Origin: an uncultured Gemmatimonadales bacterium
Lineage (GTDB): Bacteria > Gemmatimonadota > Gemmatimonadetes > Gemmatimonadales > GWC2-71-9
Length of the DNA: 64,000 bases
Direction: 5' to 3'
Assembly: GCA_963695555.1 (NCBI GenBank)
Contig: CAVOGR010000002.1
Location: 486,779-550,778, forward strand
Shown here: in pieces, positions 1 through 64,000 of the stretch
Numbering within the stretch: the stretch's first letter is position 1
Layout: every line of letters starts with the position of its first letter
Notes under the pieces: generated by a model
Seen by the model: only the letters and a program-made list of their open reading frames with translations
Database searches by the model: none
What the model was told of the DNA's origin: nothing
Made by a program: the position numbers and the translations under genes

Positions 1-586
1 CGCCCGCAATCGGCACTGAAAACGTGATCACCAGCCCGAACGACAGATAGAACCAAAAGTCCCACCACCGGATGTTCCAGCCGAACGCCACCGCCGAAGC
101 CGGCTGGAATGAGATCGTCAAGAAGCGGTGTCGCAGGAACCAGTGCACTAGCCCGATCACCGCATACACGGCTGCGAGCCGCAGAATGTGCGGCCACGTG
201 ACCCAGAGCAGGGTGCCGACCAGGATGTCCTTAATGGCCTCGTTGCCCCCCGGCGTCCGGTCGGCGACCAGGATGGCCGCCGCGGACGCCACGACATACA
301 CGATGCCGATGATGGCCTCGTGCGGGACGAGTTCTTTGCCCTTGGTTCGCGTGAGGGCGAAGATCGCGGCTCCGATCGTGGTGAACCCGATTGCGTAAGC
401 AAACGTTGCCGGGGAATCGTGGGGTGACCCGAGAAAGATGGCGACCGTGGTGCCCAACGCCGCCATCTGCGCCAGCGAGAGATCGACGAAAATCACTTCC
501 CGCGCGATCACGTGCAGGCCCAAGTAGCTGTGGATTGCGACGATCACCATACACGCGGCGAGCGGGGGCAGGATCAGTTCGAGCAT
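1..586 (-). CDS. Metal ABC transporter permease (ZnuB/MntB family), runs off the left edge
   Basis: Hand translation from ATG 586: MLELILPPLAACMVIVAIHSYLGLHVIAREVIFVDLSLAQMAALG; hydrophobic; directly downstream of a metal-binding protein gene. Confidence 0.85.
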   Translation of the reverse strand, partial: MLELILPPLAACMVIVAIHSYLGLHVIAREVIFVDLSLAQMAALGTTVAIFLGSPHDSPATFAYAIGFTTIGAAIFALTRTKGKELVPHEAIIGIVYVVASAAAILVADRTPGGNEAIKDILVGTLLWVTWPHILRLAAVYAVIGLVHWFLRHRFLTISFQPASAVAFGWNIRWWDFWFYLSFGLVITFSVPIAG

Positions 587-599
587 CGCGTTGTACCTC

Positions 600-1619
600 T
601 CACTTGAATGCGGCGGCCAGCGCCGTGACCCAGGTGTCCATCAGCTGGAAATACGTCTCCACGCCGGGAGCGCCATGGGTGTTCTCGGGCACGATGACGG
701 CCGTCGCGCCGGTCCGGTCGGCGACCTGCTTGATCTGCGAGCGGCTGAAGTAATTCGACGCGAGCAGCACGGGGATCCTTCGCTCTCGCATCAGACTAAT
801 GACGTCATGCACGTGCCGGGGGGTGGGCGGGATGCCCGGCTTCGGCTCGATGTACTCGACACAGGTGATCCGATACCGCCGGCTAAAGTAGGCCCATTCC
901 TTGTGGTAACAGACTATCTCCTTGTCGCGAAAAATCTCGGCTGTCTTGAGCCAGCCCGTGAGTCGGCTCGACAGGGGCCGTCCGTCGAGCGTCGTGCGAG
1001 TCAGGAATGGCAGCAACTGGTCGTTGCGCAGGAGATCAAGGGCCGTTTGCGGAGTCAGGATGCGCACCACCTCCGCTCCCATGGTCGCCTCGAGGATGCG
1101 CCGCTCGAAGTCGGCCTCGCGTGCTCGGAAGTAGTCGGCATCTGCCGGCGCCACCCGCTCGAGGCCGCGCAGGATGTTCCGCGCAATCAGGATGGCGTTC
1201 AACGGGTCGGTATGAACGTGGGGATTGCCCGCGGCATGGATGTCTCCCTGGGCCCGGCTCACCGATGCGGGGATCTCGAGCAGTTCGATGCCGGCGTTGG
1301 CCGCTACATAGCCGCGACCGCCCTCGGCCACGTTTCGGTTGTTGGCCCGGTCGAGCAGCGCCGGAACCCAGAGTTCGAGGTCCATGCCCGTGGTCACGAA
1401 CAGGTCGGCGTCACGCAACAGCGCCACGAAGCTGGGCTTGGGCTGCACGAAGTGAGGATCCTCATCGCCCTGGGCGATGGAGTTGACCGTGCCGCGGTCA
1501 CCGACGATTTCACGGGCGATAGCGCCATACGTCGTGAGGCTGGTGACCACTTTGACCGGCGCCGGGGCCTGCGGCGGGCTGGAGAGGCCCAGAGCGAGAA
1601 ACAGCATTGAGAGCAGCAT
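600..1619 (-). CDS. Metal ABC transporter substrate-binding protein (ZnuA/TroA family)
   Basis: Signal peptide; VKVVTS, EDPHF, GNPHVH and YHKEW His-ligand motifs. Confidence 0.9.
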   Translation of the reverse strand: MLLSMLFLALGLSSPPQAPAPVKVVTSLTTYGAIAREIVGDRGTVNSIAQGDEDPHFVQPKPSFVALLRDADLFVTTGMDLELWVPALLDRANNRNVAEGGRGYVAANAGIELLEIPASVSRAQGDIHAAGNPHVHTDPLNAILIARNILRGLERVAPADADYFRAREADFERRILEATMGAEVVRILTPQTALDLLRNDQLLPFLTRTTLDGRPLSSRLTGWLKTAEIFRDKEIVCYHKEWAYFSRRYRITCVEYIEPKPGIPPTPRHVHDVISLMRERRIPVLLASNYFSRSQIKQVADRTGATAVIVPENTHGAPGVETYFQLMDTWVTALAAAFK

Positions 1620-1645
1620 GATCTATCCTTCGCGCGCGGCGGCGC

Positions 1646-3034
1646 TCAGTACGTTTCGTGCTTGTGGGGCCCCATCGAGAGCACCACCTGCACGCGGAGT
1701 TGGTTTGACGTTCCTTCGAGGTCGCTCTGGCGGTGTTCCCCCTCCAGCCGCAGATAGACGAACTCGCTCTGCCACCAGGTGACGGTTGGGGTAATCCGCC
1801 ATTCACGGTCGTTGACCCCTCGCGGGGCCTCGACCCAGTCGTACCTCGCCCCAAATACCCACCGGCGGCTGGTCCGCACCTGGAGATCGGCAAACGCACC
1901 GTAGCGGTTGGTGGTCTGGCCCGCTTCGGTTGCGTGCAGTCGATAGCCCTCAGCCCGGAAGGTGATGTCCCGCCGGGTCGCGGCGTCGGGCGGCCGGTAG
2001 GTCAGCCGGAAGTCCAGCCCCGCCAGACGGCTCCGCAGATCGGCATCGCTGTTGTTGCCGCCGACCCCGGTTACGCCAAGCTGCATATAGGTGCTGCGGG
2101 TGAGTTGCCAGAAGCTCTGGAACCTGCCGAGGAGCGAGGGTTGGGTGCCGCCCGCATAGAGTGGATCGCTCTCGGCGGTGGTGCCCTGGAGCCAAACTTC
2201 GTGGGTGCCGCCGGCGATCGACAACGGCAGCGTCGTATAGAGCGACACGCCCACGCCGGCCAAGCCCTCCTCGCCCAGGAACCGCTGATAGACCAGGGGA
2301 TACTGGCTCTCAGGAAGGGCGTGCGCGTGCCAACGATTGAGGTCGCCGAGTTGCTGGCGGATCTTGCCCGCATCGACCCGGATGCGTCCCGGCAGGCCTA
2401 CCCAGTACAGATAGCCTTCTTCGACCCCGATCTCGTCTTCAGAAAAGGTGAGAAAGATCTTGGCGGTCGAATAGGGATCGAGCGCCGATTGAAACGATAC
2501 CTCGACCTCACGGAGCTCCGCGTTGTCGCGCTGCGGACTCTCGTCCCGTGCCGTGAGCAGGACGGTTCCGGTGACGCTGATTTCGGGGTTGAGCACATTC
2601 TGGTTCGGCCGGCCCGCCGTGCCGGAAGGTGCCTTCGGTTGCGTAGAATCACGCTCTGACGCCGCGCCTGCAGCCGCAGCCGCAGCGGCACGGATGGCGG
2701 CCAATTCATCGACCACCGTGTCGGAAGGCGTCCCGCTGGTCTGGGGTGCTGCACAGCGCTCGATGGTGAGGCGATACACCCGGTCTTGGAGCCGGGTGAT
2801 GGCAGTCGCCAACGAGTCCACCGCGGGGTCTCCGGTCGGTGTTCGCTGAAGGGAGGCAATCGGTCGCGGGGGGCAAAGCCCGGTGCCGAGCGAATCCAAC
2901 CTTGCTTCGAGTGCTGTGATGCGCTGGTGAAGCGAATCAACCGCGGGCCGCAGCTCGTCCTGGGCGGCCGCATTCGAAACGGGCCACAGGAAGAGCGCGC
3001 CGACCAGCGCGGCAAGGAGGTGTGTTCGTCGCAT
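1646..3034 (-). CDS. Outer-membrane beta-barrel protein associated with metal uptake
   Basis: Signal peptide, coiled-coil N-terminus, LNPEISV...LREVEVSFQSALDPY, LNRWHAH, alternating beta strands, C-terminal GPHKHETY. Confidence 0.75.
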   Translation of the reverse strand: MRRTHLLAALVGALFLWPVSNAAAQDELRPAVDSLHQRITALEARLDSLGTGLCPPRPIASLQRTPTGDPAVDSLATAITRLQDRVYRLTIERCAAPQTSGTPSDTVVDELAAIRAAAAAAAGAASERDSTQPKAPSGTAGRPNQNVLNPEISVTGTVLLTARDESPQRDNAELREVEVSFQSALDPYSTAKIFLTFSEDEIGVEEGYLYWVGLPGRIRVDAGKIRQQLGDLNRWHAHALPESQYPLVYQRFLGEEGLAGVGVSLYTTLPLSIAGGTHEVWLQGTTAESDPLYAGGTQPSLLGRFQSFWQLTRSTYMQLGVTGVGGNNSDADLRSRLAGLDFRLTYRPPDAATRRDITFRAEGYRLHATEAGQTTNRYGAFADLQVRTSRRWVFGARYDWVEAPRGVNDREWRITPTVTWWQSEFVYLRLEGEHRQSDLEGTSNQLRVQVVLSMGPHKHETY

Positions 3035-3133
3035 TCACGCTCCACGAAAGACCAAGGTTCCTCTCGGGACCCGGGACGCTGGGCATCGGCGGTGCTGTGG
3101 AAGCCGTTGTGTGGCGCCCCGGTAGGGGGTTTC

Positions 3134-3490
3134 TCAGGCGTGGCGGAGAGGAGGAGCGCGTGGTCGAGCGTGAGTGAAGTAGTGGGAGGTGTAGAGCGGC
3201 GCGTCCGGCTGGTCGACCTCGACGATGGCCGGCACTTGGGCACCTCGAAACCCCGCTGGGTCGAGGGGGGCGTACCGTAGCGGCGCCACGAGTGCGCCCA
3301 GGGCGCAGGCCTCGGCGTGGCACGCTGTGCTGTCGAGCGCTTCGACGTGTACTTGTCGCGACACGTCGACGGCGTCGCCCCCGTGGTACAGCGCCGCATC
3401 GACCACCGTCCGCCCAACCGTGGCAAACAGGAATGCCAGGCCGAGGACGAGCGACCGCAGCGCGACACCCCGGGAACGAGTCATGGGCAT
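3134..3490 (-). CDS. Leader ORF with signal/TM segment, His/Cys cluster and C-terminal RAPP motif (DUF2946/CruR-like)
   Basis: MPMTRSRGVALRSLVLGLAFLFATVG...HVEALDSTACHAEAC...HARPRAPPLRHA*; 99 nt upstream of the metal-uptake operon. Confidence 0.7.
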   Translation of the reverse strand: MPMTRSRGVALRSLVLGLAFLFATVGRTVVDAALYHGGDAVDVSRQVHVEALDSTACHAEACALGALVAPLRYAPLDPAGFRGAQVPAIVEVDQPDAPLYTSHYFTHARPRAPPLRHA

Positions 3491-3576
3491 GAAGTATAGG
3501 GCCAGGCCATGGCGCTGGAAACGAGGGCGACCACGGCCTGACCGGTTGCAGGGACCATACCGAACTAGTATATTCA

Positions 3577-3588
3577 ATGTATATACAT
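3577..3588. promoter_or_regulatory. Palindrome ATGTATATACAT, probable MazE operator
   Basis: Perfect 12-bp inverted repeat in an AT-rich patch 10 nt upstream of mazE. Confidence 0.6.
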
Positions 3589-3598
3589 CCCGGACACC

Positions 3599-3841
3599 AT
3601 GATGCGAACGCGTATTTCAAAGTGGGGCAATAGCTTAGGAGTCAGGATTCCCAAGGCTTTTGCCGCCGAGGCCGGCCTCGATGACGGGACGCCGGTGGAC
3701 ATTTCTGTGTCCGGTGGCCGGATCGTGGTGACAGCCCTTGGCCGGGAGTACCAGCTCGAAGAACTGGTGGACGGCATCACGGCGGAGAATCGCCACACCG
3801 AAACGGATTGGGGACATCCGGCGGGGGCGGAGGTATGGTAG
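3599..3841 (+). CDS. mazE: AbrB/MazE family antitoxin
   Basis: ISKWGNSLGVRIPK...LEELVDGIT.ENRH.E.DWG.P.G.EVW. Confidence 0.92.
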   Translation: MMRTRISKWGNSLGVRIPKAFAAEAGLDDGTPVDISVSGGRIVVTALGREYQLEELVDGITAENRHTETDWGHPAGAEVW

Positions 3842-4158
3842 TACCCGACCGAGGTGACCTGGTGTGGATTTCCATCGCATCGCGCTCGGACGATGGCCGC
3901 TCCAGCCGGCGCCCAGCGCTGGTCGTATCACCGGCCCGGTACAACGAGCGGGCCGGGCTCGCGCTCATGTGCGCCGTGAGTGGTGCAGCCACAGGGTATC
4001 CCTTCGAGGTTCCCCTGCCCCAGGGCCTGCCTGTGAGCGGGGTCGTCCTGGCCGATCATCTGCGCAGCGCCGACTGGAAAGCCCGTGACGCTGCCATTGC
4101 CTGCCGCGTGCCGGCGGAGGTGGTGGCGGACGTCCTGGCGAAGTTGAAACCACTGTAA
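3835..4158 (+). CDS. mazF: PemK/MazF family toxin (divergent active-site loops)
   Basis: VPDRGDLVW...RRPALVVSP..YN...GYPFEV...GVVLADHLRSADWKAR; overlaps the mazE stop. Confidence 0.88.
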   Translation: MVVPDRGDLVWISIASRSDDGRSSRRPALVVSPARYNERAGLALMCAVSGAATGYPFEVPLPQGLPVSGVVLADHLRSADWKARDAAIACRVPAEVVADVLAKLKPL

Positions 4159-4204
4159 AGCGGACATCACTCCTCCACAGACTCCGAGAGAATCGAGACG
4201 TCAC

Positions 4205-4744
4205 ATGGCCCAACCGATTCCCCTTTCGCGAGCCCACAAGGTTGCGGGACGCTTCACGGTCAACGGTGAGCAGCATGACATCACCTTCTCGTCCCACAAG
4301 ACCCTGCTCGAGGTCTTGCGCGAAGACCTCGGCCTGACCGGCACGAAGCACGGATGCGAGCTGGGAGAGTGCGGTGCCTGCGCGGTGCTGGTGGACGGCA
4401 TGCCGCTTTTGTCCTGTCTGGCCCTGGCTGCCGCGTACCAAGATCGCAACATCACAACCGTTGAAGGGATGGCCGACGGGCCCCTGCTTGACCCACTCCA
4501 GGAAGCGTTTGTCGAATTGGGCGCGGCCCAATGCGGCTATTGCACGCCGGGCGTCTTGCTCACGGCACGGGCGCTCTTGAACGAGAACCCACACCCCACC
4601 AGGCACGAGATCAAGGACGCGCTGGCGGGAAACCTCTGCCGCTGCACCGGCTACATCAAGATCTACGAGGCCGTGGAACTGGCTGCCCGTCGCTTGCGTG
4701 GTGAAGAGGCGGAGCCTCTGGAGGAGTCGCTCCATGGCTACTGA
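4205..4744 (+). CDS. Xanthine-dehydrogenase-family 2Fe-2S subunit (HcrC/CoxS-like)
   Basis: GTKHGCELGECGAC, QCGYCTPG, GNLCRCTGY. Confidence 0.95.
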   Translation: MAQPIPLSRAHKVAGRFTVNGEQHDITFSSHKTLLEVLREDLGLTGTKHGCELGECGACAVLVDGMPLLSCLALAAAYQDRNITTVEGMADGPLLDPLQEAFVELGAAQCGYCTPGVLLTARALLNENPHPTRHEIKDALAGNLCRCTGYIKIYEAVELAARRLRGEEAEPLEESLHGY

Positions 4745-7172
4745 CACGGGGCGGAGCCCCTACTCGGTAATCGGCACCCCACGAGCCAAGGTCGACGCGG
4801 CGGCCAAGTGTACCGGCGAGGCCATCTTTGCAGACGACCTGGTCCTGCCCCGGATGCTGAGTTGTAAGATGCTCAGGAGTCCGCATCCCCACGCGCGGAT
4901 CGTGCGGATCGACACCAGGACGGCGCTGGCGGTGGATGGCGTCCACGCGGTCATTACCGGCGCGGATGTTCCCATTCCGTTTGGAATTTTGCCGGTGAGC
5001 CAAGACGAACACGCGTTGGCGCCCGACCATGTGCGCTTCATCGGCGACGCGGTGGCGGCGGTGGCCGCGCGGGACGAGGACACGGCGACCGCGGCGCTCG
5101 ATCTCATCGAGGTCGAGTACGAAATCCTCCCGCCGATCGGTTCCGTTGCCCAGGCAGCCACGACCCCCGAACCGAAGCTCCACGATTACGCCGATCAGGG
5201 GAACCTCCATAAACTGATTCATCTCGAGTTCGGCGACGTGGAGGCGGGCCTCGGGCGTGCCGATATGGTGCAGGACGACCTCTTCTTTTACGAGGGAAAC
5301 ACCCATCTCCCGATCGAGCAGCACGCCGCGCTCGCGCGATACGACAAGAACGGCCGCCTCACCCTCTGGTCCAGCACCCAGACCCCGCACTACGTCCATC
5401 GCGCCCTGTCCAAGGTGCTGGAACTCCCGCCGAGCCGGATCCGGGTGATTGCCACCCCGAATGGCGGAGGGTTTGGTGGGAAGAGCGATCCGTTTCCGCA
5501 TGAGATTGTGGTGTCGAAACTTGCGATCTTGACTGGCCGCCCAGTCAAGATCTGCCTCACCCGCGAAGAGGTGTTCTACTGTCACCGCGGCCGCCACCCG
5601 GTGCTCATGCGGGTCAGGACCGGCGTGACCACGGACGGCGCCATCACCGCCATGGATTTCGAGTCCTACTTGGACGGCGGCGCCTACGGATCGTACGGCG
5701 TGGCCAGCGCCTATTACACCGGTGCGCTACAAACGGTCACCTACCAGGTGCCTGCCTACCGCTTTCGCGGCGCCAGGGCATTCACCAACAAGGCCCCGTG
5801 CGGCCCCAAGCGCGGGCACGGCACGCCGCAGCCCCGCTTCGCGGTCGAGGTCACGCTGGACAAGATCGCCGAGCGCCTCGAGCTCGATCCCGCCGAGATG
5901 CGCCTCCGACACCTCCAGCCGGCAAACTCGATTACCGCCAACTACCTGAAGATCGGTACCATGGGACTTGGCCAGTGCATCGAGCGCGTCGCTGCTGGCT
6001 CAGACTGGAACACCCGGTTTCGGAAGCTTCCGTATGGTCACGGGCTTGGGCTCGCGTGTTCTTCCTACATCACCGGCGCCGGCCTCCCCATCTACTGGAA
6101 CGCGATGCCGCATTCCGGGGTGCAACTCAAGTGCGACCGGGGAGGCGGAGTCACCGTCTTCTGTGGATCCACCGACATCGGCCAGGGCTCGGACTCGGTC
6201 CTCGCCTACATCGTGGCCGAGGTGCTCGGGCTCGATCCCATGAAGATCGCGGTGGTCACCGCCGATACCGATCTCACTCCGGTCGACCTCGGCAGCTACT
6301 CGTCGCGGGTAACGCTCATGATGGGCCAGGCCGCCATTCAGGCTGCCGAACGCGTGAGGGAGCTCATTGCCCGTGCCGTGGCCACCAAGCTCGACCTGCC
6401 GATGGAACAACTCGTGTTCACAGGAGAGCGGGTGTGCGACCGCGCGCGGCCAGAAGAAGGCATGAGCTTCGCCGAAGCGGTGGTGCTCGCGGAGTCGGCG
6501 ACAGGCACCATCGGTGCTGTGGGCAGCTACACGCCGCCCCGTTCACCGGGGCGCTATCGCGGCTCAGGGGTTGGGCCGTCACCGGCCTACAGCTACAGCG
6601 CGTGTGTTGCCGAAGTCCAGGTCGATCCGGATACCGGCATCGTTCAGGTTCCCAAGGTTTGGATCGCCCACGACGTGGGGCAGGCCATCAACCCGGCACT
6701 GGTGATGGGCCAGATCGAGGGCGGCGTCTACATGGGTCTGGGTGAGGCGCTCATGGAGGAGATGTCGTATCGCGAGAATCGAAACCTGGTGCACAAGTGG
6801 CCGTCGATGCTCGAATACAAGAGCCCCACGACGCTCGAGATGTGCGACGTCATCACCTACCTGGTCGGCGAGCCGGATCCGAACGGACCGTTCGGCGCGA
6901 AGGAGGCGGGGCAGGGTCCGCTCCTGCCGGTAATGCCGGCCGTGGCCAACGCGATATACGACGCGGTCGGGGTGCGGATCGATGAGGTGCCCATGAGTCC
7001 GCCCAAGGTGCTGAAGGCAATTCAGGCAAAGGCCAAGGGCAAGGAGCCGCGCTACGGTCCCACCGAAACGCCGGAGATCGCTTGGCCGCCCGTCACGGCG
7101 GTGCCCACTCCTGCCGAAGGCGGAGATGGGCGTGCCGCGGAACCTGGTCGTGCGCCGGCAGGAGGTCGCTGA
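4734..7172 (+). CDS. Xanthine-dehydrogenase-family molybdopterin-binding subunit (HcrA-like)
   Basis: LRSPHPHARI, GGGFGGK, DGGAY, RGHGTPQ, DIGQGS, GSYSSRVT, GQIEGG, GPFGAKEAGQGP. Confidence 0.93.
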   Translation: MATDTGRSPYSVIGTPRAKVDAAAKCTGEAIFADDLVLPRMLSCKMLRSPHPHARIVRIDTRTALAVDGVHAVITGADVPIPFGILPVSQDEHALAPDHVRFIGDAVAAVAARDEDTATAALDLIEVEYEILPPIGSVAQAATTPEPKLHDYADQGNLHKLIHLEFGDVEAGLGRADMVQDDLFFYEGNTHLPIEQHAALARYDKNGRLTLWSSTQTPHYVHRALSKVLELPPSRIRVIATPNGGGFGGKSDPFPHEIVVSKLAILTGRPVKICLTREEVFYCHRGRHPVLMRVRTGVTTDGAITAMDFESYLDGGAYGSYGVASAYYTGALQTVTYQVPAYRFRGARAFTNKAPCGPKRGHGTPQPRFAVEVTLDKIAERLELDPAEMRLRHLQPANSITANYLKIGTMGLGQCIERVAAGSDWNTRFRKLPYGHGLGLACSSYITGAGLPIYWNAMPHSGVQLKCDRGGGVTVFCGSTDIGQGSDSVLAYIVAEVLGLDPMKIAVVTADTDLTPVDLGSYSSRVTLMMGQAAIQAAERVRELIARAVATKLDLPMEQLVFTGERVCDRARPEEGMSFAEAVVLAESATGTIGAVGSYTPPRSPGRYRGSGVGPSPAYSYSACVAEVQVDPDTGIVQVPKVWIAHDVGQAINPALVMGQIEGGVYMGLGEALMEEMSYRENRNLVHKWPSMLEYKSPTTLEMCDVITYLVGEPDPNGPFGAKEAGQGPLLPVMPAVANAIYDAVGVRIDEVPMSPPKVLKAIQAKAKGKEPRYGPTETPEIAWPPVTAVPTPAEGGDGRAAEPGRAPAGGR

Positions 7173-8176
7173 TGCTCCGCCTCTCGCCCTGCACCGCGAG
7201 CTTCCCAGCAACGATTGATGAAGCTCTAGCCGAGAAGGCCACCCATGGCCAGGCGGCGTCCTACGTTGCGGGCGGCACCGATCTCTATCCCAACATGAAG
7301 CGACGGGTTCAGACTCCGGCGCATGTGATCGATATCCGGGGCATTCCCGAGCTGCGGCAACTGGAGACGTTGTCGGATGGGCGGCTCGCGATCGGCTCGT
7401 GCATTACGCTGACGGAGCTGATCCGACATCCCGCCGTGAGAAAAGGATGGCCCGTGGTTTCCCATGCGGCGGCACTCATCTCGACACCCCTGCTGCAGAA
7501 CATGGGCACGATAGGCGGGAACCTGCTGCTCGACACCCGCTGCAACTACTACGACCAAGGGTATGAGTGGCGGAAGGCCATCGACTTCTGCATGAAGAAG
7601 GATGGCGACATCTGCTGGGTCGCGCCTTCGTCGCCGCGGTGCTGGGCGGTGCAATCGAGCGACCTGGTCCCGGTGATGGTGGCCCTGGACGCGAGCATGC
7701 GGTTTGTGGGACCGGACGGCGCCCGGACCTTGCGCGCCCGGGATCTATACCTGAACGATGGCATCGACTTCCTGGCGAAACGACCTGATGAGCTCTTGAC
7801 GACCGTCGAGCTCCCGCCGCTCGCCGGTGCCCGGGCGTCGTATGAGAAACTCCGCCGCCGCGGCTCGTTCGACTTTCCGGTCCTGGGCGTTGCGGCCTGG
7901 GCTCGCATGAACGGCGGCACCACGGTGTCGGAGGCTCGCATCGTGATCGGCGCGGTGGGTTCGGCCCCGCTGGTGAGCGACGAAGCTGCGCAGTCGTTGG
8001 TAGGGAAGGCGCTGTCGGACGAGGCTATCGATGAAGCGGCCCGCCTCGCCGCCCGGCACGCCAAGCCGCTCGACAACACCGATTTCACCATCGGCTGGCG
8101 GAAGGACATGGTGCCGGTCTACCTGCGGCGGGCCTTGGAGAGTTTGCGGCAGGACCCACGCGACATGGAAGGGTAA
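7172..8176 (+). CDS. Xanthine-dehydrogenase-family FAD subunit with extra 4Fe-4S insertion (HcrB-like)
   Basis: AGGTDL, NMGTIGGNL, insertion RCNYYDQ..EWRKAIDFCMKKDGDICWVAPSSPRC; TGATG coupling to the upstream gene. Confidence 0.92.
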   Translation: MLRLSPCTASFPATIDEALAEKATHGQAASYVAGGTDLYPNMKRRVQTPAHVIDIRGIPELRQLETLSDGRLAIGSCITLTELIRHPAVRKGWPVVSHAAALISTPLLQNMGTIGGNLLLDTRCNYYDQGYEWRKAIDFCMKKDGDICWVAPSSPRCWAVQSSDLVPVMVALDASMRFVGPDGARTLRARDLYLNDGIDFLAKRPDELLTTVELPPLAGARASYEKLRRRGSFDFPVLGVAAWARMNGGTTVSEARIVIGAVGSAPLVSDEAAQSLVGKALSDEAIDEAARLAARHAKPLDNTDFTIGWRKDMVPVYLRRALESLRQDPRDMEG

Positions 8177-8179
8177 CCG

Positions 8180-8536
8180 ATGCACTCGATCATCAAGCAG
8201 TTCGAGGCACCGGACGAAACCCGCACGTTCGAGAAAGGCAAGTTCGAAGTCGTCACCGTCGGGGGAATGACCATCGGGCGAGCGTCGTACGAACCAGGGT
8301 GGAAGTGGTCTGAGCATGTGGGCGCCGCCACAGGGGCGATGAGTTGTCAGGTTGATCACGTGGGGCTGGTGTTGGCCGGCCACGCCAAGGTCTTGCTGGA
8401 CGATGGCCGTGAAATCGATCTCACCGCCGGAGACTTGTTCGCAATCGGCCCAGGCCACGATAGCTGGGTGGTCGGCAACGAACCTTACGTCTCACCTCAC
8501 TTCATGGGAGCGGAGAGCTATGCAGCAAGTGACTAG
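8180..8536 (+). CDS. Cupin domain protein
   Basis: EPGWKWSEHV...CQVDHVG...GDLFAIGPGHDSWVVG. Confidence 0.85.
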   Translation: MHSIIKQFEAPDETRTFEKGKFEVVTVGGMTIGRASYEPGWKWSEHVGAATGAMSCQVDHVGLVLAGHAKVLLDDGREIDLTAGDLFAIGPGHDSWVVGNEPYVSPHFMGAESYAASD

Positions 8537-9026
8537 GCTGGGTGCCTACTGCAGCGTCCTCGGAGTCCTGTCGCTCCTTTCCTGCGCGTCGCCGGCGCAC
8601 TCTGCGCAAAATCCAACCGGTATCGATCGCGCGGCCTGGCTCAGCGGCTGTTGGGAACGCGGGTCGGGCAGCCGGACCATGGAGGAGCAGTGGATGGCCC
8701 CGCGGGGCGACGCGATGCTCGGGATGAGCCGCGCAGTGCGCGACGGACGCCTGGCAGCCTACGAGCTGGTCCTCATTCAGGAAGACACCACGGGCTTAGC
8801 GTATGAAGCACATCCGTCAGGTCAGGCGTCGGCTCGGTTTCCTGCCGTTCTGATCAGCGACACGGCGCTGATCTTCGAGAACCCGAAGCACGACTTCCCG
8901 CAGCGGATCGGCTACGACCGGGTGGGCACGGATTCGCTCATTGGCTGGATCGAGGGTACGCGAGACGGGGAGCTTCGCCGGATCGACTTCCCGTATCGCC
9001 GGGCGCGCTGCCCATCCGAGCCCTGA
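8520..9026 (+). CDS. Secreted protein, DUF6265-like
   Basis: Signal peptide; WLSGCW, EEQWMAPRGDAMLG, FENPKHDFPQRIGY. Confidence 0.75.
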   Translation: MQQVTRLGAYCSVLGVLSLLSCASPAHSAQNPTGIDRAAWLSGCWERGSGSRTMEEQWMAPRGDAMLGMSRAVRDGRLAAYELVLIQEDTTGLAYEAHPSGQASARFPAVLISDTALIFENPKHDFPQRIGYDRVGTDSLIGWIEGTRDGELRRIDFPYRRARCPSEP

Positions 9027-9041
9027 TGGACAGCAAAGCGG

Positions 9042-9368
9042 TCAGGGTTTGATCATGACCAAAACCATCTTGAACCGAGTGGCTGCTCTGACCGCGTGCG
9101 GCTGCCCGCCTGGCAAGATGAGCATCTCTCCGGTTCCCACCCGGTGCGGAACCCCTGCGATGGAGATCTCGGCTTCGCCGTCGATCACCTGAATCAACGC
9201 GTCGTGCGGCACGGTGTGCTCGCTCAGCTCCTCGCCTCGATCGAAGGCAAAGACCGTGACCGATCCGGTCTTTTGTTTGAGCACCACGCGACTGACCACC
9301 GCGCCACTTTGGTAGGCGACCAATTCGGCGGCGGCAAATGTGGACCCTACCAGGGCGTTCTCTTCCAT
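9042..9368 (-). CDS. Cupin domain protein
   Basis: VVSRVVLK..GSVTVFAFDRGEELSEHTVPHDAL...PGGQPHAV. Confidence 0.88.
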   Translation of the reverse strand: MEENALVGSTFAAAELVAYQSGAVVSRVVLKQKTGSVTVFAFDRGEELSEHTVPHDALIQVIDGEAEISIAGVPHRVGTGEMLILPGGQPHAVRAATRFKMVLVMIKP

Positions 9369-9422
9369 GAGTAGGCCATCTCTCCTATTGAGGGGGTTCT
9401 TCAGCCACCCGGATGCCGGATC

Positions 9423-9725
9423 TCAAGCCCGGCCACGGATCTTGGCAACCCACCAGCGCAGTCCCACGAACAGGAAGCGCCAATCCTTGAAGAATTCTGG
9501 TGGCTTCCCTTCGACCGCATGACCCGCGAACTGAAAGATCCAGCCGATCAGGAACAGGCCCAGCGGGACGGGCCAGAATCCGGGGACCACGATCGCTACC
9601 AGGAAGAATGGCAGTGAAACCGCGATCATCGGGATCCCGATTGTATGGCAGATCCGGTTGATCGGATGCTGATGGCTTTGACCATATTGGACGATCCACT
9701 CGTCCCAAGGCTTTCCTCCCAGCAT
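9423..9725 (-). CDS. DUF962/Mpo1-like membrane protein
   Basis: YGQSHQHPINRICHTIGIP...FQFAGHAVEGKPPEFF. Confidence 0.85.
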   Translation of the reverse strand: MLGGKPWDEWIVQYGQSHQHPINRICHTIGIPMIAVSLPFFLVAIVVPGFWPVPLGLFLIGWIFQFAGHAVEGKPPEFFKDWRFLFVGLRWWVAKIRGRA

Positions 9726-9770
9726 GCGCCCTCCTCAGGAACACCGGATTAGGAACGTAAGCTGATCGGT

Positions 9771-10229
9771 CTAGCTGCGGCGTCGCGAGGACCAGTGGAT
9801 TGCGCGAATGCGCCATGTTCCGGAATCCTTGCTCAGGATCATGAGCTCCGCGCCGTCGCTATTGATCGGCCGGTCTCGAAATGAACCGGTGGTCGTGGAG
9901 CTCGATACCACCCAGGCCACGCTTCCCGCGATGCTGAGTCCAATGACCTGCCGGGAGCTTGCAACGGCTCGAGCGAACTCGATGTCCGCGGCCAGGTGAT
10001 GGGCTCGGTATTCCCGGAGGTTCTCGATCGTCCCGGACTCGACGATTAGGACGTCCTGGCCGAGCAACCCGAGGGCGGCCGCCGAATCTCCCGCGCTCAG
10101 CGCGGCATGGAATCCTCCAATCGCCCGGACGACGTCAGCCGAGTCGGCGGCAAACGCCTGCGCCAGGACAGCCGGCACCCATCCGAGTGCGAGGGAGAGG
10201 ACCATGAAGGCGATGTGGCGCTTGGGCAT
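9771..10229 (-). CDS. Secreted SnoaL/DUF4440 (NTF2-like) protein
   Basis: Signal peptide; FHAALSAGD, EYRAHHLAADIEF, WRIRAIHWSS. Confidence 0.8.
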   Translation of the reverse strand: MPKRHIAFMVLSLALGWVPAVLAQAFAADSADVVRAIGGFHAALSAGDSAAALGLLGQDVLIVESGTIENLREYRAHHLAADIEFARAVASSRQVIGLSIAGSVAWVVSSSTTTGSFRDRPINSDGAELMILSKDSGTWRIRAIHWSSRRRS

Positions 10230-10267
10230 GAGAAGACTCACCGGACCTGAGTGTGGTGGAGTAGCAC

Positions 10268-11032
10268 TTACACGGGGATAATGAGACTGCAGCATGTTAC
10301 CCCGCCCTCGGCTTTGCTCAACTCGGAAAGATCCACCGGCACCACCCTGATACCCAGACGGCAAAGCCGATCCCGGGTATGCTCGAAGGCGGCAGGGTAG
10401 ACGACCGAGTCGCGGATCCTGAGGGCGTTGGCGGCATGGGGCTCGGTTGGATCGACCTCGACCAGCCGCATGCCGCGAAAGGCGTCACTGTCCACCCAGG
10501 TGCGATTGATGAGCACGGTGTCCGGCGCAACCTGTGTCACTGCGGATTTTAAGTGGAGGCACCCATCGACCGCCACGATCGTGACCCGATAGCCGAGGGG
10601 TTCGAGCACGTGGCGAATCTGTGCGACCCCTGACGCGGAGGTGCGCGACGACAACCCGACATACACTTGGCGGCCAATGACCAGGACATCTCCGCCATCG
10701 ACCGTGGCTGGCTCCTCAATGAACACAAGGTCTCGATAGAGCCGGAGCGCTTCGGCGATGGCGCTCGTTTCGGCACGGCGCGAGACCGCCCCTGGCCGTG
10801 TGATGACGGCCAGTTCATCCAACACGACACCGACATCCTCGACGAAAACGGAATCCGGGAGCTCCGGCTCGGCCGGCAGGCGGACCACCTCTACACCGAG
10901 GCTCGTGAGACACCGCAAGTAATCCTCGTGCTCGAGGGCGGCGCGTGCAGCATCGATCGGCTGGCGGGCGAGGTGGGTGAGTTCGCACGCATCGAGACTG
11001 GGACTTACGTCTCGCACGATCGCTATGGTCAT
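10268..11032 (-). CDS. ddaH: N(G),N(G)-dimethylarginine dimethylaminohydrolase
   Basis: PDSVFVED, TRPGA.SRRAE, DGGDV, LHLKS, GGVTCCS. Confidence 0.9.
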   Translation of the reverse strand: MTIAIVRDVSPSLDACELTHLARQPIDAARAALEHEDYLRCLTSLGVEVVRLPAEPELPDSVFVEDVGVVLDELAVITRPGAVSRRAETSAIAEALRLYRDLVFIEEPATVDGGDVLVIGRQVYVGLSSRTSASGVAQIRHVLEPLGYRVTIVAVDGCLHLKSAVTQVAPDTVLINRTWVDSDAFRGMRLVEVDPTEPHAANALRIRDSVVYPAAFEHTRDRLCRLGIRVVPVDLSELSKAEGGVTCCSLIIPV

Positions 11033-11259
11033 GGCGCCGCAACGGAATCTTCACGGGCCCGCCGCGCTTCCGCCGAGTCGGCCGCGCGAAGAGCTCCGCG
11101 TACTCCTGCCGCTCCCGGGAGTTGGGACTCCCCGATAGCACTGTCCCGCGCACGCTGGGCATCGGGCGCGTCGGTATGCACCCGTTCCCCGGAGGAGCAA
11201 CCAAGGCCGGCCACCAAGAGCACTCCGGAGGCCACCCGGCAGAATATCATCGCTTTCAT
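11029..11259 (-). CDS. Small lipoprotein
   Basis: MKAMIFCRVASGVLLVAGLGC lipobox-like; ATGA overlaps with both neighbours. Confidence 0.65.
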   Translation of the reverse strand: MKAMIFCRVASGVLLVAGLGCSSGERVHTDAPDAQRARDSAIGESQLPGAAGVRGALRAADSAEARRAREDSVAAP

Positions 11260-12140
11260 CGACGCACCGTCACCTTCTGAGGGATCACTCGTTCTTTGGT
11301 GACAATAGCGATGCCGACTCCCCCGAGAATGAGCACGGCCGAGAGCACCAAGCGGAGCGACACGCCTTCTGACAGGAAGAATACTCCTCCTAGTGCTGCC
11401 AAGACCGGCACGGACAGCTGCACCGTTGCCGCTCGCGTTCTCGTGAGGCCTCGGAGTGCCGCATACCATATGGCGTATCCCAAACCGGATGCCAGCGCTC
11501 CGGAAAGAATCGCCAAAAGAATGCCAGGGCCGGACAGGCTCACCTGTGACCGCGCCGCCAGGCTCACTCCTAAGACTAGCGGGACGGCCCGGGCGAAGTT
11601 GCCGGTGGTGTCCGCCAGGGGGTGTACGGTGCTGCGGCCCCAAAGCGAGTAGAGCCCCCAGGAGATGCCAGCCACGGCCATGAGCAGTGATCCGATGGGC
11701 GAGGGTGCCGTGAGCCCGGGGAACACGAGGTACACCAAGCCGACAAACGCCAGGAGGAGTCCGACCCATTGCCAGGCGTGAGGCCGCTCGCCGGAGCCCA
11801 GTGCCGCGAGGATCATGGTGACCTGAACCATGCCGAACAGGATGAGCGCCCCGGTTCCGGTGCTGAGGCTCAAGTACGCGAACGAAAAGGGCACGGCATA
11901 CGAGAACAACATGAGAGCGGATGTCCAGCTGCCGCGAAACACGGGCCCGCCTCTCCGGCGGTTCAGGGATGAGACCAGGAGCAGCGTCGCGGCGCCAGAC
12001 ACGACTCGGATAGTGGCAAAGCTGGACGCGTCGATCGAGGCTCGGCCCAACGCCATCCGGGTGAGCACCGAATTGGCCGCAAACGCGATGAGGGCGAACA
12101 GTGTCAGTGCGAGGGTCCGCACCGTCTGAGCTGCCGTCAC
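11256..12140 (-). CDS. DMT/EamA family transporter
   Basis: AFAANSVLTR, about 10 TM helices, ASGLGYAIWY, QLSVPVLA. Confidence 0.9.
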   Translation of the reverse strand: MTAAQTVRTLALTLFALIAFAANSVLTRMALGRASIDASSFATIRVVSGAATLLLVSSLNRRRGGPVFRGSWTSALMLFSYAVPFSFAYLSLSTGTGALILFGMVQVTMILAALGSGERPHAWQWVGLLLAFVGLVYLVFPGLTAPSPIGSLLMAVAGISWGLYSLWGRSTVHPLADTTGNFARAVPLVLGVSLAARSQVSLSGPGILLAILSGALASGLGYAIWYAALRGLTRTRAATVQLSVPVLAALGGVFFLSEGVSLRLVLSAVLILGGVGIAIVTKERVIPQKVTVRR

Positions 12141-12529
12141 TGACCCTCTTCACCGAGCGGCTGCCACAGCTCGATCTTGTTCCCATCGGGGTCGTAACAC
12201 CAGCCGAACCGCCCGTACTCGTAATCTTCAATCTTGTCGTCGACCCTAATCCCTGCCGCTCGGAGCTGCTGGAGAAGTCCTTCCAGGTCGTCCACTCGGA
12301 AGTTGACCATGAATCCGGCATCACTCGGATCGAAATAGGTCGATTCGTCCGGGAATATGCTCCATACCGTGCTGCCGACCCGATTGGGGTCGTCCAGCTG
12401 CCGCCAGCGGAACGCATGGCCGCCGTAGTCCTCTGGCTCGACCCCCAAATGCTCGTCGTACCACCGGCGCAACTCCTTTGCCTGCTTTGACTTGAAGAAA
12501 ATTCCGCCGATTCCGGTGACTCGGGGCAT
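12137..12529 (-). CDS. VOC/glyoxalase family protein
   Basis: MPRVTGIGGIFFK...FMVNFRVDDL...YGRFGW..DPDGNKIELWQP. Confidence 0.9.
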   Translation of the reverse strand: MPRVTGIGGIFFKSKQAKELRRWYDEHLGVEPEDYGGHAFRWRQLDDPNRVGSTVWSIFPDESTYFDPSDAGFMVNFRVDDLEGLLQQLRAAGIRVDDKIEDYEYGRFGWCYDPDGNKIELWQPLGEEGQ

Positions 12530-12714
12530 CCGTCCCTCCCAGGCTATTAGATCCATTGCTCGCTCACCGACCGCCCACTGCCATGTGGCAGGATGCCGAT
12601 TGCCCGTGACGCCCGCAAGCCTCCGGGGCTCGGAGCCGTCCCCAAGCACCTGTTCACACGAGCTTAAAGGTCTCTTCATCCTGGGTGGGGTAATCTCCGA
12701 CGAGGAGACTCCTG

Positions 12715-14964
12715 ATGATCGAAATCCGTATTCATGGCCGCGGCGGTCAGGGCGGGGTAACGCTGGCGAAGATCATCGCCACCACCCGGTTCTTAAAGGG
12801 CCAATCGGTCCAGGCCTTCGGGCTCTACGCGGCCGAGCGCTCGGGGGCGCCGCTCCAAGCCTTTTGCCGGTACGACACGGAACCGATCACCAATCGCAAT
12901 TTGATTTACGAGCCCGATCACGTCATCGTGCTCGACCCTACCCTGGTAGGTCCGGCCATCACCGGAGGACTCAAGGCAGGCGGGTGGATCCTGTTCAACT
13001 CCCCCGAGCCGCCGGCCCACTTCGCAGCAGACTATCCCTCCCACCGAATCGCCACGGTCGACGCGACGGCCATCGCGCTGGAGCATCACCTCGGCACCCG
13101 GAGCGTCCCGATCGTCAATACGGCGCTGGCCGGCGCCGCGGGGCGGATGCTTGGTTTCGACCTCGAGGACATAAACGCGGCACTCGAGCACCTCGGTTTC
13201 ACCGGTGCGAATCTCACGGCGGCCGCCCAGGCCAACGAGCACGTTCGACTGCTGGAGGTTGCTCAACCTGACGAAGCTGCCCCTACCGCCGCTCCCCCGT
13301 TGGCTAAGGCTCGCGCACCGGGATTCCTCGGTGGACTCGGCGGTGAGTTTCCCCGCATCACGACCGGGCAGTGGGCCACTGAGCAGCCCAAGCGCCAGCA
13401 GATGGTACCGCCCTGCAACCACGTGTGCCCGGCCGGAAACGACGTCCAAGGCTTCCTGCACGCACTGGCCCACGACCAAACGGACGAGGCGCTGGCCATC
13501 CTGCTCCGCACCTCGCCGTTTCCAGCGGTGTGCGGCCGGGTCTGCCCGGCGCCGTGCATGGACAATTGCAACCGCATCGGTCTCGACGGCGCCGTCAACG
13601 TGCGACAGCTCGAACGGTTTGCCGGCGATCACGGTCATGCCGACGTGGAAGCCATCGATCAGCGCGATGAGCACGTGGCCATCGTCGGGTCGGGCCCGGC
13701 GGGCTTGAGCGCGGCGTATCACCTCGCCCGATTCGGGTACCGGGTGACCGTGTACGAGGGTGCCCCCGACATAGGCGGGCTACTGCGCTCCGGCATTCCC
13801 ACCTTCAGGCTCCCGGCCGAGGTGCTGGACCGAGAGATCGGCCGAATCCTGGCGCTCGGAGTCACGGCCGAGACCGATCATCGGATCGACCGCCCGCGCC
13901 TCTTGGAGATGGCTCGGTCGCATGACGCTGTGCTCGTGGCAACGGGTCTCCAGGAACTGCGGGGCCTTCGGTTGGGTGTTGCCGACTCTGACGCGGTGGT
14001 GCAGGGAATCGATTTCCTCGATCGGGCGCACCGAGGCGAGGTGAGGGTCGACGGCGAAGACGTCCTCGTGGCCGGCGGCGGCAACACCGCGATGGATGCT
14101 GCACGCTCGGCGCTCCGCCTGGGTGCCTCGAGTGTCCGGGTGGTCTACCGGCGGACCCGGGCCGAGATGCCCGCAATTCGCGAAGAGGTGGATGAGGCGC
14201 TCGAGGAAGGTATAGAGATGGACTTCCTCACTCAGCCGGTGGCTCTCGCCGATCATAGCGTCGGGACGGAAGGCCGGGCGCGCTTTCGGCTCACCTGCCG
14301 CCGGATGCAGCTTGGCGAGCCGGATGCCTCGGGACGCCGGGCTCCGGTGGAGGTGCCCGATTCCAACTTCGATATTTCCTGCCACCGGCTGATTCTGGCG
14401 CTTGGCCAATCGGCCGACCTGACGGTATTCCCGGAAGGCACCGAAGTACGGGAAGGGGAGCACCTACTGGGCCTACTCGAAACCCCGGTCTATGCCATCG
14501 GCGACCTGGCCACCTACGACGGCACGGTGGCCGGTGCGATCGGCAGCGGCCGGCGCTCGGCCTTTCACATTCACGAGGCCCTGAGCGGCGAGTTGCTGGA
14601 GGTGCACGCACACGCCGAAGCACGCCGCCACGTCGACGTGTGGCATGACGAGGTGATCAACGCTGGGGCCATGAAGCTCCATCTGTTCGAACGAACGGCG
14701 CCGAGCGCCGGCACCACCGTGCCTATGACCACCCGCCGCTCCACCTTCGACGAAATCCATCAGGGCCTGACCGATGCGCGGGAGGCCAAGCGCTGTCTGT
14801 CCTGCGGGGTCTGCAATGAGTGCGATCTCTGCGTGACCTATTGCCCGGAAGGCGTGCTCAAGCGGGTGGGGCACGAGTTCGTGTTCGACTACTCCTTCTG
14901 TAAAGGCTGCGGCGTGTGCGCGTCCGAGTGTCCGCGGAACGTGATTTTCATGAGTCACCTGTGA
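12715..14964 (+). CDS. Fusion of 2-oxoacid oxidoreductase gamma subunit, GltD/DsrL-like FAD/NAD(P) oxidoreductase and 2x[4Fe-4S] delta-like domain
   Basis: IHGRGGQG; PPC...CP...CGRVCPAPC...CNR; VGSGPAG; GGGNTAMD...YRR; CLSCGVCNECDLC...CKGCGVC..ECP. Confidence 0.9.
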   Translation: MIEIRIHGRGGQGGVTLAKIIATTRFLKGQSVQAFGLYAAERSGAPLQAFCRYDTEPITNRNLIYEPDHVIVLDPTLVGPAITGGLKAGGWILFNSPEPPAHFAADYPSHRIATVDATAIALEHHLGTRSVPIVNTALAGAAGRMLGFDLEDINAALEHLGFTGANLTAAAQANEHVRLLEVAQPDEAAPTAAPPLAKARAPGFLGGLGGEFPRITTGQWATEQPKRQQMVPPCNHVCPAGNDVQGFLHALAHDQTDEALAILLRTSPFPAVCGRVCPAPCMDNCNRIGLDGAVNVRQLERFAGDHGHADVEAIDQRDEHVAIVGSGPAGLSAAYHLARFGYRVTVYEGAPDIGGLLRSGIPTFRLPAEVLDREIGRILALGVTAETDHRIDRPRLLEMARSHDAVLVATGLQELRGLRLGVADSDAVVQGIDFLDRAHRGEVRVDGEDVLVAGGGNTAMDAARSALRLGASSVRVVYRRTRAEMPAIREEVDEALEEGIEMDFLTQPVALADHSVGTEGRARFRLTCRRMQLGEPDASGRRAPVEVPDSNFDISCHRLILALGQSADLTVFPEGTEVREGEHLLGLLETPVYAIGDLATYDGTVAGAIGSGRRSAFHIHEALSGELLEVHAHAEARRHVDVWHDEVINAGAMKLHLFERTAPSAGTTVPMTTRRSTFDEIHQGLTDAREAKRCLSCGVCNECDLCVTYCPEGVLKRVGHEFVFDYSFCKGCGVCASECPRNVIFMSHL

Positions 14965-14975
14965 GGATGTGAGCG

Positions 14976-16166
14976 ATGGCACTCGAGCTGGTTACCGGCA
15001 ATCATGCAGCTGGTTATGCCTTGAGCGTCGCGGGCGAGGCGAACCGATCGGCGCGCGGCGCTGCCTGCGGCATTTATCCTATCACGCCCCAAACCGAGAT
15101 CGTCGAGTACGTCGCCAAGTTTCCATTCACCAAGGGCAGGGTGGTGCCGGTCGAGAGCGAGCACAGTGCCATGGGTGTTTCGATCGGCGCTTCGCTCGCC
15201 GGCGCGCGATCCTTCACGGCGAGCTCGTCCAACGGGCTCGCGTACATGACCGAGAACATCATGGTGGCCGGCTTCTACCGGCTGCCTATCGTGATGGTTG
15301 CGGTGAATCGCACGCTCGGCCCGCCCTGGAATATCTGGGCCGACCAGGGCGATACGTTGATGCTGCGCGACTTCCCCTGGATCCAGTTCTACTGCGAGGA
15401 CAACCAGGACGTGTTCGACACGACGCTCCTGGCCTTTCGGCTGGCGGAGGACCACCGCATCCTCCTGCCCGCGATGGTGGCCATGGACGCGTTCATCATT
15501 TCCCACACCCAAATGGAAACTCAGTGTCCGGAACAGGAACAAGTCGATCGTTTCCTCCCTCTGCTCGACCTGCCTCACCGCATGCGGCAGGAGCACCCGA
15601 CCACCATGGGTGGCTTGGTCTGGCCGCTCGAAGGGATGTCGCAGCGATTGGAGATCGACGAGGCGATGGCCCGAGTTCCTGAGGTCTACGAGGAGTGCCG
15701 CGAGGCCTTTCGCGGGGAGTTTGAGCGCGATGTCGGCGGCACGATCGAGACCTTCGGTACCGACGATGCCGACCTCGTCGTCATCACGTCGGGCACCATC
15801 GCCAGTACTGCCCGAGAGGTGGTGCGTCGTCGTCGCCAGAGGGGCGAGCGGATCGGGTACATCAAGATCAGGCTCTACCGGCCGTTTCCCGAGGCGGCGA
15901 TCGTCGAGCACTGCCGGACGGCAAAGAAGATCGCCGTGCTCGATCGCAACTACGCGGCCGGGCAGGGGGGCATCTTCTGGCAGGACATCCGGGCCGCGTT
16001 TCAGGGCCGCCGGGACGATCTTCTGATTCAGGATTACCTGACCGGGCTGTGCGGCGGCGACGTGACGCCGGTCATGATCGACGCGATCATCGACGACCTC
16101 GGCGGCCGGCGAGAGGCGGGCAGCCCGATGTGGATGGGAATCGATGCCGCCGTGGAGGTCACCTGA
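14976..16166 (+). CDS. 2-oxoacid:acceptor oxidoreductase alpha subunit (PorA-like)
   Basis: TGNHAA, YPITPQT, VESEHSA, TASSSNG, KIRLYRPFP. Confidence 0.92.
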   Translation: MALELVTGNHAAGYALSVAGEANRSARGAACGIYPITPQTEIVEYVAKFPFTKGRVVPVESEHSAMGVSIGASLAGARSFTASSSNGLAYMTENIMVAGFYRLPIVMVAVNRTLGPPWNIWADQGDTLMLRDFPWIQFYCEDNQDVFDTTLLAFRLAEDHRILLPAMVAMDAFIISHTQMETQCPEQEQVDRFLPLLDLPHRMRQEHPTTMGGLVWPLEGMSQRLEIDEAMARVPEVYEECREAFRGEFERDVGGTIETFGTDDADLVVITSGTIASTAREVVRRRRQRGERIGYIKIRLYRPFPEAAIVEHCRTAKKIAVLDRNYAAGQGGIFWQDIRAAFQGRRDDLLIQDYLTGLCGGDVTPVMIDAIIDDLGGRREAGSPMWMGIDAAVEVT

Positions 16167-17104
16167 TGACCGCCGGTACGGAGCGCGAGCCGCTGCCCGG
16201 CCGAGTCGAGGAGGGGCTGTCGATCCCGTGCAGCGAGGATTGCCTGCTCCGGCCGGGGAATACCAACTGCGGCGGCTGCGGCATGAGCGTTGGCCTGACC
16301 ATGCTTGGCCGCGTACTCGCCGATTCCGGTGATACCTGCAGCCTGGTGATCCCGGCCTGCTGTGGCATCGTCACGGCCGGGGGCTTTCCAACCACGAGCT
16401 ACGGGGTGCCGGTCGTGGCCTCCACGTTCGCCGCCGCGCCCGCGTTCGCGAGCGGCATGGCGAGCGTGCGGGACCTCAATGGGGAAAGCGGGCAGGTCAT
16501 CTGCTGGGCAGGCGATGGTGGGACATACGACATCGGCATCGCAGCCCTCTCCGCAGCCGCCGAGCGGAACGAGAACATCATTTACATCTGCTACGACAAC
16601 GAGATTTATGGGAACACCGGCGGGCAGCGATCGTCGGCGACGCCGCCCGGTGCCCGGACCAGCACGACCCCGGCGGGCAAACGCGAGGGCAAGAAGGACA
16701 TCATGTCGATCATGGCGGCCCATCGTATTCCGTATGTGGCCACGCTCTCCATTGGGCATCCGGAAGACTATGCCAGGAAGATTCGCACGGCTCTCTCGCT
16801 CGAGGGAATGCGTTTCTTGTTGCTGCACTCCCCGTGCCCCACGGGGTGGAAGTCGGAGCCGGCCGAGTCGCTGCTCCTGGTACGGTTAGCGGTCGCGAGC
16901 GGGCTCTTCCCGCTCTACGAGGTGTGGGATGGCAGGACCTATCGGATCAGCCTCGAGCCCGACTGGACCGACCCGGCGGAGTACTTTTCGCGCCAGAACC
17001 GCTTCTCGGACCACTTGATCGATCTCGATGCAACCAGGCGAGCATGCCGTGAGGATTTCGAGCGACTGCGCATTCTCGCTGACCAATTTCCCCACGGCAG
17101 GTAG
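16166..17104 (+). CDS. 2-oxoacid:acceptor oxidoreductase beta subunit (TPP-binding, PorB-like)
   Basis: CGGCG, GDGGTYDIG...YDNEIYGNTGGQ, SPCPTGW. Confidence 0.92.
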   Translation: MTAGTEREPLPGRVEEGLSIPCSEDCLLRPGNTNCGGCGMSVGLTMLGRVLADSGDTCSLVIPACCGIVTAGGFPTTSYGVPVVASTFAAAPAFASGMASVRDLNGESGQVICWAGDGGTYDIGIAALSAAAERNENIIYICYDNEIYGNTGGQRSSATPPGARTSTTPAGKREGKKDIMSIMAAHRIPYVATLSIGHPEDYARKIRTALSLEGMRFLLLHSPCPTGWKSEPAESLLLVRLAVASGLFPLYEVWDGRTYRISLEPDWTDPAEYFSRQNRFSDHLIDLDATRRACREDFERLRILADQFPHGR

Positions 17105-17107
17105 GCA

Positions 17108-17130
17108 GCCGGACCACTGGGCGGTCTGGC
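17108..17130. terminator. Hairpin between convergent genes
   Basis: GCCGGACC-7nt-GGTCTGGC just after the beta-subunit stop; no strong U tract. Confidence 0.4.
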
Positions 17131-17186
17131 GCTCCTCGTTGGAACACGGTCAAGTCTCGCAGGCACGCTCGAGCGGGCCAGTTCCA

Positions 17187-18308
17187 CTAGGTTGCTGAGG
17201 CAGACCGTTCCGCTAGGTGATAGTAAAGACCCTCGATCTGATCGACCATCCGATGGGCGCAGTAGCGTGCTTGGATGATCCTCCTGACTCGCTGCGCTTC
17301 GCGCCGCGCGCCGGCCGCATCACTTAGGAGTGAGACGAGCTCGTCGGCGAGATGTTGTGTCGTGATTCTGACCCGGTCAGGGCCATGATCGGCAAAGCAC
17401 ACCGACCGAGCCTCCTCGTAGTTATCGCCGGTTACGGTTCCGAAATAGCCGGTCCGACCGAACGCTACCGTCGGTGTGCCACTCGCGAGTGACTCGACCG
17501 CCGTGGTTGCGGTCGCCACCACGACATCCCCCGCACTTAGTACCAGCGGCATGTCGCGGCGTAGGCCGGACACCACGACCGCACATTCTCCCAGCAGGCG
17601 ATTGACGCTCGCTGCCTCCGCACTGATGAGCCCGAATTGGCTGCCTGCTCCCACGAGGACGAGCCTCGCGTCGGGGATGCGGCGGCGCACCAGTGGCAGG
17701 GCTGAGAGTAACGCGAGCGCGGGCTGCGCCTTTCGGGGACTAAAGCGGGTCACGTTGAGGATGATTGGCGTGCCGTCCACTCCCCACTGGGCACGAATCG
17801 GCAAGGCGTCGAGGCCAGGCCTGAAGCGATCAGTGTCCACACCGAGGAAGCTGACGATCACGTGCTCGCTCGATACCCCGAATGCCCCACAGATGCCGTC
17901 CCGATCAGCCTCGCTTACCGTCAGCACGGTCTTGCTCCACCCACCGAAAACGGCTCGCTTCCACCAGGGCCGTGGGCCATGCACCGACATCACGTAGGGT
18001 ACGTTGAGGCCGCGGGCCAGGGGCGCGGCGACACGGGCGGCACGGTAGTTGTGGGCATGCACGATATCCGCGCCGAGAGGGGTCAGGGCCTCGATGAGGT
18101 CAGGCAGCCGCTTGCTCTTGAAGGGAATCGTCACCACCTCGGCGCCGGCGGCCTCTGCCTCCTCACCGCAGACGCCCTTATCCTGGGCAACCAATACCAC
18201 GCGATGGCCCCGGCTCAGAAGCCCCTTGGTCAGGCAGCAGACGTGGGTCTCCACCCCGCCGATGCCTAGCCTTCCCGTCACCTCGACTATGCTGAGTGGA
18301 TCTGACAT
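17187..18308 (-). CDS. Glycosyltransferase family 4
   Basis: GGVETHV, DIVHAHN, GVDTDRF, GT-B C-terminal half with ESLASGTP. Confidence 0.85.
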   Translation of the reverse strand: MSDPLSIVEVTGRLGIGGVETHVCCLTKGLLSRGHRVVLVAQDKGVCGEEAEAAGAEVVTIPFKSKRLPDLIEALTPLGADIVHAHNYRAARVAAPLARGLNVPYVMSVHGPRPWWKRAVFGGWSKTVLTVSEADRDGICGAFGVSSEHVIVSFLGVDTDRFRPGLDALPIRAQWGVDGTPIILNVTRFSPRKAQPALALLSALPLVRRRIPDARLVLVGAGSQFGLISAEAASVNRLLGECAVVVSGLRRDMPLVLSAGDVVVATATTAVESLASGTPTVAFGRTGYFGTVTGDNYEEARSVCFADHGPDRVRITTQHLADELVSLLSDAAGARREAQRVRRIIQARYCAHRMVDQIEGLYYHLAERSASAT

Positions 18309-18398
18309 GTTCCCCTATGGGCGAGTTCCGGGTTTCGCCTATGTTACGCGACCGGCTGGAATCACGCCAGAAGGCACTGGAGGCGAGGCGCGTGAGCC

Positions 18399-19049
18399 AT
18401 GTGGTGGAATGACCCAAGATGTGTTCACATACACATCCCGAAGACCGGAGGAAACAGCATCACCGCAGCACTCCGCTCTGCGTGGGCCCGTAAGCCCCTG
18501 TCCGAACGGGTCGTGCTCCGGCTGCGCCACGCGGGCCAGGCGCCGGCCGCCGTCGGTCGATTCCACAAACATGCCAAGGCCCGAGACATTTACGGTGTTG
18601 TGGGCGAGCATGCCTGGCATGGGCGCTTCAGCTTCACGGTGGTTCGCAATCCATGGGACCTCATGGTTTCGAGCTATCACTGGTGGCTCAATCGCGCCGC
18701 TCGATGGAAACACCTTCACGGCCATGTCCGGGCTGTTACGGCCCTTGGCTCGTTTTCGCGTTTCATGGATTCGCCCTATGGACGCGAGCGCATCAACGAA
18801 CAAATAGGCAACTTCCACGACTGGATCTGCAACGCTGAGGGCAGGGTGTTGGTCGAGATGGCCTGTCGGTTCGAACGACTCGAGGAAGATTGGCAGGCGA
18901 TTGCGACACGGCTCGGACTCCAGGTCCCTTTGCCTCATCTGAATCGGGGGAACCGTGGGACCTACCGCGACTACTATGACAGGTCATCCAAGCGGATTGT
19001 CGCCGAGCGCTTCGCTTGGGCGATAGACTATTTCGAGTATTTGTTCTGA
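18399..19049 (+). CDS. Sulfotransferase family 2 domain protein
   Basis: 5'-PSB HIPKTGGNS, 3'-PB VRNPWDLMVSSY, RFERLEEDW, YRDYYD. Confidence 0.88.
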   Translation: MWWNDPRCVHIHIPKTGGNSITAALRSAWARKPLSERVVLRLRHAGQAPAAVGRFHKHAKARDIYGVVGEHAWHGRFSFTVVRNPWDLMVSSYHWWLNRAARWKHLHGHVRAVTALGSFSRFMDSPYGRERINEQIGNFHDWICNAEGRVLVEMACRFERLEEDWQAIATRLGLQVPLPHLNRGNRGTYRDYYDRSSKRIVAERFAWAIDYFEYLF

Positions 19050-19063
19050 CTCGTCCGACATTG

Positions 19064-20173
19064 CTATTGTAATCGCGCGAGGATGGTCTGCGCTCGCTGC
19101 TCCACCGAATACGTCTCGAACAATTGCTGAATCGCCGCAGGCTGGATGGGGTAGTCGTGTGCATGATCGAAAGCGTGAGCGAGCTCGTCCGGGCTGTCCG
19201 GGCGGAAGAAGCACACGTGTCGAGCGTCGAACACATCACGATAGGCTGGGGTATCGGACACGATGGAGGTGAGCCCGCTCTCTAAATAATCAACCACCTT
19301 CATCCCCTCCTGCATCGCCACGCCGAAGCGGTACTTGGTCAGTTCGCGCGCGAGAGTTGCTGGCCGCTGCCAGCCATGGAAGGTTAGACGTTCTCCACAC
19401 GGACGCGCTGCCACCTGGCGTTGCAGCTCGGCGATCTGCTCGCGTTCACCACCATACACGTTTACGTGGACATCTGTCTGCACCCGGTCGAGCGCATCCA
19501 ACAAGCAGTCGACGAGCTTGTCTTCCGAGAGACTTCCTGCGTAGACAAAGCCTCGGCCTGTCGTCGGCGCCTCAGCTGGACGACGACGTAGTCCATACCA
19601 CAGGTGCTCAGTATTCCGTAGCGCCAGGTCTCGCCGAGCCAGCGTCATCGAATGCCGGTGAAGGAAGAACAAGCAGTCCGCCTTCCGGTAGACCCGCCGG
19701 ATAAGTGCGACGGACTCGTTCCGTTCTGCGAAGCGCTGTCGGACCTCGGCGTAGGGCGACCCGTCGAGGGGCTCCTTGTTGAAGTATCCCATCTTCTTAT
19801 GAGACTCGAAAAAGATCCTCCGCTGGTGTATCCACCGATAACGGATGAGCCTGCGGGCCATCACGTACGAACGCGTGTAGAACACAGCCCCTTCGGGTGC
19901 GTTGGCCAGGATCTCCCGAAGCGCGAGCGGGAAGGAGAGACCCCGGAGCCTCCTGCCCGGCATGGTTATCACCCGGATTCGCGGTCCGAATTCCACATCG
20001 TAAAAGTCGCGGATTGCTTTGGGCAGTTCTGCTAACGGAACCGAGAGAGAGCCAACGACCAACAACACGTCGGTGTGATTACCGAGTGCGCCTACCGTTC
20101 TCGTGACCTGAATGGAATGGACCCGGGCTGTCGGATAGCCCTCCATGGGTTGGAGGTAAATCAAGGATGGCAT
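19064..20173 (-). CDS. Glycosyltransferase (GT4-like)
   Basis: YPTARVHSIQV, FFESH, FVYAGSL...K, MKVVDYLESG..IVSD.P. Confidence 0.75.
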   Translation of the reverse strand: MPSLIYLQPMEGYPTARVHSIQVTRTVGALGNHTDVLLVVGSLSVPLAELPKAIRDFYDVEFGPRIRVITMPGRRLRGLSFPLALREILANAPEGAVFYTRSYVMARRLIRYRWIHQRRIFFESHKKMGYFNKEPLDGSPYAEVRQRFAERNESVALIRRVYRKADCLFFLHRHSMTLARRDLALRNTEHLWYGLRRRPAEAPTTGRGFVYAGSLSEDKLVDCLLDALDRVQTDVHVNVYGGEREQIAELQRQVAARPCGERLTFHGWQRPATLARELTKYRFGVAMQEGMKVVDYLESGLTSIVSDTPAYRDVFDARHVCFFRPDSPDELAHAFDHAHDYPIQPAAIQQLFETYSVEQRAQTILARLQ

Positions 20174-20213
20174 CACAGTGCCCCCAACTCGAGCGACGGG
20201 ATAGCGCACCACC

Positions 20214-21449
20214 CTAAATGCGCCCGGCAGCGAACGGAGATCCAGGAACCGGACTCAGCGCGCCGGTCTTCGAGTCAATGTGATAGCCGGATACGTCGTT
20301 AGATCCTTCGTTACCGAGGTATGCAAAAATACCAGAGGGCGCCACGATGATTGCCCGCGGCCGAATTCCAGCGGGGAATGGAGAGCCGGGAACGGGAGTC
20401 AACTGTCCCGTGCGTTGGTCCATGGCATAGGCGGATACGTCGTTCGACTTCCTATTCGCTACGTAGATGAACCGGCCGGTCGGATCGATCGTCGGCCATG
20501 CCGGGTGTCGCCCTGTCGGGATTGGTGCTCCGGGAACGGGGACGAGTGCCCCGGTGTCACGATCAATCGCGTATCCACATAAGGTATGGGATTTTTCGTT
20601 CGCCACGTACCCGAACCGGCCCGTTTGATTCACCAGCACTTGGAACGGGCGCCGGCCAGCCTTGAATGGTGTCCCCGGCACGGGCGTGAGGCTGCCGGTC
20701 TCAGGGTCGATGCTATAGGCGGAGACCGCGTTCGATCGCTGATTTGGGACATAGGCGAACAGCCCGGTCGGATCCACCGTCACAAATCGAGGATCCGACC
20801 CTGCCCGAAAGGGTGACCCGGGGGCTGGCACGAGATCGCCCGTTTCCGCGCTGATCCGATAGGCTGAAACGAGCTTCGATCGTTCATGGCACGTGAACGC
20901 GAAGCTGCCTGCCGGGTGGACCATGACCGAACGCGGCCGGGGGCCTGTCGGTACCCGTGAGTCGCCCAACGGCGTCAGTGCTCCACTTATCTGATCCACC
21001 CGAAACGCCGAAATGTCATGAGATCCCCGATTAGCCACGTAGGCAAATCGCCCCTCAGGGTCCAGGCGAGCATTGCGTGGGTTCTTTCCCGTGGGATAGG
21101 GAGATCCCTCGATCTCAACGAGCATCCCATCGTCGGGGTCAATACCATAGGCGGACAGCGTATGGGCCCCCCAATTGGCCGCATACAGGAATCTCCCGGT
21201 CGGATCCACTGTCACGGCTCGCGGATTGACGCCCGATGGAAACGGTGCCCCCGGAACCGCCATGAGCGCTCCGCTTGCCGGATCGATTCTGTAGGCTGAG
21301 ATGTCATTCGACTTCCAGTTTGCCAGATACAGGAAGCGCCCAGTGGGGTCCGTGATGAGCAATCTGGGGCCGAGCCGCTCGGCGACGTAGTCGATCGCGA
21401 GCATCGTTCGTGAGCGGATGGGGTGCTTGCGTCCGGTGTTCGGTGACAC
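20214..21449 (-). CDS. Lactonase-family repetitive beta-propeller protein
   Basis: About 8 tandem ~47-aa repeats DPTGRFxYVANxxSxxVSAYxIDxxTGxLxPVPGxPF; no signal peptide. Confidence 0.85.
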   Translation of the reverse strand: MSPNTGRKHPIRSRTMLAIDYVAERLGPRLLITDPTGRFLYLANWKSNDISAYRIDPASGALMAVPGAPFPSGVNPRAVTVDPTGRFLYAANWGAHTLSAYGIDPDDGMLVEIEGSPYPTGKNPRNARLDPEGRFAYVANRGSHDISAFRVDQISGALTPLGDSRVPTGPRPRSVMVHPAGSFAFTCHERSKLVSAYRISAETGDLVPAPGSPFRAGSDPRFVTVDPTGLFAYVPNQRSNAVSAYSIDPETGSLTPVPGTPFKAGRRPFQVLVNQTGRFGYVANEKSHTLCGYAIDRDTGALVPVPGAPIPTGRHPAWPTIDPTGRFIYVANRKSNDVSAYAMDQRTGQLTPVPGSPFPAGIRPRAIIVAPSGIFAYLGNEGSNDVSGYHIDSKTGALSPVPGSPFAAGRI

Positions 21450-21502
21450 GGTTCTCCCGACGAGTAAGTTGCCCGTGGTGATTGCAGTCGTTGTGTCGCC
21501 GT

Positions 21503-22525
21503 CTATACCAAGGAACAGATCCGCCGCTCGAATTCCTCTCCGTCCCAGTTGCCGACGTAGACTCGAGGTAGGTCGTAGAGGTCCTCTCCCGGATGTATCA
21601 TCTTGTCAACGGTCGAGCAGGCCGACGTGAATCCGGCGCTTTGTACCAGTCTTGCCGAGCCCCCTACATCTCCATAGGGATATGCAAAGCACTCAACCGC
21701 AGCACCGAGGGCGTTTTGGAGAAACCCCTTGCTGTCCTGAATTTCCCGCCTCTGCTCGGCCTCTGGCAATCTGGAGAGGGGGCGATGTGTCACCGAGTGG
21801 GCTCCCACGTCGAGCAAGGCTCCATCCACGAGCCGTATCAACTCGTCTTGGGTCAAGACCCGGTGGGTCGGGCGGATGACCGGCTCCGTCTCGGCCCAGT
21901 TGAACAGCGTCCGGAGGAGGGCAGCGCGAGAGGATTCCTCCAGTGGTTGAAGCAATTTGAACAGCCGTCGAAACAGGCGATGACGGCCCGTGGGCCTGGT
22001 GCGTCGCCGCCAATTCCACGAACGATGGCGGGCGTAGGCGCTCTCAGTGTATCGGGCCGCCCGACCGAGCTTCCATGCGTGTGGTACTCCATCGATGTCC
22101 AGGCGAAGGGTGTTGGGCAGGGTGCCCGGCTGGAGCAACAGCTGCTCGAGCTCGTCCCACCAAAATTCCCGTCCCCGCCCAATGTAACCCGTCGTCACGA
22201 ACACGGTGGCGGGAATCTCGTATTGTTCCAACGCGGGTTTCGCTTCCCAGAGGTTGTCCGCATAGCCATCGTCGAGGGTGACCACGACGCCGCTCTCCGG
22301 GAGAGTTCCTTGGCTCAGGGCCCGCACCATGCTGCCCAACGGGTACGTGCGATAGCGAGATCGTATGATCTCCAGGTGTTCACGAAACGCCCGGGGGTGG
22401 ACTGCGACCGCGTGCGGGTCGCTCTCCAGGTCGGCGATTCGGTGATAGCGGAGCACGACCACTCCGGGTTGCCGTCGGTTTCTCGCTCCGCGAAAGGCCG
22501 TTGCCAGCTTGCCAGGCATCGACAT
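21503..22525 (-). CDS. Polysaccharide deacetylase (NodB/CE4)
   Basis: LRYHRI, TLDDGY, GAHSVTH, FAYPYG, LPR. Confidence 0.9.
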   Translation of the reverse strand: MSMPGKLATAFRGARNRRQPGVVVLRYHRIADLESDPHAVAVHPRAFREHLEIIRSRYRTYPLGSMVRALSQGTLPESGVVVTLDDGYADNLWEAKPALEQYEIPATVFVTTGYIGRGREFWWDELEQLLLQPGTLPNTLRLDIDGVPHAWKLGRAARYTESAYARHRSWNWRRRTRPTGRHRLFRRLFKLLQPLEESSRAALLRTLFNWAETEPVIRPTHRVLTQDELIRLVDGALLDVGAHSVTHRPLSRLPEAEQRREIQDSKGFLQNALGAAVECFAYPYGDVGGSARLVQSAGFTSACSTVDKMIHPGEDLYDLPRVYVGNWDGEEFERRICSLV

Positions 22526-22596
22526 CAACTCCAATTTTACGAGGCTCTTGCAGCCGATATCTTTCCTTACGTTCCTGTCCACCTTCGGGAAAGTCA

Positions 22597-23451
22597 ATGC
22601 CCTGGCGCTCCTATTTCAAGCGACGTGAAGCATTTGCGAACCGCGAAGGGGTGCCGGAATATGATTTCTCCCTCAGTCGGTCTCGTACTGTCCCGGGCGT
22701 AAGCGCCATGGTGCGGGTGAAGAACGAAGCGCAGAAGATCTCGTACTGCCTCCGGTCGATTCTTCCGGTGTTCGACGAGGTGATCCTGGTCGATAACGCG
22801 AGCGACGATGGGACGCTCGACATTGTCCGAGACCTGTCGCAGCGACATCCCCTGGCAGGAAAGATCCGGTTGCTTGCATATCCCTATCGATTGGCGCGGT
22901 TTGGATCCGAGCATGCCGCCACCCCGGACGACTCTCTTCACAGCGCCGTTTACTATACCAACTGGACACTATCGCACTGCACGCGCCGGTATGTGTGCAA
23001 GTGGGATGGCGACATGGTCCTCGTGGGGGAGAAGAGGGCAGCGTTCCAAAGCCTCCTCCATGGCATCCAGTCAGGGAGGCCTGCGTGCTGGACCTTGTCG
23101 GGCCAAACCGTGTATCGCGACAAACATGGAAACTTTTATCTTGCACGGGGAGAGATCAACAAGGAGATAGAGATTTTTCCCTATAGTCTCCTGTGCCGGT
23201 TCAGGAAGCGTCCTTACCTGGAGAGCCTGCAGCGCCCAGTGATCTTTCCCAAGAGAGACTTCTCCCCAGTCTGTTTCTTCGAGTTGAAGTTTGTCGATGA
23301 AGACGAATTCTCCCACTGGTCGGATCGGAATTGGCCGAGCGAACGCAAGCGACGCGAGTGGGCCAACTACCAACTGGTCCGTGACGGCCGAGTGAGCGTC
23401 GAACGATTCGAGCCCCTCGAACGGACATTTCTTGACGACCAGGTCCTGTAG
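22597..23451 (+). CDS. Glycosyltransferase family 2 (CgtA-like)
   Basis: VSAMVRVKNE, VDNASDDGT, YYTNW, KWDGD. Confidence 0.8.
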   Translation: MPWRSYFKRREAFANREGVPEYDFSLSRSRTVPGVSAMVRVKNEAQKISYCLRSILPVFDEVILVDNASDDGTLDIVRDLSQRHPLAGKIRLLAYPYRLARFGSEHAATPDDSLHSAVYYTNWTLSHCTRRYVCKWDGDMVLVGEKRAAFQSLLHGIQSGRPACWTLSGQTVYRDKHGNFYLARGEINKEIEIFPYSLLCRFRKRPYLESLQRPVIFPKRDFSPVCFFELKFVDEDEFSHWSDRNWPSERKRREWANYQLVRDGRVSVERFEPLERTFLDDQVL

Positions 23452-23478
23452 GCGACCCCACCCTAGCCGGGAATCCTC

Positions 23479-24369
23479 ATGACGCGTACTGCTCCGCCCA
23501 CCCCCGCAGGCGTCAGTGCGGCAAAGCTCTGGTTCAAACGGTGGAAGCGGCAATTGGGATACTATGACGCCCGCCGCCACGTCTGGCGGGGGTTGTTTCG
23601 CCGGTCGCTCCGTCCAACGGATGTGTTCCTCGTCGGTCACCCCAAGTCCGGCAATACGTGGTTGGCATATATGTTGGCCATCGCGCTCTTTCGCGACCAT
23701 ACGCACGACGTCACTCTGATGAATGTGCGGCAGTACGTGCCATACGTGCATGGGAAGGATCACCGCATCGCGAGGTATCGTCATCTCCCTGACCCTCGCG
23801 TCTTTCGCAACGAGTACCCAAACTATCGGGACCTGTATCCCAAGATCATCTACTTGATGAGGGATCCGCGCGCCGTGCTTCCGTCCTTGTGGCACATGTA
23901 CCGGGTGATCTTCGATGATACGCGCATGACCTTGGAATCGTTTGTCTCCCAGTACATGGCCATGAGCGGATGCTTTACCGTCTGGAATCAGGACCTCGTC
24001 CGATGGGATCGCCAAGTCCGGCAGGCCATGACGGACGAGGCGCACGATCCACGCATCGTGATTGTGAAGTTCGAGGATCTCGTCCATGACCGGCGCGCGA
24101 CCCTGGAACGCCTCCTGCTGTTCCTCGGGGTCTCCCGTGAAGGAGAGGACCTCGACCATGCCGCGAAGCGCGGGAGCTTCGACGCCATGCAGCGGCTCGA
24201 AGACCAGCATGGCGCGGAAGCGTATCGTGGTCGAGCAACAGGCCACGGGCGCTTCATCCGCGTTGGTGAGATCGATAGCTGGCGGCGAGAGGTTGATCCG
24301 GCGCTCGTAGCGACGGTCGAACGGGAATTCGCACCGGTGATGCAGCTGGCTGGGTACCTACCAGAGTGA
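23479..24369 (+). CDS. Sulfotransferase domain protein (Sulfotransfer_1)
   Basis: DVFLVGHPKSGNTW, IYLMRDPR, KFEDL, SFDAM, FIRVG.I.SW. Confidence 0.9.
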   Translation: MTRTAPPTPAGVSAAKLWFKRWKRQLGYYDARRHVWRGLFRRSLRPTDVFLVGHPKSGNTWLAYMLAIALFRDHTHDVTLMNVRQYVPYVHGKDHRIARYRHLPDPRVFRNEYPNYRDLYPKIIYLMRDPRAVLPSLWHMYRVIFDDTRMTLESFVSQYMAMSGCFTVWNQDLVRWDRQVRQAMTDEAHDPRIVIVKFEDLVHDRRATLERLLLFLGVSREGEDLDHAAKRGSFDAMQRLEDQHGAEAYRGRATGHGRFIRVGEIDSWRREVDPALVATVEREFAPVMQLAGYLPE

Positions 24370-24540
24370 GCCGCCACAGACGTATGTGTTCGCGCGTATC
24401 CCTTTCGATGCCCATGCCCCGATTTCAGAGGCCTATCCTCGTTGGACTCGGTCCGAGAACACGTCAGCCCTGGACTGCGTGACTATGTCGAGCGAGTCGG
24501 AAACCATGGCCGTGCGTCGGGTACTCCAGGGGGGGCGGCC

Positions 24541-25680
24541 GTGAGCCGGCAACGACTCCTAGCCGTCACGGGCGTAGCCCCATGGCCGCTGCGCGGTGGG
24601 TTCTCTCTGAGAGCGGCACATCTCCTCACACACCTTGCCAGCGAGTGGGATATCACGCTGGTCGCGGCGTGCGAATTGGATCGCGCCGCTATCCCGTGGC
24701 CGGCGTCGGATGCTCACGAGGTGGTCACGGTGCCGCTCGTTGAGCGATGGACTCCAGTGCCCAGCCGCCGGGCGGACATGCAACCATTGCGTGAGGCGGT
24801 CAACACGATACTCGCAACCCGCAGACCTGACGCGGCACTCCTCTGGAATGGAGCTGAGTTCCTTGCGTTCGATCGAAGTCACTTTCCCCGTACTGTCGTC
24901 GATCGAATCGATTGCGGGACCCTGGAATGGTTCCGTGCAGTCAGGTATGCGCCGTGGTCGATCGGACGAGCCATGCGATGTGCCCGATATGAACGAAGGG
25001 TCGTGCGCTCGCTCGATGCCACGATCGTGGTAGGCCAGGATGATGCACGAGCACTCGAACGAGTGTCGGGTACCAAGCGCGTGGTGGTCATACCGAATGG
25101 GGTCGACGCGCAGCCGTCACCCCGGTTCAACGCCGAAGGCCCGCGGCCCACTATTGCGTTCAGCGGAACTCTCTCCTATTACGCAAACATCGATGCTGTC
25201 CGATACTTCCTACGGCGTCAGTGGCCTGCCATTCGGCGAGCAGTTCCAGACGCGCGATTCCTGATCATCGGGCGGAACCCAGGGAGACGGGTCCTCGCAG
25301 TGAGCAATCTCCCCGGTGTCGAGCTACGCGCTGACGTTCCAGACATGGCAGGCGCGCTACAGGAATCGTGGGTCGCCGTGGCACCGATGCGGCGTGGTAC
25401 CGGGGTGAAGAACAAAGTTCTCGAAGCTTGGGCGGCCGGCCGGCCGGCGGTGATGACGCCGTTGGCATCCAATGGCATCCATCTCGACGGTTGCTTGAAC
25501 GATCTCGTGGCAGAGAATGAACGGGCATTCAGGGAGCGCGTCATTCATCTGCTCCTCAATGACAAACTCCGTCATAGCTATGGCTTGGCAGCACACGCCC
25601 AAGTGGCTGCGCGGCACTCATGGCGGGAGAGTGGGGAGGCGGTTTCGAGATTATTACGTGGAGTGGGGAGTCCTCGATAG
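24541..25680 (+). CDS. Glycosyltransferase family 4
   Basis: PWPLRGG..LR, VIPNGVD, FSGTLSY.AN, GTGVKNKVLEAWAAG; GTG start inferred. Confidence 0.88.
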   Translation: MSRQRLLAVTGVAPWPLRGGFSLRAAHLLTHLASEWDITLVAACELDRAAIPWPASDAHEVVTVPLVERWTPVPSRRADMQPLREAVNTILATRRPDAALLWNGAEFLAFDRSHFPRTVVDRIDCGTLEWFRAVRYAPWSIGRAMRCARYERRVVRSLDATIVVGQDDARALERVSGTKRVVVIPNGVDAQPSPRFNAEGPRPTIAFSGTLSYYANIDAVRYFLRRQWPAIRRAVPDARFLIIGRNPGRRVLAVSNLPGVELRADVPDMAGALQESWVAVAPMRRGTGVKNKVLEAWAAGRPAVMTPLASNGIHLDGCLNDLVAENERAFRERVIHLLLNDKLRHSYGLAAHAQVAARHSWRESGEAVSRLLRGVGSPR

Positions 25681-25703
25681 GGAGTCGGGCTGCGATGGTG
25701 CGG

Positions 25704-26492
25704 TCACCACGTGTCGCCAGTTTCGTACCCCAGCTTGATCAGCAGGTGCCCGTAGCGCTGTCGAAAGATCGATTGCGCTCGTCCTACGAGATGATTCTTC
25801 CAATCGCCCGGGGTGCCAGTGCGATAATGGTTAGTTTCCACCTCCGGGTTCCTGGCCTGCCACTCGGCCTGTAGCTGCCCGAAACTATGCCGCTGCAGTA
25901 TGGCGCTCAGGTCACTTGTCGTCACGGAGATGCCCAAGAATGCGAATATCGCCTCAAACTCTCCAGCCGCGTTCTGGGTCAGTCGCTCAAAGGAGGTCTC
26001 GTAGAATCGTTCTGCGTGGAAGTCCCAGTCGGCCAGCTCACGGATGATCCTTTGGAAGAACTCTGATTCGTCCATCAGGTAGATCAGCCCATCACATACG
26101 TCCATGTGCGACAGTTGCTTGCGGTTACGCTTGATCTCGGCGTGATTGACCCGATGGCTGTCGCGATGCGAATAATACATGGACACGAGGATGTCGCGCG
26201 GGTCGCGAATTACATGAAAGCCTCGCCCGCTGACCGTCGAGAGATCCAGCATGTTGCGCGAGTAATCGGTGAGTAGTAGGAAATCCGTCGATCGGATCGT
26301 CCATCGCCGCACCTTGCGATGCCGTGAGTCGAAAGTGGCCGTGCGGAGGCCGTGGATCTGGCAGACCGCTCGGATGACCCTCGCGGTGTACAGTGTCGCG
26401 CACTTGTGGTAACTCACATACAGGTAGGTTTCTCGTCCGCGGTGTCGGAAGATCGAGGACGCCAGAGGCCGTCGGGCCGGCATTGTGTTCAT
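25704..26492 (-). CDS. Sulfotransferase domain protein
   Basis: SYHKCAT PSB variant, HVIRDPRDILVSMYYSH, HYRTGTPGDWKNH. Confidence 0.82.
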   Translation of the reverse strand: MNTMPARRPLASSIFRHRGRETYLYVSYHKCATLYTARVIRAVCQIHGLRTATFDSRHRKVRRWTIRSTDFLLLTDYSRNMLDLSTVSGRGFHVIRDPRDILVSMYYSHRDSHRVNHAEIKRNRKQLSHMDVCDGLIYLMDESEFFQRIIRELADWDFHAERFYETSFERLTQNAAGEFEAIFAFLGISVTTSDLSAILQRHSFGQLQAEWQARNPEVETNHYRTGTPGDWKNHLVGRAQSIFRQRYGHLLIKLGYETGDTW

Positions 26493-26579
26493 GGAGCCGG
26501 GGCAGCCGCTCGATGGGCACGTGTTGGGGGCGTCAATGGACCGTTCAGCCGCCGAGTTGCATGGATTGGGAAACCCATC

Positions 26580-26900
26580 TCAAACGGAGGGAGCATCCGG
26601 AGGGTGATCGGTGAGTGAGCGGGTGGCGGCCAACCGGCTCCGCCAACCGATCCGAAGTTTTCCTCCAACGAGTTGGCCCGCGAAGAAGCTCCCAACAAAA
26701 AGCGGCAGTGTGCTCAAGCGCCATCCCACGCCCACGAGTAGCCGCAGTCCGATTGCGATGGGAACGGGAGCGTGTACCGCCACGAACCATCGGGGACTGA
26801 ATTTCTTGAGCCCGGCCCGCCAGAATCCGAACGGGAGGTTCTCGATTAGGACGAGAGCCGCCACCACCAGCGTGCGATGCGAGCCCATCAACGTGACCAT
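26580..26900 (-). CDS. Small membrane protein
   Basis: NLPFGFWRAG.KKFS..WFVAVHAPVP; three hydrophobic segments. Confidence 0.7.
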   Translation of the reverse strand: MVTLMGSHRTLVVAALVLIENLPFGFWRAGLKKFSPRWFVAVHAPVPIAIGLRLLVGVGWRLSTLPLFVGSFFAGQLVGGKLRIGWRSRLAATRSLTDHPPDAPSV

Positions 26901-26936
26901 TCGTTTCTCCGTCGTCGTTCCGCTGCCCGTAGCCGC

Positions 26937-27410
26937 CTAGGCGAGCTGCACCAGATCCGCGGGCGTGACGTCCACCGCCTGAGCGAACCCGCCAACGTAC
27001 CGTCCCTTCGAGCATCGCAGGCGGTACAGCTCGAAGTCACCAAGCTGGAAGGTCGGTTCGCTCGTGGGGAAGCGCTCGAGGTAGCGCCGCTGGCCGTCGC
27101 GGTACGCCTCTGTGCCCTTGTCGACCAGTTCCACCACTCCCTGCAGGGTCACGCGGGGGATCTGTAACGGATCCGCCCCGGGCCGGTCGGGTTGGTGCAT
27201 GACCGTGCTGAACGGCGCTCCCGGCGTGAGGCCGCGCGTATGTCGAGCCAGTTGCGAGGCGTGCACCAGCACGGCCCCTTCTTCAGGTACAAAGACATAC
27301 GGCAGGAGGCCGGCATACGGCTTCCCATCGACCAACACCGAGATTGCCAGAATGCGCTGACCCGTGAGGAGATCGCGCAACTGGACTCGCTGTTCCGGTG
27401 TCATCCACAC
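26937..27410 (-). CDS. Pyridoxamine 5'-phosphate oxidase/HugZ-like split-barrel protein
   Basis: GKPYAGLLPY, SQLARHT, PRVTLQG, YLERFP, GRYVGGF. Confidence 0.8.
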   Translation of the reverse strand: MWMTPEQRVQLRDLLTGQRILAISVLVDGKPYAGLLPYVFVPEEGAVLVHASQLARHTRGLTPGAPFSTVMHQPDRPGADPLQIPRVTLQGVVELVDKGTEAYRDGQRRYLERFPTSEPTFQLGDFELYRLRCSKGRYVGGFAQAVDVTPADLVQLA

Positions 27411-27459
27411 ACTCCGTGACCGAGGGCAGCAGGCGCAGCGCGCATCCGAGGAGCCACGA

Positions 27460-27927
27460 TCATGATGCCTCGGCGGCTCGGCGCGCCTGGGACAAGTACG
27501 CCGGCTCCAGCTCCAGCAGCTTCGCGAGTTTGCGGATCAGGTAGGCTTCGTGCTGCGCGAGTTCTTGATCGGCTAGGATAACGCCCCACATGACTTCGGC
27601 GAGCACCATCCGTTGTCCGAGATCGTAGTGGTCGACGATCAGGCGGGTGAATTGGAAATGGTCGATGGAGTGGGCTCGCTCGGCCTCGGCCAATTCTATG
27701 AGCTCTCGGGCTGTGGCTTGATCCAACCCGAAGTGTCGGTCGAGAGCACCCTCGATGTGGGCCCGCTCCGGATCGCTGAACTCCCCGTCGGCGTGGGCCA
27801 ACTCGAGAAGCAACGCACACGCCGCAAGCCGGACCTCTTGGGTGGCGGCCCGTGCTGGCACGTCCGGGCTGGTATGCGCGGTACGCTGGATGCGTTGGGT
27901 TACGAAACTACGGATGGCGTCGAGCAT
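27460..27927 (-). CDS. TerB family protein
   Basis: ALLLELAHADG.FS..E...ADQEL..HE..LIRKLA.LL. Confidence 0.85.
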   Translation of the reverse strand: MLDAIRSFVTQRIQRTAHTSPDVPARAATQEVRLAACALLLELAHADGEFSDPERAHIEGALDRHFGLDQATARELIELAEAERAHSIDHFQFTRLIVDHYDLGQRMVLAEVMWGVILADQELAQHEAYLIRKLAKLLELEPAYLSQARRAAEAS

Positions 27928-27942
27928 CGAACGAGCAGGAAG

Positions 27943-28119
27943 CTAGAATTCCCTGCGCTTCATCTCTTTGAACAGCCGTTCGGTTTCTGCGCTGTCCTCG
28001 TCCGTCCGTTTGCGGAGGGTATCGTCGAACTTTGCCGCCCGTTCCTGGGTTGGGGGTTTGATCTTGGCGGCGTTCTTCTTGGCCAGCGCCGCGATCCGCT
28101 TATCGTCCTGTTTGGTCAT
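27943..28119 (-). CDS. 58-aa charged small protein (absent from ORF track)
   Basis: Hand translation MTKQDDKRIAALAKKNAAKIKPPTQERAAKFDDTLRKRTDEDSAETERLFKEMKRREF*; GGGG RBS; fills the gap before the TerB gene. Confidence 0.65.
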   Translation of the reverse strand: MTKQDDKRIAALAKKNAAKIKPPTQERAAKFDDTLRKRTDEDSAETERLFKEMKRREF

Positions 28120-28225
28120 GGTGTCCCCGATCCTGATGTCTCAGCCGTCGGCCTTCCGAGCGGACCCCCACGGGTCCGCATGCTTCAATAATACCCGATT
28201 GCCCTATCTGCCGCCTCCCGGAGCT

Positions 28226-29443
28226 CTATGGGTGCCACCCGACTGGCTCGAGGCCGAGGGCGGTGGCGTACCGCGCAAGGGCGCTCCACGCGGCTCCGCC
28301 CTCCTGGGTTGTGGCCGGGCGTGCGTTGCCGGTGCTCTCGAAGCGGCAGTATAAGACCTTGAGCACCTCCTGCGTGCGTTCCGCCTTGAGGTCGAAGCGG
28401 GCAATCAGCTTCTCACCGGCCAACACCGGAAGGCAGTAGTAGCCGTACTTGCGGTGCGGGGCCGGCTTGAAAATTTCGAGGACTTGATCGAAACCGAACA
28501 AACGCTTCACCCGCGGGCGATCCCATAGGATTGGGTCGAACGGTGATAACAGCACACCGAGCGCTTGCTGGGGCCGCACCCGTTCGAGTCTGGCGGCGAG
28601 TTCCCGGTCCTCGGGCCGGATCCAACCGGGCACGGGGCGTCGGCCAGGCTCCACGAGGGTGCAGGGTTGCACCATCTGCTGCTTCGTCAGGCGAGCGAGC
28701 GTCGCCGTGATTTCCTGCTGCCGATTCGGCAATCGCCAGGTCGATGTGATCGTGCCCGTCGTGGCCCAGCCGTGGCCCTCGAGCGCCCTGAGCACCAGCG
28801 TCGCCAATCCGTCCCGTTTGGTGAGCGGGTGCCGCCGGACGGCTTCCGGGATGACCCGCTCCGTGAGATCGTAGGTTCGTTGGAAATTCTTGCGCTCCCT
28901 GATGGACAGCTCTCCGCTGGACCAAAGCGCCGCGGCCACCCGCTTGGCGGCTTTGAGATCCCACCATCCCCGGCTTCCCCTACCCTCCATATCGATCGAC
29001 CGGAGTGGTCCCTCCTCTCGAATCCGCCGGCGCAGCCGTCGTGCTACGTCGGGGTGTTGCCCGACGACGTCACCCCACCAGGGATGGTGGCGGAATTCGC
29101 GGCGGCGAAATTCGAAGGCGGGATAGAGGTCGAGCGGAATCCAGCTGGCTTCGTGCCCCCAGTATTCGAACAACGGCTCGCCTGGTTGAAGCAGCTCTTC
29201 ACCGAGGGCAGGATCGAATCCACCGAGCCTGGAGAGGAGGACGATGGTGTGACTCCGGGCGCCGGCGATGGAAACCGTGTCGAGCTGCAGATAGCCGAAG
29301 CGCTGAATGATCGCGTTTGCGGCGCTTCGGGCCCGCCGTCCCCGTCCGGTCGCGCAACGGGGCAGGCTTGTCCATTCGGGCTTGAGCAAACCCGCCCGCG
29401 CCAGAGCCAGGCGGCGAGCCTCACGGACAGTGACTGTGCTCAC
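28226..29443 (-). CDS. YcaQ/AlkZ-family winged-helix crosslink-repair DNA glycosylase
   Basis: LQLDTV QxD motif, FEYWGHEAS, LLSPFDP..WDR, RKYGYYCLPVL. Confidence 0.88.
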   Translation of the reverse strand: MSTVTVREARRLALARAGLLKPEWTSLPRCATGRGRRARSAANAIIQRFGYLQLDTVSIAGARSHTIVLLSRLGGFDPALGEELLQPGEPLFEYWGHEASWIPLDLYPAFEFRRREFRHHPWWGDVVGQHPDVARRLRRRIREEGPLRSIDMEGRGSRGWWDLKAAKRVAAALWSSGELSIRERKNFQRTYDLTERVIPEAVRRHPLTKRDGLATLVLRALEGHGWATTGTITSTWRLPNRQQEITATLARLTKQQMVQPCTLVEPGRRPVPGWIRPEDRELAARLERVRPQQALGVLLSPFDPILWDRPRVKRLFGFDQVLEIFKPAPHRKYGYYCLPVLAGEKLIARFDLKAERTQEVLKVLYCRFESTGNARPATTQEGGAAWSALARYATALGLEPVGWHP

Positions 29444-29489
29444 TCTTCCGGACTATTCAACGACGGTCTGATCGGCTCACGTCTCTGGC

Positions 29490-29795
29490 CTATGCCTCCG
29501 CCGTGCCGGCAGTTGTGTTGGACGGAGCGCCACCAAAGCGGCGGGCGGAGCGTGCCTGAGCCTTGGCCCGTTCCACGTCGCGGTTTCGAGGCGTGCCCGT
29601 CGTGATCAGTGAGGCGAGCAGCCGGCCGGCTGCAACCGACACATCGTCCACGGCGCGAAGGAACGCCACCTCGTTGGCTTTCGACGGCTTGGTGAAGCCA
29701 CTCAGCTTCCGAACGAATTGAAGCGAGGCCGCCCGGATCTCCTCGTCCGATGCGGGCGGATCGAAGTTGGACAGCGTTCTGATGTTTCTGCACAT
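29490..29795 (-). CDS. DUF2277 protein
   Basis: MCRNIRTL.NFDPPA..EEIRAASLQFVRKLSG. Confidence 0.88.
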   Translation of the reverse strand: MCRNIRTLSNFDPPASDEEIRAASLQFVRKLSGFTKPSKANEVAFLRAVDDVSVAAGRLLASLITTGTPRNRDVERAKAQARSARRFGGAPSNTTAGTAEA

Positions 29796-29829
29796 AGGCG
29801 CTCGATGGGGACAGAGAGAAAGGTCAGGC

Positions 29830-30201
29830 CTAGAAGAATTGGTCGATCAAGATCGGATTGCCGTCCGGGTCCGTCAACGTCAGGCTCGCCGCCCCGGTTG
29901 TGCTCTCGTCTGCCTCGGTGGCTAGGGTCAGGCCTTGCTGCTTCAGGTGCCGCTGGATCTCACGCACGTCGGTGAACTCCTTCAGCCGGTCCATGCGATT
30001 GGTGAGTCCCGGATTGAAGGTGAGAATGTTGCGCTCGAACATCCCGTAGAAGATGCCGATGATGCTCTCCCCGTTCTTGAGGATCAGGTAGTTCTGCTCC
30101 GCCGAGCCTCCCGAGACCTCGAATCCGAGCTTCTCATAGAACGCGCGCGATTCTTGGAGATCCTTGACGTTCAGGCTGATGGAGAATGCGCCCAGATTCA
30201 T
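29830..30201 (-). CDS. VOC family protein
   Basis: [25 protein letters not shown]...[11 protein letters not shown]. Confidence 0.9.
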
Positions 30202-30276
30202 GTTGCCTCCGTGGTGGCGGGAATCGTGGATTGTTCTGCGGAGAGGCGGCTAGGGTCGAAGCACGTGAACAGAGCG

Positions 30277-31134
30277 TCACGGTGCGACGCCGCCAGCAAT
30301 CCCCTTGTGCGAATGAAGCGGTCCATCCATCAACATGTGGCTCGCGAGTTCCTTCACCAACTTGGCGCAGACGGGTGCCGTCAGTCCCACCGCATCCTCG
30401 GCTGGGTTGAACTCGACGATATCCGCCCCAACGACGGGCGAAGGAAGAGATTGGAGCAACGTCAACACCTCCCGGACCGACAGTCCTCCCGGCTCGCGAT
30501 GAGATACGCCAGGCGCAAACGCGGGGTCCAGGGCGTCGATGTCGATGGAGACGTACAGCGGGCCTCGAAGCTGGGGCCTTCGGCCGTCCGACCAGGCAGA
30601 CATGTCGATGACCTCGACGCCGAATCGTTCAGCCTGTGCACGTTGCGGTTCGTTCATCGTTCGGATGCCTACTTGCACCAAGCGGTCCGCTAAGGACTCC
30701 TCCATGATGCGGGCAAAGGGGCACGCATGCGAGAACCGATCTCCCTCGTAGTCGTCATACAAGTCCGGATGTGCGTCAATGTGCAGAATCGTGAGAGCGG
30801 ACCAGACTGGCCGCACTGCGCGCAGCACCGGGTAGGTGACCGAGTGATCGCCGCCGAGGGCGATCGGGCGCCCACCCTGTTTGAGGACCCGGCGGATGCC
30901 GGCCTCGATCAGGGCACGGGCTCCGTCGGTCGATGGAAGCTCCAAGTCACCCGCATCGGCGAGCACGGCCGTTGACCCGGCGTCGATGCCCGACTCGCTC
31001 CAGGCATTGGATGCGGGGGAAGCGAGCGCCGCCCGGATGATCGGCGGTGCATTCGCAGCCCCCCTCCGGAAAGACGAACTCGCGTCGTAGGGCAGGCCGA
31101 TGAGCGTGGGGTGGGCGGGCGTGGGTGCCGTCAC
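30277..31134 (-). CDS. Agmatinase/arginase (ureohydrolase) family protein
   Basis: GGDHS, DAHPD, SHACPF, SIDIDALDP..APG. Confidence 0.9.
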   Translation of the reverse strand: MTAPTPAHPTLIGLPYDASSSFRRGAANAPPIIRAALASPASNAWSESGIDAGSTAVLADAGDLELPSTDGARALIEAGIRRVLKQGGRPIALGGDHSVTYPVLRAVRPVWSALTILHIDAHPDLYDDYEGDRFSHACPFARIMEESLADRLVQVGIRTMNEPQRAQAERFGVEVIDMSAWSDGRRPQLRGPLYVSIDIDALDPAFAPGVSHREPGGLSVREVLTLLQSLPSPVVGADIVEFNPAEDAVGLTAPVCAKLVKELASHMLMDGPLHSHKGIAGGVAP

Positions 31135-31535
31135 GGCGCTCGAGCACCGGCCGTCCAGCCGGCCTCGGCCTTTCGCATCAGAACCGCGAGTACCAGACCG
31201 ATCAGAATGAGCGCGGGGACGTCACCGAAGAGGTTCGGTCGTTCTACTGTGTCGCGAAGTGCTTGGATCAGCATAATCAGGCCGTGGACCAGACTGGACC
31301 AGGCCGCGAACCAGATGAGACTCTTGTGCTCGGCGGGGTTCCGCGACGCCAAGAGCAGGAAGATGCCCAGGACGGCATAGACTCCGATGATCATTTGCTC
31401 GTACTCGGCCTGTCGTGGTTCCCACATGAAGCCGGCAGGCCACAGCACGGTGAGCGGGTAGAGTCCCACTACAAAGATGGCACCCACGAGAATGAGGGCG
31501 ACGCGCAAGGGCTGGTCGTGCGAAGTGACGGGCAT
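31131..31535 (-). CDS. Membrane protein (DUF6632-like)
   Basis: YEQMIIGVYAVLGIFLL.A..NP..H.SLI.F..WSS..HG. Confidence 0.7.
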   Translation of the reverse strand: MPVTSHDQPLRVALILVGAIFVVGLYPLTVLWPAGFMWEPRQAEYEQMIIGVYAVLGIFLLLASRNPAEHKSLIWFAAWSSLVHGLIMLIQALRDTVERPNLFGDVPALILIGLVLAVLMRKAEAGWTAGARAP

Positions 31536-31599
31536 GTTCTCCTCCTCGGATCCGGTAGGGAGGGCCTGTCCGGCGCGGCTGCGTGTACCGGCGCCTAGC

Positions 31600-31629
31600 T
31601 TGACAGTCGGCCCGGATGGCGGTTAACTA
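31600..31629 (+). promoter_or_regulatory. Sigma70-type promoter for the micropeptide/heme oxygenase pair
   Basis: TTGACA at 31600-31605, 17-18 nt spacer, then TTAACTA. Confidence 0.5.
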
Positions 31630-31661
31630 CGGCCCTCAACCTGCAGAGAACGATCTCGATC

Positions 31662-31772
31662 ATGCGTCTTACCCCCTGGATTCGCAACCTCGGCTTCGCC
31701 GGCTTCGCGTTCTTCCTGGTGAAGGGCCTCATGTGGCTGGTCATTCCCGCAATCTTCCTGGTGATTCGATGA
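31662..31772 (+). CDS. 36-aa membrane micropeptide (absent from ORF track)
   Basis: MRLTPWIRNLGFAGFAFFLVKGLMWLVIPAIFLVIR*; ATGA overlap with the heme oxygenase start. Confidence 0.7.
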   Translation: MRLTPWIRNLGFAGFAFFLVKGLMWLVIPAIFLVIR

Positions 31773-32434
31773 ACGGCCCACCCACCGCTCCTGGAGTCAT
31801 GGCGACCCTCAAGACCGCCACGGCGGAGCATCACCATCGCGCCGAGAAGCACGAGTTTCAGCAAATGATGGTGCGCGGTGCGCTGTCCCGCGAAGCCTAC
31901 GCTGAGTGGCTGGGGCAGATGCTACTGGTTCACCGCGGGCTGGAAGAGCATCTGGCCAGGTTGGTTTCGAGCCACCCGGCCGTGGGTGCGGTCTTCGACG
32001 ATGACCGAAGAAAAGTCCCGTTCCTGCTCGACGATCTGGCGTTCTATCAGGCTCGCCCCGACACCGTGCCCGTGCCCGCGACCAGCAGGTTCTTGGCATA
32101 CCTGGACAGGTTGGCGGCGACCAGCCCGCTGGCTCTGCTGGGCGTGTTCTACGTGTTGGAAGGCAGCACCAACGGGGCGCGGTTCATCGCGCGCCGCCTC
32201 CGAACGGCGTATGACCTGCCGACTGATGGGGGGGGCGCAGCCTATGTCGATCCCTACGGCGATGACCAGCCGCGTCGATGGCAGGAATTCAAGGACGAGA
32301 TGGAACAGCTGGCGCTCACCGAGGCGGAGGTTCGCACCATTACGCAGGCGGCACAGGAGACGTTTGACGCCATCGGAGCGGTGGGCGGTGACCTGCTTGC
32401 GCACACCCACCGCGTGGTACCTCCTCCGAACTAG
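31769..32434 (+). CDS. Biliverdin-producing heme oxygenase
   Basis: LKTATAEHHHRAE proximal His helix; YVLEGSTNGARFI distal helix. Confidence 0.88.
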   Translation: MNGPPTAPGVMATLKTATAEHHHRAEKHEFQQMMVRGALSREAYAEWLGQMLLVHRGLEEHLARLVSSHPAVGAVFDDDRRKVPFLLDDLAFYQARPDTVPVPATSRFLAYLDRLAATSPLALLGVFYVLEGSTNGARFIARRLRTAYDLPTDGGGAAYVDPYGDDQPRRWQEFKDEMEQLALTEAEVRTITQAAQETFDAIGAVGGDLLAHTHRVVPPPN

Positions 32435-32555
32435 GCCGCTGGTCGAAACCTCACAATCGGTCCCAGTCCCACATCGCATAGCGCGCGTCTTCGTCGAGAG
32501 CGTGACCCAGCTGCTTGGGCTGTTTCGCGGTGACCCAAGCGGGCGGCGTCCGTGC

Positions 32556-32972
32556 CTAGGCGCTGGATCGCCCGACGTGCCGCACCGATCGTTCGACGAG
32601 CTCTTCGAGTACCCCGAGGTCGATATCATCCAGCCGCTTGATGTAGAGGCAGGACCGGCCGGTCGTGTGCTTGCCAAGTTTCTTCAACAGCGCCCCGTGC
32701 TCCTTGAAGCCGGACATGATATAGAGCGTCAGATTCTGCACCCGAGGCGAGAAACCGGCCGTGAACCAATCGCCGTCGCGCCCGCTGGCATACTTGTAGT
32801 GATAGGAGCCGTATCCGACGATGCTGGTGCCCCACATCTTGGGCGTTGCCTTGGTGACGCGCCTCATGATCTTCATGATGGTACGACAATCACGGCGCTT
32901 CCGTTCGTCCTTGATGCCGTCGATGAACCGCGTGACACTCAGCTTGGTGGGCTTCGTCTTGGGCTCCGCCAT
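32556..32972 (-). CDS. DUF1801 domain protein
   Basis: MWGTSIVGYGSYHYKYASGR.GDW..GFSPR...LGKH.TG.SCLYIKRL. Confidence 0.9.
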   Translation of the reverse strand: MAEPKTKPTKLSVTRFIDGIKDERKRRDCRTIMKIMRRVTKATPKMWGTSIVGYGSYHYKYASGRDGDWFTAGFSPRVQNLTLYIMSGFKEHGALLKKLGKHTTGRSCLYIKRLDDIDLGVLEELVERSVRHVGRSSA

Positions 32973-33034
32973 GCTTCTCCTCCTGGTTCTGGTGTCAACA
33001 CCAACCACACTGCGGCGCAATACCTGCAGGTTGG

Positions 33035-33939
33035 TCAGCGATCTCGGATGAAGGTGCCGGCACGAAGCTCAGCGTACGCCTGCTGGAGTTCTTCGTCGGT
33101 GTTCATCACGATCGGTCCGCGCCACGCGACCGGCTCGGCGAGAGGCTTGCCCGACACTAGCAGGAAGCGGATACCCGATGCTCCTGCCTGCACGGTTACC
33201 TCGTCTCCACGATCGAATAAGACCAGCGACCGGTTCCCGGTCTCGTCGAGCGACGGTGGTGAGTCCGACCCCACCGGTCCGTTCTGACGTGGCCGGGCTC
33301 GGAGGCGTCGCGGAAGGTGCCGCTGCCCTCGAACACGTAGGCGAAGGCGTGCCGGGATGTCTCGACCGGAAGCGTCTTCCGCCGGCCCGCCGGCACCCAC
33401 ACGTCGAGATACCGTGGGTCGGCTGCGATGCCGTCCACCGGCCCGGTCTTGCCCCAGAGGTCGCCACAGATCACCCGCACGCGTGTGCCGTCATCGTCGA
33501 TGACCTCGGGAATGTCGCGCGACACCACATCTTGGTAGCGCGGCGCCGTCATCTTGAGCGAGGACGGGAGATTGGCCCACAACTGGAAGCCGTGCATCCG
33601 TCCCTGGGCGTCGCCCTCAGGCATCTCTTGATGCAGAATGCCGCTCCCGGCGGTCATCCACTGGACGTCGCCCGCGCCCAGTGTGCCCTGGTTCCCCAGG
33701 CTGTCGCCGTGATCGACCGTACCGGCCAGCACGTAGGTGATGGTCTCGATACCGCGGTGCGGATGCCATGGGAATCCCGCGAGATAGTCCTCGGGATGCT
33801 CGTTTCGGAAGTCGTCGAGCAGAAGGAACGGATCGAACTCGCCGGTGGCACCGAATCCGAACGCACGACGCAGGTGGACTCCGGCGCCCTCGAGGGTGGG
33901 CTGGGCTTCGATGACTTTCTTAACAGGTCGTATGGACAT
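33035..33939 (-). pseudogene. Pirin family protein, one frameshift near 33275 (possibly a sequencing indel)
   Basis: FDPFLLLD, GFPWHPHRGIETITY, WMTAGSGILHQE in one frame; EPVAWRGPIVMNT in another. Confidence 0.88.
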
Positions 33940-34054
33940 GGGTAGCCCTCGGTAATCTATGGATCTCAATTCGTTGGCGCAGATGACTGTCTGCGTGCTG
34001 TCACGTGAACGCAACACGGCGCCCTGGGGTTCCCCGATGATGTTTCACGCAGGC

Positions 34055-34760
34055 CTACGTTGGCGAGGCTCGAGGCACGTCGTTGCCATGCTGCTGGGCT
34101 GCGACCAACCCGACCGGCGCGCAGTCGCCGCAGGCGTGGCGGCCGCGCAGACCCTCGATGCCCTCCCAGGCAATGAACGGCGTCATGGCGATCCCGGCAA
34201 CCGGGTCCGCCCACCACCACGCGAAGGCCGCATTGAGGACGAGCCCGCCCAGGAGAATCGCCGACAGGTACATGCAGATCTCGGTCTGACGGGCTTCCGC
34301 GCCAAGCGCTCCGCTCGAGAGCCGTGCTGCGACCCGACGTTTGGCGCGGGCCAGGAGGGGCATGACAAGGAGCGAGGCGCTGGCGATGCCGATGCCGATG
34401 GGGCTCGCGTCCGGCTCGGCCCGTGTGACGAGCGACCGGGTGGCCTCGACCGCCACGTAGCCGGCCAACGCGAGGAACGAAAGCCCGATCAGTCGCTGGG
34501 CTAGGCGCTCCGCCCGCTCGCGCCGGCCGGGATCGCGATCGACGTGGAGCCGCCAGACGGCGGTGAGGCTCGCGCTCACCTCGATGAAGCTGTCGACCCC
34601 GAAGCCGATCAACGAGACGCTGCCGGCCAGGAGCCCGCTCCCGATCGAGAGCAGGCCTTCCAGGCAGTTGTAGACGATGGTGGCCCAGGTGAGCCAGCGT
34701 CCGCGTGACGGCGTTGGCTCTGGCCGGGTCGAGCGCGGGCTGGGTCTCGATGTGAGTCAT
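34055..34760 (-). pseudogene. Short cation-efflux (CDF-like) transporter, frameshift near 34705 (possibly a sequencing indel)
   Basis: TIVYNCLEG..SI..G..AGSVSLIGFGVDSFIE...WWWADP; C-terminal HACGDC. Confidence 0.8.
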
Positions 34761-34799
34761 TCTACCTCAGCCCTCCTTGGCGCCAGGTCGGGCGACCCG

Positions 34800-34886
34800 G
34801 TGATCCACGAACACCGCCTGAGATGGCGCAAGTCAGGTGGAGGCCGTTGTGCCACCCCTGACTCGCGGCTGAATATCCCTGCTCAC
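34800..34886 (-). ncRNA. Candidate NiCo/czcD-like riboswitch
   Basis: GTGAGCAGGG..TCAGCCG...GTGGATCAC with an 11-bp internal stem, in the 5' leader of a cation transporter. Confidence 0.45.
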
Positions 34887-34898
34887 GTCAGGTACCGA

Positions 34899-35411
34899 TC
34901 AATCGCTCGGCTCACCCGGCGGCGGGAAGAGCCCGAGCTGGGCCAGCATGGCCAGGTTGTCCCACTCGACCCAGAGCTCCGCGATCCGTCCGCCTTCGAT
35001 GCGAAAGATGCTGATAAATGTGCTCTCCGCCGACTTGCCAGTGGGTGGAAATGCGCCCATCGGGCCGGTCAGAGTACCGGCATAGGTTGCGTAGGCCGCC
35101 ACCTTGTCGTCCTCGGCCACGAGCATGCCGATCGTGATGTGCTGGTCGGGCATGCTCGCAAAGAACGACTCCTGGAGTTGACGGAATTCGGCACGCGAGT
35201 TCACCTGCACGTCGGGGGTGGCCTGACTGTGCCGGCGGAAGTCCTCCGTTACCAGTAAGTCCAGCGCGTCCCAGTCTGCCGCGTTGATCGCCGCGGCAAA
35301 CTGGCGCACCAGGTCCTTGTTGGCCTCGAGCCGTGCCGTCTCCGATGGGGCACAGGACGCCGCGGCGAGTGCCACCAGCACGGCAGCCGTTACTCGGCTG
35401 GTCTGACGCAT
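34899..35411 (-). CDS. SnoaL-like ester cyclase lipoprotein
   Basis: Lipobox AAASC; NKDLVRQF, AEDDKV, PPTGK, FRIEGGRIAE.W.EWD. Confidence 0.85.
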   Translation of the reverse strand: MRQTSRVTAAVLVALAAASCAPSETARLEANKDLVRQFAAAINAADWDALDLLVTEDFRRHSQATPDVQVNSRAEFRQLQESFFASMPDQHITIGMLVAEDDKVAAYATYAGTLTGPMGAFPPTGKSAESTFISIFRIEGGRIAELWVEWDNLAMLAQLGLFPPPGEPSD

Positions 35412-35498
35412 GATTGCCTCCCCCGTGTTTCGTTGAGGACGTGTCTGAGGGGGAAAACTGAATCTATGGCCGCCGGTAGCCTCTAGCCACCACGAAAG

Positions 35499-35523
35499 AC
35501 CCGGCCCAGGTGGTGGGCCGGGT
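35499..35523 (-). terminator. Intrinsic terminator
   Basis: ACCCGGCCCA-5nt-TGGGCCGGGT followed by CTTT on the minus strand. Confidence 0.6.
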
Positions 35524-35571
35524 ATCGAGGTGGGTGAGGTGGCGAGCGGAGGGCGCCGCCAGCGTGCGAGC

Positions 35572-36183
35572 CTACTCTCCGAAGCAGGGGATCGCGGCCA
35601 CGTCCTTCTTCCGATAGACAATGGTCAGCGCGGCGCCGCAGCCGTCGTGGGCACAATTCCACGACTCGTGCAGCGCGGAGGCGGTCTTGCCAGGGGCCTT
35701 GAGCACATAGACCAGGTTGCCGTAGCTGGCCCCCTCGGTATCTCGGCTGCACTTGAGCGGAGTGAGCGCGATGCCGGCCGCGGTCAGGGTTTGTTCTGTT
35801 AGCACCAGGTTCCTGGGAAGCTCGGGTGCGTCGAAGCTCACGGTGACCCGCTGGATCCCCACCTCATTGCCGGCCACTTCGACAGTGGCCTCAATGTCGG
35901 ATCCGTCTTCCAGGCTGGCCCGAGTGGTGCCGGTCCGAGACACGGTGCTGCCATCCTGGGTTGCGTAGGGGATCTTGACGGGGGTGGCACTTTGCCATTC
36001 AATGGCAAGTTCATCGCCGGTCGTCCAGGGTAGGCCCCGGGTCCGGACCCCGGAATCGGCCAGGAAGGTGGTGAGCAAGGTGCTCAACGCAACGGGTGCT
36101 TGGGCAGGCATTGCCCGCGGGGCGGCCAGACCGACGGCCAGCGACGAGGCAAACGCGAACCATGTGGATCGGGACAGATGCAC
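35572..36183 (-). CDS. Secreted hypothetical protein
   Basis: Signal peptide, four Cys, downstream of the kinase; GTG start inferred. Confidence 0.6.
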   Translation of the reverse strand: MHLSRSTWFAFASSLAVGLAAPRAMPAQAPVALSTLLTTFLADSGVRTRGLPWTTGDELAIEWQSATPVKIPYATQDGSTVSRTGTTRASLEDGSDIEATVEVAGNEVGIQRVTVSFDAPELPRNLVLTEQTLTAAGIALTPLKCSRDTEGASYGNLVYVLKAPGKTASALHESWNCAHDGCGAALTIVYRKKDVAAIPCFGE

Positions 36184-36282
36184 GGGCGGCTCCTTCTCGG
36201 GTTCTCGAAGCAGTACGCAATCCATGGCCTGAGGCTGTCAGCGCTCGAGCCTCAACGCCTGAGTGGAACAAGGGAGGGTGCG

Positions 36283-38934
36283 TTAGGGAGTCTTTCCTAC
36301 CGTATCCGCCAGCTCTCTTCGGAACCGCTCGGCCCGCTCGGGTTGTCCGAGGGCATCGTAGGCCTCCACCAGGTCACGCCGGGCGGTTTGAAGCCAGCTT
36401 ACCGTGGGGTCGGTTTGCGGTACCAGGATTTCGTACCCAGCCAGACTCTGACCTGCAGCTCGTTGGTGTTGACGCTGCCGCAAGAGGGCCCGTCCCAGCT
36501 TGATTCTCGCGATGCCCGTGTTCAGATGTTCGGGAGACTGGGTATCGGAGAAGATCTGGACGGCTTCCTCGAATAGCCGCTCGGCGTCGCGGTATCGTTT
36601 CCGGGTGAGCTCGACACTCGCGAGGTTGGACACCGCAATGCCGATCAGGTAGTGGGTGTCGGGTGGCGGATACACGGCGCGATAGATTCGAATCATCCGA
36701 CGGTAGGCCGCTTCCGCGTCGTCCAACCGATCCTGCATCAGGGCCACGCTGCCCAACTCGTTGACCGTCGATGCGACCAGGGGGTGGTTCTCGCCGTAGA
36801 CCCGTTCCTGGATGGCAGCCGCCTGCCGGATCACCAGATCCGCTTCGTCGAGCCGTCGCTGGAAGATGAGCGAGCGTCCCAGCATGGTCAGGTTCTGTGC
36901 CGTTTTGGGGTGCTCCTCGCCATAGAATCCCCGGTTCACTTCGAGTGCATCGCGGTAGAACTGCTCCGCTTCTGGGTACTTGCCCCGCTCGTGCTGCACC
37001 GCACCGACGTTGATCAAGTCGTTGGCCACCACGGGATGGCGGTTGCCGTAGAGCCGCCGATCCGAGTCGAGCACGTGGCGGAATATCGAATCCGCAATCG
37101 CGAAATGGCCGGCATAGAAATGACTGTTGCCGAGTTCGGTCAGGCTGGTCGTGAGGTCCGGGGTGGGGAGACCGTCCTGGCGCTGTTGGAGTCGCACGGC
37201 GTCTTGGAGCACCGCGATGGCTTGGTCATAGTCCCCACGTTCCTCCAGCACCGTCCCCAGTGCCGTGGTCGCTTTCGCAATCGCAGGGTGCCCATCCGGC
37301 AACGTGCGCTCGAGCTTATCCAAGCCTACGCGGATCAGGCGTTCGGCTTCTGAGTAGTCGGCCTGATCGAGCCGCAGCTCGCCCAGCGCCACCTCGGCCC
37401 TCGCCACGTCAGCATGCTCGGAACCATACAGCGTGCGGCGCTGCGTGAGGACACTCTGCAACAGGGAGTCCGCCCGGTCCAGTTGGCCGAGCTTTTGATA
37501 CAGACCACCCAGGGTAAAGAGGAACTCCGCCTGGAGATCGGGCTCGCTGCCGAGGGTGCGCGCCTCTTCGACGCCGCGTCCGAGGAGGCTCACCACCCGC
37601 AGACTATCGGCCGGGCCGACCTGTTCGTCGCCGCCTTGGAAGAGATTGAGCACGAAGCCCTGAATGCGTTGGGTTCTCGCCGCCTCGGCCAAGGCGACGG
37701 TCCGTGCGCTGGCGAGCCGGAGCGTGTAAAAACCCACCAGACCGAACACGGTCGCGACCGCAACACCCCCAGCCGCCACTGCGTTTCTGTTGCGACGGAA
37801 GAACTTCCCGGCCCGATACCGGATGGTGTCGGGTCGTGCTTCCAGCGGCTCCCGCGCCAGATAGTGATCGATGTCGCGGATGAGCGCGTCCACTGTCCGA
37901 TAGCGACGCCGGGGGTCTTTGTGCATGGCCACGAGACACAACACGTCGAGGTCGGCCCAGGATGCCCGGCTGGCAGCGAACGCCCCCCCCGCCCGTTGCA
38001 CCACCGCCGAGGGTTTGGTTGGCTCGTGCTCGGCAATGATACGCTCGGCTTCCCACGAGGCCTGGTTGGTCAAATCGAACGGCAACTGGCCGGTCAGAAG
38101 CTCGTAGAGGAGCACACCCAACGAGTAGATATCGGTGTGGATGCCCACACGCTCGCCACGCAGCTGCTCGGGAGCGGCATAGGCCGGTGTCATGAGACGG
38201 AGCCCAGTCTTGGTTTGATCCACCGGCACGTCGAGGCTTTCCAGCTGCTTGGCAATCCCGAAATCCAGCAACTTCACCGTGCCGTCGTCCTTGACCAGGA
38301 TGTTCGATGGTTTGAGGTCGCGATGCACCACCAGGTGGCGGTGGGCGTGCTGCACGGCTTCGCATACCGCGCGGAGCAAGAGCAGGCGGCCCTCGAGCGA
38401 CGTGCCCCGGCGCTTGCAGTACTCGGTGAGCGGCAGCCCCTCGATGTACTCCATGGCGAACCATGGGGTGCCGTTTGGAAGCGTATCGGCGTCATAGCAG
38501 ATGGGCGATGGCGGGGTGGTTGAGCTGGGCAAGGGTGCGTTGCTCGGCGGCAAATCGCTCTCGTCGGGCAGGGGAGAGAGCGGCGTCCCGGAGAACCTTG
38601 ATGGCTACGCGGCTCTGGAGGTCCGCGCCGTTCCGCGAGATAGACGAGCCCCATCCCGCCTTCTCCTACGACGCCGGTCGTCCGGTAGGGACCAAACTGG
38701 AGGCCGATCGCCGCGGCACGGGCATCGTCAATCAGGTGCTCGGCCGATCCCGCCACGCCACGATCGAGCAGGGAGCCGGTCCGAGCGTCCTCCTCGAGCA
38801 GCGCCATGACCTCGCTGAGGAGGTCGGGGTCCCCGCTACACTCGGACTCGAGGAAAGGCCAGCCGCTCGGCGTTCGGTAACGCCGCCGCGGCATGAAATA
38901 GCCCTTGCACTCGCTCCCAACGAACCGGATCCAT
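36283..38934 (-). pseudogene. Membrane Ser/Thr protein kinase with TPR repeats; several frameshifts in the 5' part
   Basis: MDPVRWERVQGLF; GEGGMG.VY; HRDLKPSN, DFG, APE; TM segment; repeated YG..HP..A TPRs. Confidence 0.88.
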
Positions 38935-38937
38935 GGC

Positions 38938-39481
38938 CTATTCCCCTAAGGGTGTGGGGGCTTCTCCTTGACGGAGCCGTACAGCAAGCCACGCCCGGGC
39001 GGCTCGCCAATCGCGCATCACGGTGGCCTCGGATAGGTCCAGGAGTTCCGCCGTCTCCTTGACGTCAAAGCCCCCGAAGAATCTGCTCTCGACCATTGCC
39101 GCCTGCCGCGGCGCCACCTGGGCCAACTCTTCCAACGCTTCATCGAGACACGAGGACGTCAGCGGCGGTCGCGGTCGCTTTGTCGAGTTCGTCATCGAAG
39201 GTAACGAGGGCAGCGCCGGCGCCTCGCTTCTCGGTGCTCTTGCGCCGCGCCGCGTCGACTAGCACTTGTCGCATGGCGCGGGCGGCAATGCGCTTGAAAT
39301 GGAGCTTGGACGACACGTCGAGCGACGAGGTGCGGGCCAGCTTGAGCCAGGCTTCGTGGACCAGCGCAGTGGGGTTGAGGGTGGCACTCGCGTTGTCTCG
39401 CCGAATGCTCGACGCAAGGCGGCGTAGCTCCTCATAGGCCAGGCTGAACCATTCGTCGAGCGTGGGCTCGTGTTCGGCCAT
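38938..39481 (-). pseudogene. ECF sigma factor (TIGR02999-like), frameshift near 39150
   Basis: YEELRRLA, TLNPTALVHEAWLKL, AARAMRQVLVDAAR, RFFGG, TVMRDWRAARAWL. Confidence 0.88.
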
Positions 39482-39687
39482 ATACCCCGGCTCCTGAGAT
39501 TTCAGACGGCCATCGTGACAGCGCGCCCGCTCATTCCGCGTATTACCAATTGGGCACCGCACCGCCGTGCAGCCCGAAAACAGCGCGGGCGACCATGAGC
39601 CGCCCACGGGATACACTATCGCCCGGCGACGGGGTCGGCAACAGGCACTGGTGGCAGTGCGGCCCGACCTACCGGAGGGCGCGACGA

Positions 39688-39999
39688 ATGCTGGCTGGAG
39701 GGAACCCGTTCGTGACCGTGGACAAGCAAGCCGTGATCGGCGGCCTCAGGGCGATCGGTTCGCGCGACCCCGACGTCCTGCGGGCCAGGAAACTGGCCAT
39801 GATCCGAAGCCTCCGGCTCCCGAAGCTGCTCGGCGGCGGGCTCCTCCTTCTCGGGGTGGTGCTGTCGCGCACCCTCGCCGGCTTAGCAGCCGGCGTTCCG
39901 GTCGTGCTGGTGGGCGTATGGCTTTGGTGGCGGGGTGCCAGAAATGTCGCGGCGGTGGAGGCAGGCTACTCCGAATTCGTCAAGTCGCCAACCGGGTGA
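39688..39999 (+). CDS. Small membrane protein
   Basis: Two TM segments; GSRDPDVL. Confidence 0.55.
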   Translation: MLAGGNPFVTVDKQAVIGGLRAIGSRDPDVLRARKLAMIRSLRLPKLLGGGLLLLGVVLSRTLAGLAAGVPVVLVGVWLWWRGARNVAAVEAGYSEFVKSPTG

Positions 40000-40094
40000 T
40001 GCGGCAGGACAAGGCGACTGGGCCCGGCTCGGTAACTGTCAACGATCACTTCACGGACGTCTTCGCAATGCAATCGATCAACGGAGGACAGACC

Positions 40095-41237
40095 ATGACT
40101 TTGCGTCAGCATCGATTCGCCCTCGTGCTCGCTGGGGCGGCTCTCGGACTAGTCGGCCAGCCCCTTGCAGGACAGGCAAGCCAGGCTTGTGCAGCGCAGC
40201 CATCCTGTGCCGAGGTGGCGACCTTCATCGCGACCATCACCGATTTTCGCGAGAGTACCACAGGGACATACCGGCTGGTGTCGGCCACCATCCGCTTCCA
40301 AAACAAGACTCCGGCCCCCCTGGTGCTGGGGTATGTCTCCGGCTCTGGGCTGGCTGTGGATGATCGGGGCAACCGGTATCAGGTGCAGGGCGGACGCGGG
40401 GTGCGCGGAATCGGGGAAGTCAACGCCAACACCTTCGATCCCAAGTTCGTGTTGCAGCCTGGGGAAGTGAGCGATGCCCGCTTCGAGTTGGTTTGGCAGC
40501 CGCGCCGTGGCGACATCTTCGGCACGACCTACGAGATCGATTTGGCGGTCCGGGAAATCGACCCCGTGACCGCGTCGCAGTACCGGTTGGGCAAGGAGCA
40601 CGTGCTCCACTTCCGTGGCTTCGGCGAAGGCGCTGCCGCCGCTGCCGCGGGCCCGGCCGCGCCATCTGGTGGCGAACCCGCGGCGACCGAGGCGGCGATG
40701 CCGGTCAAGGACCCGTGCGGCGGCGATGTCCGCTGCAACCACGCCGGCCCGTTCGTGGCCGAGGTGGTCCGGGTCAATCTGAGCAAACGTGATCCCTACA
40801 ACGACCAGATCGTGGAGACCACGGTCCGGTTCAGCAACGTGTCCAATGAGCCGCTCGTCATCGGGTATCAGTCCGGCTCGAGTGTCATGGTGGACGACGT
40901 CGGCAACCGCTACGTGTGGGGCCGCCGCGGCACGCACGACACCAGCGTCAAGGGGATCGGTCTCGTTACCGGACGCTCGGCGGATCCCTCGTTTCGGCTC
41001 GACCCGGGACAGTCGCGGAACGCAACCTTCACCGTCTGGTTCCGCGCCGGCCGGAGGCAGGTGGGTACCCGCTACGCCTTCGACTTCACGGTCGAGCAGT
41101 TGGAGATTCTACCGAGCCAGCAGGTCCGGTCGGTGCGCGAGTATGCGGTGGGATTCCGCGATCTCACCACCGGCTCTTGGGGTGGGGCCGGCGGGCTGCT
41201 CGGGGACGTGCTGAAGGCGCTTCAGGGTAAGAAGTAG
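40095..41237 (+). CDS. Secreted protein with two tandem homologous beta-rich domains
   Basis: GGAGG RBS, signal peptide; repeated RF.N....PLV.GY.SGS...DD.GNRY...GIG.V....DP.F.L.PG. Confidence 0.75.
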   Translation: MTLRQHRFALVLAGAALGLVGQPLAGQASQACAAQPSCAEVATFIATITDFRESTTGTYRLVSATIRFQNKTPAPLVLGYVSGSGLAVDDRGNRYQVQGGRGVRGIGEVNANTFDPKFVLQPGEVSDARFELVWQPRRGDIFGTTYEIDLAVREIDPVTASQYRLGKEHVLHFRGFGEGAAAAAAGPAAPSGGEPAATEAAMPVKDPCGGDVRCNHAGPFVAEVVRVNLSKRDPYNDQIVETTVRFSNVSNEPLVIGYQSGSSVMVDDVGNRYVWGRRGTHDTSVKGIGLVTGRSADPSFRLDPGQSRNATFTVWFRAGRRQVGTRYAFDFTVEQLEILPSQQVRSVREYAVGFRDLTTGSWGGAGGLLGDVLKALQGKK

Positions 41238-41299
41238 CACGCCGAGCGGAGCAGTGAATTGGAGCGAGCCCTGGCGGAGGATTCACGTCCAGGCTCGCT

Positions 41300-41956
41300 T
41301 CAGCCTCTGCCGTCCTTCCGCCCGGTGCGGAGTTTGTTTCTGACCTCGCGCACTACGCGACGCGCGAGCGCGCTCTTGTTACGGGTCACGAACCGGGCGA
41401 CTGCGTCTGGCCTCCGAACGGCCAGCGCTCGCAGCGCCCAGGACATAGCCTTCACCACCATGTCATCGCGGTCGTCCCTCAGCCGGCGGCACACGTCGAG
41501 CGTGCGTTTCACGTCGCCGCGGCCGCCTTGCGACTTGACGTTGAGCGCGACGGTAGAAACCAGGGCCGCCCGCCGCCACCAGCGATCATCCGACCGGGCC
41601 CACCGACGAATAGTAGCGTCCGATATCTGGTTGTTTTGCCAGGCCTGCCCGGCGAGGCCCGCGAACGAATCGACATCTCCCCAGCCACGCATGTGCCGAC
41701 CGAGGTGCTCCAGATCACGCACGCCAAGCCGAGAGAGTGCGGTCGGGTGATAGCGGATCAGCTCGTACACAAACGGGTAGGCTCCCGGCGGGGCCAGCTC
41801 GATGATGGCCGAGCCCAACGCGATCACGTCTCGGGGTGGCCACGAGGCCACCTGCTTCGAGACTTCCCGGCGCACGGCACGGAGCGCGGCCGCGTTGAGC
41901 GGCCGTGCGGCCCTCAGGCGTCTGGCGATCTTGGTCGCATACGCTCCAACGACCAT
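41300..41956 (-). CDS. DNA alkylation repair protein (AlkD-like HEAT)
   Basis: WGDVDSF, WARSDDRWWRRAALV, DRDDMVVKAMSWALR. Confidence 0.85.
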   Translation of the reverse strand: MVVGAYATKIARRLRAARPLNAAALRAVRREVSKQVASWPPRDVIALGSAIIELAPPGAYPFVYELIRYHPTALSRLGVRDLEHLGRHMRGWGDVDSFAGLAGQAWQNNQISDATIRRWARSDDRWWRRAALVSTVALNVKSQGGRGDVKRTLDVCRRLRDDRDDMVVKAMSWALRALAVRRPDAVARFVTRNKSALARRVVREVRNKLRTGRKDGRG

Positions 41957-42008
41957 CTACTTCACCGGCGGTAATCAGACATCGAGGGTGAGTCGTCGCC
42001 AACCCACG

Positions 42009-42359
42009 TTAGCGCGAGGCGCCGAATTCGTTGATATCGAGCGAAAACCTGGCATTGTCGGTAAGAACCAGACGATTCCCGGCCACCGCATAGACCAGTG
42101 CGGCGGTATCGATATCGTCTGGGATCACATTGACGATCAGTCCGGAGGAACTCAGCGAGAAAATGCGGGTACGCAGCTCGGGGCGGCGCTGCCACTCATT
42201 CTTTCCGGGCTGAAAAATGAAGGCGTATCCTTGCACTTCGTGATAATTGCCGGAGCCTCCGGTAATGCTTCCCACGAAGTGGCGGCGGAGGTCTTCCTCG
42301 AACAAGCGTCGAGTGATGACATGGACCTTCGTTCCAATCTCGAGTGTCGACTCCGACCT
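42009..42359 (-). CDS. Hypothetical protein; start codon reads AGG 7 nt after an AAGGAG RBS
   Basis: KVHVITRRLFEEDLRRHFVG...SLDINEFG; start probably a miscalled or mutated ATG. Confidence 0.55.
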   Translation of the reverse strand, partial: RSESTLEIGTKVHVITRRLFEEDLRRHFVGSITGGSGNYHEVQGYAFIFQPGKNEWQRRPELRTRIFSLSSSGLIVNVIPDDIDTAALVYAVAGNRLVLTDNARFSLDINEFGASR

Positions 42360-42561
42360 GCTGCAACTCCTTTCGTTGGGTCCAGCGTGCCGCGCCAGTT
42401 CTAAGGACAAGCTACTTCGTACGCCGGTCTGCGCCACTGCCGCCTTGGAGCTGACCGGGTCGCGCCATGACAGCTCCAGCCGCCAACCTGCGTAATGCGG
42501 GGTGAGGCCCCCATGGGGCCCGCGAGAGCGAAGAGTCCGTCCCCCGTCACCGGAGCGAGCC

Positions 42562-42915
42562 ATGGACCAGCGAGGCCTCATCTCGTCGATCTTCGATTTA
42601 TCGTTCACCCACTTCATCACGCCCAAGATCCAGCGGTTTCTCTACGCACTGCTGTTGGTCGCAAGCGGCGTCGCGGCCGTGGCCGTATTGATCGCCGCCC
42701 TTGGCATGGCAGGCGGCTTCTTCGGGAAGCTCGGCGCTCTGATCATAGGCGTTCCGCTTGCGGGCTTGGTCTTCCTGCTCATGGCGATGTACTTCCGGGT
42801 GATGATGGAAATCTTGATCGTGGTCTTCAGAGCCGTCGACTACCTGCGCGACATCTCCGTCTCGGTCGAGGCCCGTCCGATGGGTGGTAGCGGCGCGTCC
42901 CAGCGCGTCGGGTAG
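42562..42915 (+). CDS. DUF4282 membrane protein
   Basis: IFDLSFTHFITPKI...RVMMEILIVVFR. Confidence 0.8.
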   Translation: MDQRGLISSIFDLSFTHFITPKIQRFLYALLLVASGVAAVAVLIAALGMAGGFFGKLGALIIGVPLAGLVFLLMAMYFRVMMEILIVVFRAVDYLRDISVSVEARPMGGSGASQRVG

Positions 42916-42984
42916 CGACCCCTCGGCTGCCTACACACCCCGGTCGGTTCCCTGCCGAGGTCTACGGCCGTGTTCGGTGCTGGG

Positions 42985-43515
42985 TCAACCCAACGCTCCC
43001 GGTTCGGTGCCGCCGGACGCGAACAGCTGGAGCTCCTCCGCGTCCTCGGAAAGGCGGACGGTCCGCTCGAACCTGAGTCCGATCTTCTCGAGGATCCGGA
43101 TTGAGCCGGCATTGTCCGGGACGGTGATGGCCACGATCCGGCCGAGCCCTAGCTGCGCCCTGGCGTAGGCCAGCACCGCGGCGGCCGCTTCGTAGGCGTA
43201 TCCCCGAGACCGGTAGCGGGGCAGAAAGGCGAAACCGATGTCGACATCCGGCAGCGACTCACGCTTGAGCAGTCCGCACATGCCGATTGGGCTCCCGTCA
43301 CCCTTCAGCATCACCAGATAGAGACCAAAGCCGAATTGCTGGTAACTGGCGATGGGTCCGGACAGGATGTAGTCGCGTGCGTCCGCGACCGTCCGGACGC
43401 CCTTGTCGCCCACGTACTCGAGAAACGCGGGGTCGGTAAGGAGTTCGAGAATGAACTCGGCGTCGTCGGTCGAGAGCCGCCGGAGAGTGAGACGCTCCGT
43501 CTCGAGGACTCTCAC
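42985..43515 (-). CDS. GNAT acetyltransferase (RimJ/RimL-like)
   Basis: LETERLTLR, IGMCGL.KR..L.DVDIGFAF, N..SIRILEKIG. Confidence 0.9.
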   Translation of the reverse strand: MRVLETERLTLRRLSTDDAEFILELLTDPAFLEYVGDKGVRTVADARDYILSGPIASYQQFGFGLYLVMLKGDGSPIGMCGLLKRESLPDVDIGFAFLPRYRSRGYAYEAAAAVLAYARAQLGLGRIVAITVPDNAGSIRILEKIGLRFERTVRLSEDAEELQLFASGGTEPGALG

Positions 43516-43588
43516 CGGCGCCTCACGGCCTTTGCGCCAGTGATGGATCGGGACCGGGTCGACGCGCTCTCGTCGTCCGCTGCACCGA

Positions 43589-43969
43589 TTACCTGCGCAT
43601 GGCGAGGTAGAGCCCGCTGAAATACGGGACTAGCCACACCAGCCACACGATGAGCGAGTAGCGGCGAAACCCGATCCGTGCCTGCTCGCTGCCGCGCCGG
43701 ACCACCTCGGTGGCCCAGATGGCATGGGCCAGCATCAGCCAGAGGGCAATCTGCCCGCTCAGCGTGTGCGGGTCCCGCAGATCGAACCGCCCTTCCGCCA
43801 GGCGGTGCATGGCCCACGTGCCCGAGACATCTAACAGAAATCCAGTCCAGAAAGCAGCGACGTGCCAGGGTTTGAGATAGCGGGCAATTCGCTCGGCCCA
43901 GACCCCAAGGGAATAGAACACCAGCGCGAGCGTAATGAGCGTGGCGGATACGACGACGGGCGTTGGCAT
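43589..43969 (-). CDS. HsmA/TIGR03987-like membrane protein
   Basis: ITLALVFYSLGVWAE...LKPWH...FW.G...D..GT..M. Confidence 0.8.
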   Translation of the reverse strand: MPTPVVVSATLITLALVFYSLGVWAERIARYLKPWHVAAFWTGFLLDVSGTWAMHRLAEGRFDLRDPHTLSGQIALWLMLAHAIWATEVVRRGSEQARIGFRRYSLIVWLVWLVPYFSGLYLAMRR

Positions 43970-43984
43970 TGGAGGCAACCGTGA

Positions 43985-44647
43985 CTAAAGCGCTCGTGGC
44001 AATGGTTCGTCGGTACGTCTCGCTCGTTGCCGAATTGCACTGCGCATCATGAGCACGATCACCAGAATCCACCATACTCCCGTGAGGGGACCGAGATCGA
44101 TGAGTCCCGATTCTGCAGGGACTCCGGGGAAGGTCGCCAGGTTGAAGATCAAGAGGGCCGTAGCGGAGACAACGCCAAAGACCCCGATGAAACGACCAAA
44201 ATCCCGGTGCTGAAACATGGCGATCGACAAGAGCACAACGCCGGCGCAGTAAAAAATGTCGAAACACACATCGATGCCGAGCTGCACCTGATTTACCAGA
44301 CTGAAGGCGGTACGCAGCGTCTCTGTGCGGTCGCTACCGGCGGCCTCGGTGAGGAACTGATCGTAGCGCAGAAACACCGTCTGCTGAACCACGAGCATGA
44401 GGGTGAAGAGGGCGAAGGCAATCACCAGGAAGACCCGTCCCGGCCCCACGGTCGAAAGACCTTCCTGCGTCTCGAGCCGTCGAGAGATTTCCAGAACGCC
44501 GAGGATCGCAACGGGTCCGATAGCGAAAACCAGGGCGAGGATGATGTTGTTCACGTTGCGGATCACACCCAGCGCGGCCGCGAGGTACACACAGACAACG
44601 ACGAGTCCGAGGATTCCGAGCAAAACGACGATTCTCGACCTGGTCAC
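43985..44647 (-). CDS. Multi-pass membrane protein
   Basis: About 6 TM segments; GIDVCFDIF, NLATFP..PA..GLIDLGP. Confidence 0.7.
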   Translation of the reverse strand: MTRSRIVVLLGILGLVVVCVYLAAALGVIRNVNNIILALVFAIGPVAILGVLEISRRLETQEGLSTVGPGRVFLVIAFALFTLMLVVQQTVFLRYDQFLTEAAGSDRTETLRTAFSLVNQVQLGIDVCFDIFYCAGVVLLSIAMFQHRDFGRFIGVFGVVSATALLIFNLATFPGVPAESGLIDLGPLTGVWWILVIVLMMRSAIRQRARRTDEPLPRAL

Positions 44648-44781
44648 GCGTCCCTCCTCGCTACCGGGCGACGGGTTGAGTGAGGTTTACTGCTTTACAC
44701 GCTCTGGTGCTGGGTATGCCAGCTGGTCGCCTGCTCGTCGGCGTGTCCGGTCTTTCACTCGCTGAGATCCTGCTATCCATA

Positions 44782-45399
44782 CTACGATCGCATGGCAATA
44801 CTGAGCGCCATGGTGACGTTGACCGACGCATGGAGAATCCACGGCCCGACAATGGACCCTGACCTGATACGAACCCAGCCCGCAAACAGGGCGGCAAGGA
44901 ACACAAACACGAGAACGGGCCACATTTCGGGCATCACGGAGAGAATAAGCAAATGTGGTAGCAGGAAGATCGATGCCTGGAACACGTTGGCCCAGGGAAG
45001 CGGCAGCCTGCGCGAGAGGCTTCCCGCAACCAAACCGCGGAATAGCAATTCCTCACTGAAGCCGGTCTGCACGATCCCGTACAGGAATGCCATGGCCAGC
45101 GCCTGGGGCCCGAGTCCCAACCCAGTGAATACCCGTTGAGCCGATCCTTGCCTGGTGAAGGGGTCGAGCGGTGGTGGCCAAACCAGGAGAATGGTGACCA
45201 TGGCCAACGACGCGGCCACGCAATACCAGAGATACTCCCTCTCGCCCATCTGGAGGCCGGCCCGACGGAGCACCTCGGCGAACGAGCGTCCACGACGCCT
45301 GTGGTGATAGACGTAATAAATGGTGAAGGGCAACCCGGCCAAGAGAACCAGGTTGGTCAAGGCGGAGAGTACGCTGTTGCCGATCATTGCGGATAGCAT
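44782..45399 (-). CDS. CPBP (CAAX) intramembrane glutamic endopeptidase
   Basis: EELLFRG, F...H, SGSI..PWILH...N. Confidence 0.88.
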   Translation of the reverse strand: MLSAMIGNSVLSALTNLVLLAGLPFTIYYVYHHRRRGRSFAEVLRRAGLQMGEREYLWYCVAASLAMVTILLVWPPPLDPFTRQGSAQRVFTGLGLGPQALAMAFLYGIVQTGFSEELLFRGLVAGSLSRRLPLPWANVFQASIFLLPHLLILSVMPEMWPVLVFVFLAALFAGWVRIRSGSIVGPWILHASVNVTMALSIAMRS

Positions 45400-45519
45400 C
45401 TCCTCGAGACGGTCACGCTACCAGCAGCTCACTGCGCGGCGGTTGCGTGTTAGGCGGTCCCGCATCCCGCCAGGCCAAGCGCGGCGAACAGCAACAGGAG
45501 AAGACGCACTCCGCCCCTG

Positions 45520-47223
45520 CTAGAACCCGCCGCCCCCGCCGCCCCCTCCGCCCCCTCCCGACGAGCCTCCGCTGAAGCCCGACCCGCCCGAGCTGCGCGG
45601 CGAGGACGACATGGTGCTGCTCGCACGCGACGACAGGGCGCTCATGCGGTCGGAAAAGCCGCTCGCGTTGAAGGTCGAGATATTGCCGGCATACCACTGC
45701 GGCGGCTCCTGGAAAATACCCTCGAACGCCTTGGCCCACTGCTTCTCTACTCCGAAGGCCATGGCGAACGGCAGGAACCGTTCGAACATCTCCGGCGTGC
45801 GGACTATTCGCCGGTACTTGTCCGACTCGACTCGGTGGAGAAAGTCCTCGAAGCCGAGCACCCGCTCCCGGGTGCGTGCACCGGCCACGGTCCGGGCGGG
45901 CATGACGAAGGCGAATCCTACGACGATGATCGCCACCAGCACCGCGGCCACAAAGAACGGCACCGGGGTCATGCTGAGCTTGGCAGAGAGCGCGGCGCCC
46001 GCCACGCCGATGAGCACGCCTGCGGCAATGCCGCCGGCAGTCCAGATTCCCTGGACCGTTTGGGGGCGCTTCCGATAGTAGCCGTGCCCGATCAGCCGGT
46101 CGAAGATCGCGCTCTTAATGCCGGGCAGGCTGGTATAGAACTCGTTCTCGAGATCGGATAGCTCGACTGCCTTGGCCCCGCTCGCGAAGACGCCGCTCAG
46201 TACCCGCTGTTCGTGTGGTGTGAGCGGGCGCGTGTCGGCCGCCGGCTCGAGCCGGTGAAACACCACTTCCTGGTCCTTAATCAGGCCGAATAGCTTCCGC
46301 TCCTCGCGCTCCTCGATCTTCATGTGGCCGTTGACGGCCAGGTCCACCAGGGTGGCGGTCACGTCCCGCATGTCGGCCGAGTTGTCCATTAGCGTGCCGG
46401 CTTCGGCGGGGGTCATCCCCTCCGGTGGCTCGTACTGGACCGGCACCGGCCGCGGCTCGGGGTCCCGACCGTGGCGGCGCCAGAGCGTGAGCATCGCGAA
46501 GAACGCGACGATCGGGAGTCCGAGCGGCCAGTTGTTCTCGAAGAAGCCAATCGCGCGATCGGTCTTGGTTGGTTCCGTAACGAGTCCCTTGTTCCAGCCG
46601 ACTACCGCCGTCAGCCCTTCGTGGAACTCGAGCCGGTGGGGCATCGCGATCCGGATGGTCGTGCCGTCTTGTTCGACCGATGCATCGCGCGCCGTCGAGC
46701 CGTAGGCTCCGTTGAAGGCGATCGCCCGAATTCCCTCCGCCCCGCCGGGCAGGGTGATCTGGGCGGTGGCGGCCTCGATCGGCACCTCCCACTCGTCGCC
46801 GGTCACGTTCCAGTAGAGCTCGTCGTGGTCTTCGAAGAAGCGCAGGCCGTTCTCGGCCCGGTACCTGAGCACCACGGTTCGGGTCGCGTCCTCGGCGCCC
46901 GGCACCCAGATCTTGTACTTGAGGTAGTGGCGCTCGCGGCTGGCCTCCGTCTTGAGCGCCTGGCCCTGCCCGTCCGTCACGCTCACCAGTTTGAGTCGAA
47001 GGGTCCAGTTGAAGCCCTGCGGTGTATGGTACTTGACGGGGATCGTTCGAAAGACGCCGTTCCACTTCCCGGTGAACCGCGGGGAGATGGTCTCCGTGAC
47101 GTCGATCGAGCCGTCGCGATTGACCGTAATGGCCGCATCGAACCGCTCGATCACGAGCGAGCGCTGGGCCTGGCCAGGGGCGGCAAGGGCCAACGAGGCG
47201 ATGAGGAGCAGGAGGACTCTCAT
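45520..47223 (-). CDS. DUF2207 domain membrane protein
   Basis: DGSIDVTETI, DELYWNVTG, LPFAMAFGV..WA..F, Gly/Ser tail. Confidence 0.9.
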   Translation of the reverse strand: MRVLLLLIASLALAAPGQAQRSLVIERFDAAITVNRDGSIDVTETISPRFTGKWNGVFRTIPVKYHTPQGFNWTLRLKLVSVTDGQGQALKTEASRERHYLKYKIWVPGAEDATRTVVLRYRAENGLRFFEDHDELYWNVTGDEWEVPIEAATAQITLPGGAEGIRAIAFNGAYGSTARDASVEQDGTTIRIAMPHRLEFHEGLTAVVGWNKGLVTEPTKTDRAIGFFENNWPLGLPIVAFFAMLTLWRRHGRDPEPRPVPVQYEPPEGMTPAEAGTLMDNSADMRDVTATLVDLAVNGHMKIEEREERKLFGLIKDQEVVFHRLEPAADTRPLTPHEQRVLSGVFASGAKAVELSDLENEFYTSLPGIKSAIFDRLIGHGYYRKRPQTVQGIWTAGGIAAGVLIGVAGAALSAKLSMTPVPFFVAAVLVAIIVVGFAFVMPARTVAGARTRERVLGFEDFLHRVESDKYRRIVRTPEMFERFLPFAMAFGVEKQWAKAFEGIFQEPPQWYAGNISTFNASGFSDRMSALSSRASSTMSSSPRSSGGSGFSGGSSGGGGGGGGGGGF

Positions 47224-47780
47224 GGCCGCTGCTTCAAGTCGATGTCGGGCACGGCTCCCTCCGACCTGTCGTCGAGCCCGAAGAACTCGCGTGGCCCGAA
47301 ACGGAACCCGTTCGCGATCAGGTTGGAGGGGAACTGGGCGATCTTGGTGTTGAAGTCGCGGACTACGGCGTTGTAGTAGCGCCGGGCGTTTTGGATGTGG
47401 TCTTCGATCTCAGCCAGGGATTTCTGAAGCGAGAGGAAGCTGGCCGCCGCCTTGAGGTCGGGATAGGCCTCCGCCAGCGCGAAGATCTGGCGTACCGATC
47501 CACTGAGCGCTCCTTCGGCGGTGCCGCTCTCGGCCGGCCCGGCCGCACTCATGGCGCGGTTCCGGGCGCTGACCACGGCCTCGAGCGTGCCCTTCTCGTA
47601 GCCCGCGTGGCCCTGGACCGCCGCGACCAGGCTCGGAATGAGGTCATGTCGACGTTTCAGTTGTACGTCGATGTCGGCCCAGGCGTTGTCGGCCAGGAGC
47701 CGGAGCCGCGCCAAACTGTTGTAGGTGACGATGACGAACGCGATCAGCACTGCAAGGGCAAGGAGGACGGGTAGTCCCAT
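47220..47780 (-). CDS. lemA: LemA family protein
   Basis: AWADIDVQLKRRHDLIP, EAYPDLKA, ARRYYN..V..FN. Confidence 0.93.
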   Translation of the reverse strand: MGLPVLLALAVLIAFVIVTYNSLARLRLLADNAWADIDVQLKRRHDLIPSLVAAVQGHAGYEKGTLEAVVSARNRAMSAAGPAESGTAEGALSGSVRQIFALAEAYPDLKAAASFLSLQKSLAEIEDHIQNARRYYNAVVRDFNTKIAQFPSNLIANGFRFGPREFFGLDDRSEGAVPDIDLKQRP

Positions 47781-47913
47781 AGTCGGCTCCGACGGAGGGA
47801 GACGGGTTTACTCTGCCTAAACTACCGACCCTCTCACCTGGCGCCAGGTGGGGGAGACCGAATGCCCCGCGGGTTCACCGGCGCCAGAGGACCATCGATA
47901 GGAAGCGCCTGCG

Positions 47914-48228
47914 CTACTGCACCCGGCGAAATGTCGTACTCGTGCCGATCCGGACATCCTGAAGCACCAGGCTGTCGGTACTCAATGCGAGTATCCGCTT
48001 TCGCTGTACGCCAAGCTCTGCCGATCCAAAATCGACCACCATGACATCGCCTTCCAGGACATACGGGTGTTCTTGCATGTCGAACTCGTAGAGCACGGTC
48101 GAGTCCCGGATGTCGAAGTCGAAACTCGGGCCGCCGGCCGTCCATGCGCCGAGCAACTCCCGCTGCTGGACTTCAGGGGAAGGGGCGCACGCGAGGTATA
48201 GCGCCGGTAGCAAAATCGACAGCAACAA
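47914..48228 (-). CDS. Hypothetical lipoprotein
   Basis: Hydrophobic N-terminus with LAC; LLGAW lipocalin-like motif. Confidence 0.55.
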   Translation of the reverse strand: MLLSILLPALYLACAPSPEVQQRELLGAWTAGGPSFDFDIRDSTVLYEFDMQEHPYVLEGDVMVVDFGSAELGVQRKRILALSTDSLVLQDVRIGTSTTFRRVQ

Positions 48229-48296
48229 TCTCGCTCTAGAGATCAGCTTCCTCCGTTTCCCTGGCGCCCGAACGCCAGCTCCATCGTCACTCCGCC

Positions 48297-48920
48297 TCAG
48301 CGTGCCCGGTCCTGCTCGCTGGCCCGCCGCTCGGTCTCGCGGTCTAGGATTTCACGCAGGGCCACGATCACCGGATGGTCGGCCGTAAACCGCCGCCCGT
48401 ACTCCAGGTTGTAACGATAGTCGAAGTCGGGTGGGTTGGCCCCCTGGGTGTGCTGCAGGATGGTCTCCAATTTGTCGAGCGCCTTGGCCACCCGTGCCTC
48501 GGGCGATGTCGCCGCCTCGTATTCGTCCCAGAGCGCGGTAATCTCCGCCCGGAGTGTCGCCGGCAGGGGCTCGAGCAGGGTCAGGAGGTCCCGCCGTTCC
48601 TGGCCCGCCTTGTCCGCTCCGGAGTCCTCGGCCAATCGCCGCGTCTGTTCGGGTGCCGGGATATCGCCGCCGATCGCTTCACCCAGGTCGTGGACGATGC
48701 AGATCTTCAACAGCCTCGCGACGTCGACCTCGGGAAACTCGGGCGCGAGCACCAACGTCATGAGGCAGAGGCGCCACGTGTGCTCGGCCACGCTTTCCGG
48801 ACGCCCCGCCGAGGTGTAGCCGCTTCGGGGTGTGGCCTTGAGCCGCTCCGCGGTGCGGAGGAACTCCACGATGCCGCTCAGGTCCATGGGCTGCTTCGCC
48901 GTTGATTTCCTCTTATGCAT
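48297..48920 (-). CDS. HD domain phosphohydrolase
   Basis: R.G...GRPESVAEHTWRL, VHDLGE, KALDKLE. Confidence 0.9.
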   Translation of the reverse strand: MHKRKSTAKQPMDLSGIVEFLRTAERLKATPRSGYTSAGRPESVAEHTWRLCLMTLVLAPEFPEVDVARLLKICIVHDLGEAIGGDIPAPEQTRRLAEDSGADKAGQERRDLLTLLEPLPATLRAEITALWDEYEAATSPEARVAKALDKLETILQHTQGANPPDFDYRYNLEYGRRFTADHPVIVALREILDRETERRASEQDRAR

Positions 48921-49728
48921 CGCCTGCCGACGGGTCCGGCATTAGGTCTTTCCAATTCGCTTCCTGGGCCGTTTCCTCGTCAACCACACCTGCCACGCGG
49001 GTCAGGAATTCGAGGACAGCCGTGCGAGGGAGGCGCTTTTGGCCGGCGGTATGCCGGACCGCCAGCGCCTCTCCAATCACCGTCGCGTCCATCGCGCGTT
49101 CCTGCGCCCACCGACCACCCTCCGTTTTCGATCCCATGATGCCATCCGAGGCAAAGCGCCAGGCGCGGCAAGTGTTCAACACCGCTCCGGCCCCGGTAGG
49201 GTCATGGAACGAGTCGTGCACTCGATCGCGATGCCATTCAATCACGTTTGCCACCAGCGGCCGAAGAAGCTCCTGCGGCACCCGTCCAATCAGTGCAGTC
49301 GGCGGTGGCCCATACACCGCCCGCCCTGATTCACGGAGCACAAATAGGTCGATCAGGAAATCAGCGCTCTCTTCGGGGCCGGTGAGCTGCGAGGTCCACA
49401 CCCGCCCGGTGACGAACCCAAACACGGCATGTGGAAGTGGCGGCGACCGGCCGACACTCCCGTGTGAGAATGCAATAAGGTCCAGGCCCTTGGCCGGGCA
49501 GGGGAGTGCCGTGTGATCGATCCGCCGCACGAATTCAGCGAGTCGGTCATGGGTGGGAACCGCGCGAACGACGAGCGCAATGTCCACATCGCTGGTGTGT
49601 GTATGGAAGTCGTCCAATGCGAGTGATCCTCCCGCCAGGATCGCCACAACCATGTCACCCAACTCCGAGCGTATCGCGGCTGCCAGCGCGGAGAGATACA
49701 AATCCAACTGCGCGGTCACGGCGGTCAC
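48913..49728 (-). CDS. Nucleotidyltransferase with DUF4111 (aminoglycoside adenylyltransferase-like)
   Basis: GGSLALDDF...SDVD; VLNTCRAW...SK.EGG.WA. Confidence 0.78.
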   Translation of the reverse strand: MTAVTAQLDLYLSALAAAIRSELGDMVVAILAGGSLALDDFHTHTSDVDIALVVRAVPTHDRLAEFVRRIDHTALPCPAKGLDLIAFSHGSVGRSPPLPHAVFGFVTGRVWTSQLTGPEESADFLIDLFVLRESGRAVYGPPPTALIGRVPQELLRPLVANVIEWHRDRVHDSFHDPTGAGAVLNTCRAWRFASDGIMGSKTEGGRWAQERAMDATVIGEALAVRHTAGQKRLPRTAVLEFLTRVAGVVDEETAQEANWKDLMPDPSAGDA

Positions 49729-50219
49729 CTGCGACGGGTCATGTACAGGCGTTTCAATAGCTGGACCTGACCGACATGATAGAGATCATGGCTCACGATG
49801 CCGAACATGAGGTCCACGAAGCGATGGGCCCCGCTGCCGGGCGCGGGCCGATCGAGCCGCCGCGGATCGAACGCCTTGACGGCTTCCACCAGGCGTGCGT
49901 GCTCCTGTCGGAGCAGCGCACGGTCGAGCTTCCAGTGCCTTGCATCGGCGGGCTTGGGCACGGCCGGCCAATTGGAGGGCGAGCGGGGAAACGCTCCCTG
50001 GGGCGAGGCCTCGAGATTCCGGCGCACCGCGTACTTCCAGTAGGCCAGGTGAAGCGTCAGCTCCCAGATCGAATGCCGCTTGAGAGCCGGCTTCCAGGCC
50101 GCCTGCCCGGGCGTCACCCCACGGAGGCAACCGGTGACACCGGCACCGCCGTACCACAAGCGTTTCCCCGCGGGCGGGTCGAGGAGGTGCAGGATCTCCC
50201 CAAGTCGAGGATCACTCAT
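49725..50219 (-). CDS. DinB family protein
   Basis: HSIWELTLHLAYWK, HDLYHVGQV. Confidence 0.85.
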   Translation of the reverse strand: MSDPRLGEILHLLDPPAGKRLWYGGAGVTGCLRGVTPGQAAWKPALKRHSIWELTLHLAYWKYAVRRNLEASPQGAFPRSPSNWPAVPKPADARHWKLDRALLRQEHARLVEAVKAFDPRRLDRPAPGSGAHRFVDLMFGIVSHDLYHVGQVQLLKRLYMTRRR

Positions 50220-50291
50220 CGGTTTCTCCCATCTCCGCGTCTGTATGGCGACATGCACTGCAAATACTGCCGACGGTGCTTGGAGTCACCC

Positions 50292-51077
50292 TCAGTTCTT
50301 TTCGTTCAAGATCTCCTTCTGTAGGAGGTTCTTGAATCGTCCCTTGCTCACGTAATGATCCGACAAGAGCCGCCCGTTCCACACCAAGTTGAACACCCCG
50401 TAGTACGACGGCGCGTTCTGGGCCTGGCGTGCGGAAGTGAACTCGGTGACCTGGAGTTTGAGCCCGTGTTCGGCCGCCATCTCCGAGAGGTCGTGGACCG
50501 ACTTGGGAAGCATCGGGCATTGGGGCGCATAGAGCACGTGGAGGCCGCGGAGCCGTGCCAAGTTCTTGCCGATGTCGCGGAACCTGGGGGCAGTTCCTTT
50601 CTTCAGGCGGTGGACGACCAGCTGGAACCGGTCGGCCTCGGCCACCTGGGTGAACTCGTTCTTGAGGAAGATGTCCTTCCCGGCCATCCAGGTGCCGTCA
50701 CTCACCATGGCCGCGACACCGGTGGCGCGTGCCTGGCGCGCATTGTCAACGCAGGCCTGGATCAGGCGGTGGCCAAGCCCGCCGATCTCCTGTCCGCTCG
50801 GGTAGACCCACAGGCAATGCACGAACAGCCAGCCCTTGGCGTCCACCGGCCGCCAAGCGTACTCGCCCGGGACATACTCGAGGAACGCCAGCGGTTTGCC
50901 TTTCTGGTTACGGTAGAGGAGAAAGCGCAAGCCCTTGGCGAATCGCCGCTCGAGCCACGCGACCTTTGGTTGGTGACCGAGGTGTTTGGGGTTGATGAGA
51001 CAGCCGATGCCGCAGGTCGCGAGGTTGTCAGGGCCGACTCTTTCCAGCGTGATGTCATCCGTATCGGCTCGACTCAT
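50292..51077 (-). CDS. GNAT/YoaP domain protein
   Basis: FLEYVPGEYAWRPV, HCLWV, QCP, AQNAPS.Y..F. Confidence 0.85.
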   Translation of the reverse strand: MSRADTDDITLERVGPDNLATCGIGCLINPKHLGHQPKVAWLERRFAKGLRFLLYRNQKGKPLAFLEYVPGEYAWRPVDAKGWLFVHCLWVYPSGQEIGGLGHRLIQACVDNARQARATGVAAMVSDGTWMAGKDIFLKNEFTQVAEADRFQLVVHRLKKGTAPRFRDIGKNLARLRGLHVLYAPQCPMLPKSVHDLSEMAAEHGLKLQVTEFTSARQAQNAPSYYGVFNLVWNGRLLSDHYVSKGRFKNLLQKEILNEKN

Positions 51078-51110
51078 TGCTGCCTCCTTGTACCGCACAT
51101 TGCTGTGTGA

Positions 51111-51572
51111 TCAGATCTTTCGGTACCGGCCATCGAACAGCGTGTTCCAGTTCTTGCCATCCTCGGACATTTCCATCTTCGACGCCAGGTGCTGCGCATC
51201 GGTGATATCGTATGTCAGGCGGGCGTGCATGCCGGGCCCACCGTGCGCCACCGTGAGAACGTCACCCTCGAAGCGACCAGTGAACGCCTCCGGCGCCGTG
51301 CCCAGGCAATCGAACCAATGGAGGGAGTAGGCCTTCTCCTGCGAATCGAAGGTGAATACCGAGTGACCGGTAAACGTGATGACGCCATCGCGTTCCTGTT
51401 CGTACTCACCGATCAGCGCAAAGCCATTCAATGCCACTCGGCTCTTCATTCTCCCAATGGCGACCCCGCCCTTCGGGTCCCAGTCGGACGGGTACATCGT
51501 CTCTTGTCCTTCCCAGTTTCCTGCGAGCTTCTCGAGCTTTACGTGACCGGCGGACGGCTTCGGCATTTCCAT
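51111..51572 (-). CDS. DUF1579 family protein
   Basis: H.KLEKLAGNW, Y.LHWFD..G. Confidence 0.78.
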   Translation of the reverse strand: MEMPKPSAGHVKLEKLAGNWEGQETMYPSDWDPKGGVAIGRMKSRVALNGFALIGEYEQERDGVITFTGHSVFTFDSQEKAYSLHWFDCLGTAPEAFTGRFEGDVLTVAHGGPGMHARLTYDITDAQHLASKMEMSEDGKNWNTLFDGRYRKI

Positions 51573-51615
51573 AATGGTTCTCCCCTCAGTGTTGACGATT
51601 CTTGCCCGGCGGCGG

Positions 51616-52242
51616 TCAGCCACCCACGTCGTCATCCAAGAACTCGACGACCCCGGTCTCCAGAGAGTATTCGGCGCCGACGATTCGGAGGCCTTCGTGC
51701 TGAATCAAGCGCTCGAGAATCTCGGAGCCGTGGCGCAGGTGGTTGACCGACACCTCGACGTTGGCCCGGACCGCATGCCGGACGACGGCTGGCAGGTTGT
51801 GCCGCCCCTCGCTTTGCAATCCCTGTTCCACCGAGGGGCGGATACAGTCCATGATTGCACGGAGGTTCGGTGATTGGTCTTGCTTGGGCTGCCGTAGCTC
51901 TTCCAACGTGGCGAGCACGGCCCCGCACTGGGAATGCCCCAATACCACCACGAGGCGGGTGCCGAACTGGGCCGCGGCGAACTCGACGCTGCCGACCAAT
52001 GAAGGCGCCACGATGTTGCCGGCCACGCGAATGACAAATAAGTCGCCGAGCCACTGGTCGAAGACGATCTCCGCCGGCACCCGCGAATCGGCGCACCCGA
52101 GGATGATGGCGAACGGCTCCTGCGCCTGGGCCATCTCGGCGCGGCGCGCGAGGCTCAGGCTCGGGTCGTGACTCCGAGCGCCCGCCGCGAATCGACGGTT
52201 CCCCTCACGCAGTCGTTCGAGTGCCTCATGCGCCGATATCAT
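51616..52242 (-). CDS. Beta-class carbonic anhydrase
   Basis: GCADSRV, RVAGN, GHSQCGA. Confidence 0.93.
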   Translation of the reverse strand: MISAHEALERLREGNRRFAAGARSHDPSLSLARRAEMAQAQEPFAIILGCADSRVPAEIVFDQWLGDLFVIRVAGNIVAPSLVGSVEFAAAQFGTRLVVVLGHSQCGAVLATLEELRQPKQDQSPNLRAIMDCIRPSVEQGLQSEGRHNLPAVVRHAVRANVEVSVNHLRHGSEILERLIQHEGLRIVGAEYSLETGVVEFLDDDVGG

Positions 52243-52330
52243 CGGATGTTTGGATCCTTCATGGCCGGATGGCGCCTCATGTCTCCTGTGCCTGGGTCGG
52301 CTTGGTAGGCGCTGCGTAGAGTCGGTCGAT

Positions 52331-53053
52331 TCATACCTCTGGCCGGGGTTTGCCGAGTGCTGGCGGCTGATCGGATGAGGACGGCGACTGGACCGCCAGT
52401 GCAAGGCGTGCGGCCACCGCCTCCATTTGATGCCGCCGCCGCCGTGCCCACCGCGGCAGGCGGAGCGCGATGGAGCCGAACACGCCGAGTCCGATAGTCG
52501 ACAGTATTGCGATTGTCTCAAAGGCCTCGCCGGCGTGGCCGGTCGCCGCCGCCGCGGTCATCACCGCGCCTGCGACTCCGATGAACCCGAGCCCGACGGT
52601 CATCACGCCTCGGGCTTCGCTTTTGACGGTTTGCAGCCGGAGCCGGTGCCCGGTTGCTGTCGGCTCGAGCAGAGCTTGCAGGTTGCCGTTGGTCCACTGC
52701 CGGAACGATCCGTCGGTCTTGACCGTGCCCCGAGCGTCGAATGTCTCGCGCAGGTCGACGACCAGGCGCTCCCACTCAGCATCGGATAGCCGCCGTTCGA
52801 GATCGAGGGTCCGGCCGACGCCAATCGGCAGGCCGAGGAACCGGCGCGACGGCTGACGGCTGGGCTCGTGTATCGATTGGGCGGCCTGAGCTACCAGTTC
52901 GGGTGGGATGCCCACCTCGCGGCCGATCTCCTGCAGGTCGGCCAGCGTCATGCCCTCGCCCGGGGGCAGGTGACGCCGGGCGGTTTGCTGCGCCTCGGCC
53001 GCCCGCTCGAAGATGGCGGCGACCTCCTCCTCGCTGTATCGTCGCTCGGTCAT
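52331..53053 (-). CDS. Hypothetical membrane protein
   Basis: MTERRYSEEEVAAIFERAA...GMTLADLQEIGREVGI; two C-terminal TM segments. Confidence 0.75.
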   Translation of the reverse strand: MTERRYSEEEVAAIFERAAEAQQTARRHLPPGEGMTLADLQEIGREVGIPPELVAQAAQSIHEPSRQPSRRFLGLPIGVGRTLDLERRLSDAEWERLVVDLRETFDARGTVKTDGSFRQWTNGNLQALLEPTATGHRLRLQTVKSEARGVMTVGLGFIGVAGAVMTAAAATGHAGEAFETIAILSTIGLGVFGSIALRLPRWARRRRHQMEAVAARLALAVQSPSSSDQPPALGKPRPEV

Positions 53054-53318
53054 AATGGGTGAAGATCGCTGGGCTCGCCGTCGGAGGGCAAACCGGCACC
53101 CATCGATGAGCTGGTCCACTGTATATGGCGATGCGACAGGTTGTGAAACGCCCGGGGTACCCTTAGTCTTCCCAGCGTCGGGGGCTGGGCTTTCGACCCA
53201 GTACCGCCCCCGCGCACACGGCGGCCTCGCAGGACTCCCTTCAATATAACGTGCGCAGAAACCAGTACGGCTCACCGGCGGATCTGTCGGCAGGCCGTGC
53301 CACAACGACAGGACATTT

Positions 53319-54641
53319 GTGCCTTTCAGTAGCCTGGAATTACACCCGAGTCTCCTTCGCGGGATTCGGGATCTCGGATTCGTCCGTCCCACACCCATTC
53401 AGACCGAGGCGGTTCCGCCCGGGCTGGCGGGTCGCGACGTGCTCGCCTGCGCCATGACCGGCAGCGGCAAGACCGCGGCCTTCCTCTGGCCGATCATGCA
53501 CCAGCTCCTCGCCCAGCCCGCGGCGGGCGACGCGGGCCCTGGTGCTGACTCCCACGCGGGAGCTAGCCGCGCAGATCCTCGGTGATCTGCAGGATCTCGG
53601 GAAGCACACGCCCGATCACCGCGGCCGCCGTCTTCGGCGGCGTGGGGATGGGCCCGCAGGAAGCGGCATTCCGCCGAAAGGTGGACGTGCTCATCGCCAC
53701 GCCGGGCCGGCTGCTGGACCACTTGCAGTCCGACTACGCGCGGCTCGACGACATCGAGCATTTCGTGCTCGACGAGGCCGACCGGATGCTCGACATGGGC
53801 TTCCTGCCGGACGTGAAGCGGATCATCCAGCCGGCTGCCCGCGCGGCGCCAGACACTCTTCTTCAGCGCGACGATGCCGGAGCCGATCGTGGCGCTGACG
53901 CGTGAGATGCTGAAGTCGCCGGTGCGGATCCAGCTTGCAGCGGCGGGCCGCCCCTGCGCCGGGGATCACGCAGGCCGTGTACCCGGTTCCGCAGCAGCTC
54001 AAGCGGAACCTGCTGGTCGCGCTCCTCGAGCGCGGCGACCTGAAGGAAGCCCTGGTCTTCACCCGCACGAAGCACCGGGCCGACCGGCTGCGCCAAGGCG
54101 CTGCTGGCCGCGCGGCATCGTGGCGGAGCGGATTCACGGCAATCGGTCGCAGGCGCAGCGCACGGCGGCGCTCGCCGGGTTCAAGGCGGGCAAGTTCCGC
54201 GTGCTCGTGGCCACCGACATCGCCGCGCGCGGCATCGATGTAGAGGCATTGGGCCACGTGGTGAACTTCGACGTGCCGAAGGTGCCCGACGACTACATCC
54301 ACCGCGTGGGCCGGACGGCCCGGGCGGAGGCCGTGGGTGAGGCGTTCACCTTGGTGGCTCCGGAAGAAGAGGGCGAACTTCGGGCTATCGAGCGGGCGGT
54401 GGGGCAGCGGCTGCCGCGCGTGACGGTGCCGGACTTCGACTACAGTGCCAGGCCGAGGCGAAGCTGGAGGTGCCGCATCGCCGAGCGGATCGCCGCGATC
54501 CGGGCGCGCAAAGCCGAGGAGCGAGCGCGAGCCAAGGTCAACGCCGAGCGCCGCGCCGCGGCCGCCGCACGTGGAGCTGCGCGGCCTTCCGCCCGCGCCC
54601 CCAAGCAGCGGGCGCCTCGGACCCGTCGCCGGTCCGCATAA
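53319..54641 (+). pseudogene. DEAD-box RNA helicase (RhlE-like), multiple frameshifts
   Basis: [42 protein letters not shown] spread across frames. Confidence 0.9.
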
Positions 54642-54821
54642 GGGACCATCTGACCCGCGGCGGGCACTTCGTGGGCCGCCGCGCCGCGCCGTACATGAAT
54701 GGCAGAGCGGCCTCGCCCGGTTGACAGCGCCGGGACACGGCCGCTTTGTTGGTGCCTTGCACGTCATGCTCCAGCGGCTCCAGCCGAGCCGGTACCACAC
54801 ACCTTATGGAGGCACCCCCCC

Positions 54822-55259
54822 ATGCGTATGCTCACCCCACTCCTGTGCGCTGTTCTCGTCGCACTTCCATCAGCCGCCCTGGCCCAGGGCGGCGCCGAAG
54901 CCGCGGTCCACCAGGGAACCAAGGCCTGGATGGCCGCCTGGAACGCGGGCGACGCGGCGGCCATCGCCGCGCTCTATGCCGAGGACGCCCTGCTCATGGC
55001 ACCCGGCGCCGAGTCGGCGAAAGGCCGTGCCGCGATCGAGGGGCTCGTCAAGGTCGCGCTCGAAGCGGCAGGCGGATCGAAGATGGAGATCAAGCCGACC
55101 GAGGTCATGGAGAGCGGTGATTTGGCGGTGGAAATTGGCACGTTCACCGAAAGCGCTGCCGACGGGTCGCACCGCGACCACGGCAAGTACATGGCCGCGT
55201 GGAAGAAGGTCGACGGGAAGTGGGTGATGTACTGGGACACCTGGAACAGCAGCATGTAG
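54822..55259 (+). CDS. Secreted DUF4440/YybH (NTF2-like) protein
   Basis: Signal peptide; WNAGDAAAIAALY, GKY..WKK.DGKW. Confidence 0.85.
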   Translation: MRMLTPLLCAVLVALPSAALAQGGAEAAVHQGTKAWMAAWNAGDAAAIAALYAEDALLMAPGAESAKGRAAIEGLVKVALEAAGGSKMEIKPTEVMESGDLAVEIGTFTESAADGSHRDHGKYMAAWKKVDGKWVMYWDTWNSSM

Positions 55260-55285
55260 ACCTAGTGGGTGACGGATCTTTGGAC

Positions 55286-55316
55286 GAAGCGGGCCGGCGT
55301 TGCGCCGGCCCGCTTC
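55286..55316. terminator. Terminator hairpin between convergent genes
   Basis: GAAGCGGGCCGGCG-TTG-CGCCGGCCCGCTTC followed by ATTT. Confidence 0.7.
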
Positions 55317-55355
55317 ATTTCGTCCACCCTGGTCACGCGAAGGGATGTCCGTCGG

Positions 55356-55940
55356 TCACTCCGGCTCGACCGCCCCTGCGGCGGGCCAGCCGCTATCACC
55401 AATCCGTGTGAGCGTCATCTCGAAGAAGCGAATGGGGTCCCTCCCGGGGACAATCCGATCGCCGACCTCCCGCCAGGTGCCATTGCCTACGACCGCTGTG
55501 TACCGGATCGTGGTCGGCCCGGCCGGGATCTCCCAGTAGAAGCCGTCGGCGGTCGGGGTCAAGACAAAGTTCCCCGCATTTCCTTGGGAATACGCCCGAA
55601 TGGTGTAGGCACCCGTTCCCGGGTCAAAGGAAATGACGGCCAACGCGTTGAAACCAACGCTTCCGTTGCTTTCGTAGCCGCGACCTTCCACTACCTTGAC
55701 CGCTCCGTCCAAGAAGGGGCCGACCCGCTCCGTCTGGGTGAGCGTGTGCTTCTCTCCCGAGGGCAGCAGTTGCCAGGCCGAACCCCGCCACTCTCCATCC
55801 ATGAAGGCCAACCGACCCATGGCCTCGCGCTGGGCTTTGAGCAAGGCCTGAGGATCCGGCCGCCCCTGCGCTGAAGTACTCGATGGAGCTGCGGTCGCCA
55901 TCACAAACAGCCCAGCTGCTGCGACCACATATCTGCGCAT
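55356..55940 (-). CDS. Secreted DUF1579-like protein
   Basis: Signal peptide; AQREAM..LAFMDGEWRG, QTERVG. Confidence 0.75.
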   Translation of the reverse strand: MRRYVVAAAGLFVMATAAPSSTSAQGRPDPQALLKAQREAMGRLAFMDGEWRGSAWQLLPSGEKHTLTQTERVGPFLDGAVKVVEGRGYESNGSVGFNALAVISFDPGTGAYTIRAYSQGNAGNFVLTPTADGFYWEIPAGPTTIRYTAVVGNGTWREVGDRIVPGRDPIRFFEMTLTRIGDSGWPAAGAVEPE

Positions 55941-55990
55941 TCTGGTGCTCCTCACGTGAGGGTGGTTCACGGCACTCTCGTCATTGTCAA

Positions 55991-56092
55991 TCAATTGTCC
56001 CTTTTCACGATGACGTTTTGGTAGGGGTACGGAATCTCGATACCTGCCGCATTGAACCGCGCCTTGGTCTGCTCGAAGAGATCCCACTCGAA
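55991..56092 (-). pseudogene. C-terminal remnant of an MscS-family channel
   Basis: FEWDLFEQTKARFNAAGIEIPYPYQNVIVK* with no upstream coding part. Confidence 0.55.
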
Positions 56093-56188
56093 GCGTCCAG
56101 GCCTCACGGATCGACGCGGCGCCACCGCGCGCTGCACCGACCCAGTCGTCGATGATCGTCGCGCGGCAACCACAGACCGAAGATTGCC

Positions 56189-56881
56189 TCAGCCGGTAGC
56201 CACCCCAAACAACGCGCCGACCCCGGCTGTCAAGGCCATGGCCAAGGCGCCCCAGAAGGTGACCCGCACCGCCGCAGTCATTAAGGATGCGCCACCGGCG
56301 CGCGCACTCAGGGAACCCAACAGCGCGAGAAATATGAGCGCGCTCCCCGCCACGGCCCACATGACCATTGTGACCGGCACCAACAACACGACCAGGAGAG
56401 GCAATGCCGCGCCAACGGCAAAGGTGGCGGCTGAGGCCAGGGCGGCTTGAACCGGCCGTGCGGTCAGTGTGTCGGAAATCCCCAGTTCGTCACGTGCATG
56501 CGCGCCGAGTGCGTCGTGCTGCATCAACTGGGTGGCCACCTGGGCGGCCAGGTCGGCGTCCAGTCCGCGCTGCACGTAGATGGCGGTCATTTCCGCGTGC
56601 TCGTGGTCGGGGTCGGTTGCCAGTTCCAGGCGCTCTCGATCCAGGTCGGCGCGCTCGGTGTCGGCCTGCGAGCTGACCGAGACATACTCGCCGGCAGCCA
56701 TCGACATGGCGCCAGCCACGAGGCCGGCCACGCCCGCGATCAACACGCTCCGTGAGTTTCCACCCGCTGCAGCCACACCGAGCACCAGGCTGGCGGTCGA
56801 CACGATCCCGTCATTGGCGCCGAGCACCGCTGCGCGGAGCCATCCGATGCGGTGCGTCCGGTGTCGCTCAATGTGCCTCAT
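56189..56881 (-). CDS. VIT1/CCC1 family Fe/Mn transporter
   Basis: WLRAAVLGANDGIVS, AGAMSMAAGEYVSV. Confidence 0.92.
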   Translation of the reverse strand: MRHIERHRTHRIGWLRAAVLGANDGIVSTASLVLGVAAAGGNSRSVLIAGVAGLVAGAMSMAAGEYVSVSSQADTERADLDRERLELATDPDHEHAEMTAIYVQRGLDADLAAQVATQLMQHDALGAHARDELGISDTLTARPVQAALASAATFAVGAALPLLVVLLVPVTMVMWAVAGSALIFLALLGSLSARAGGASLMTAAVRVTFWGALAMALTAGVGALFGVATG

Positions 56882-56974
56882 GTGGTTGCTTTCATCGTAG
56901 GAGCTCCATAGTGCTGCCACACCGTGCCCTCCGCCCAGAGCAGTGGTCCTGGCACGCGACCCCTGCTCTCCATG

Positions 56975-57319
56975 TCACTGCTCGGCGTCCCAGTGGAACC
57001 TATGCATGAACCGGTGGACCACCGGAGCCAAAACGATGCCTACCGCGACCAAGAAGACCAGGCCGGCGTAGAGGGCGTACAGGCCGGCGAAGAGCTTGCC
57101 GCCATCGGTCTGTGGCGATTCGACCGGCCCCATCCCACCCAGCAGCATGGCGGCGTTGAGAAACGCGTCGCGCCAGGCCAGGTGTTCATAGTGCGCGTAG
57201 CCTGCCATGCCGAGGAGTAGCGAGCCCAAGATGAGCCCGGAGGCGGCCAGGAAATGGCCCAGTAGCCGCCGCCGGAAATGGGGCCGCGAGAGGGGACGAT
57301 GCTTGGTTGATTCGTACAC
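56975..57319 (-). CDS. Small two-TM protein with pore-loop-like segment
   Basis: TM, then WRDAFLNAAMLLGGMGP, then GKLFAGLYALY TM. Confidence 0.75.
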   Translation of the reverse strand: MYESTKHRPLSRPHFRRRLLGHFLAASGLILGSLLLGMAGYAHYEHLAWRDAFLNAAMLLGGMGPVESPQTDGGKLFAGLYALYAGLVFLVAVGIVLAPVVHRFMHRFHWDAEQ

Positions 57320-57325
57320 GACTCG

Positions 57326-58022
57326 CTACGGGTTCTCCGCCCGGTCGCCGATGAGCCGGTAGACCAGCGCGCCCAGGATCCCGCCCACGATCGGCGCCAC
57401 CCAGAAGAGCCACAGCTGGCCCACGGCCCAATCGCCGACGAACAGGGCCACGCCCGTGCTCCGTGCTGGGTTCACCGACGTGTTGGTCACGGGAATGCTG
57501 ATCAGGTGAATCAGGGTGAGACCCAGCCCGATCGCTATCGGCGCGAATCCCGCCGGTGCTCGCTTATCGGTGGCGCCCAGAATGATCAGCAGGAACATCA
57601 TGGTCATGACGACTTCGGTGACCAGCGCCGCCAGCGAGGCTGTAGCCACCTGGGGAATGGGCACCGTAGCCGTTCGAAGCGAAGCCGGCCGACACGTCGA
57701 AACCGGCCTTGCCGCTCGCGATGAGGTAGAGGACGCCTCCCGCGGCCACCCCGCCCAGGACCTGGGCCACGATGTAGGGCAGCAGTTGATTGGCCGGGAA
57801 CCGCCCGCCGGCCCAGAGCCCCACCGACACGGCCGGGTTGATATGGCAGCCGGATATGTGGCCGATCGCGTAGGCCATGGTCAGGAGTGTCAGACCAAAT
57901 GCCAGCGATACACCGAGCAGACCGATGCCCACGTTAGGAAACGCCGCGGCCAACACCGCGCTACCGCACCCGCCCAGCACCAGCCAGAATGTCCCAACGA
58001 ACTCGGCGCCATACTTCTTCAT
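57326..58022 (-). pseudogene. aqpZ: Aquaporin Z, one frameshift near 57650
   Basis: [33 protein letters not shown]. Confidence 0.92.
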
Positions 58023-58062
58023 GGTGACATCCCTCGTTGATGGTTAATGCTTCACCCCGGGG

Positions 58063-58453
58063 TCAGCGTGCGGACGCTTGCGATCGAGCTGCGAGCAGGC
58101 CGCCCAGGATCCCAGCGACAATGCGGCCGATGTTCGATACCGCAAAGACAGGTTGAAACTCGGTGCCGCTCGCGAGGAGAATGGCGACATCGATGGCGGC
58201 GGCGACCACTCCCAGAGCCAATCCATTGATTACATGGGCCGTCGCGAGGCCCCGCGCAACCCACCAGCCGCCGATCACGCACAACACGAAGCCCGGCAAT
58301 CGGGCCGACCCAATAGCCGAGCCGCACCGCGTAGGCCTCGGCCGCGGCCGGCTCGGAAGGCCCGGCGAGCGCCACCAGCACCACCAGCACCAGCACGGCC
58401 AGCACTTCGACCGCGACCGCTGCGACGAGAATACGACCAACTCGGATCTGCAT
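58063..58453 (-). pseudogene. Membrane protein, frameshift near 58295
   Basis: Hydrophobic halves in two overlapping frames. Confidence 0.6.
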
Positions 58454-58545
58454 CGGGTCTCCTTTCACAGGGTAGCTGGCCTCACCGATTCACGGTCGGG
58501 GCCCGCTCGACCACGGTGTCCGCTGGACTCCGCTGCTTCAGACGA

Positions 58546-59334
58546 CTACGCGCCCGGCCCGAAATCAGTAAAGACGAAGTTGTACGCCTCGTGCTCGGGG
58601 TCGTACTCTGCGCGGAAGGCCGCGGGTACGGCTGCGGCCATCCCGGGAATTTCGGGAATGGGCAAATCGAATGACTTCCTTTCCATCAGCAGCGCGCGTG
58701 TGAGCATGGGCTCGATGAAGATGGGCTTGCCGTGGTAGTAACCGATGATCATGCTACCGCGAAAGACCTCCGTGCTCTCCAGCTCGGACGTCAACACGGA
58801 ATGCATGCCCATCTGCGGAACACACAGGCCGGTGAGGGTGCCCACCCCGGCCATCTCGGCCATCTCAGGCGGCAAGGTCAGGTCGGGCATACTGTATTCA
58901 GCGGGGATAGCGGACGGCTTGGTCTCATCGGCGCAGTCAATAGCGGCGACTTCCGCGGGCGGGATCGTGTAGAAGTGGAAGTCGAAGTGCGGCGTCAGGT
59001 ATGGACCGGGCGGGTGTCCCATGGCTTCCCAGAACATGGTGAGGTGGGTAAGACCAGCCTGCGATTGGGCCGCCTCCGGCATTGACGGTGCAATGGCGGG
59101 AACCGGGGGCCAGGCCATGTGCTCATCGTCCGGGGCATTCTGGATGCTCGCCATGGGGATGGTGGCGCCGACCTCGAGGACGGCCGTGCCCTGCATCATT
59201 GCCCAGGTGCAGACCTCTCCCTGGTACGCCACGGCGCAGTCGCCCTGAACCCGGACGACCGGGTTGTCCTTGGCGCATGCCGAGAGGGCCACGGCAAACG
59301 CCGCCAGGCCAATGGTAAGGGGGAATCGAGACAT
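58546..59334 (-). CDS. Lipoprotein (TTHB210/DUF5602-like)
   Basis: Lipobox LSAC; GHPP..Y..PHFDFHFY, VPQMGMH, FIEPM. Confidence 0.75.
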   Translation of the reverse strand: MSRFPLTIGLAAFAVALSACAKDNPVVRVQGDCAVAYQGEVCTWAMMQGTAVLEVGATIPMASIQNAPDDEHMAWPPVPAIAPSMPEAAQSQAGLTHLTMFWEAMGHPPGPYLTPHFDFHFYTIPPAEVAAIDCADETKPSAIPAEYSMPDLTLPPEMAEMAGVGTLTGLCVPQMGMHSVLTSELESTEVFRGSMIIGYYHGKPIFIEPMLTRALLMERKSFDLPIPEIPGMAAAVPAAFRAEYDPEHEAYNFVFTDFGPGA

Positions 59335-59418
59335 GGTGTTACTCCTTGGGGGAAGGGTTCGGTCACCACGACCGAAATGAGGCTGCACGAGTTCTTGCGA
59401 AACTGTCCCGCATTGATA

Positions 59419-59943
59419 TCAGGCACCCGCCTGCAGCAGATCGTCGAGGTCCAGCGCCTCAGTCACCATCTGGAGTGCGCCATCGGGCCCCCGAGGCCAT
59501 GCCTCGATGGGCCGGTCGTAGTAGAGCTCGATGCCGTTGCCGTCCGGATCTCGAAGGTAGAGGGCCTCGCTCACTCCGTGATCCGCGGCGCCTTGGAGTG
59601 GAACCGCAAACTCGAGCAACCGACGAAACGCCACGGCCAGGGCGGCTCGGTTCGGGTAACGAAAGGCGACGTGGTACAGTCCGGTGGAGCGGGGAGCCGG
59701 TGGCATGCCGCCCTTCGACTCCCAGGTGTTCAAGCCGACATGATGGTGATACCCGCCGGCGCTCAGGAACGCGGCCTCGGAACCCAGCCGCTGCGTCACC
59801 TGAAAGCCGAGCACGTCGCGATAAAACCGGACGGCACGCTCGAGGTCCGCGACTTTCAGATGGACGTGTCCGACGACGGTTGCGGCATCGATCGGTGTCG
59901 ATCGCAGGGAATCAGACTCGTGGCTCAGCGGTGGAGCCTCCAA
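59419..59943 (-). CDS. VOC family protein (CatE-like)
   Basis: GHVHLKV, GGYHHHVGLNTW, GLYHVA, DHGVSEALYL.DPDGN. Confidence 0.9.
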   Translation of the reverse strand: MEAPPLSHESDSLRSTPIDAATVVGHVHLKVADLERAVRFYRDVLGFQVTQRLGSEAAFLSAGGYHHHVGLNTWESKGGMPPAPRSTGLYHVAFRYPNRAALAVAFRRLLEFAVPLQGAADHGVSEALYLRDPDGNGIELYYDRPIEAWPRGPDGALQMVTEALDLDDLLQAGA

Positions 59944-59971
59944 CCGGAGAATCGAGAGCGGTAAGAACGTA

Positions 59972-60469
59972 CTATCGAGGCGCCTCGCCCACCAGATGAC
60001 CGACCTGGGCTCGGCGGCAATAGGCGCCGTAACCTCGGAGCATGCGCCACGCGAACCAGACGGTGAGGAGTCCGCCAGCTATCAGCGGCGCGTACACGAT
60101 GAACGCAGCCACCGGAGGAACGATTGCGGCCAGGAAGAGGCCCAGAACCACGCCAAGCGTGCCGACGGCCACGGCGGCGAAGATTAGCGCGTAGGTGACG
60201 CTGAGCCACACGAGGTGGGAGAGGAACCATGGCTCGGGCGCCGCCCGCCGAAACCGGACCGCCCAGAACAGGCACAGGAAGCCGAGGGCTGCACCGACGC
60301 CGGCAGCCTCGAGCACGGTGCCGATACCGATGGGCATCGCGCGACCGGCAAGGCCGGCCACAACCCAGGCGAGGAGGGCCAGGCCGACGAGGTACGCCAG
60401 GTGTCCCAGGAATGACTCGTAACGCGTCGGAGCGGAGTGGCACGTTGCGCGGCCAAACCGCTCGAGCAT
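59972..60469 (-). CDS. Membrane protein
   Basis: About 4 TM segments. Confidence 0.55.
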   Translation of the reverse strand: MLERFGRATCHSAPTRYESFLGHLAYLVGLALLAWVVAGLAGRAMPIGIGTVLEAAGVGAALGFLCLFWAVRFRRAAPEPWFLSHLVWLSVTYALIFAAVAVGTLGVVLGLFLAAIVPPVAAFIVYAPLIAGGLLTVWFAWRMLRGYGAYCRRAQVGHLVGEAPR

Positions 60470-60551
60470 GGGGTCGAGAATGATGCGGATCAGGTGCCGC
60501 TCCGGCTAGCGGATGAAACGGTCGTTCCGACGCTGCACGCACGCGCACGTA

Positions 60552-61184
60552 CTAGGCCGCGTACCGGATCACCGCAACGAAGTGGCACGCAGTGCCAATC
60601 AGAACGCAAAGGTGCCATATGAAATGACTATAGCGCAGCCGCTTCGCGGTGTAGAATCCTACGCCGCCGGTATAGGCCAGGCCCCCGGCCAGGAGCCAGA
60701 GCAAGCCAGCACGAGGCATCCGTTGCCAGAGCGGCTGAACGGCAATCAGCGCCAGCCAGCCCATGGCCAGGTAGAGCGCAGTGGAGACCTTTGGATACCG
60801 AAAGCCGGCGAAGGCGCGAAAGATCACACCAGCCAACGCGAGGCCCCAGATGGCCCCGAACAGCGTCCATCCCCATCCGCCACGCAGTACCCCCAGCGTG
60901 AACGGCGTGTAGCTGCCAGCGATGAGCAAGAAGATCGCACCATGATCGAGGATCCGAAAAACCCGCTTGACACGAGGGTGCGGTACTGCGTGGTAGAGCG
61001 TGGAGGTGAGGTAAACGGCGGCCATGGTGGCCGCAAAGACGCTCACGCCCACAACCTGCCCAGCGCCATGGGGTAGTGCGGCAAGGATCAGGACGGGAGT
61101 CACCGAGATTACGGCTAAGAAGCCGATTCCGTGGCTCACGCTGTTCGCGATCTCTTCTCCGAGCGACTGTGGACGAGCGATCAA
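60552..61184 (-). CDS. Hemolysin III/PAQR (TrhA) family protein
   Basis: EEIANSVSHG, STLYH, DHGAIFLLIAGSYTP, HFIWHL. Confidence 0.92.
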   Translation of the reverse strand: MIARPQSLGEEIANSVSHGIGFLAVISVTPVLILAALPHGAGQVVGVSVFAATMAAVYLTSTLYHAVPHPRVKRVFRILDHGAIFLLIAGSYTPFTLGVLRGGWGWTLFGAIWGLALAGVIFRAFAGFRYPKVSTALYLAMGWLALIAVQPLWQRMPRAGLLWLLAGGLAYTGGVGFYTAKRLRYSHFIWHLCVLIGTACHFVAVIRYAA

Positions 61185-61309
61185 TCAATCCCCTATCGAC
61201 AATTCTGAATCCGGCATTGCGGAGCCCTGGTCGGGAAGATGTAATCTAGCGGGTGCCGCCCCGTTTCGGCTTGACCAGTCCCTTCTGGTCCGATCGAAAT
61301 CGTCCGGAT

Positions 61310-61708
61310 TCATTGCGGCAGGGAATACTCGAATTCGTAGTGGTGGGCACCGTCCACGATGTTGATCGTGAAGCGGCCGCTGATGCCGGTGAGCTCCTCG
61401 GTGCCGGAATCGGGCACAACCGTGATGGACTGTTCTTGTGCCCCGCGGTTCATGGTGGCCGAGTGCTGGAACACGAAACTCCCCTTGCGTCCATGTATGG
61501 TGCCAGCGACTCGCTCGATGGCCACGTAGCCCGCCGATCCCTTGGTGGGTGTGACGGCCGTGAGCATGGCGCCCGCGCCAACGGCGACCAGGTCGCCGGC
61601 GAACTCCTTTTCGAGGGCCATCCGTCCGAGTGACATCCCCGCCACTTCCTCCGGTGGGGACAACGGCTTCATGGAAACGTTGAATGTGCCAATGGCGCGC
61701 TTCGTCAT
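61310..61708 (-). CDS. DUF3224 protein
   Basis: K.F.GDL, GSAGYVAIE.V.G...GRKGSF..QH, VVPDSGT.EL.G. Confidence 0.88.
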   Translation of the reverse strand: MTKRAIGTFNVSMKPLSPPEEVAGMSLGRMALEKEFAGDLVAVGAGAMLTAVTPTKGSAGYVAIERVAGTIHGRKGSFVFQHSATMNRGAQEQSITVVPDSGTEELTGISGRFTINIVDGAHHYEFEYSLPQ

Positions 61709-61752
61709 GTGGTCGGGTCCTAAGGTCACGTGAAATGGTTGACTGCGATCGA

Positions 61753-62176
61753 CTAAGCGAGTTTGAACGAGAACATCACCGCTTCGCCCGGCGGCTCGGT
61801 GCCCCCGGCGGATGCGTAGAGGCGGATCGCCGGTACATTGGCGCGTTCCGTGAGGACCCAGGCTTCGATGCACCCAAGCTCGCGGGCCGCCTCGAGGAGG
61901 GCTTGGAGCAGCTTCTTGCCCACGCCCTGTGTCCGATAGGAGGCCGCAACACCGACCTCGTTGAGCCAGAACTCGGGAGCCTTGTCCGGATGGATGTAGT
62001 GGACTCCCGACGCGAACCCCACGACGTGTGTCCCATCTATCGCAACCGCGATGTGATGACGCGGGTCACTCAGGAACTCGGCGGCGAGCGCTGGCTCAAC
62101 CGCATGGTCGATCTTCCGGCGCGACCGACGCGAGGACGGATTCGTCGCCAGATCCGAGCATCGCGATCCGTATCAT
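61753..62176 (-). pseudogene. GNAT acetyltransferase, frameshift near 62112
   Basis: MIRIAMLGSGDESVL...DHAV...FLSDPRHH...GFASGVHY.HPDK...NEVGV...QGVG. Confidence 0.78.
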
Positions 62177-62722
62177 GGCCCCGTCCCTGGGACGGAGGCA
62201 AACGGGCTACTTCGCGTCGGTTGGCAGTCCTCCAGGATCGTGCCGTCCGGCGCCACCGTGAGTTCGACCTCCTCGTTGTCAACGGTTTCCAGCACGATTT
62301 CGTATCCCTCCAACTCGTCCACCCCATTCTCGACCGCCGTGACGGCCATCATCTCTTTGAGTGTGGCCTTCGAGTATGCCTGGGCGACAGCCTTCACAAC
62401 TGCCTCGGGAAGATTTCTCGCCGCGACCTCCCGTTCCCCAATTGTGGATCCCGCCGTCCTCCTTGATGTCGGCCTCGAACTCCCGGCCCTCTTGCACCAT
62501 CTCGATATCGTAGACCACGACGCCGTCTTCCTGTTCCTTGGTCCACTGCTGGATCTCGGCCTTGGGGAATTTCGCGTTCAGGGCCTCCATCACCGGTTGC
62601 GGGATGCCGGTCAGGTCGACCTTGCCCTTCTCCTGAGAGGCGGCCGGCACCGCCATGAGTGATTCTACCACGATGGCCGAGACCGGCACGCCGGCCAACC
62701 TGCTCATCAGATGTGCAATCAT
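62173..62722 (-). pseudogene. PepSY-like repeat secreted protein, frameshifted
   Basis: IPQPVMEAL..KFP...YDIE...DG and V.KAV...YEI....DGTIL repeats in different frames. Confidence 0.65.
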
Positions 62723-62780
62723 AGATGCCCCCTCACTCCGGTTGGCATGAGCAACAAGGCTCGACGGAACCCGTCCGTGG

Positions 62781-63278
62781 CTACAGCATCGCCGGGTTCC
62801 GCTGCCATAAGGCATAGGTGAGCGCCGTCGCGAAGGTAACCCACGCGAGATACGGCACGAGCAGTACGCCTGCCAGGCGACGCGAGCGCCAGAAGACCCG
62901 GATCGTGAGCAGCAGCAGGGTCCAGAGAACGAGGATCTCCAGCAGCGCGAGACCCCCCGAACGCCACCGAAAGAAGATCCAGGTCCAGAGCGCGTTGAAC
63001 ACCAGTTGCACCAGGTACAGGGTGATCGCGGGCCGGGCGCCGGGCCAGCCGGACGTTCGGATCACGAGCCACGCGGCGACTGCCATGAGCAGGTAGAGCG
63101 CGGTCCAGACCGGCCCGAAGACGGCGGCCGGGGGAGCCCACGCCGGCTGGGCCAGCTGCTGGTAGAAGTCGGCCGCCTGAATCGAGGCGATCGACCCGGC
63201 CGCGGCCGCCGCTCCGGTCACAACCAGGAGGAGTACCAGCGCTCCCCAGTGGCGGTGCCGAGGGGCGATGAAGTTCAC
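62781..63278 (-). CDS. tspO: TspO/MBR tryptophan-rich sensory protein
   Basis: FYQQL.QP.WAPP..VFGPVWT.LY, QL.FNALW, PYLAWV.FA. Confidence 0.92.
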   Translation of the reverse strand: MNFIAPRHRHWGALVLLLVVTGAAAAAGSIASIQAADFYQQLAQPAWAPPAAVFGPVWTALYLLMAVAAWLVIRTSGWPGARPAITLYLVQLVFNALWTWIFFRWRSGGLALLEILVLWTLLLLTIRVFWRSRRLAGVLLVPYLAWVTFATALTYALWQRNPAML

Positions 63279-63714
63279 CCGGAGGCCTCCCTTGCGGTGG
63301 GTGGAGCATCGCCCCAGTGCGCACCGGGCTGATACGTGCCGAAGTACCACTGGTGCCCTTCGGGGTCTTGGGCCATGTAACCCCGGGAGCCGTAATCCTC
63401 GTCTTTCAGTTCCTGGAGGACTTTGGCACCGGCTGTCTTCGCCCTCGCGTAGTGGGCGTCGGGGTCATCGACCCGTACGCACAGCGCGTGGCTCACGCCG
63501 CTGAGGCTCTGGGGTCCCACGCGGCCAGCCGCGGGTTTGGGGGAACTCACCATGATCACGCCGGGACCGAGGCTCAATTCCGAGTGCACCACGGTGCCAT
63601 CGGGGCCTGGCACGACGAGCCGAGCGGTGAAACCGAATGCGCGGCAGAGCCACTCAATGGCCGCCTGAGCGTCTGCATATGATAAGGAAGGGTAGATGTT
63701 CGGCGTGTCGGTAT
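63275..63714 (-). CDS. VOC/bleomycin-resistance family protein; native start lost at the junction
   Basis: IYPSLSYADAQAAIEWLCRAFGF...HSEL...DPEGHQWYFGTY. Confidence 0.8.
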
Positions 63715-64000
63715 CCCATTTAGCCCCCTGTTTGATCCATTTCTTTAAAATCCTGATCTCTTCCTTTTTAAGCGGCTCTTTTTAGTAAGGCATTCTTTCC
63801 TCCGGATCTTCGCTGACAAGCCGCCGAATCATTTCACTTTATTCGGATGACCGGGAATAATTGCGGGAGATCCGGATTTTGTATTTCCCTTTGCCTGTTC
63901 TTCAAAAAGCAAACTAAATCCACCGTTTTGTTTCACACCACCATGACATGAAATACAATGCGCATTGAGAATGGGTTTTACCTGGGTATTATAATCGATG
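63715..64000 (-). pseudogene. AT-rich fragment of a planctomycete-type cytochrome c domain gene
   Basis: IDYNTQVKPILNAHCISCHGGVKQNGG...RMPY...WIKQGAKW; CxxCH; one indel and one in-frame stop. Confidence 0.8.

Follow-up and report, generated by a model that had tools for sequence, protein, structure and literature searches.

A candidate metal-sensing RAPP arrest leader of Gemmatimonadota and the complementarity of its predicted stall site to the downstream Shine-Dalgarno region

The porin and ZnuA-type metal-transport operon in the 64,000-nt stretch of Gemmatimonadales DNA analysed here (the window) is preceded by a short reading frame that is very probably a divergent, Gemmatimonadota-specific arrest leader of the CruR/CutF kind, ending in the motif RAPP. 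The fuller reading, that it is a cis-acting sensor which stalls its own ribosome at this C-terminal RAPP and so unmasks the Shine-Dalgarno (SD) region of the next gene, is in our judgement slightly better than evenly likely. The features of the locus are the following.

3493..3521, minus strand: promoter-like site TTTCCA-17 nt-TATACT (1 found, 0.0 expected in shuffles)
3134..3484, minus strand: leader ORF, 116 aa from the ATG at 3484, with the stop codon TGA (3136..3134) included
3383..3472, minus strand: Arg-rich N-terminal part with hydrophobic helix (116-aa form, residues 5-34), predicted to serve as export signal or membrane anchor
3305..3400, minus strand: candidate metal-ligand cluster D31, H36, H48, E50, C57, H58, E60 and C62 (118-aa numbering)
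3125..3214, minus strand: C-rich, G-poor tract at the leader 3' end; reservoir of anti-SD words or possible Rho utilisation site
3159..3173, minus strand: UCACGCUCgacCACG, the anti-SD candidate put forward in the preliminary description, complementary to CGUGGAGCGUGA (3046..3035)
3149..3160, minus strand: RAPP codons CGC GCU CCU CCU, the predicted stall site
3071..3122, minus strand: intergenic hairpin CCGGGGCGC...GCGUCCCGG, found in the minimum free energy (MFE) folds of the window locus and of the homologue in genome G004
3032..3046, minus strand: SD region of the porin gene (GGAG 3043..3040) and its ATG (3034..3032)
1646..3034, minus strand: outer-membrane porin-like protein, 462 aa, with signal peptide, N-terminal helices and a predicted beta-barrel of about 16 strands
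600..1619, minus strand: ZnuA/TroA-type periplasmic metal-binding protein, 339 aa (PF01297, E 1.1e-47)
2..586, minus strand: ABC-3 family permease, running off the window and 284 aa long in the genome

Direct reading bore out the ORF of the preliminary description. An alternative start at ATG 3490 gives 118 aa (3490..3134, minus strand), and in this numbering RAPP occupies residues 111-114 of 118, followed by L-R-H-A and TGA, that is, four residues before the stop. The second Met is the start in close homologues. The -10 box of the promoter-like site ends 8 nt before ATG 3484, so close that the leader mRNA is probably leaderless, and we consider ATG 3484 the likelier start for this reason. The same arrangement recurs in the family described below: 65 of 124 leaders have a TANNNT hexamer whose end lies 6-9 nt ahead of the predicted start, and an SD-like motif lies ahead of only 14 of the 124. 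At the N-terminus a hydrophobic stretch of about 17 residues follows the Arg residues, with no evident cleavage site. The AlphaFold2 model consists of a helix over residues 5-34 (pLDDT 84-95) and low-confidence coil, and it shows no fold beyond this first helix. The putative ligands read H48-V-E50, six residues, C57-H58-x3-C62; the cluster had been given earlier as HVE-x5-CH-x3-C, which holds for its composition, the spacer being six residues and not five. Three positions after the invariant Cys stands a Gly (C62-A-L-G65), so the non-CxxC ligand spacing suggested before is upheld. With its His, Glu and Asp residues and single Cys, the candidate ligand set resembles a Zn/Co/Ni/Mn site more than a Cu(I) site.

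A profile of the leader, A2, matched 106 of 401 Gemmatimonadota genomes. When all six-frame stop-to-stop frames of the matching loci were searched with hmmsearch, 138 rows representing 137 distinct frames were obtained, and 131 of these 137 carried R[AG]PP in their last 16 residues, a count to be read with the bias toward RAPP-bearing frames of a collecting profile that includes RAPP columns. The other six frames comprise one with RSPP, one cut by a contig end, one with a 23-residue tail behind RAPP, one without R[AG]PP, and two matches that are partial or spurious. Elsewhere the motif is rare, with 13 occurrences in 958 long ORFs of the window's genome; because of this rarity and the retention at the C-terminus, the leader ORF and its RAPP are clearly beyond chance. 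Other searches recovered few relatives: a word-index homology search 3 close ones only, an exhaustive search of representatives 14, one of them a 1760-aa protein, and a single-protein scan one named relative.

Among 126 leaders, the tail after RAPP is 1-6 residues long in 125. Between the invariant Cys and the Arg of RAPP lie 48 residues in 83 leaders and 46-49 in 123; this linker has no sequence conservation, and only its length is fixed. The ligands are conserved to different degrees: the Asp in 120 of the 126, H36 in 107, H48 in 93, E50 in 87, H58 in 119 and C62 in 123, with Asp or Glu at position 60 in 79 and C57 present in only 47. Position +3 after the invariant Cys is Gly in 46 leaders and Cys in only 16. 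Comparison of orthologous operons, proposed at the outset as a check, thus came out in favour of the leader, both RAPP and the Cys being retained almost throughout.

The profile comparison ties this family to DUF2946 (PF11162), the family of CruR and CutF. In hhalign, the A2 core family aligned with A5, a set of 13 CxLC-bearing relatives, with a probability of 98% (E 3e-13) over 70 N-terminal columns that do not include RAPP, and homology of the sensor domain to these PF11162-touching relatives therefore stands independent of the arrest motif. PF11162 was the recurrent weak Pfam match, found at E<=1 in 39 of 131 leaders, one of which scored 23.9 bits against a gathering score of 23.7 bits; the matches are carried by A5 members. 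The window protein itself gave no PF11162 match at E<=1, and so falls below the gathering score, and in a PF11162 search of the window's whole genome the best match was an unrelated frame (E 0.8). The CXXC of DUF2946 is absent from the window protein and is kept, as CxLC, in distant relatives from other class families. Of the 30 nearest clusters in the ESM Atlas, 29 had no common Pfam family and the remaining one had PF11162 in 11% of members; the three clusters shown were mostly from Gemmatimonadota. We conclude that the leader is of a kind already known, in a phylum-specific variant that Pfam misses. The kinship with CruR and CutF proposed in the preliminary description is supported in this way, via the CxLC relatives, whereas its account of what was known before fell short: RAPP is itself a defining motif of DUF2946/CruR (PMC9426467), and a catalogue exists of RAPP/RGPP uORFs that lie ahead of TonB receptors and metal genes (PMC12992588). 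The novelty is correspondingly smaller than had been implied.

The closest counterpart is CruR of Bordetella pertussis (Bp2923), the type member of DUF2946/PF11162. It occupies the same place, as the first gene of a metal-transport operon, with an N-terminal export signal (predicted in the window leader) and a long intergenic region, and its N-terminal domain is homologous to that of the window leader via intermediates. Its Cys metal motif lies at a fixed distance from the C-terminal RAPP, 45 residues, constant to within 1-2 residues in the accessible text of PMC9426467, compared with 48 in the window leader; the tail after RAPP has 3 and 4 residues, respectively. In both families, the gene that follows most often encodes a TonB-dependent receptor. 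In the Gemmatimonadota leaders, however, the second Cys of CXXC is replaced and conserved Asp, His and Glu are added; CruR targets a TonB receptor and a PepSY protein, whereas the window leader precedes a porin and a ZnuA-type ABC system; CruR is proteobacterial and works via Rho, whereas the Gemmatimonadota family shows SD complementarity. In CutF of Rhodobacter capsulatus, too, the sensor is a nascent chain bound for export that stalls at a Pro-rich C-terminus (all of this predicted in the window leader), and stalling there has been proposed to open an RNA structure in which the SD of the following gene is hidden. The neighbours of the CutF-like set are mostly OEP/RND efflux and TonB-like genes, as in the Gemmatimonadota family, and His-containing ligand clusters have been reported for that set, as a further likeness to the window leader. 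CutF differs in having CxxxC and a PPP-type motif that stalls weakly alone, where the window leader has RAPP, and in carrying its anti-SD in an intergenic stem-loop, where that of the Gemmatimonadota family lies mostly in the Pro-Pro codons or just after them. Gemmatimonad, ZnuA and PF01297 have no match in three small supplements of PMC9973294, and the gene lists of that study may still include the Gemmatimonadota family.

Other arrest leaders share parts of this design. ApdA, ApdP, ApcA and SecM (RAPP, RAPG, RAGP; the Sec/YidC monitoring class) have a C-terminal R-A-P-P core, as does the window leader, together with an N-terminal localisation signal and control over a downstream gene, and they arrest when the P site holds the third codon and the A site the fourth. 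We predict the same for the window leader, its first and second Pro codons then occupying the P and A sites, respectively; the assignment is taken from toeprints of ApdA/ApdP and CruR, and RAPP arrest of CruR was observed in vitro (both in the accessible part of PMC12992588). Those peptides monitor the export machinery and precede sec or yidC genes, whereas the window leader has a ligand cluster and precedes the porin and metal ABC system, with neither sec nor yidC downstream. The RAPP/RGPP uORFs gathered from GTDB (EMBO J 2025, PMC12992588) are, in the accessible text, small secretory proteins with the motif near the C-terminus, as here, and stand before TonB-dependent receptors or metal genes in many Gram-negative phyla. 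That survey sorts by downstream-gene annotation; its accessible part names no ZnuA-type ABC or porin class, mentions Gemmatimonadota 0 times, and contains no analysis of anti-SD words or codon choice ('codon' occurs 3 times, in passages on P/A-site assignment). Caulobacter CC2720 (DUF2946), ahead of czrCBA, and Cupriavidus CzcI precede Zn/Cd/Co RND efflux operons, like the OEP class described below; no mechanism is given for CC2720 in the accessible part of PMC4176598, and CzcI is without the Pro motif according to that of PMC9973294.

The genes downstream of the window leader agree with the earlier assignment of a barrel gene and a Zn/Mn-type ABC operon. The porin model (pLDDT 79.6) matched OprO/OprP, chitoporin, OmpT, PhoE and DcaP in Foldseek (E 1e-8 to 1e-11; TM 0.38-0.64), and the protein matched no Pfam or NCBIfam family. 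The ZnuA-like protein had AztC (zinc, 88 bits) and MntC (59 bits) as its top NCBIfam matches; both scores are far under the cut-offs, and for this reason no metal was assigned. No ATPase gene was found after the permease, the next gene being convergent. In the family, downstream classes were defined from BLAST clusters with a Pfam scan on 13 representatives, and the first downstream genes of 126 loci comprised 71 TonB-dependent receptors, 34 members of this porin family (plus 1 fragment), 19 TolC-like OEP and 1 ZnuA fusion. The gap between leader and next gene, 99 nt at the window locus, has class medians of 77-104 nt; that of cruR is 162 nt. In the one OEP-class operon scanned (L031), the RND pump is of the CusA/CzcA type, scoring 940 bits where the cut-off is 701. 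Uptake-type and heavy-metal efflux operons alike are preceded by leaders with the same ligands and ruler, and none of the residue columns 27-65 separates the two; one sign of response cannot serve both operon types.

At the window locus itself, pairing between the leader and the porin SD is present in more than one register. UCACGCUCgacCACG and CGUGGAGCGUGA can form, as read from the sequence, 8 + 4 bp with a 3-nt bulge, and CGCGCUCC (3160..3153), which covers RAPP codons, pairs with GGAGCGUG (3043..3036) over 8 bp including one G-U. RNAduplex gave -18.1 kcal/mol for the last 67 nt of the leader against the SD region; 15.3% of 1000 dinucleotide shuffles of the leader segment reached this value, as did 2.2% of 2000 stretches of 67 nt drawn at random from the 64 kb. 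The fold proposed earlier as a check, run on 3200..3010, contained the 8-bp part in its MFE structure and did not contain the CACG/CGUG part (z = -1.71), and the register of the 12-bp helix is not retained in four other genomes of the genus. The bulged helix of the preliminary description therefore exists, but it is no better than composition predicts and is not conserved within the genus; the lesser remark made there, that the RAPP codons pair with the SD, describes the feature that recurs across the family. The SD partner at the window locus changes with the length of RNA folded, and the footprint zone accounts for no more than 0.17 of the pairing mass of the SD. When one ribosome footprint or two were masked, the SD unpaired probability there fell from 0.21 to 0.09 and 0.08, respectively, and the locus is unremarkable (percentile 0.29) when its pairing to its own SD is ranked against swapped SDs. 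In the intergenic hairpin, a U-to-C change in the G004 homologue converts a G-U pair to G-C, among few sequences.

Across the family the signal is stronger and sits on the Pro-Pro codons. CCU encodes the first Pro in 57 of 126 leaders and GCU the Ala in 44 of 126, against backgrounds in the same loci of 7-9% and 6-7%, respectively; in ordinary genes of the window's genome CCU makes up 8-9% at the first Pro of PP/APP and GCU 16% at the Ala of APP. In 84 of 119 loci (downstream start codons having been picked partly by SD score), the segment from the Arg codon to the stop contains a complement to the SD core of that same locus, compared with 24.5 +/- 4.3 and a maximum of 37 in 300 runs of synonymous resampling, and this excess fades in successive upstream zones (77 versus 45.7, 42 versus 31.4, 24 versus 31.2). 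Among the leaders without a complement between RAPP and stop, 9 of 35 have one just after the stop, versus 10 of 84 others, which is not significant (Fisher p 0.10). The predicted pairing partner of the SD peaks at the Pro-Pro codons, with 0.23 of the mass in one 5-nt bin and 0.00-0.10 elsewhere. The stall zone paired with its own SD at -16.05 kcal/mol and with the SD of unrelated loci at -13.76 kcal/mol, and in 63 of the 89 clusters its own was the stronger partner (Wilcoxon p 2e-6); no difference was seen for two upstream control zones (p 0.66 and 0.50), and such family p-values are overstated because related genomes are not independent. Taken together, the synonymous-codon bias, the positional pairing peak and the swap control support complementarity of the stall zone to its own SD region family-wide. 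A footprint mask raised the family mean SD unpaired probability from 0.125 to 0.207 (control mask, 0.120), a gain that is small in absolute terms. The idea that a stalled ribosome unmasks the SD is accordingly favoured by the family-wide statistics and not by thermodynamic models of the window locus. A part of the codon bias is of another kind: A-ending codons are enriched at Arg, Ala and the first Pro (CGA 34, GCA 26 and CCA 32 of 126), which the anti-SD does not explain, and the first Pro is CCC in 8 of 126 leaders against a background of 35%, ordinary PP pairs also avoiding CCC (11%). This avoidance, the retention of the motif and the fixed ruler are indirect evidence for the predicted arrest at the Pro-Pro codons.

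In the mechanism that we propose, translation of the probably leaderless mRNA would start at its 5' end and the N-terminal helix would direct the growing peptide to the membrane. Once the Pro-Pro codons occupy the P and A sites, the Asp/His/Glu/Cys cluster would already lie outside the ribosome. The ribosome would pause on the RAPP codons and cover about 15 nt on either side, so that the pyrimidine-rich anti-SD words could not pair with the porin GGAG and the porin-ZnuA-permease operon would be translatable. Upon release of the stall, the zone would pair again with the SD and translation would drop, and the untranslated RNA may additionally be open to Rho. Metal bound to the cluster would alter the pulling force on the nascent chain and thereby set the length of the stall. 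For the uptake operon, the logic of CruR, in which metal shortens the stall and expression falls, appears the more likely.

A possible alternative, which we rate clearly lower than SD unmasking, is Rho-dependent attenuation as in Bordetella CruR: a ribosome stalled at RAPP would cover a Rho utilisation (rut) site in the C-rich, G-poor 3' part of the leader and thereby shield the transcript, and its release would allow Rho to terminate transcription in the 99-nt intergenic region. SD complementarity would then be secondary or absent, and Rho can also act together with SD masking. The base composition fits such a site: over the final 60 nt, C averages 0.47-0.49 and G 0.23 across 126 leaders; third-position G, about 0.36 before codon -9, is down to 0.12-0.25 from there on; and the C/G counts in the 30-nt windows of the window leader are 15/7, 14/4 and 17/4, of which 14/4 and 17/4 are the last two. 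The window's genome has two Rho genes, intrinsic terminators are no commoner than chance (1 weak site versus 0.5 expected), and tight coupling between polymerase and first ribosome would be expected on an mRNA that is probably leaderless; CruR itself acts in this manner, its rut site mapping to a C>G bubble within cruR (PMC9426467, accessible part). Yet a rut site needs no match to the SD, and the stall zone fits its own SD while upstream zones of the same composition do not; synonymous codon choice enriches the SD-core complement exactly at the stall site, and the intergenic region is shorter than the 162 nt of cruR.

It is improbable that the leader is a small, stable metal-binding protein of the membrane or periplasm, for instance a metallochaperone or an accessory subunit of the porin/ABC system, with a structural or sorting role for its Pro-rich end and no cis regulation. 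The conserved ligand cluster beside a membrane helix and the envelope metal transporters that always adjoin the leader would suit such a protein, as would the precedent of CzcI, CutF-like and discussed as a regulator protein in the accessible text of PMC9973294. This reading leaves unexplained why R[AG]PP, so rare in the genome's long ORFs, is kept 1-6 residues from the end and why a ruler of 46-49 residues crosses a linker without sequence conservation; the AlphaFold2 model has no fold past the first helix, codon bias and SD complementarity point to selection at the RNA level, and CutF is degraded on export (PMC9973294). To a chance ORF with complementarity as a by-product of GC-rich composition we give next to no weight. 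The shuffles that match the 12-bp helix and the modest z of the fold are in its favour, but homologues in more than a quarter of the genomes searched, with invariant residues and a RAPP end, already refute it for the ORF.

Beyond the cis-acting sensor with SD unmasking, a bolder proposal, which we hold only tentatively and think more apt to fail than to stand, is that the stall site itself is the switch. The RAPP Pro-Pro codons, recoded to CCU-CC against strong genomic codon bias, would be the anti-SD, and occupancy of two codons would gate the gene that follows. The same genomes would use one sensor, with unchanged ligands and the 48-residue ruler, for uptake operons (TonB receptor, porin-ZnuA) as well as for efflux operons of the CzcCBA type, and the sign of the metal response would be set by the downstream RNA architecture and not by the peptide. 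The leader mRNAs would, in addition, be leaderless.

The CruR/CutF principle, an exported nascent peptide that reports metal by stalling, would in this family extend to a phylum and to a sequence clade that Pfam misses, and at the window locus its target would be a ZnuA-type importer with its own porin. The roughly 130 sequences are a natural experiment in which arrest motif, ruler and anti-SD are separable, and they pose the question of how one sensor design drives import and efflux operons. Genes of about 115 aa that are now unannotated 'hypothetical proteins' become nameable and could be used to predict post-transcriptional metal regulation in Gemmatimonadota.

Further transcript signals were considered at these loci. 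A known riboswitch was rejected, since Rfam returned no family over 2800..3800 at E<=1. A contig from an RNA library spans 2904..3189 and crosses the intergenic region, which hints at co-transcription and is weak evidence for it because such libraries can contain DNA. Upstream of the leaders, a recurrent motif, GTATATACATTGAATATAC, was considered as a metal-regulator box; it always travels with mazE and is better read as a mazEF operator.

The minus strand of the window carries a small leader ORF ending in RAPP, followed by genes for a porin-like protein and a ZnuA-type importer:

3493..3521, minus strand: promoter-like TTTCCA-17-TATACT, ending 8 nt before ATG 3484
ATG 3490 or, likelier, ATG 3484 to TGA 3136..3134, minus strand: leader ORF, read from the sequence
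3160..3149, minus strand: RAPP codons of the leader, CGC GCU CCU CCU
GGAG 3043..3040 and ATG 3034, minus strand: Shine-Dalgarno region (SD) and start codon that open a 462-aa gene 99 nt 3' of the leader
1646-3034, minus strand: 462-aa porin-like gene, followed by genes for a ZnuA-family binding protein and then an ABC-3 permease
2-1619, minus strand: ZnuA-like and ABC-3 permease genes

The leader runs from an Arg-rich N-terminus through a hydrophobic stretch of ~17 residues to a ligand-type cluster (candidate ligands D31, H36, H48-x-E50 and C57-H58-x-E60-x-C62, numbered on the 118-aa form), and then through an unremarkable linker to its C-terminus, P-R-A-P-P-L-R-H-A. All elements listed in the preliminary description were found where it had placed them, except that the spacer between HVE and CH has six residues rather than five. 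An AlphaFold2 model of the leader shows an N-terminal helix only, the remainder being low-confidence coil.

In 65/124 leaders a TANNNT hexamer ends 6–9 nt ahead of the predicted start codon, against at most four at any other offset, and an SD-like word precedes the start in only 14/124. Because a −10-like hexamer adjoins ATG 3484 and close homologues of the window leader start at this Met, the leader mRNA is probably leaderless and the ORF therefore 116 aa long. An estuary RNA library yielded a contig over 2904..3189, bridging the leader-porin intergenic region, and a second study yielded one over 3020..3213. These contigs give a weak hint of leader-porin co-transcription, since RNA libraries can hold DNA and contigs are not proof of a single transcript. 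In contigs of two RNA-library runs, from related strains, the intergenic C-run at 3130, just 3' of the leader stop, is one base shorter.

A barrel gene and a Zn/Mn-type ABC operon had been proposed downstream, and both were borne out. The 462-aa protein was assigned to no Pfam or NCBIfam family; in its AlphaFold2 model (pLDDT 79.6) a signal peptide and N-terminal helices precede a barrel of ~16 strands, and its Foldseek matches are porins, both general and specific (OprO/OprP, chitoporin, OmpT, PhoE, DcaP). Such Pfam-less proteins of ~460 aa share two nearly invariant Cys (C54 and C94 in A4, an alignment of the porin-like proteins) and end in a conserved MGPHKHETY tail. A ZnuA-like gene is next after the porin-like gene at all six loci examined (the window and the fetched loci L021, L022, L032, L034 and L035), and the porin-like protein may be the outer-membrane entry for the ZnuA-type importer. 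The binding protein belongs to PF01297 (E 1e-47); its nearest NCBIfam models, AztC (zinc, 88 bits) and MntC (manganese, 59 bits), score far under their cut-offs and so do not assign its metal. No ATPase gene lies beside the ZnuA-like and ABC-3 permease genes in the window or in the adjoining stretch of the same contig (L151, on G000:C2 of the window's own genome). The gene after the permease there encodes a convergent M1 peptidase, and ~4 kb beyond, on the same strand as the operon, comes the gene for a heavy-metal P-type ATPase of 839 aa that includes an HMA domain.

A word-based search returned three near-identical proteins, and an exhaustive one (E ≤ 1e-3) returned 14 representatives, one of 1760 aa; of the 13 that were fetched (the 1760-aa protein left out), 12 end in RAPP and one in RSPP. 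A2, a profile of 14 sequences, has matches in 106/401 sampled genomes of the phylum, mostly in the window's own family (84/166), and two to four copies per genome are frequent. To avoid selecting on RAPP, we searched all six-frame stop-to-stop frames of the fetched loci with the profile and obtained 138 rows, or 137 distinct frames. R[AG]PP lies within the final 16 residues in 131/137, although A2 itself includes four RAPP columns and is biased towards RAPP-bearing frames. The other six frames comprise one RSPP, one cut by a contig end, one RAPP with a 23-residue tail, two partial or spurious frames and one without the motif.

Conservation of the His/Cys cluster, as described for the window, is strong at C62 (123/126 leaders) and H58 (119/126), but C57 is found in only 47/126. 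D31 is kept in 120/126, H36 in 107/126, H48 in 93/126 and E50 in 87/126, and position 60 is D or E in 79/126. Cys and the Arg of RAPP are separated by 48 residues in 83/126 leaders and by 46–49 in 123/126, the linker being fixed in length and without sequence conservation. A spacer of this kind, set between a ligand cluster and an arrest motif, would be expected if the peptide acts before its chain has left the ribosome.

The window leader protein has no Pfam match. PF11162 (DUF2946) recurs as a weak match in 39/131 leaders (E ≤ 1), always at the end of the model, and one of these reaches the gathering score. More distant relatives, in other families of the class, read H-I-E-S...C...H-x-x-D-C-x-L-C, whose C-x-L-C is the DUF2946 CXXC, and profile-profile comparison links them to the core family with 98% probability (E 3e-13), the alignment being confined to the N-terminal 70 columns. 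Among the 30 nearest ESM Atlas clusters, 29 lack a common Pfam family (three displayed ones being mostly Gemmatimonadota) and one has PF11162 in 11% of members. DUF2946 members are described as first in operons of TonB receptors and copper genes; Rhodobacter CutF, of the same family as Bordetella pertussis CruR, is proposed to open a stem-loop shielding the ribosome-binding site of the next gene (PMC9973294; bioRxiv 10.1101/2025.02.05.636593). A 2025 survey (PMC12992588) describes small secretory RAPP/RGPP uORFs that precede TonB receptors and metal genes across many phyla, and demonstrates in vitro that CruR arrests with the third codon in the P site and the fourth in the A site. Since such leaders have been published, the kind is already known, and judged by sequence the window leader belongs to a divergent clade of it. 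The earlier assignment to DUF2946-type RAPP leaders agrees with the profile link, the PF11162 matches and the RAPP end; the proposed non-CxxC ligand spacing is also borne out, as this clade, unlike DUF2946/CruR, lacks the second Cys and conserves Asp/His/Glu candidate ligands instead.

The first downstream ORFs of the 126 leaders form three BLAST clusters, classified by Pfam scans of 13 representatives: TonB-dependent receptors (71/126), window-type porins (34/126, with one more, fragmentary, at a contig end) and TolC-like OEPs (19/126); one further protein (1/126) has a ZnuA domain towards its C-terminus. For the sole OEP-class operon scanned (L031), the RND pump is of CusA/CzcA type. At porin-class loci (L021, L022, L032, L034, L035) the porin gene is followed by two genes similar in sequence to the window's ZnuA and permease, the Pfam assignment itself covering the window proteins. 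In many genomes leader-headed operons stand in tandem, two to four together and 3.7–6 kb apart, and the clusters mix TonB-receptor, porin and OEP/CzcCBA types (contigs G044:C5, G038:C6, G019:C108, G093:C3 and others; loci L023, L028, L101, L086). Judged by its candidate ligands and the ZnuA/CzcA partners, the leader may sense a divalent metal, for example Zn, Co, Ni, Cd or Mn, more probably than Cu(I). Leaders with the same candidate ligands and the same Cys-to-RAPP spacing stand ahead of both import-type and efflux operons.

The preliminary description had proposed that a ribosome stalled at RAPP unmasks the SD of the barrel gene. The leader is real, and its general interpretation as a leader of the RAPP arrest type is right; the proposed anti-SD mechanism has family-level support, but through another helix than the one first stressed, and the window locus itself does not secure it. 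Both complementarities are present there (UCACGCUC-gac-CACG with CGUG-GAGCGUGA, and CGCGCUCC with GGAGCGUG), but the 12-bp helix is statistically unremarkable: at −18.1 kcal/mol, the best duplex of the SD region with the leader's last 67 nt is matched in 15.3% of dinucleotide-shuffled versions of that segment and in only 2.2% of random windows from the 64 kb. Since shuffles match it often and random windows rarely, what is unusual is the composition of the leader 3' end, not the particular helix. For 3200..3010 the z-score of the fold is −1.71. In the window, only 0.17 of the SD pairing mass falls in the footprint (the mRNA around the RAPP codons covered by a stalled ribosome), the own-versus-swapped percentile is 0.29, and masking the footprint cuts predicted SD accessibility from 0.21 to 0.09. 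Folds across the genus always predict the SD paired with a CUCC-type tract in the 3' part of the leader, at shifting positions:

G004: ~10–12 nt before the Arg codon
G002: 25–28 nt before the Arg codon
G001: 28–31 nt before the Arg codon
G003: the Pro codons themselves

Because the tract moves within the genus, the helix first described is one of several alternatives at the window locus.

Across the family, the first Pro codon is CCU in 57/126 leaders and CCA in 32/126, against a same-loci background of 7–9% each and, at the first Pro of PP in ordinary genes of the window genome, 9% CCU, 16% CCA and 64% CCG. CCC is used in 8/126 and is likewise low in ordinary PP pairs (11%), and the Ala codon is GCU in 44/126 leaders, against a GCU share of 6–7% in those loci and of 16% where ordinary genes encode APP. 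A complement of the locus's own SD core occurs between the Arg codon and the stop at 84/119 loci, compared with 24.5 ± 4.3 after synonymous resampling (300 runs, maximum 37); the excess fades upstream (77 vs 45.7, 42 vs 31.4 and 24 vs 31.2, observed vs resampled). In partition-function folds of 110 loci the SD partner peaks on the Pro-Pro codons, whose 5-nt bin takes 0.23 of the pairing mass across all loci and 0.32 among those of the TonB-receptor class; the porin class has a second peak 10–14 nt downstream (0.18), and all remaining bins hold 0.00–0.10. One subgroup has RAPP codons without CUCC and carries CCCUCCUC directly 3' of the stop, opposite a GAGGAGG SD. Against the anti-SD model, masking the footprint raises the mean predicted SD unpaired probability of the family only from 0.125 to 0.207 (control mask, 0.120).

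The C-rich, G-poor leader 3' end could alternatively act as a Rho (rut) site, as in cruR. The last 60 nt of the leaders have C 0.47–0.49 and G 0.23, third-position G is about halved from codon −9 on, and this composition fits the description of the rut site within cruR (PMC9426467). Two genes of the window genome encode a Rho RNA-binding domain (G000:C1:345880-346101 and G000:C5:170390-170602; 122 and 82 bits), and the Arg, Ala and first Pro positions show an excess of A-ending codons, for which anti-SD pairing offers no explanation. However, when the stall zone, taken as −15..+18 nt relative to the first Pro codon, was paired with its own SD region or with those of unrelated loci, its own was preferred (−16.05 vs −13.76 kcal/mol; better in 63/89 sequence clusters, p 2e-6), and two upstream zones of equal length showed no such preference (p 0.66, 0.50). 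This result is difficult to account for by composition or a Rho site alone, and because of it we place SD unmasking ahead of Rho, but not by much; the two may act together. Under either mechanism a stalled ribosome would turn the operon on. Also against the anti-SD model, predicted SD-footprint pairing in the OEP class is not above shuffles (0.21 vs 0.27), although this class does pass the swap test. At two loci before an OEP gene (L043, L052) the SD lies inside a predicted local hairpin, CCCUCCC-loop-GGGAGGG, well away from where the ribosome would stall. The folds suggest that some efflux-class loci have an RNA architecture unlike that of the uptake classes.

On the 5' side of the leader lie further features:

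3568-3586, minus strand: motif GTATATACATTGAATATAC, 13 nt from the mazE start
3599-4158, plus strand: MazE/MazF pair (AbrB-type antitoxin, PemK-type toxin), adjoining the leader and divergent from it
4205-8176, plus strand: molybdenum hydroxylase genes, xanthine dehydrogenase or CO dehydrogenase type

The same MazE/MazF pair lies next to homologous leader operons in several genera (L004, L025, L032, L034, L035, L041, L101), with tblastn identities of 61–97%, and a toxin-antitoxin module beside a metal-transport operon is a conserved neighbourhood here. GTATATACATTGAATATAC recurs with small changes wherever mazE adjoins a leader and is probably the mazEF promoter or operator; as the motif goes with mazE, its reading as a metal-regulator box was set aside. 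The molybdenum hydroxylase subunits (small [2Fe-2S], large and FAD-binding-like) were assigned by reading the translations.
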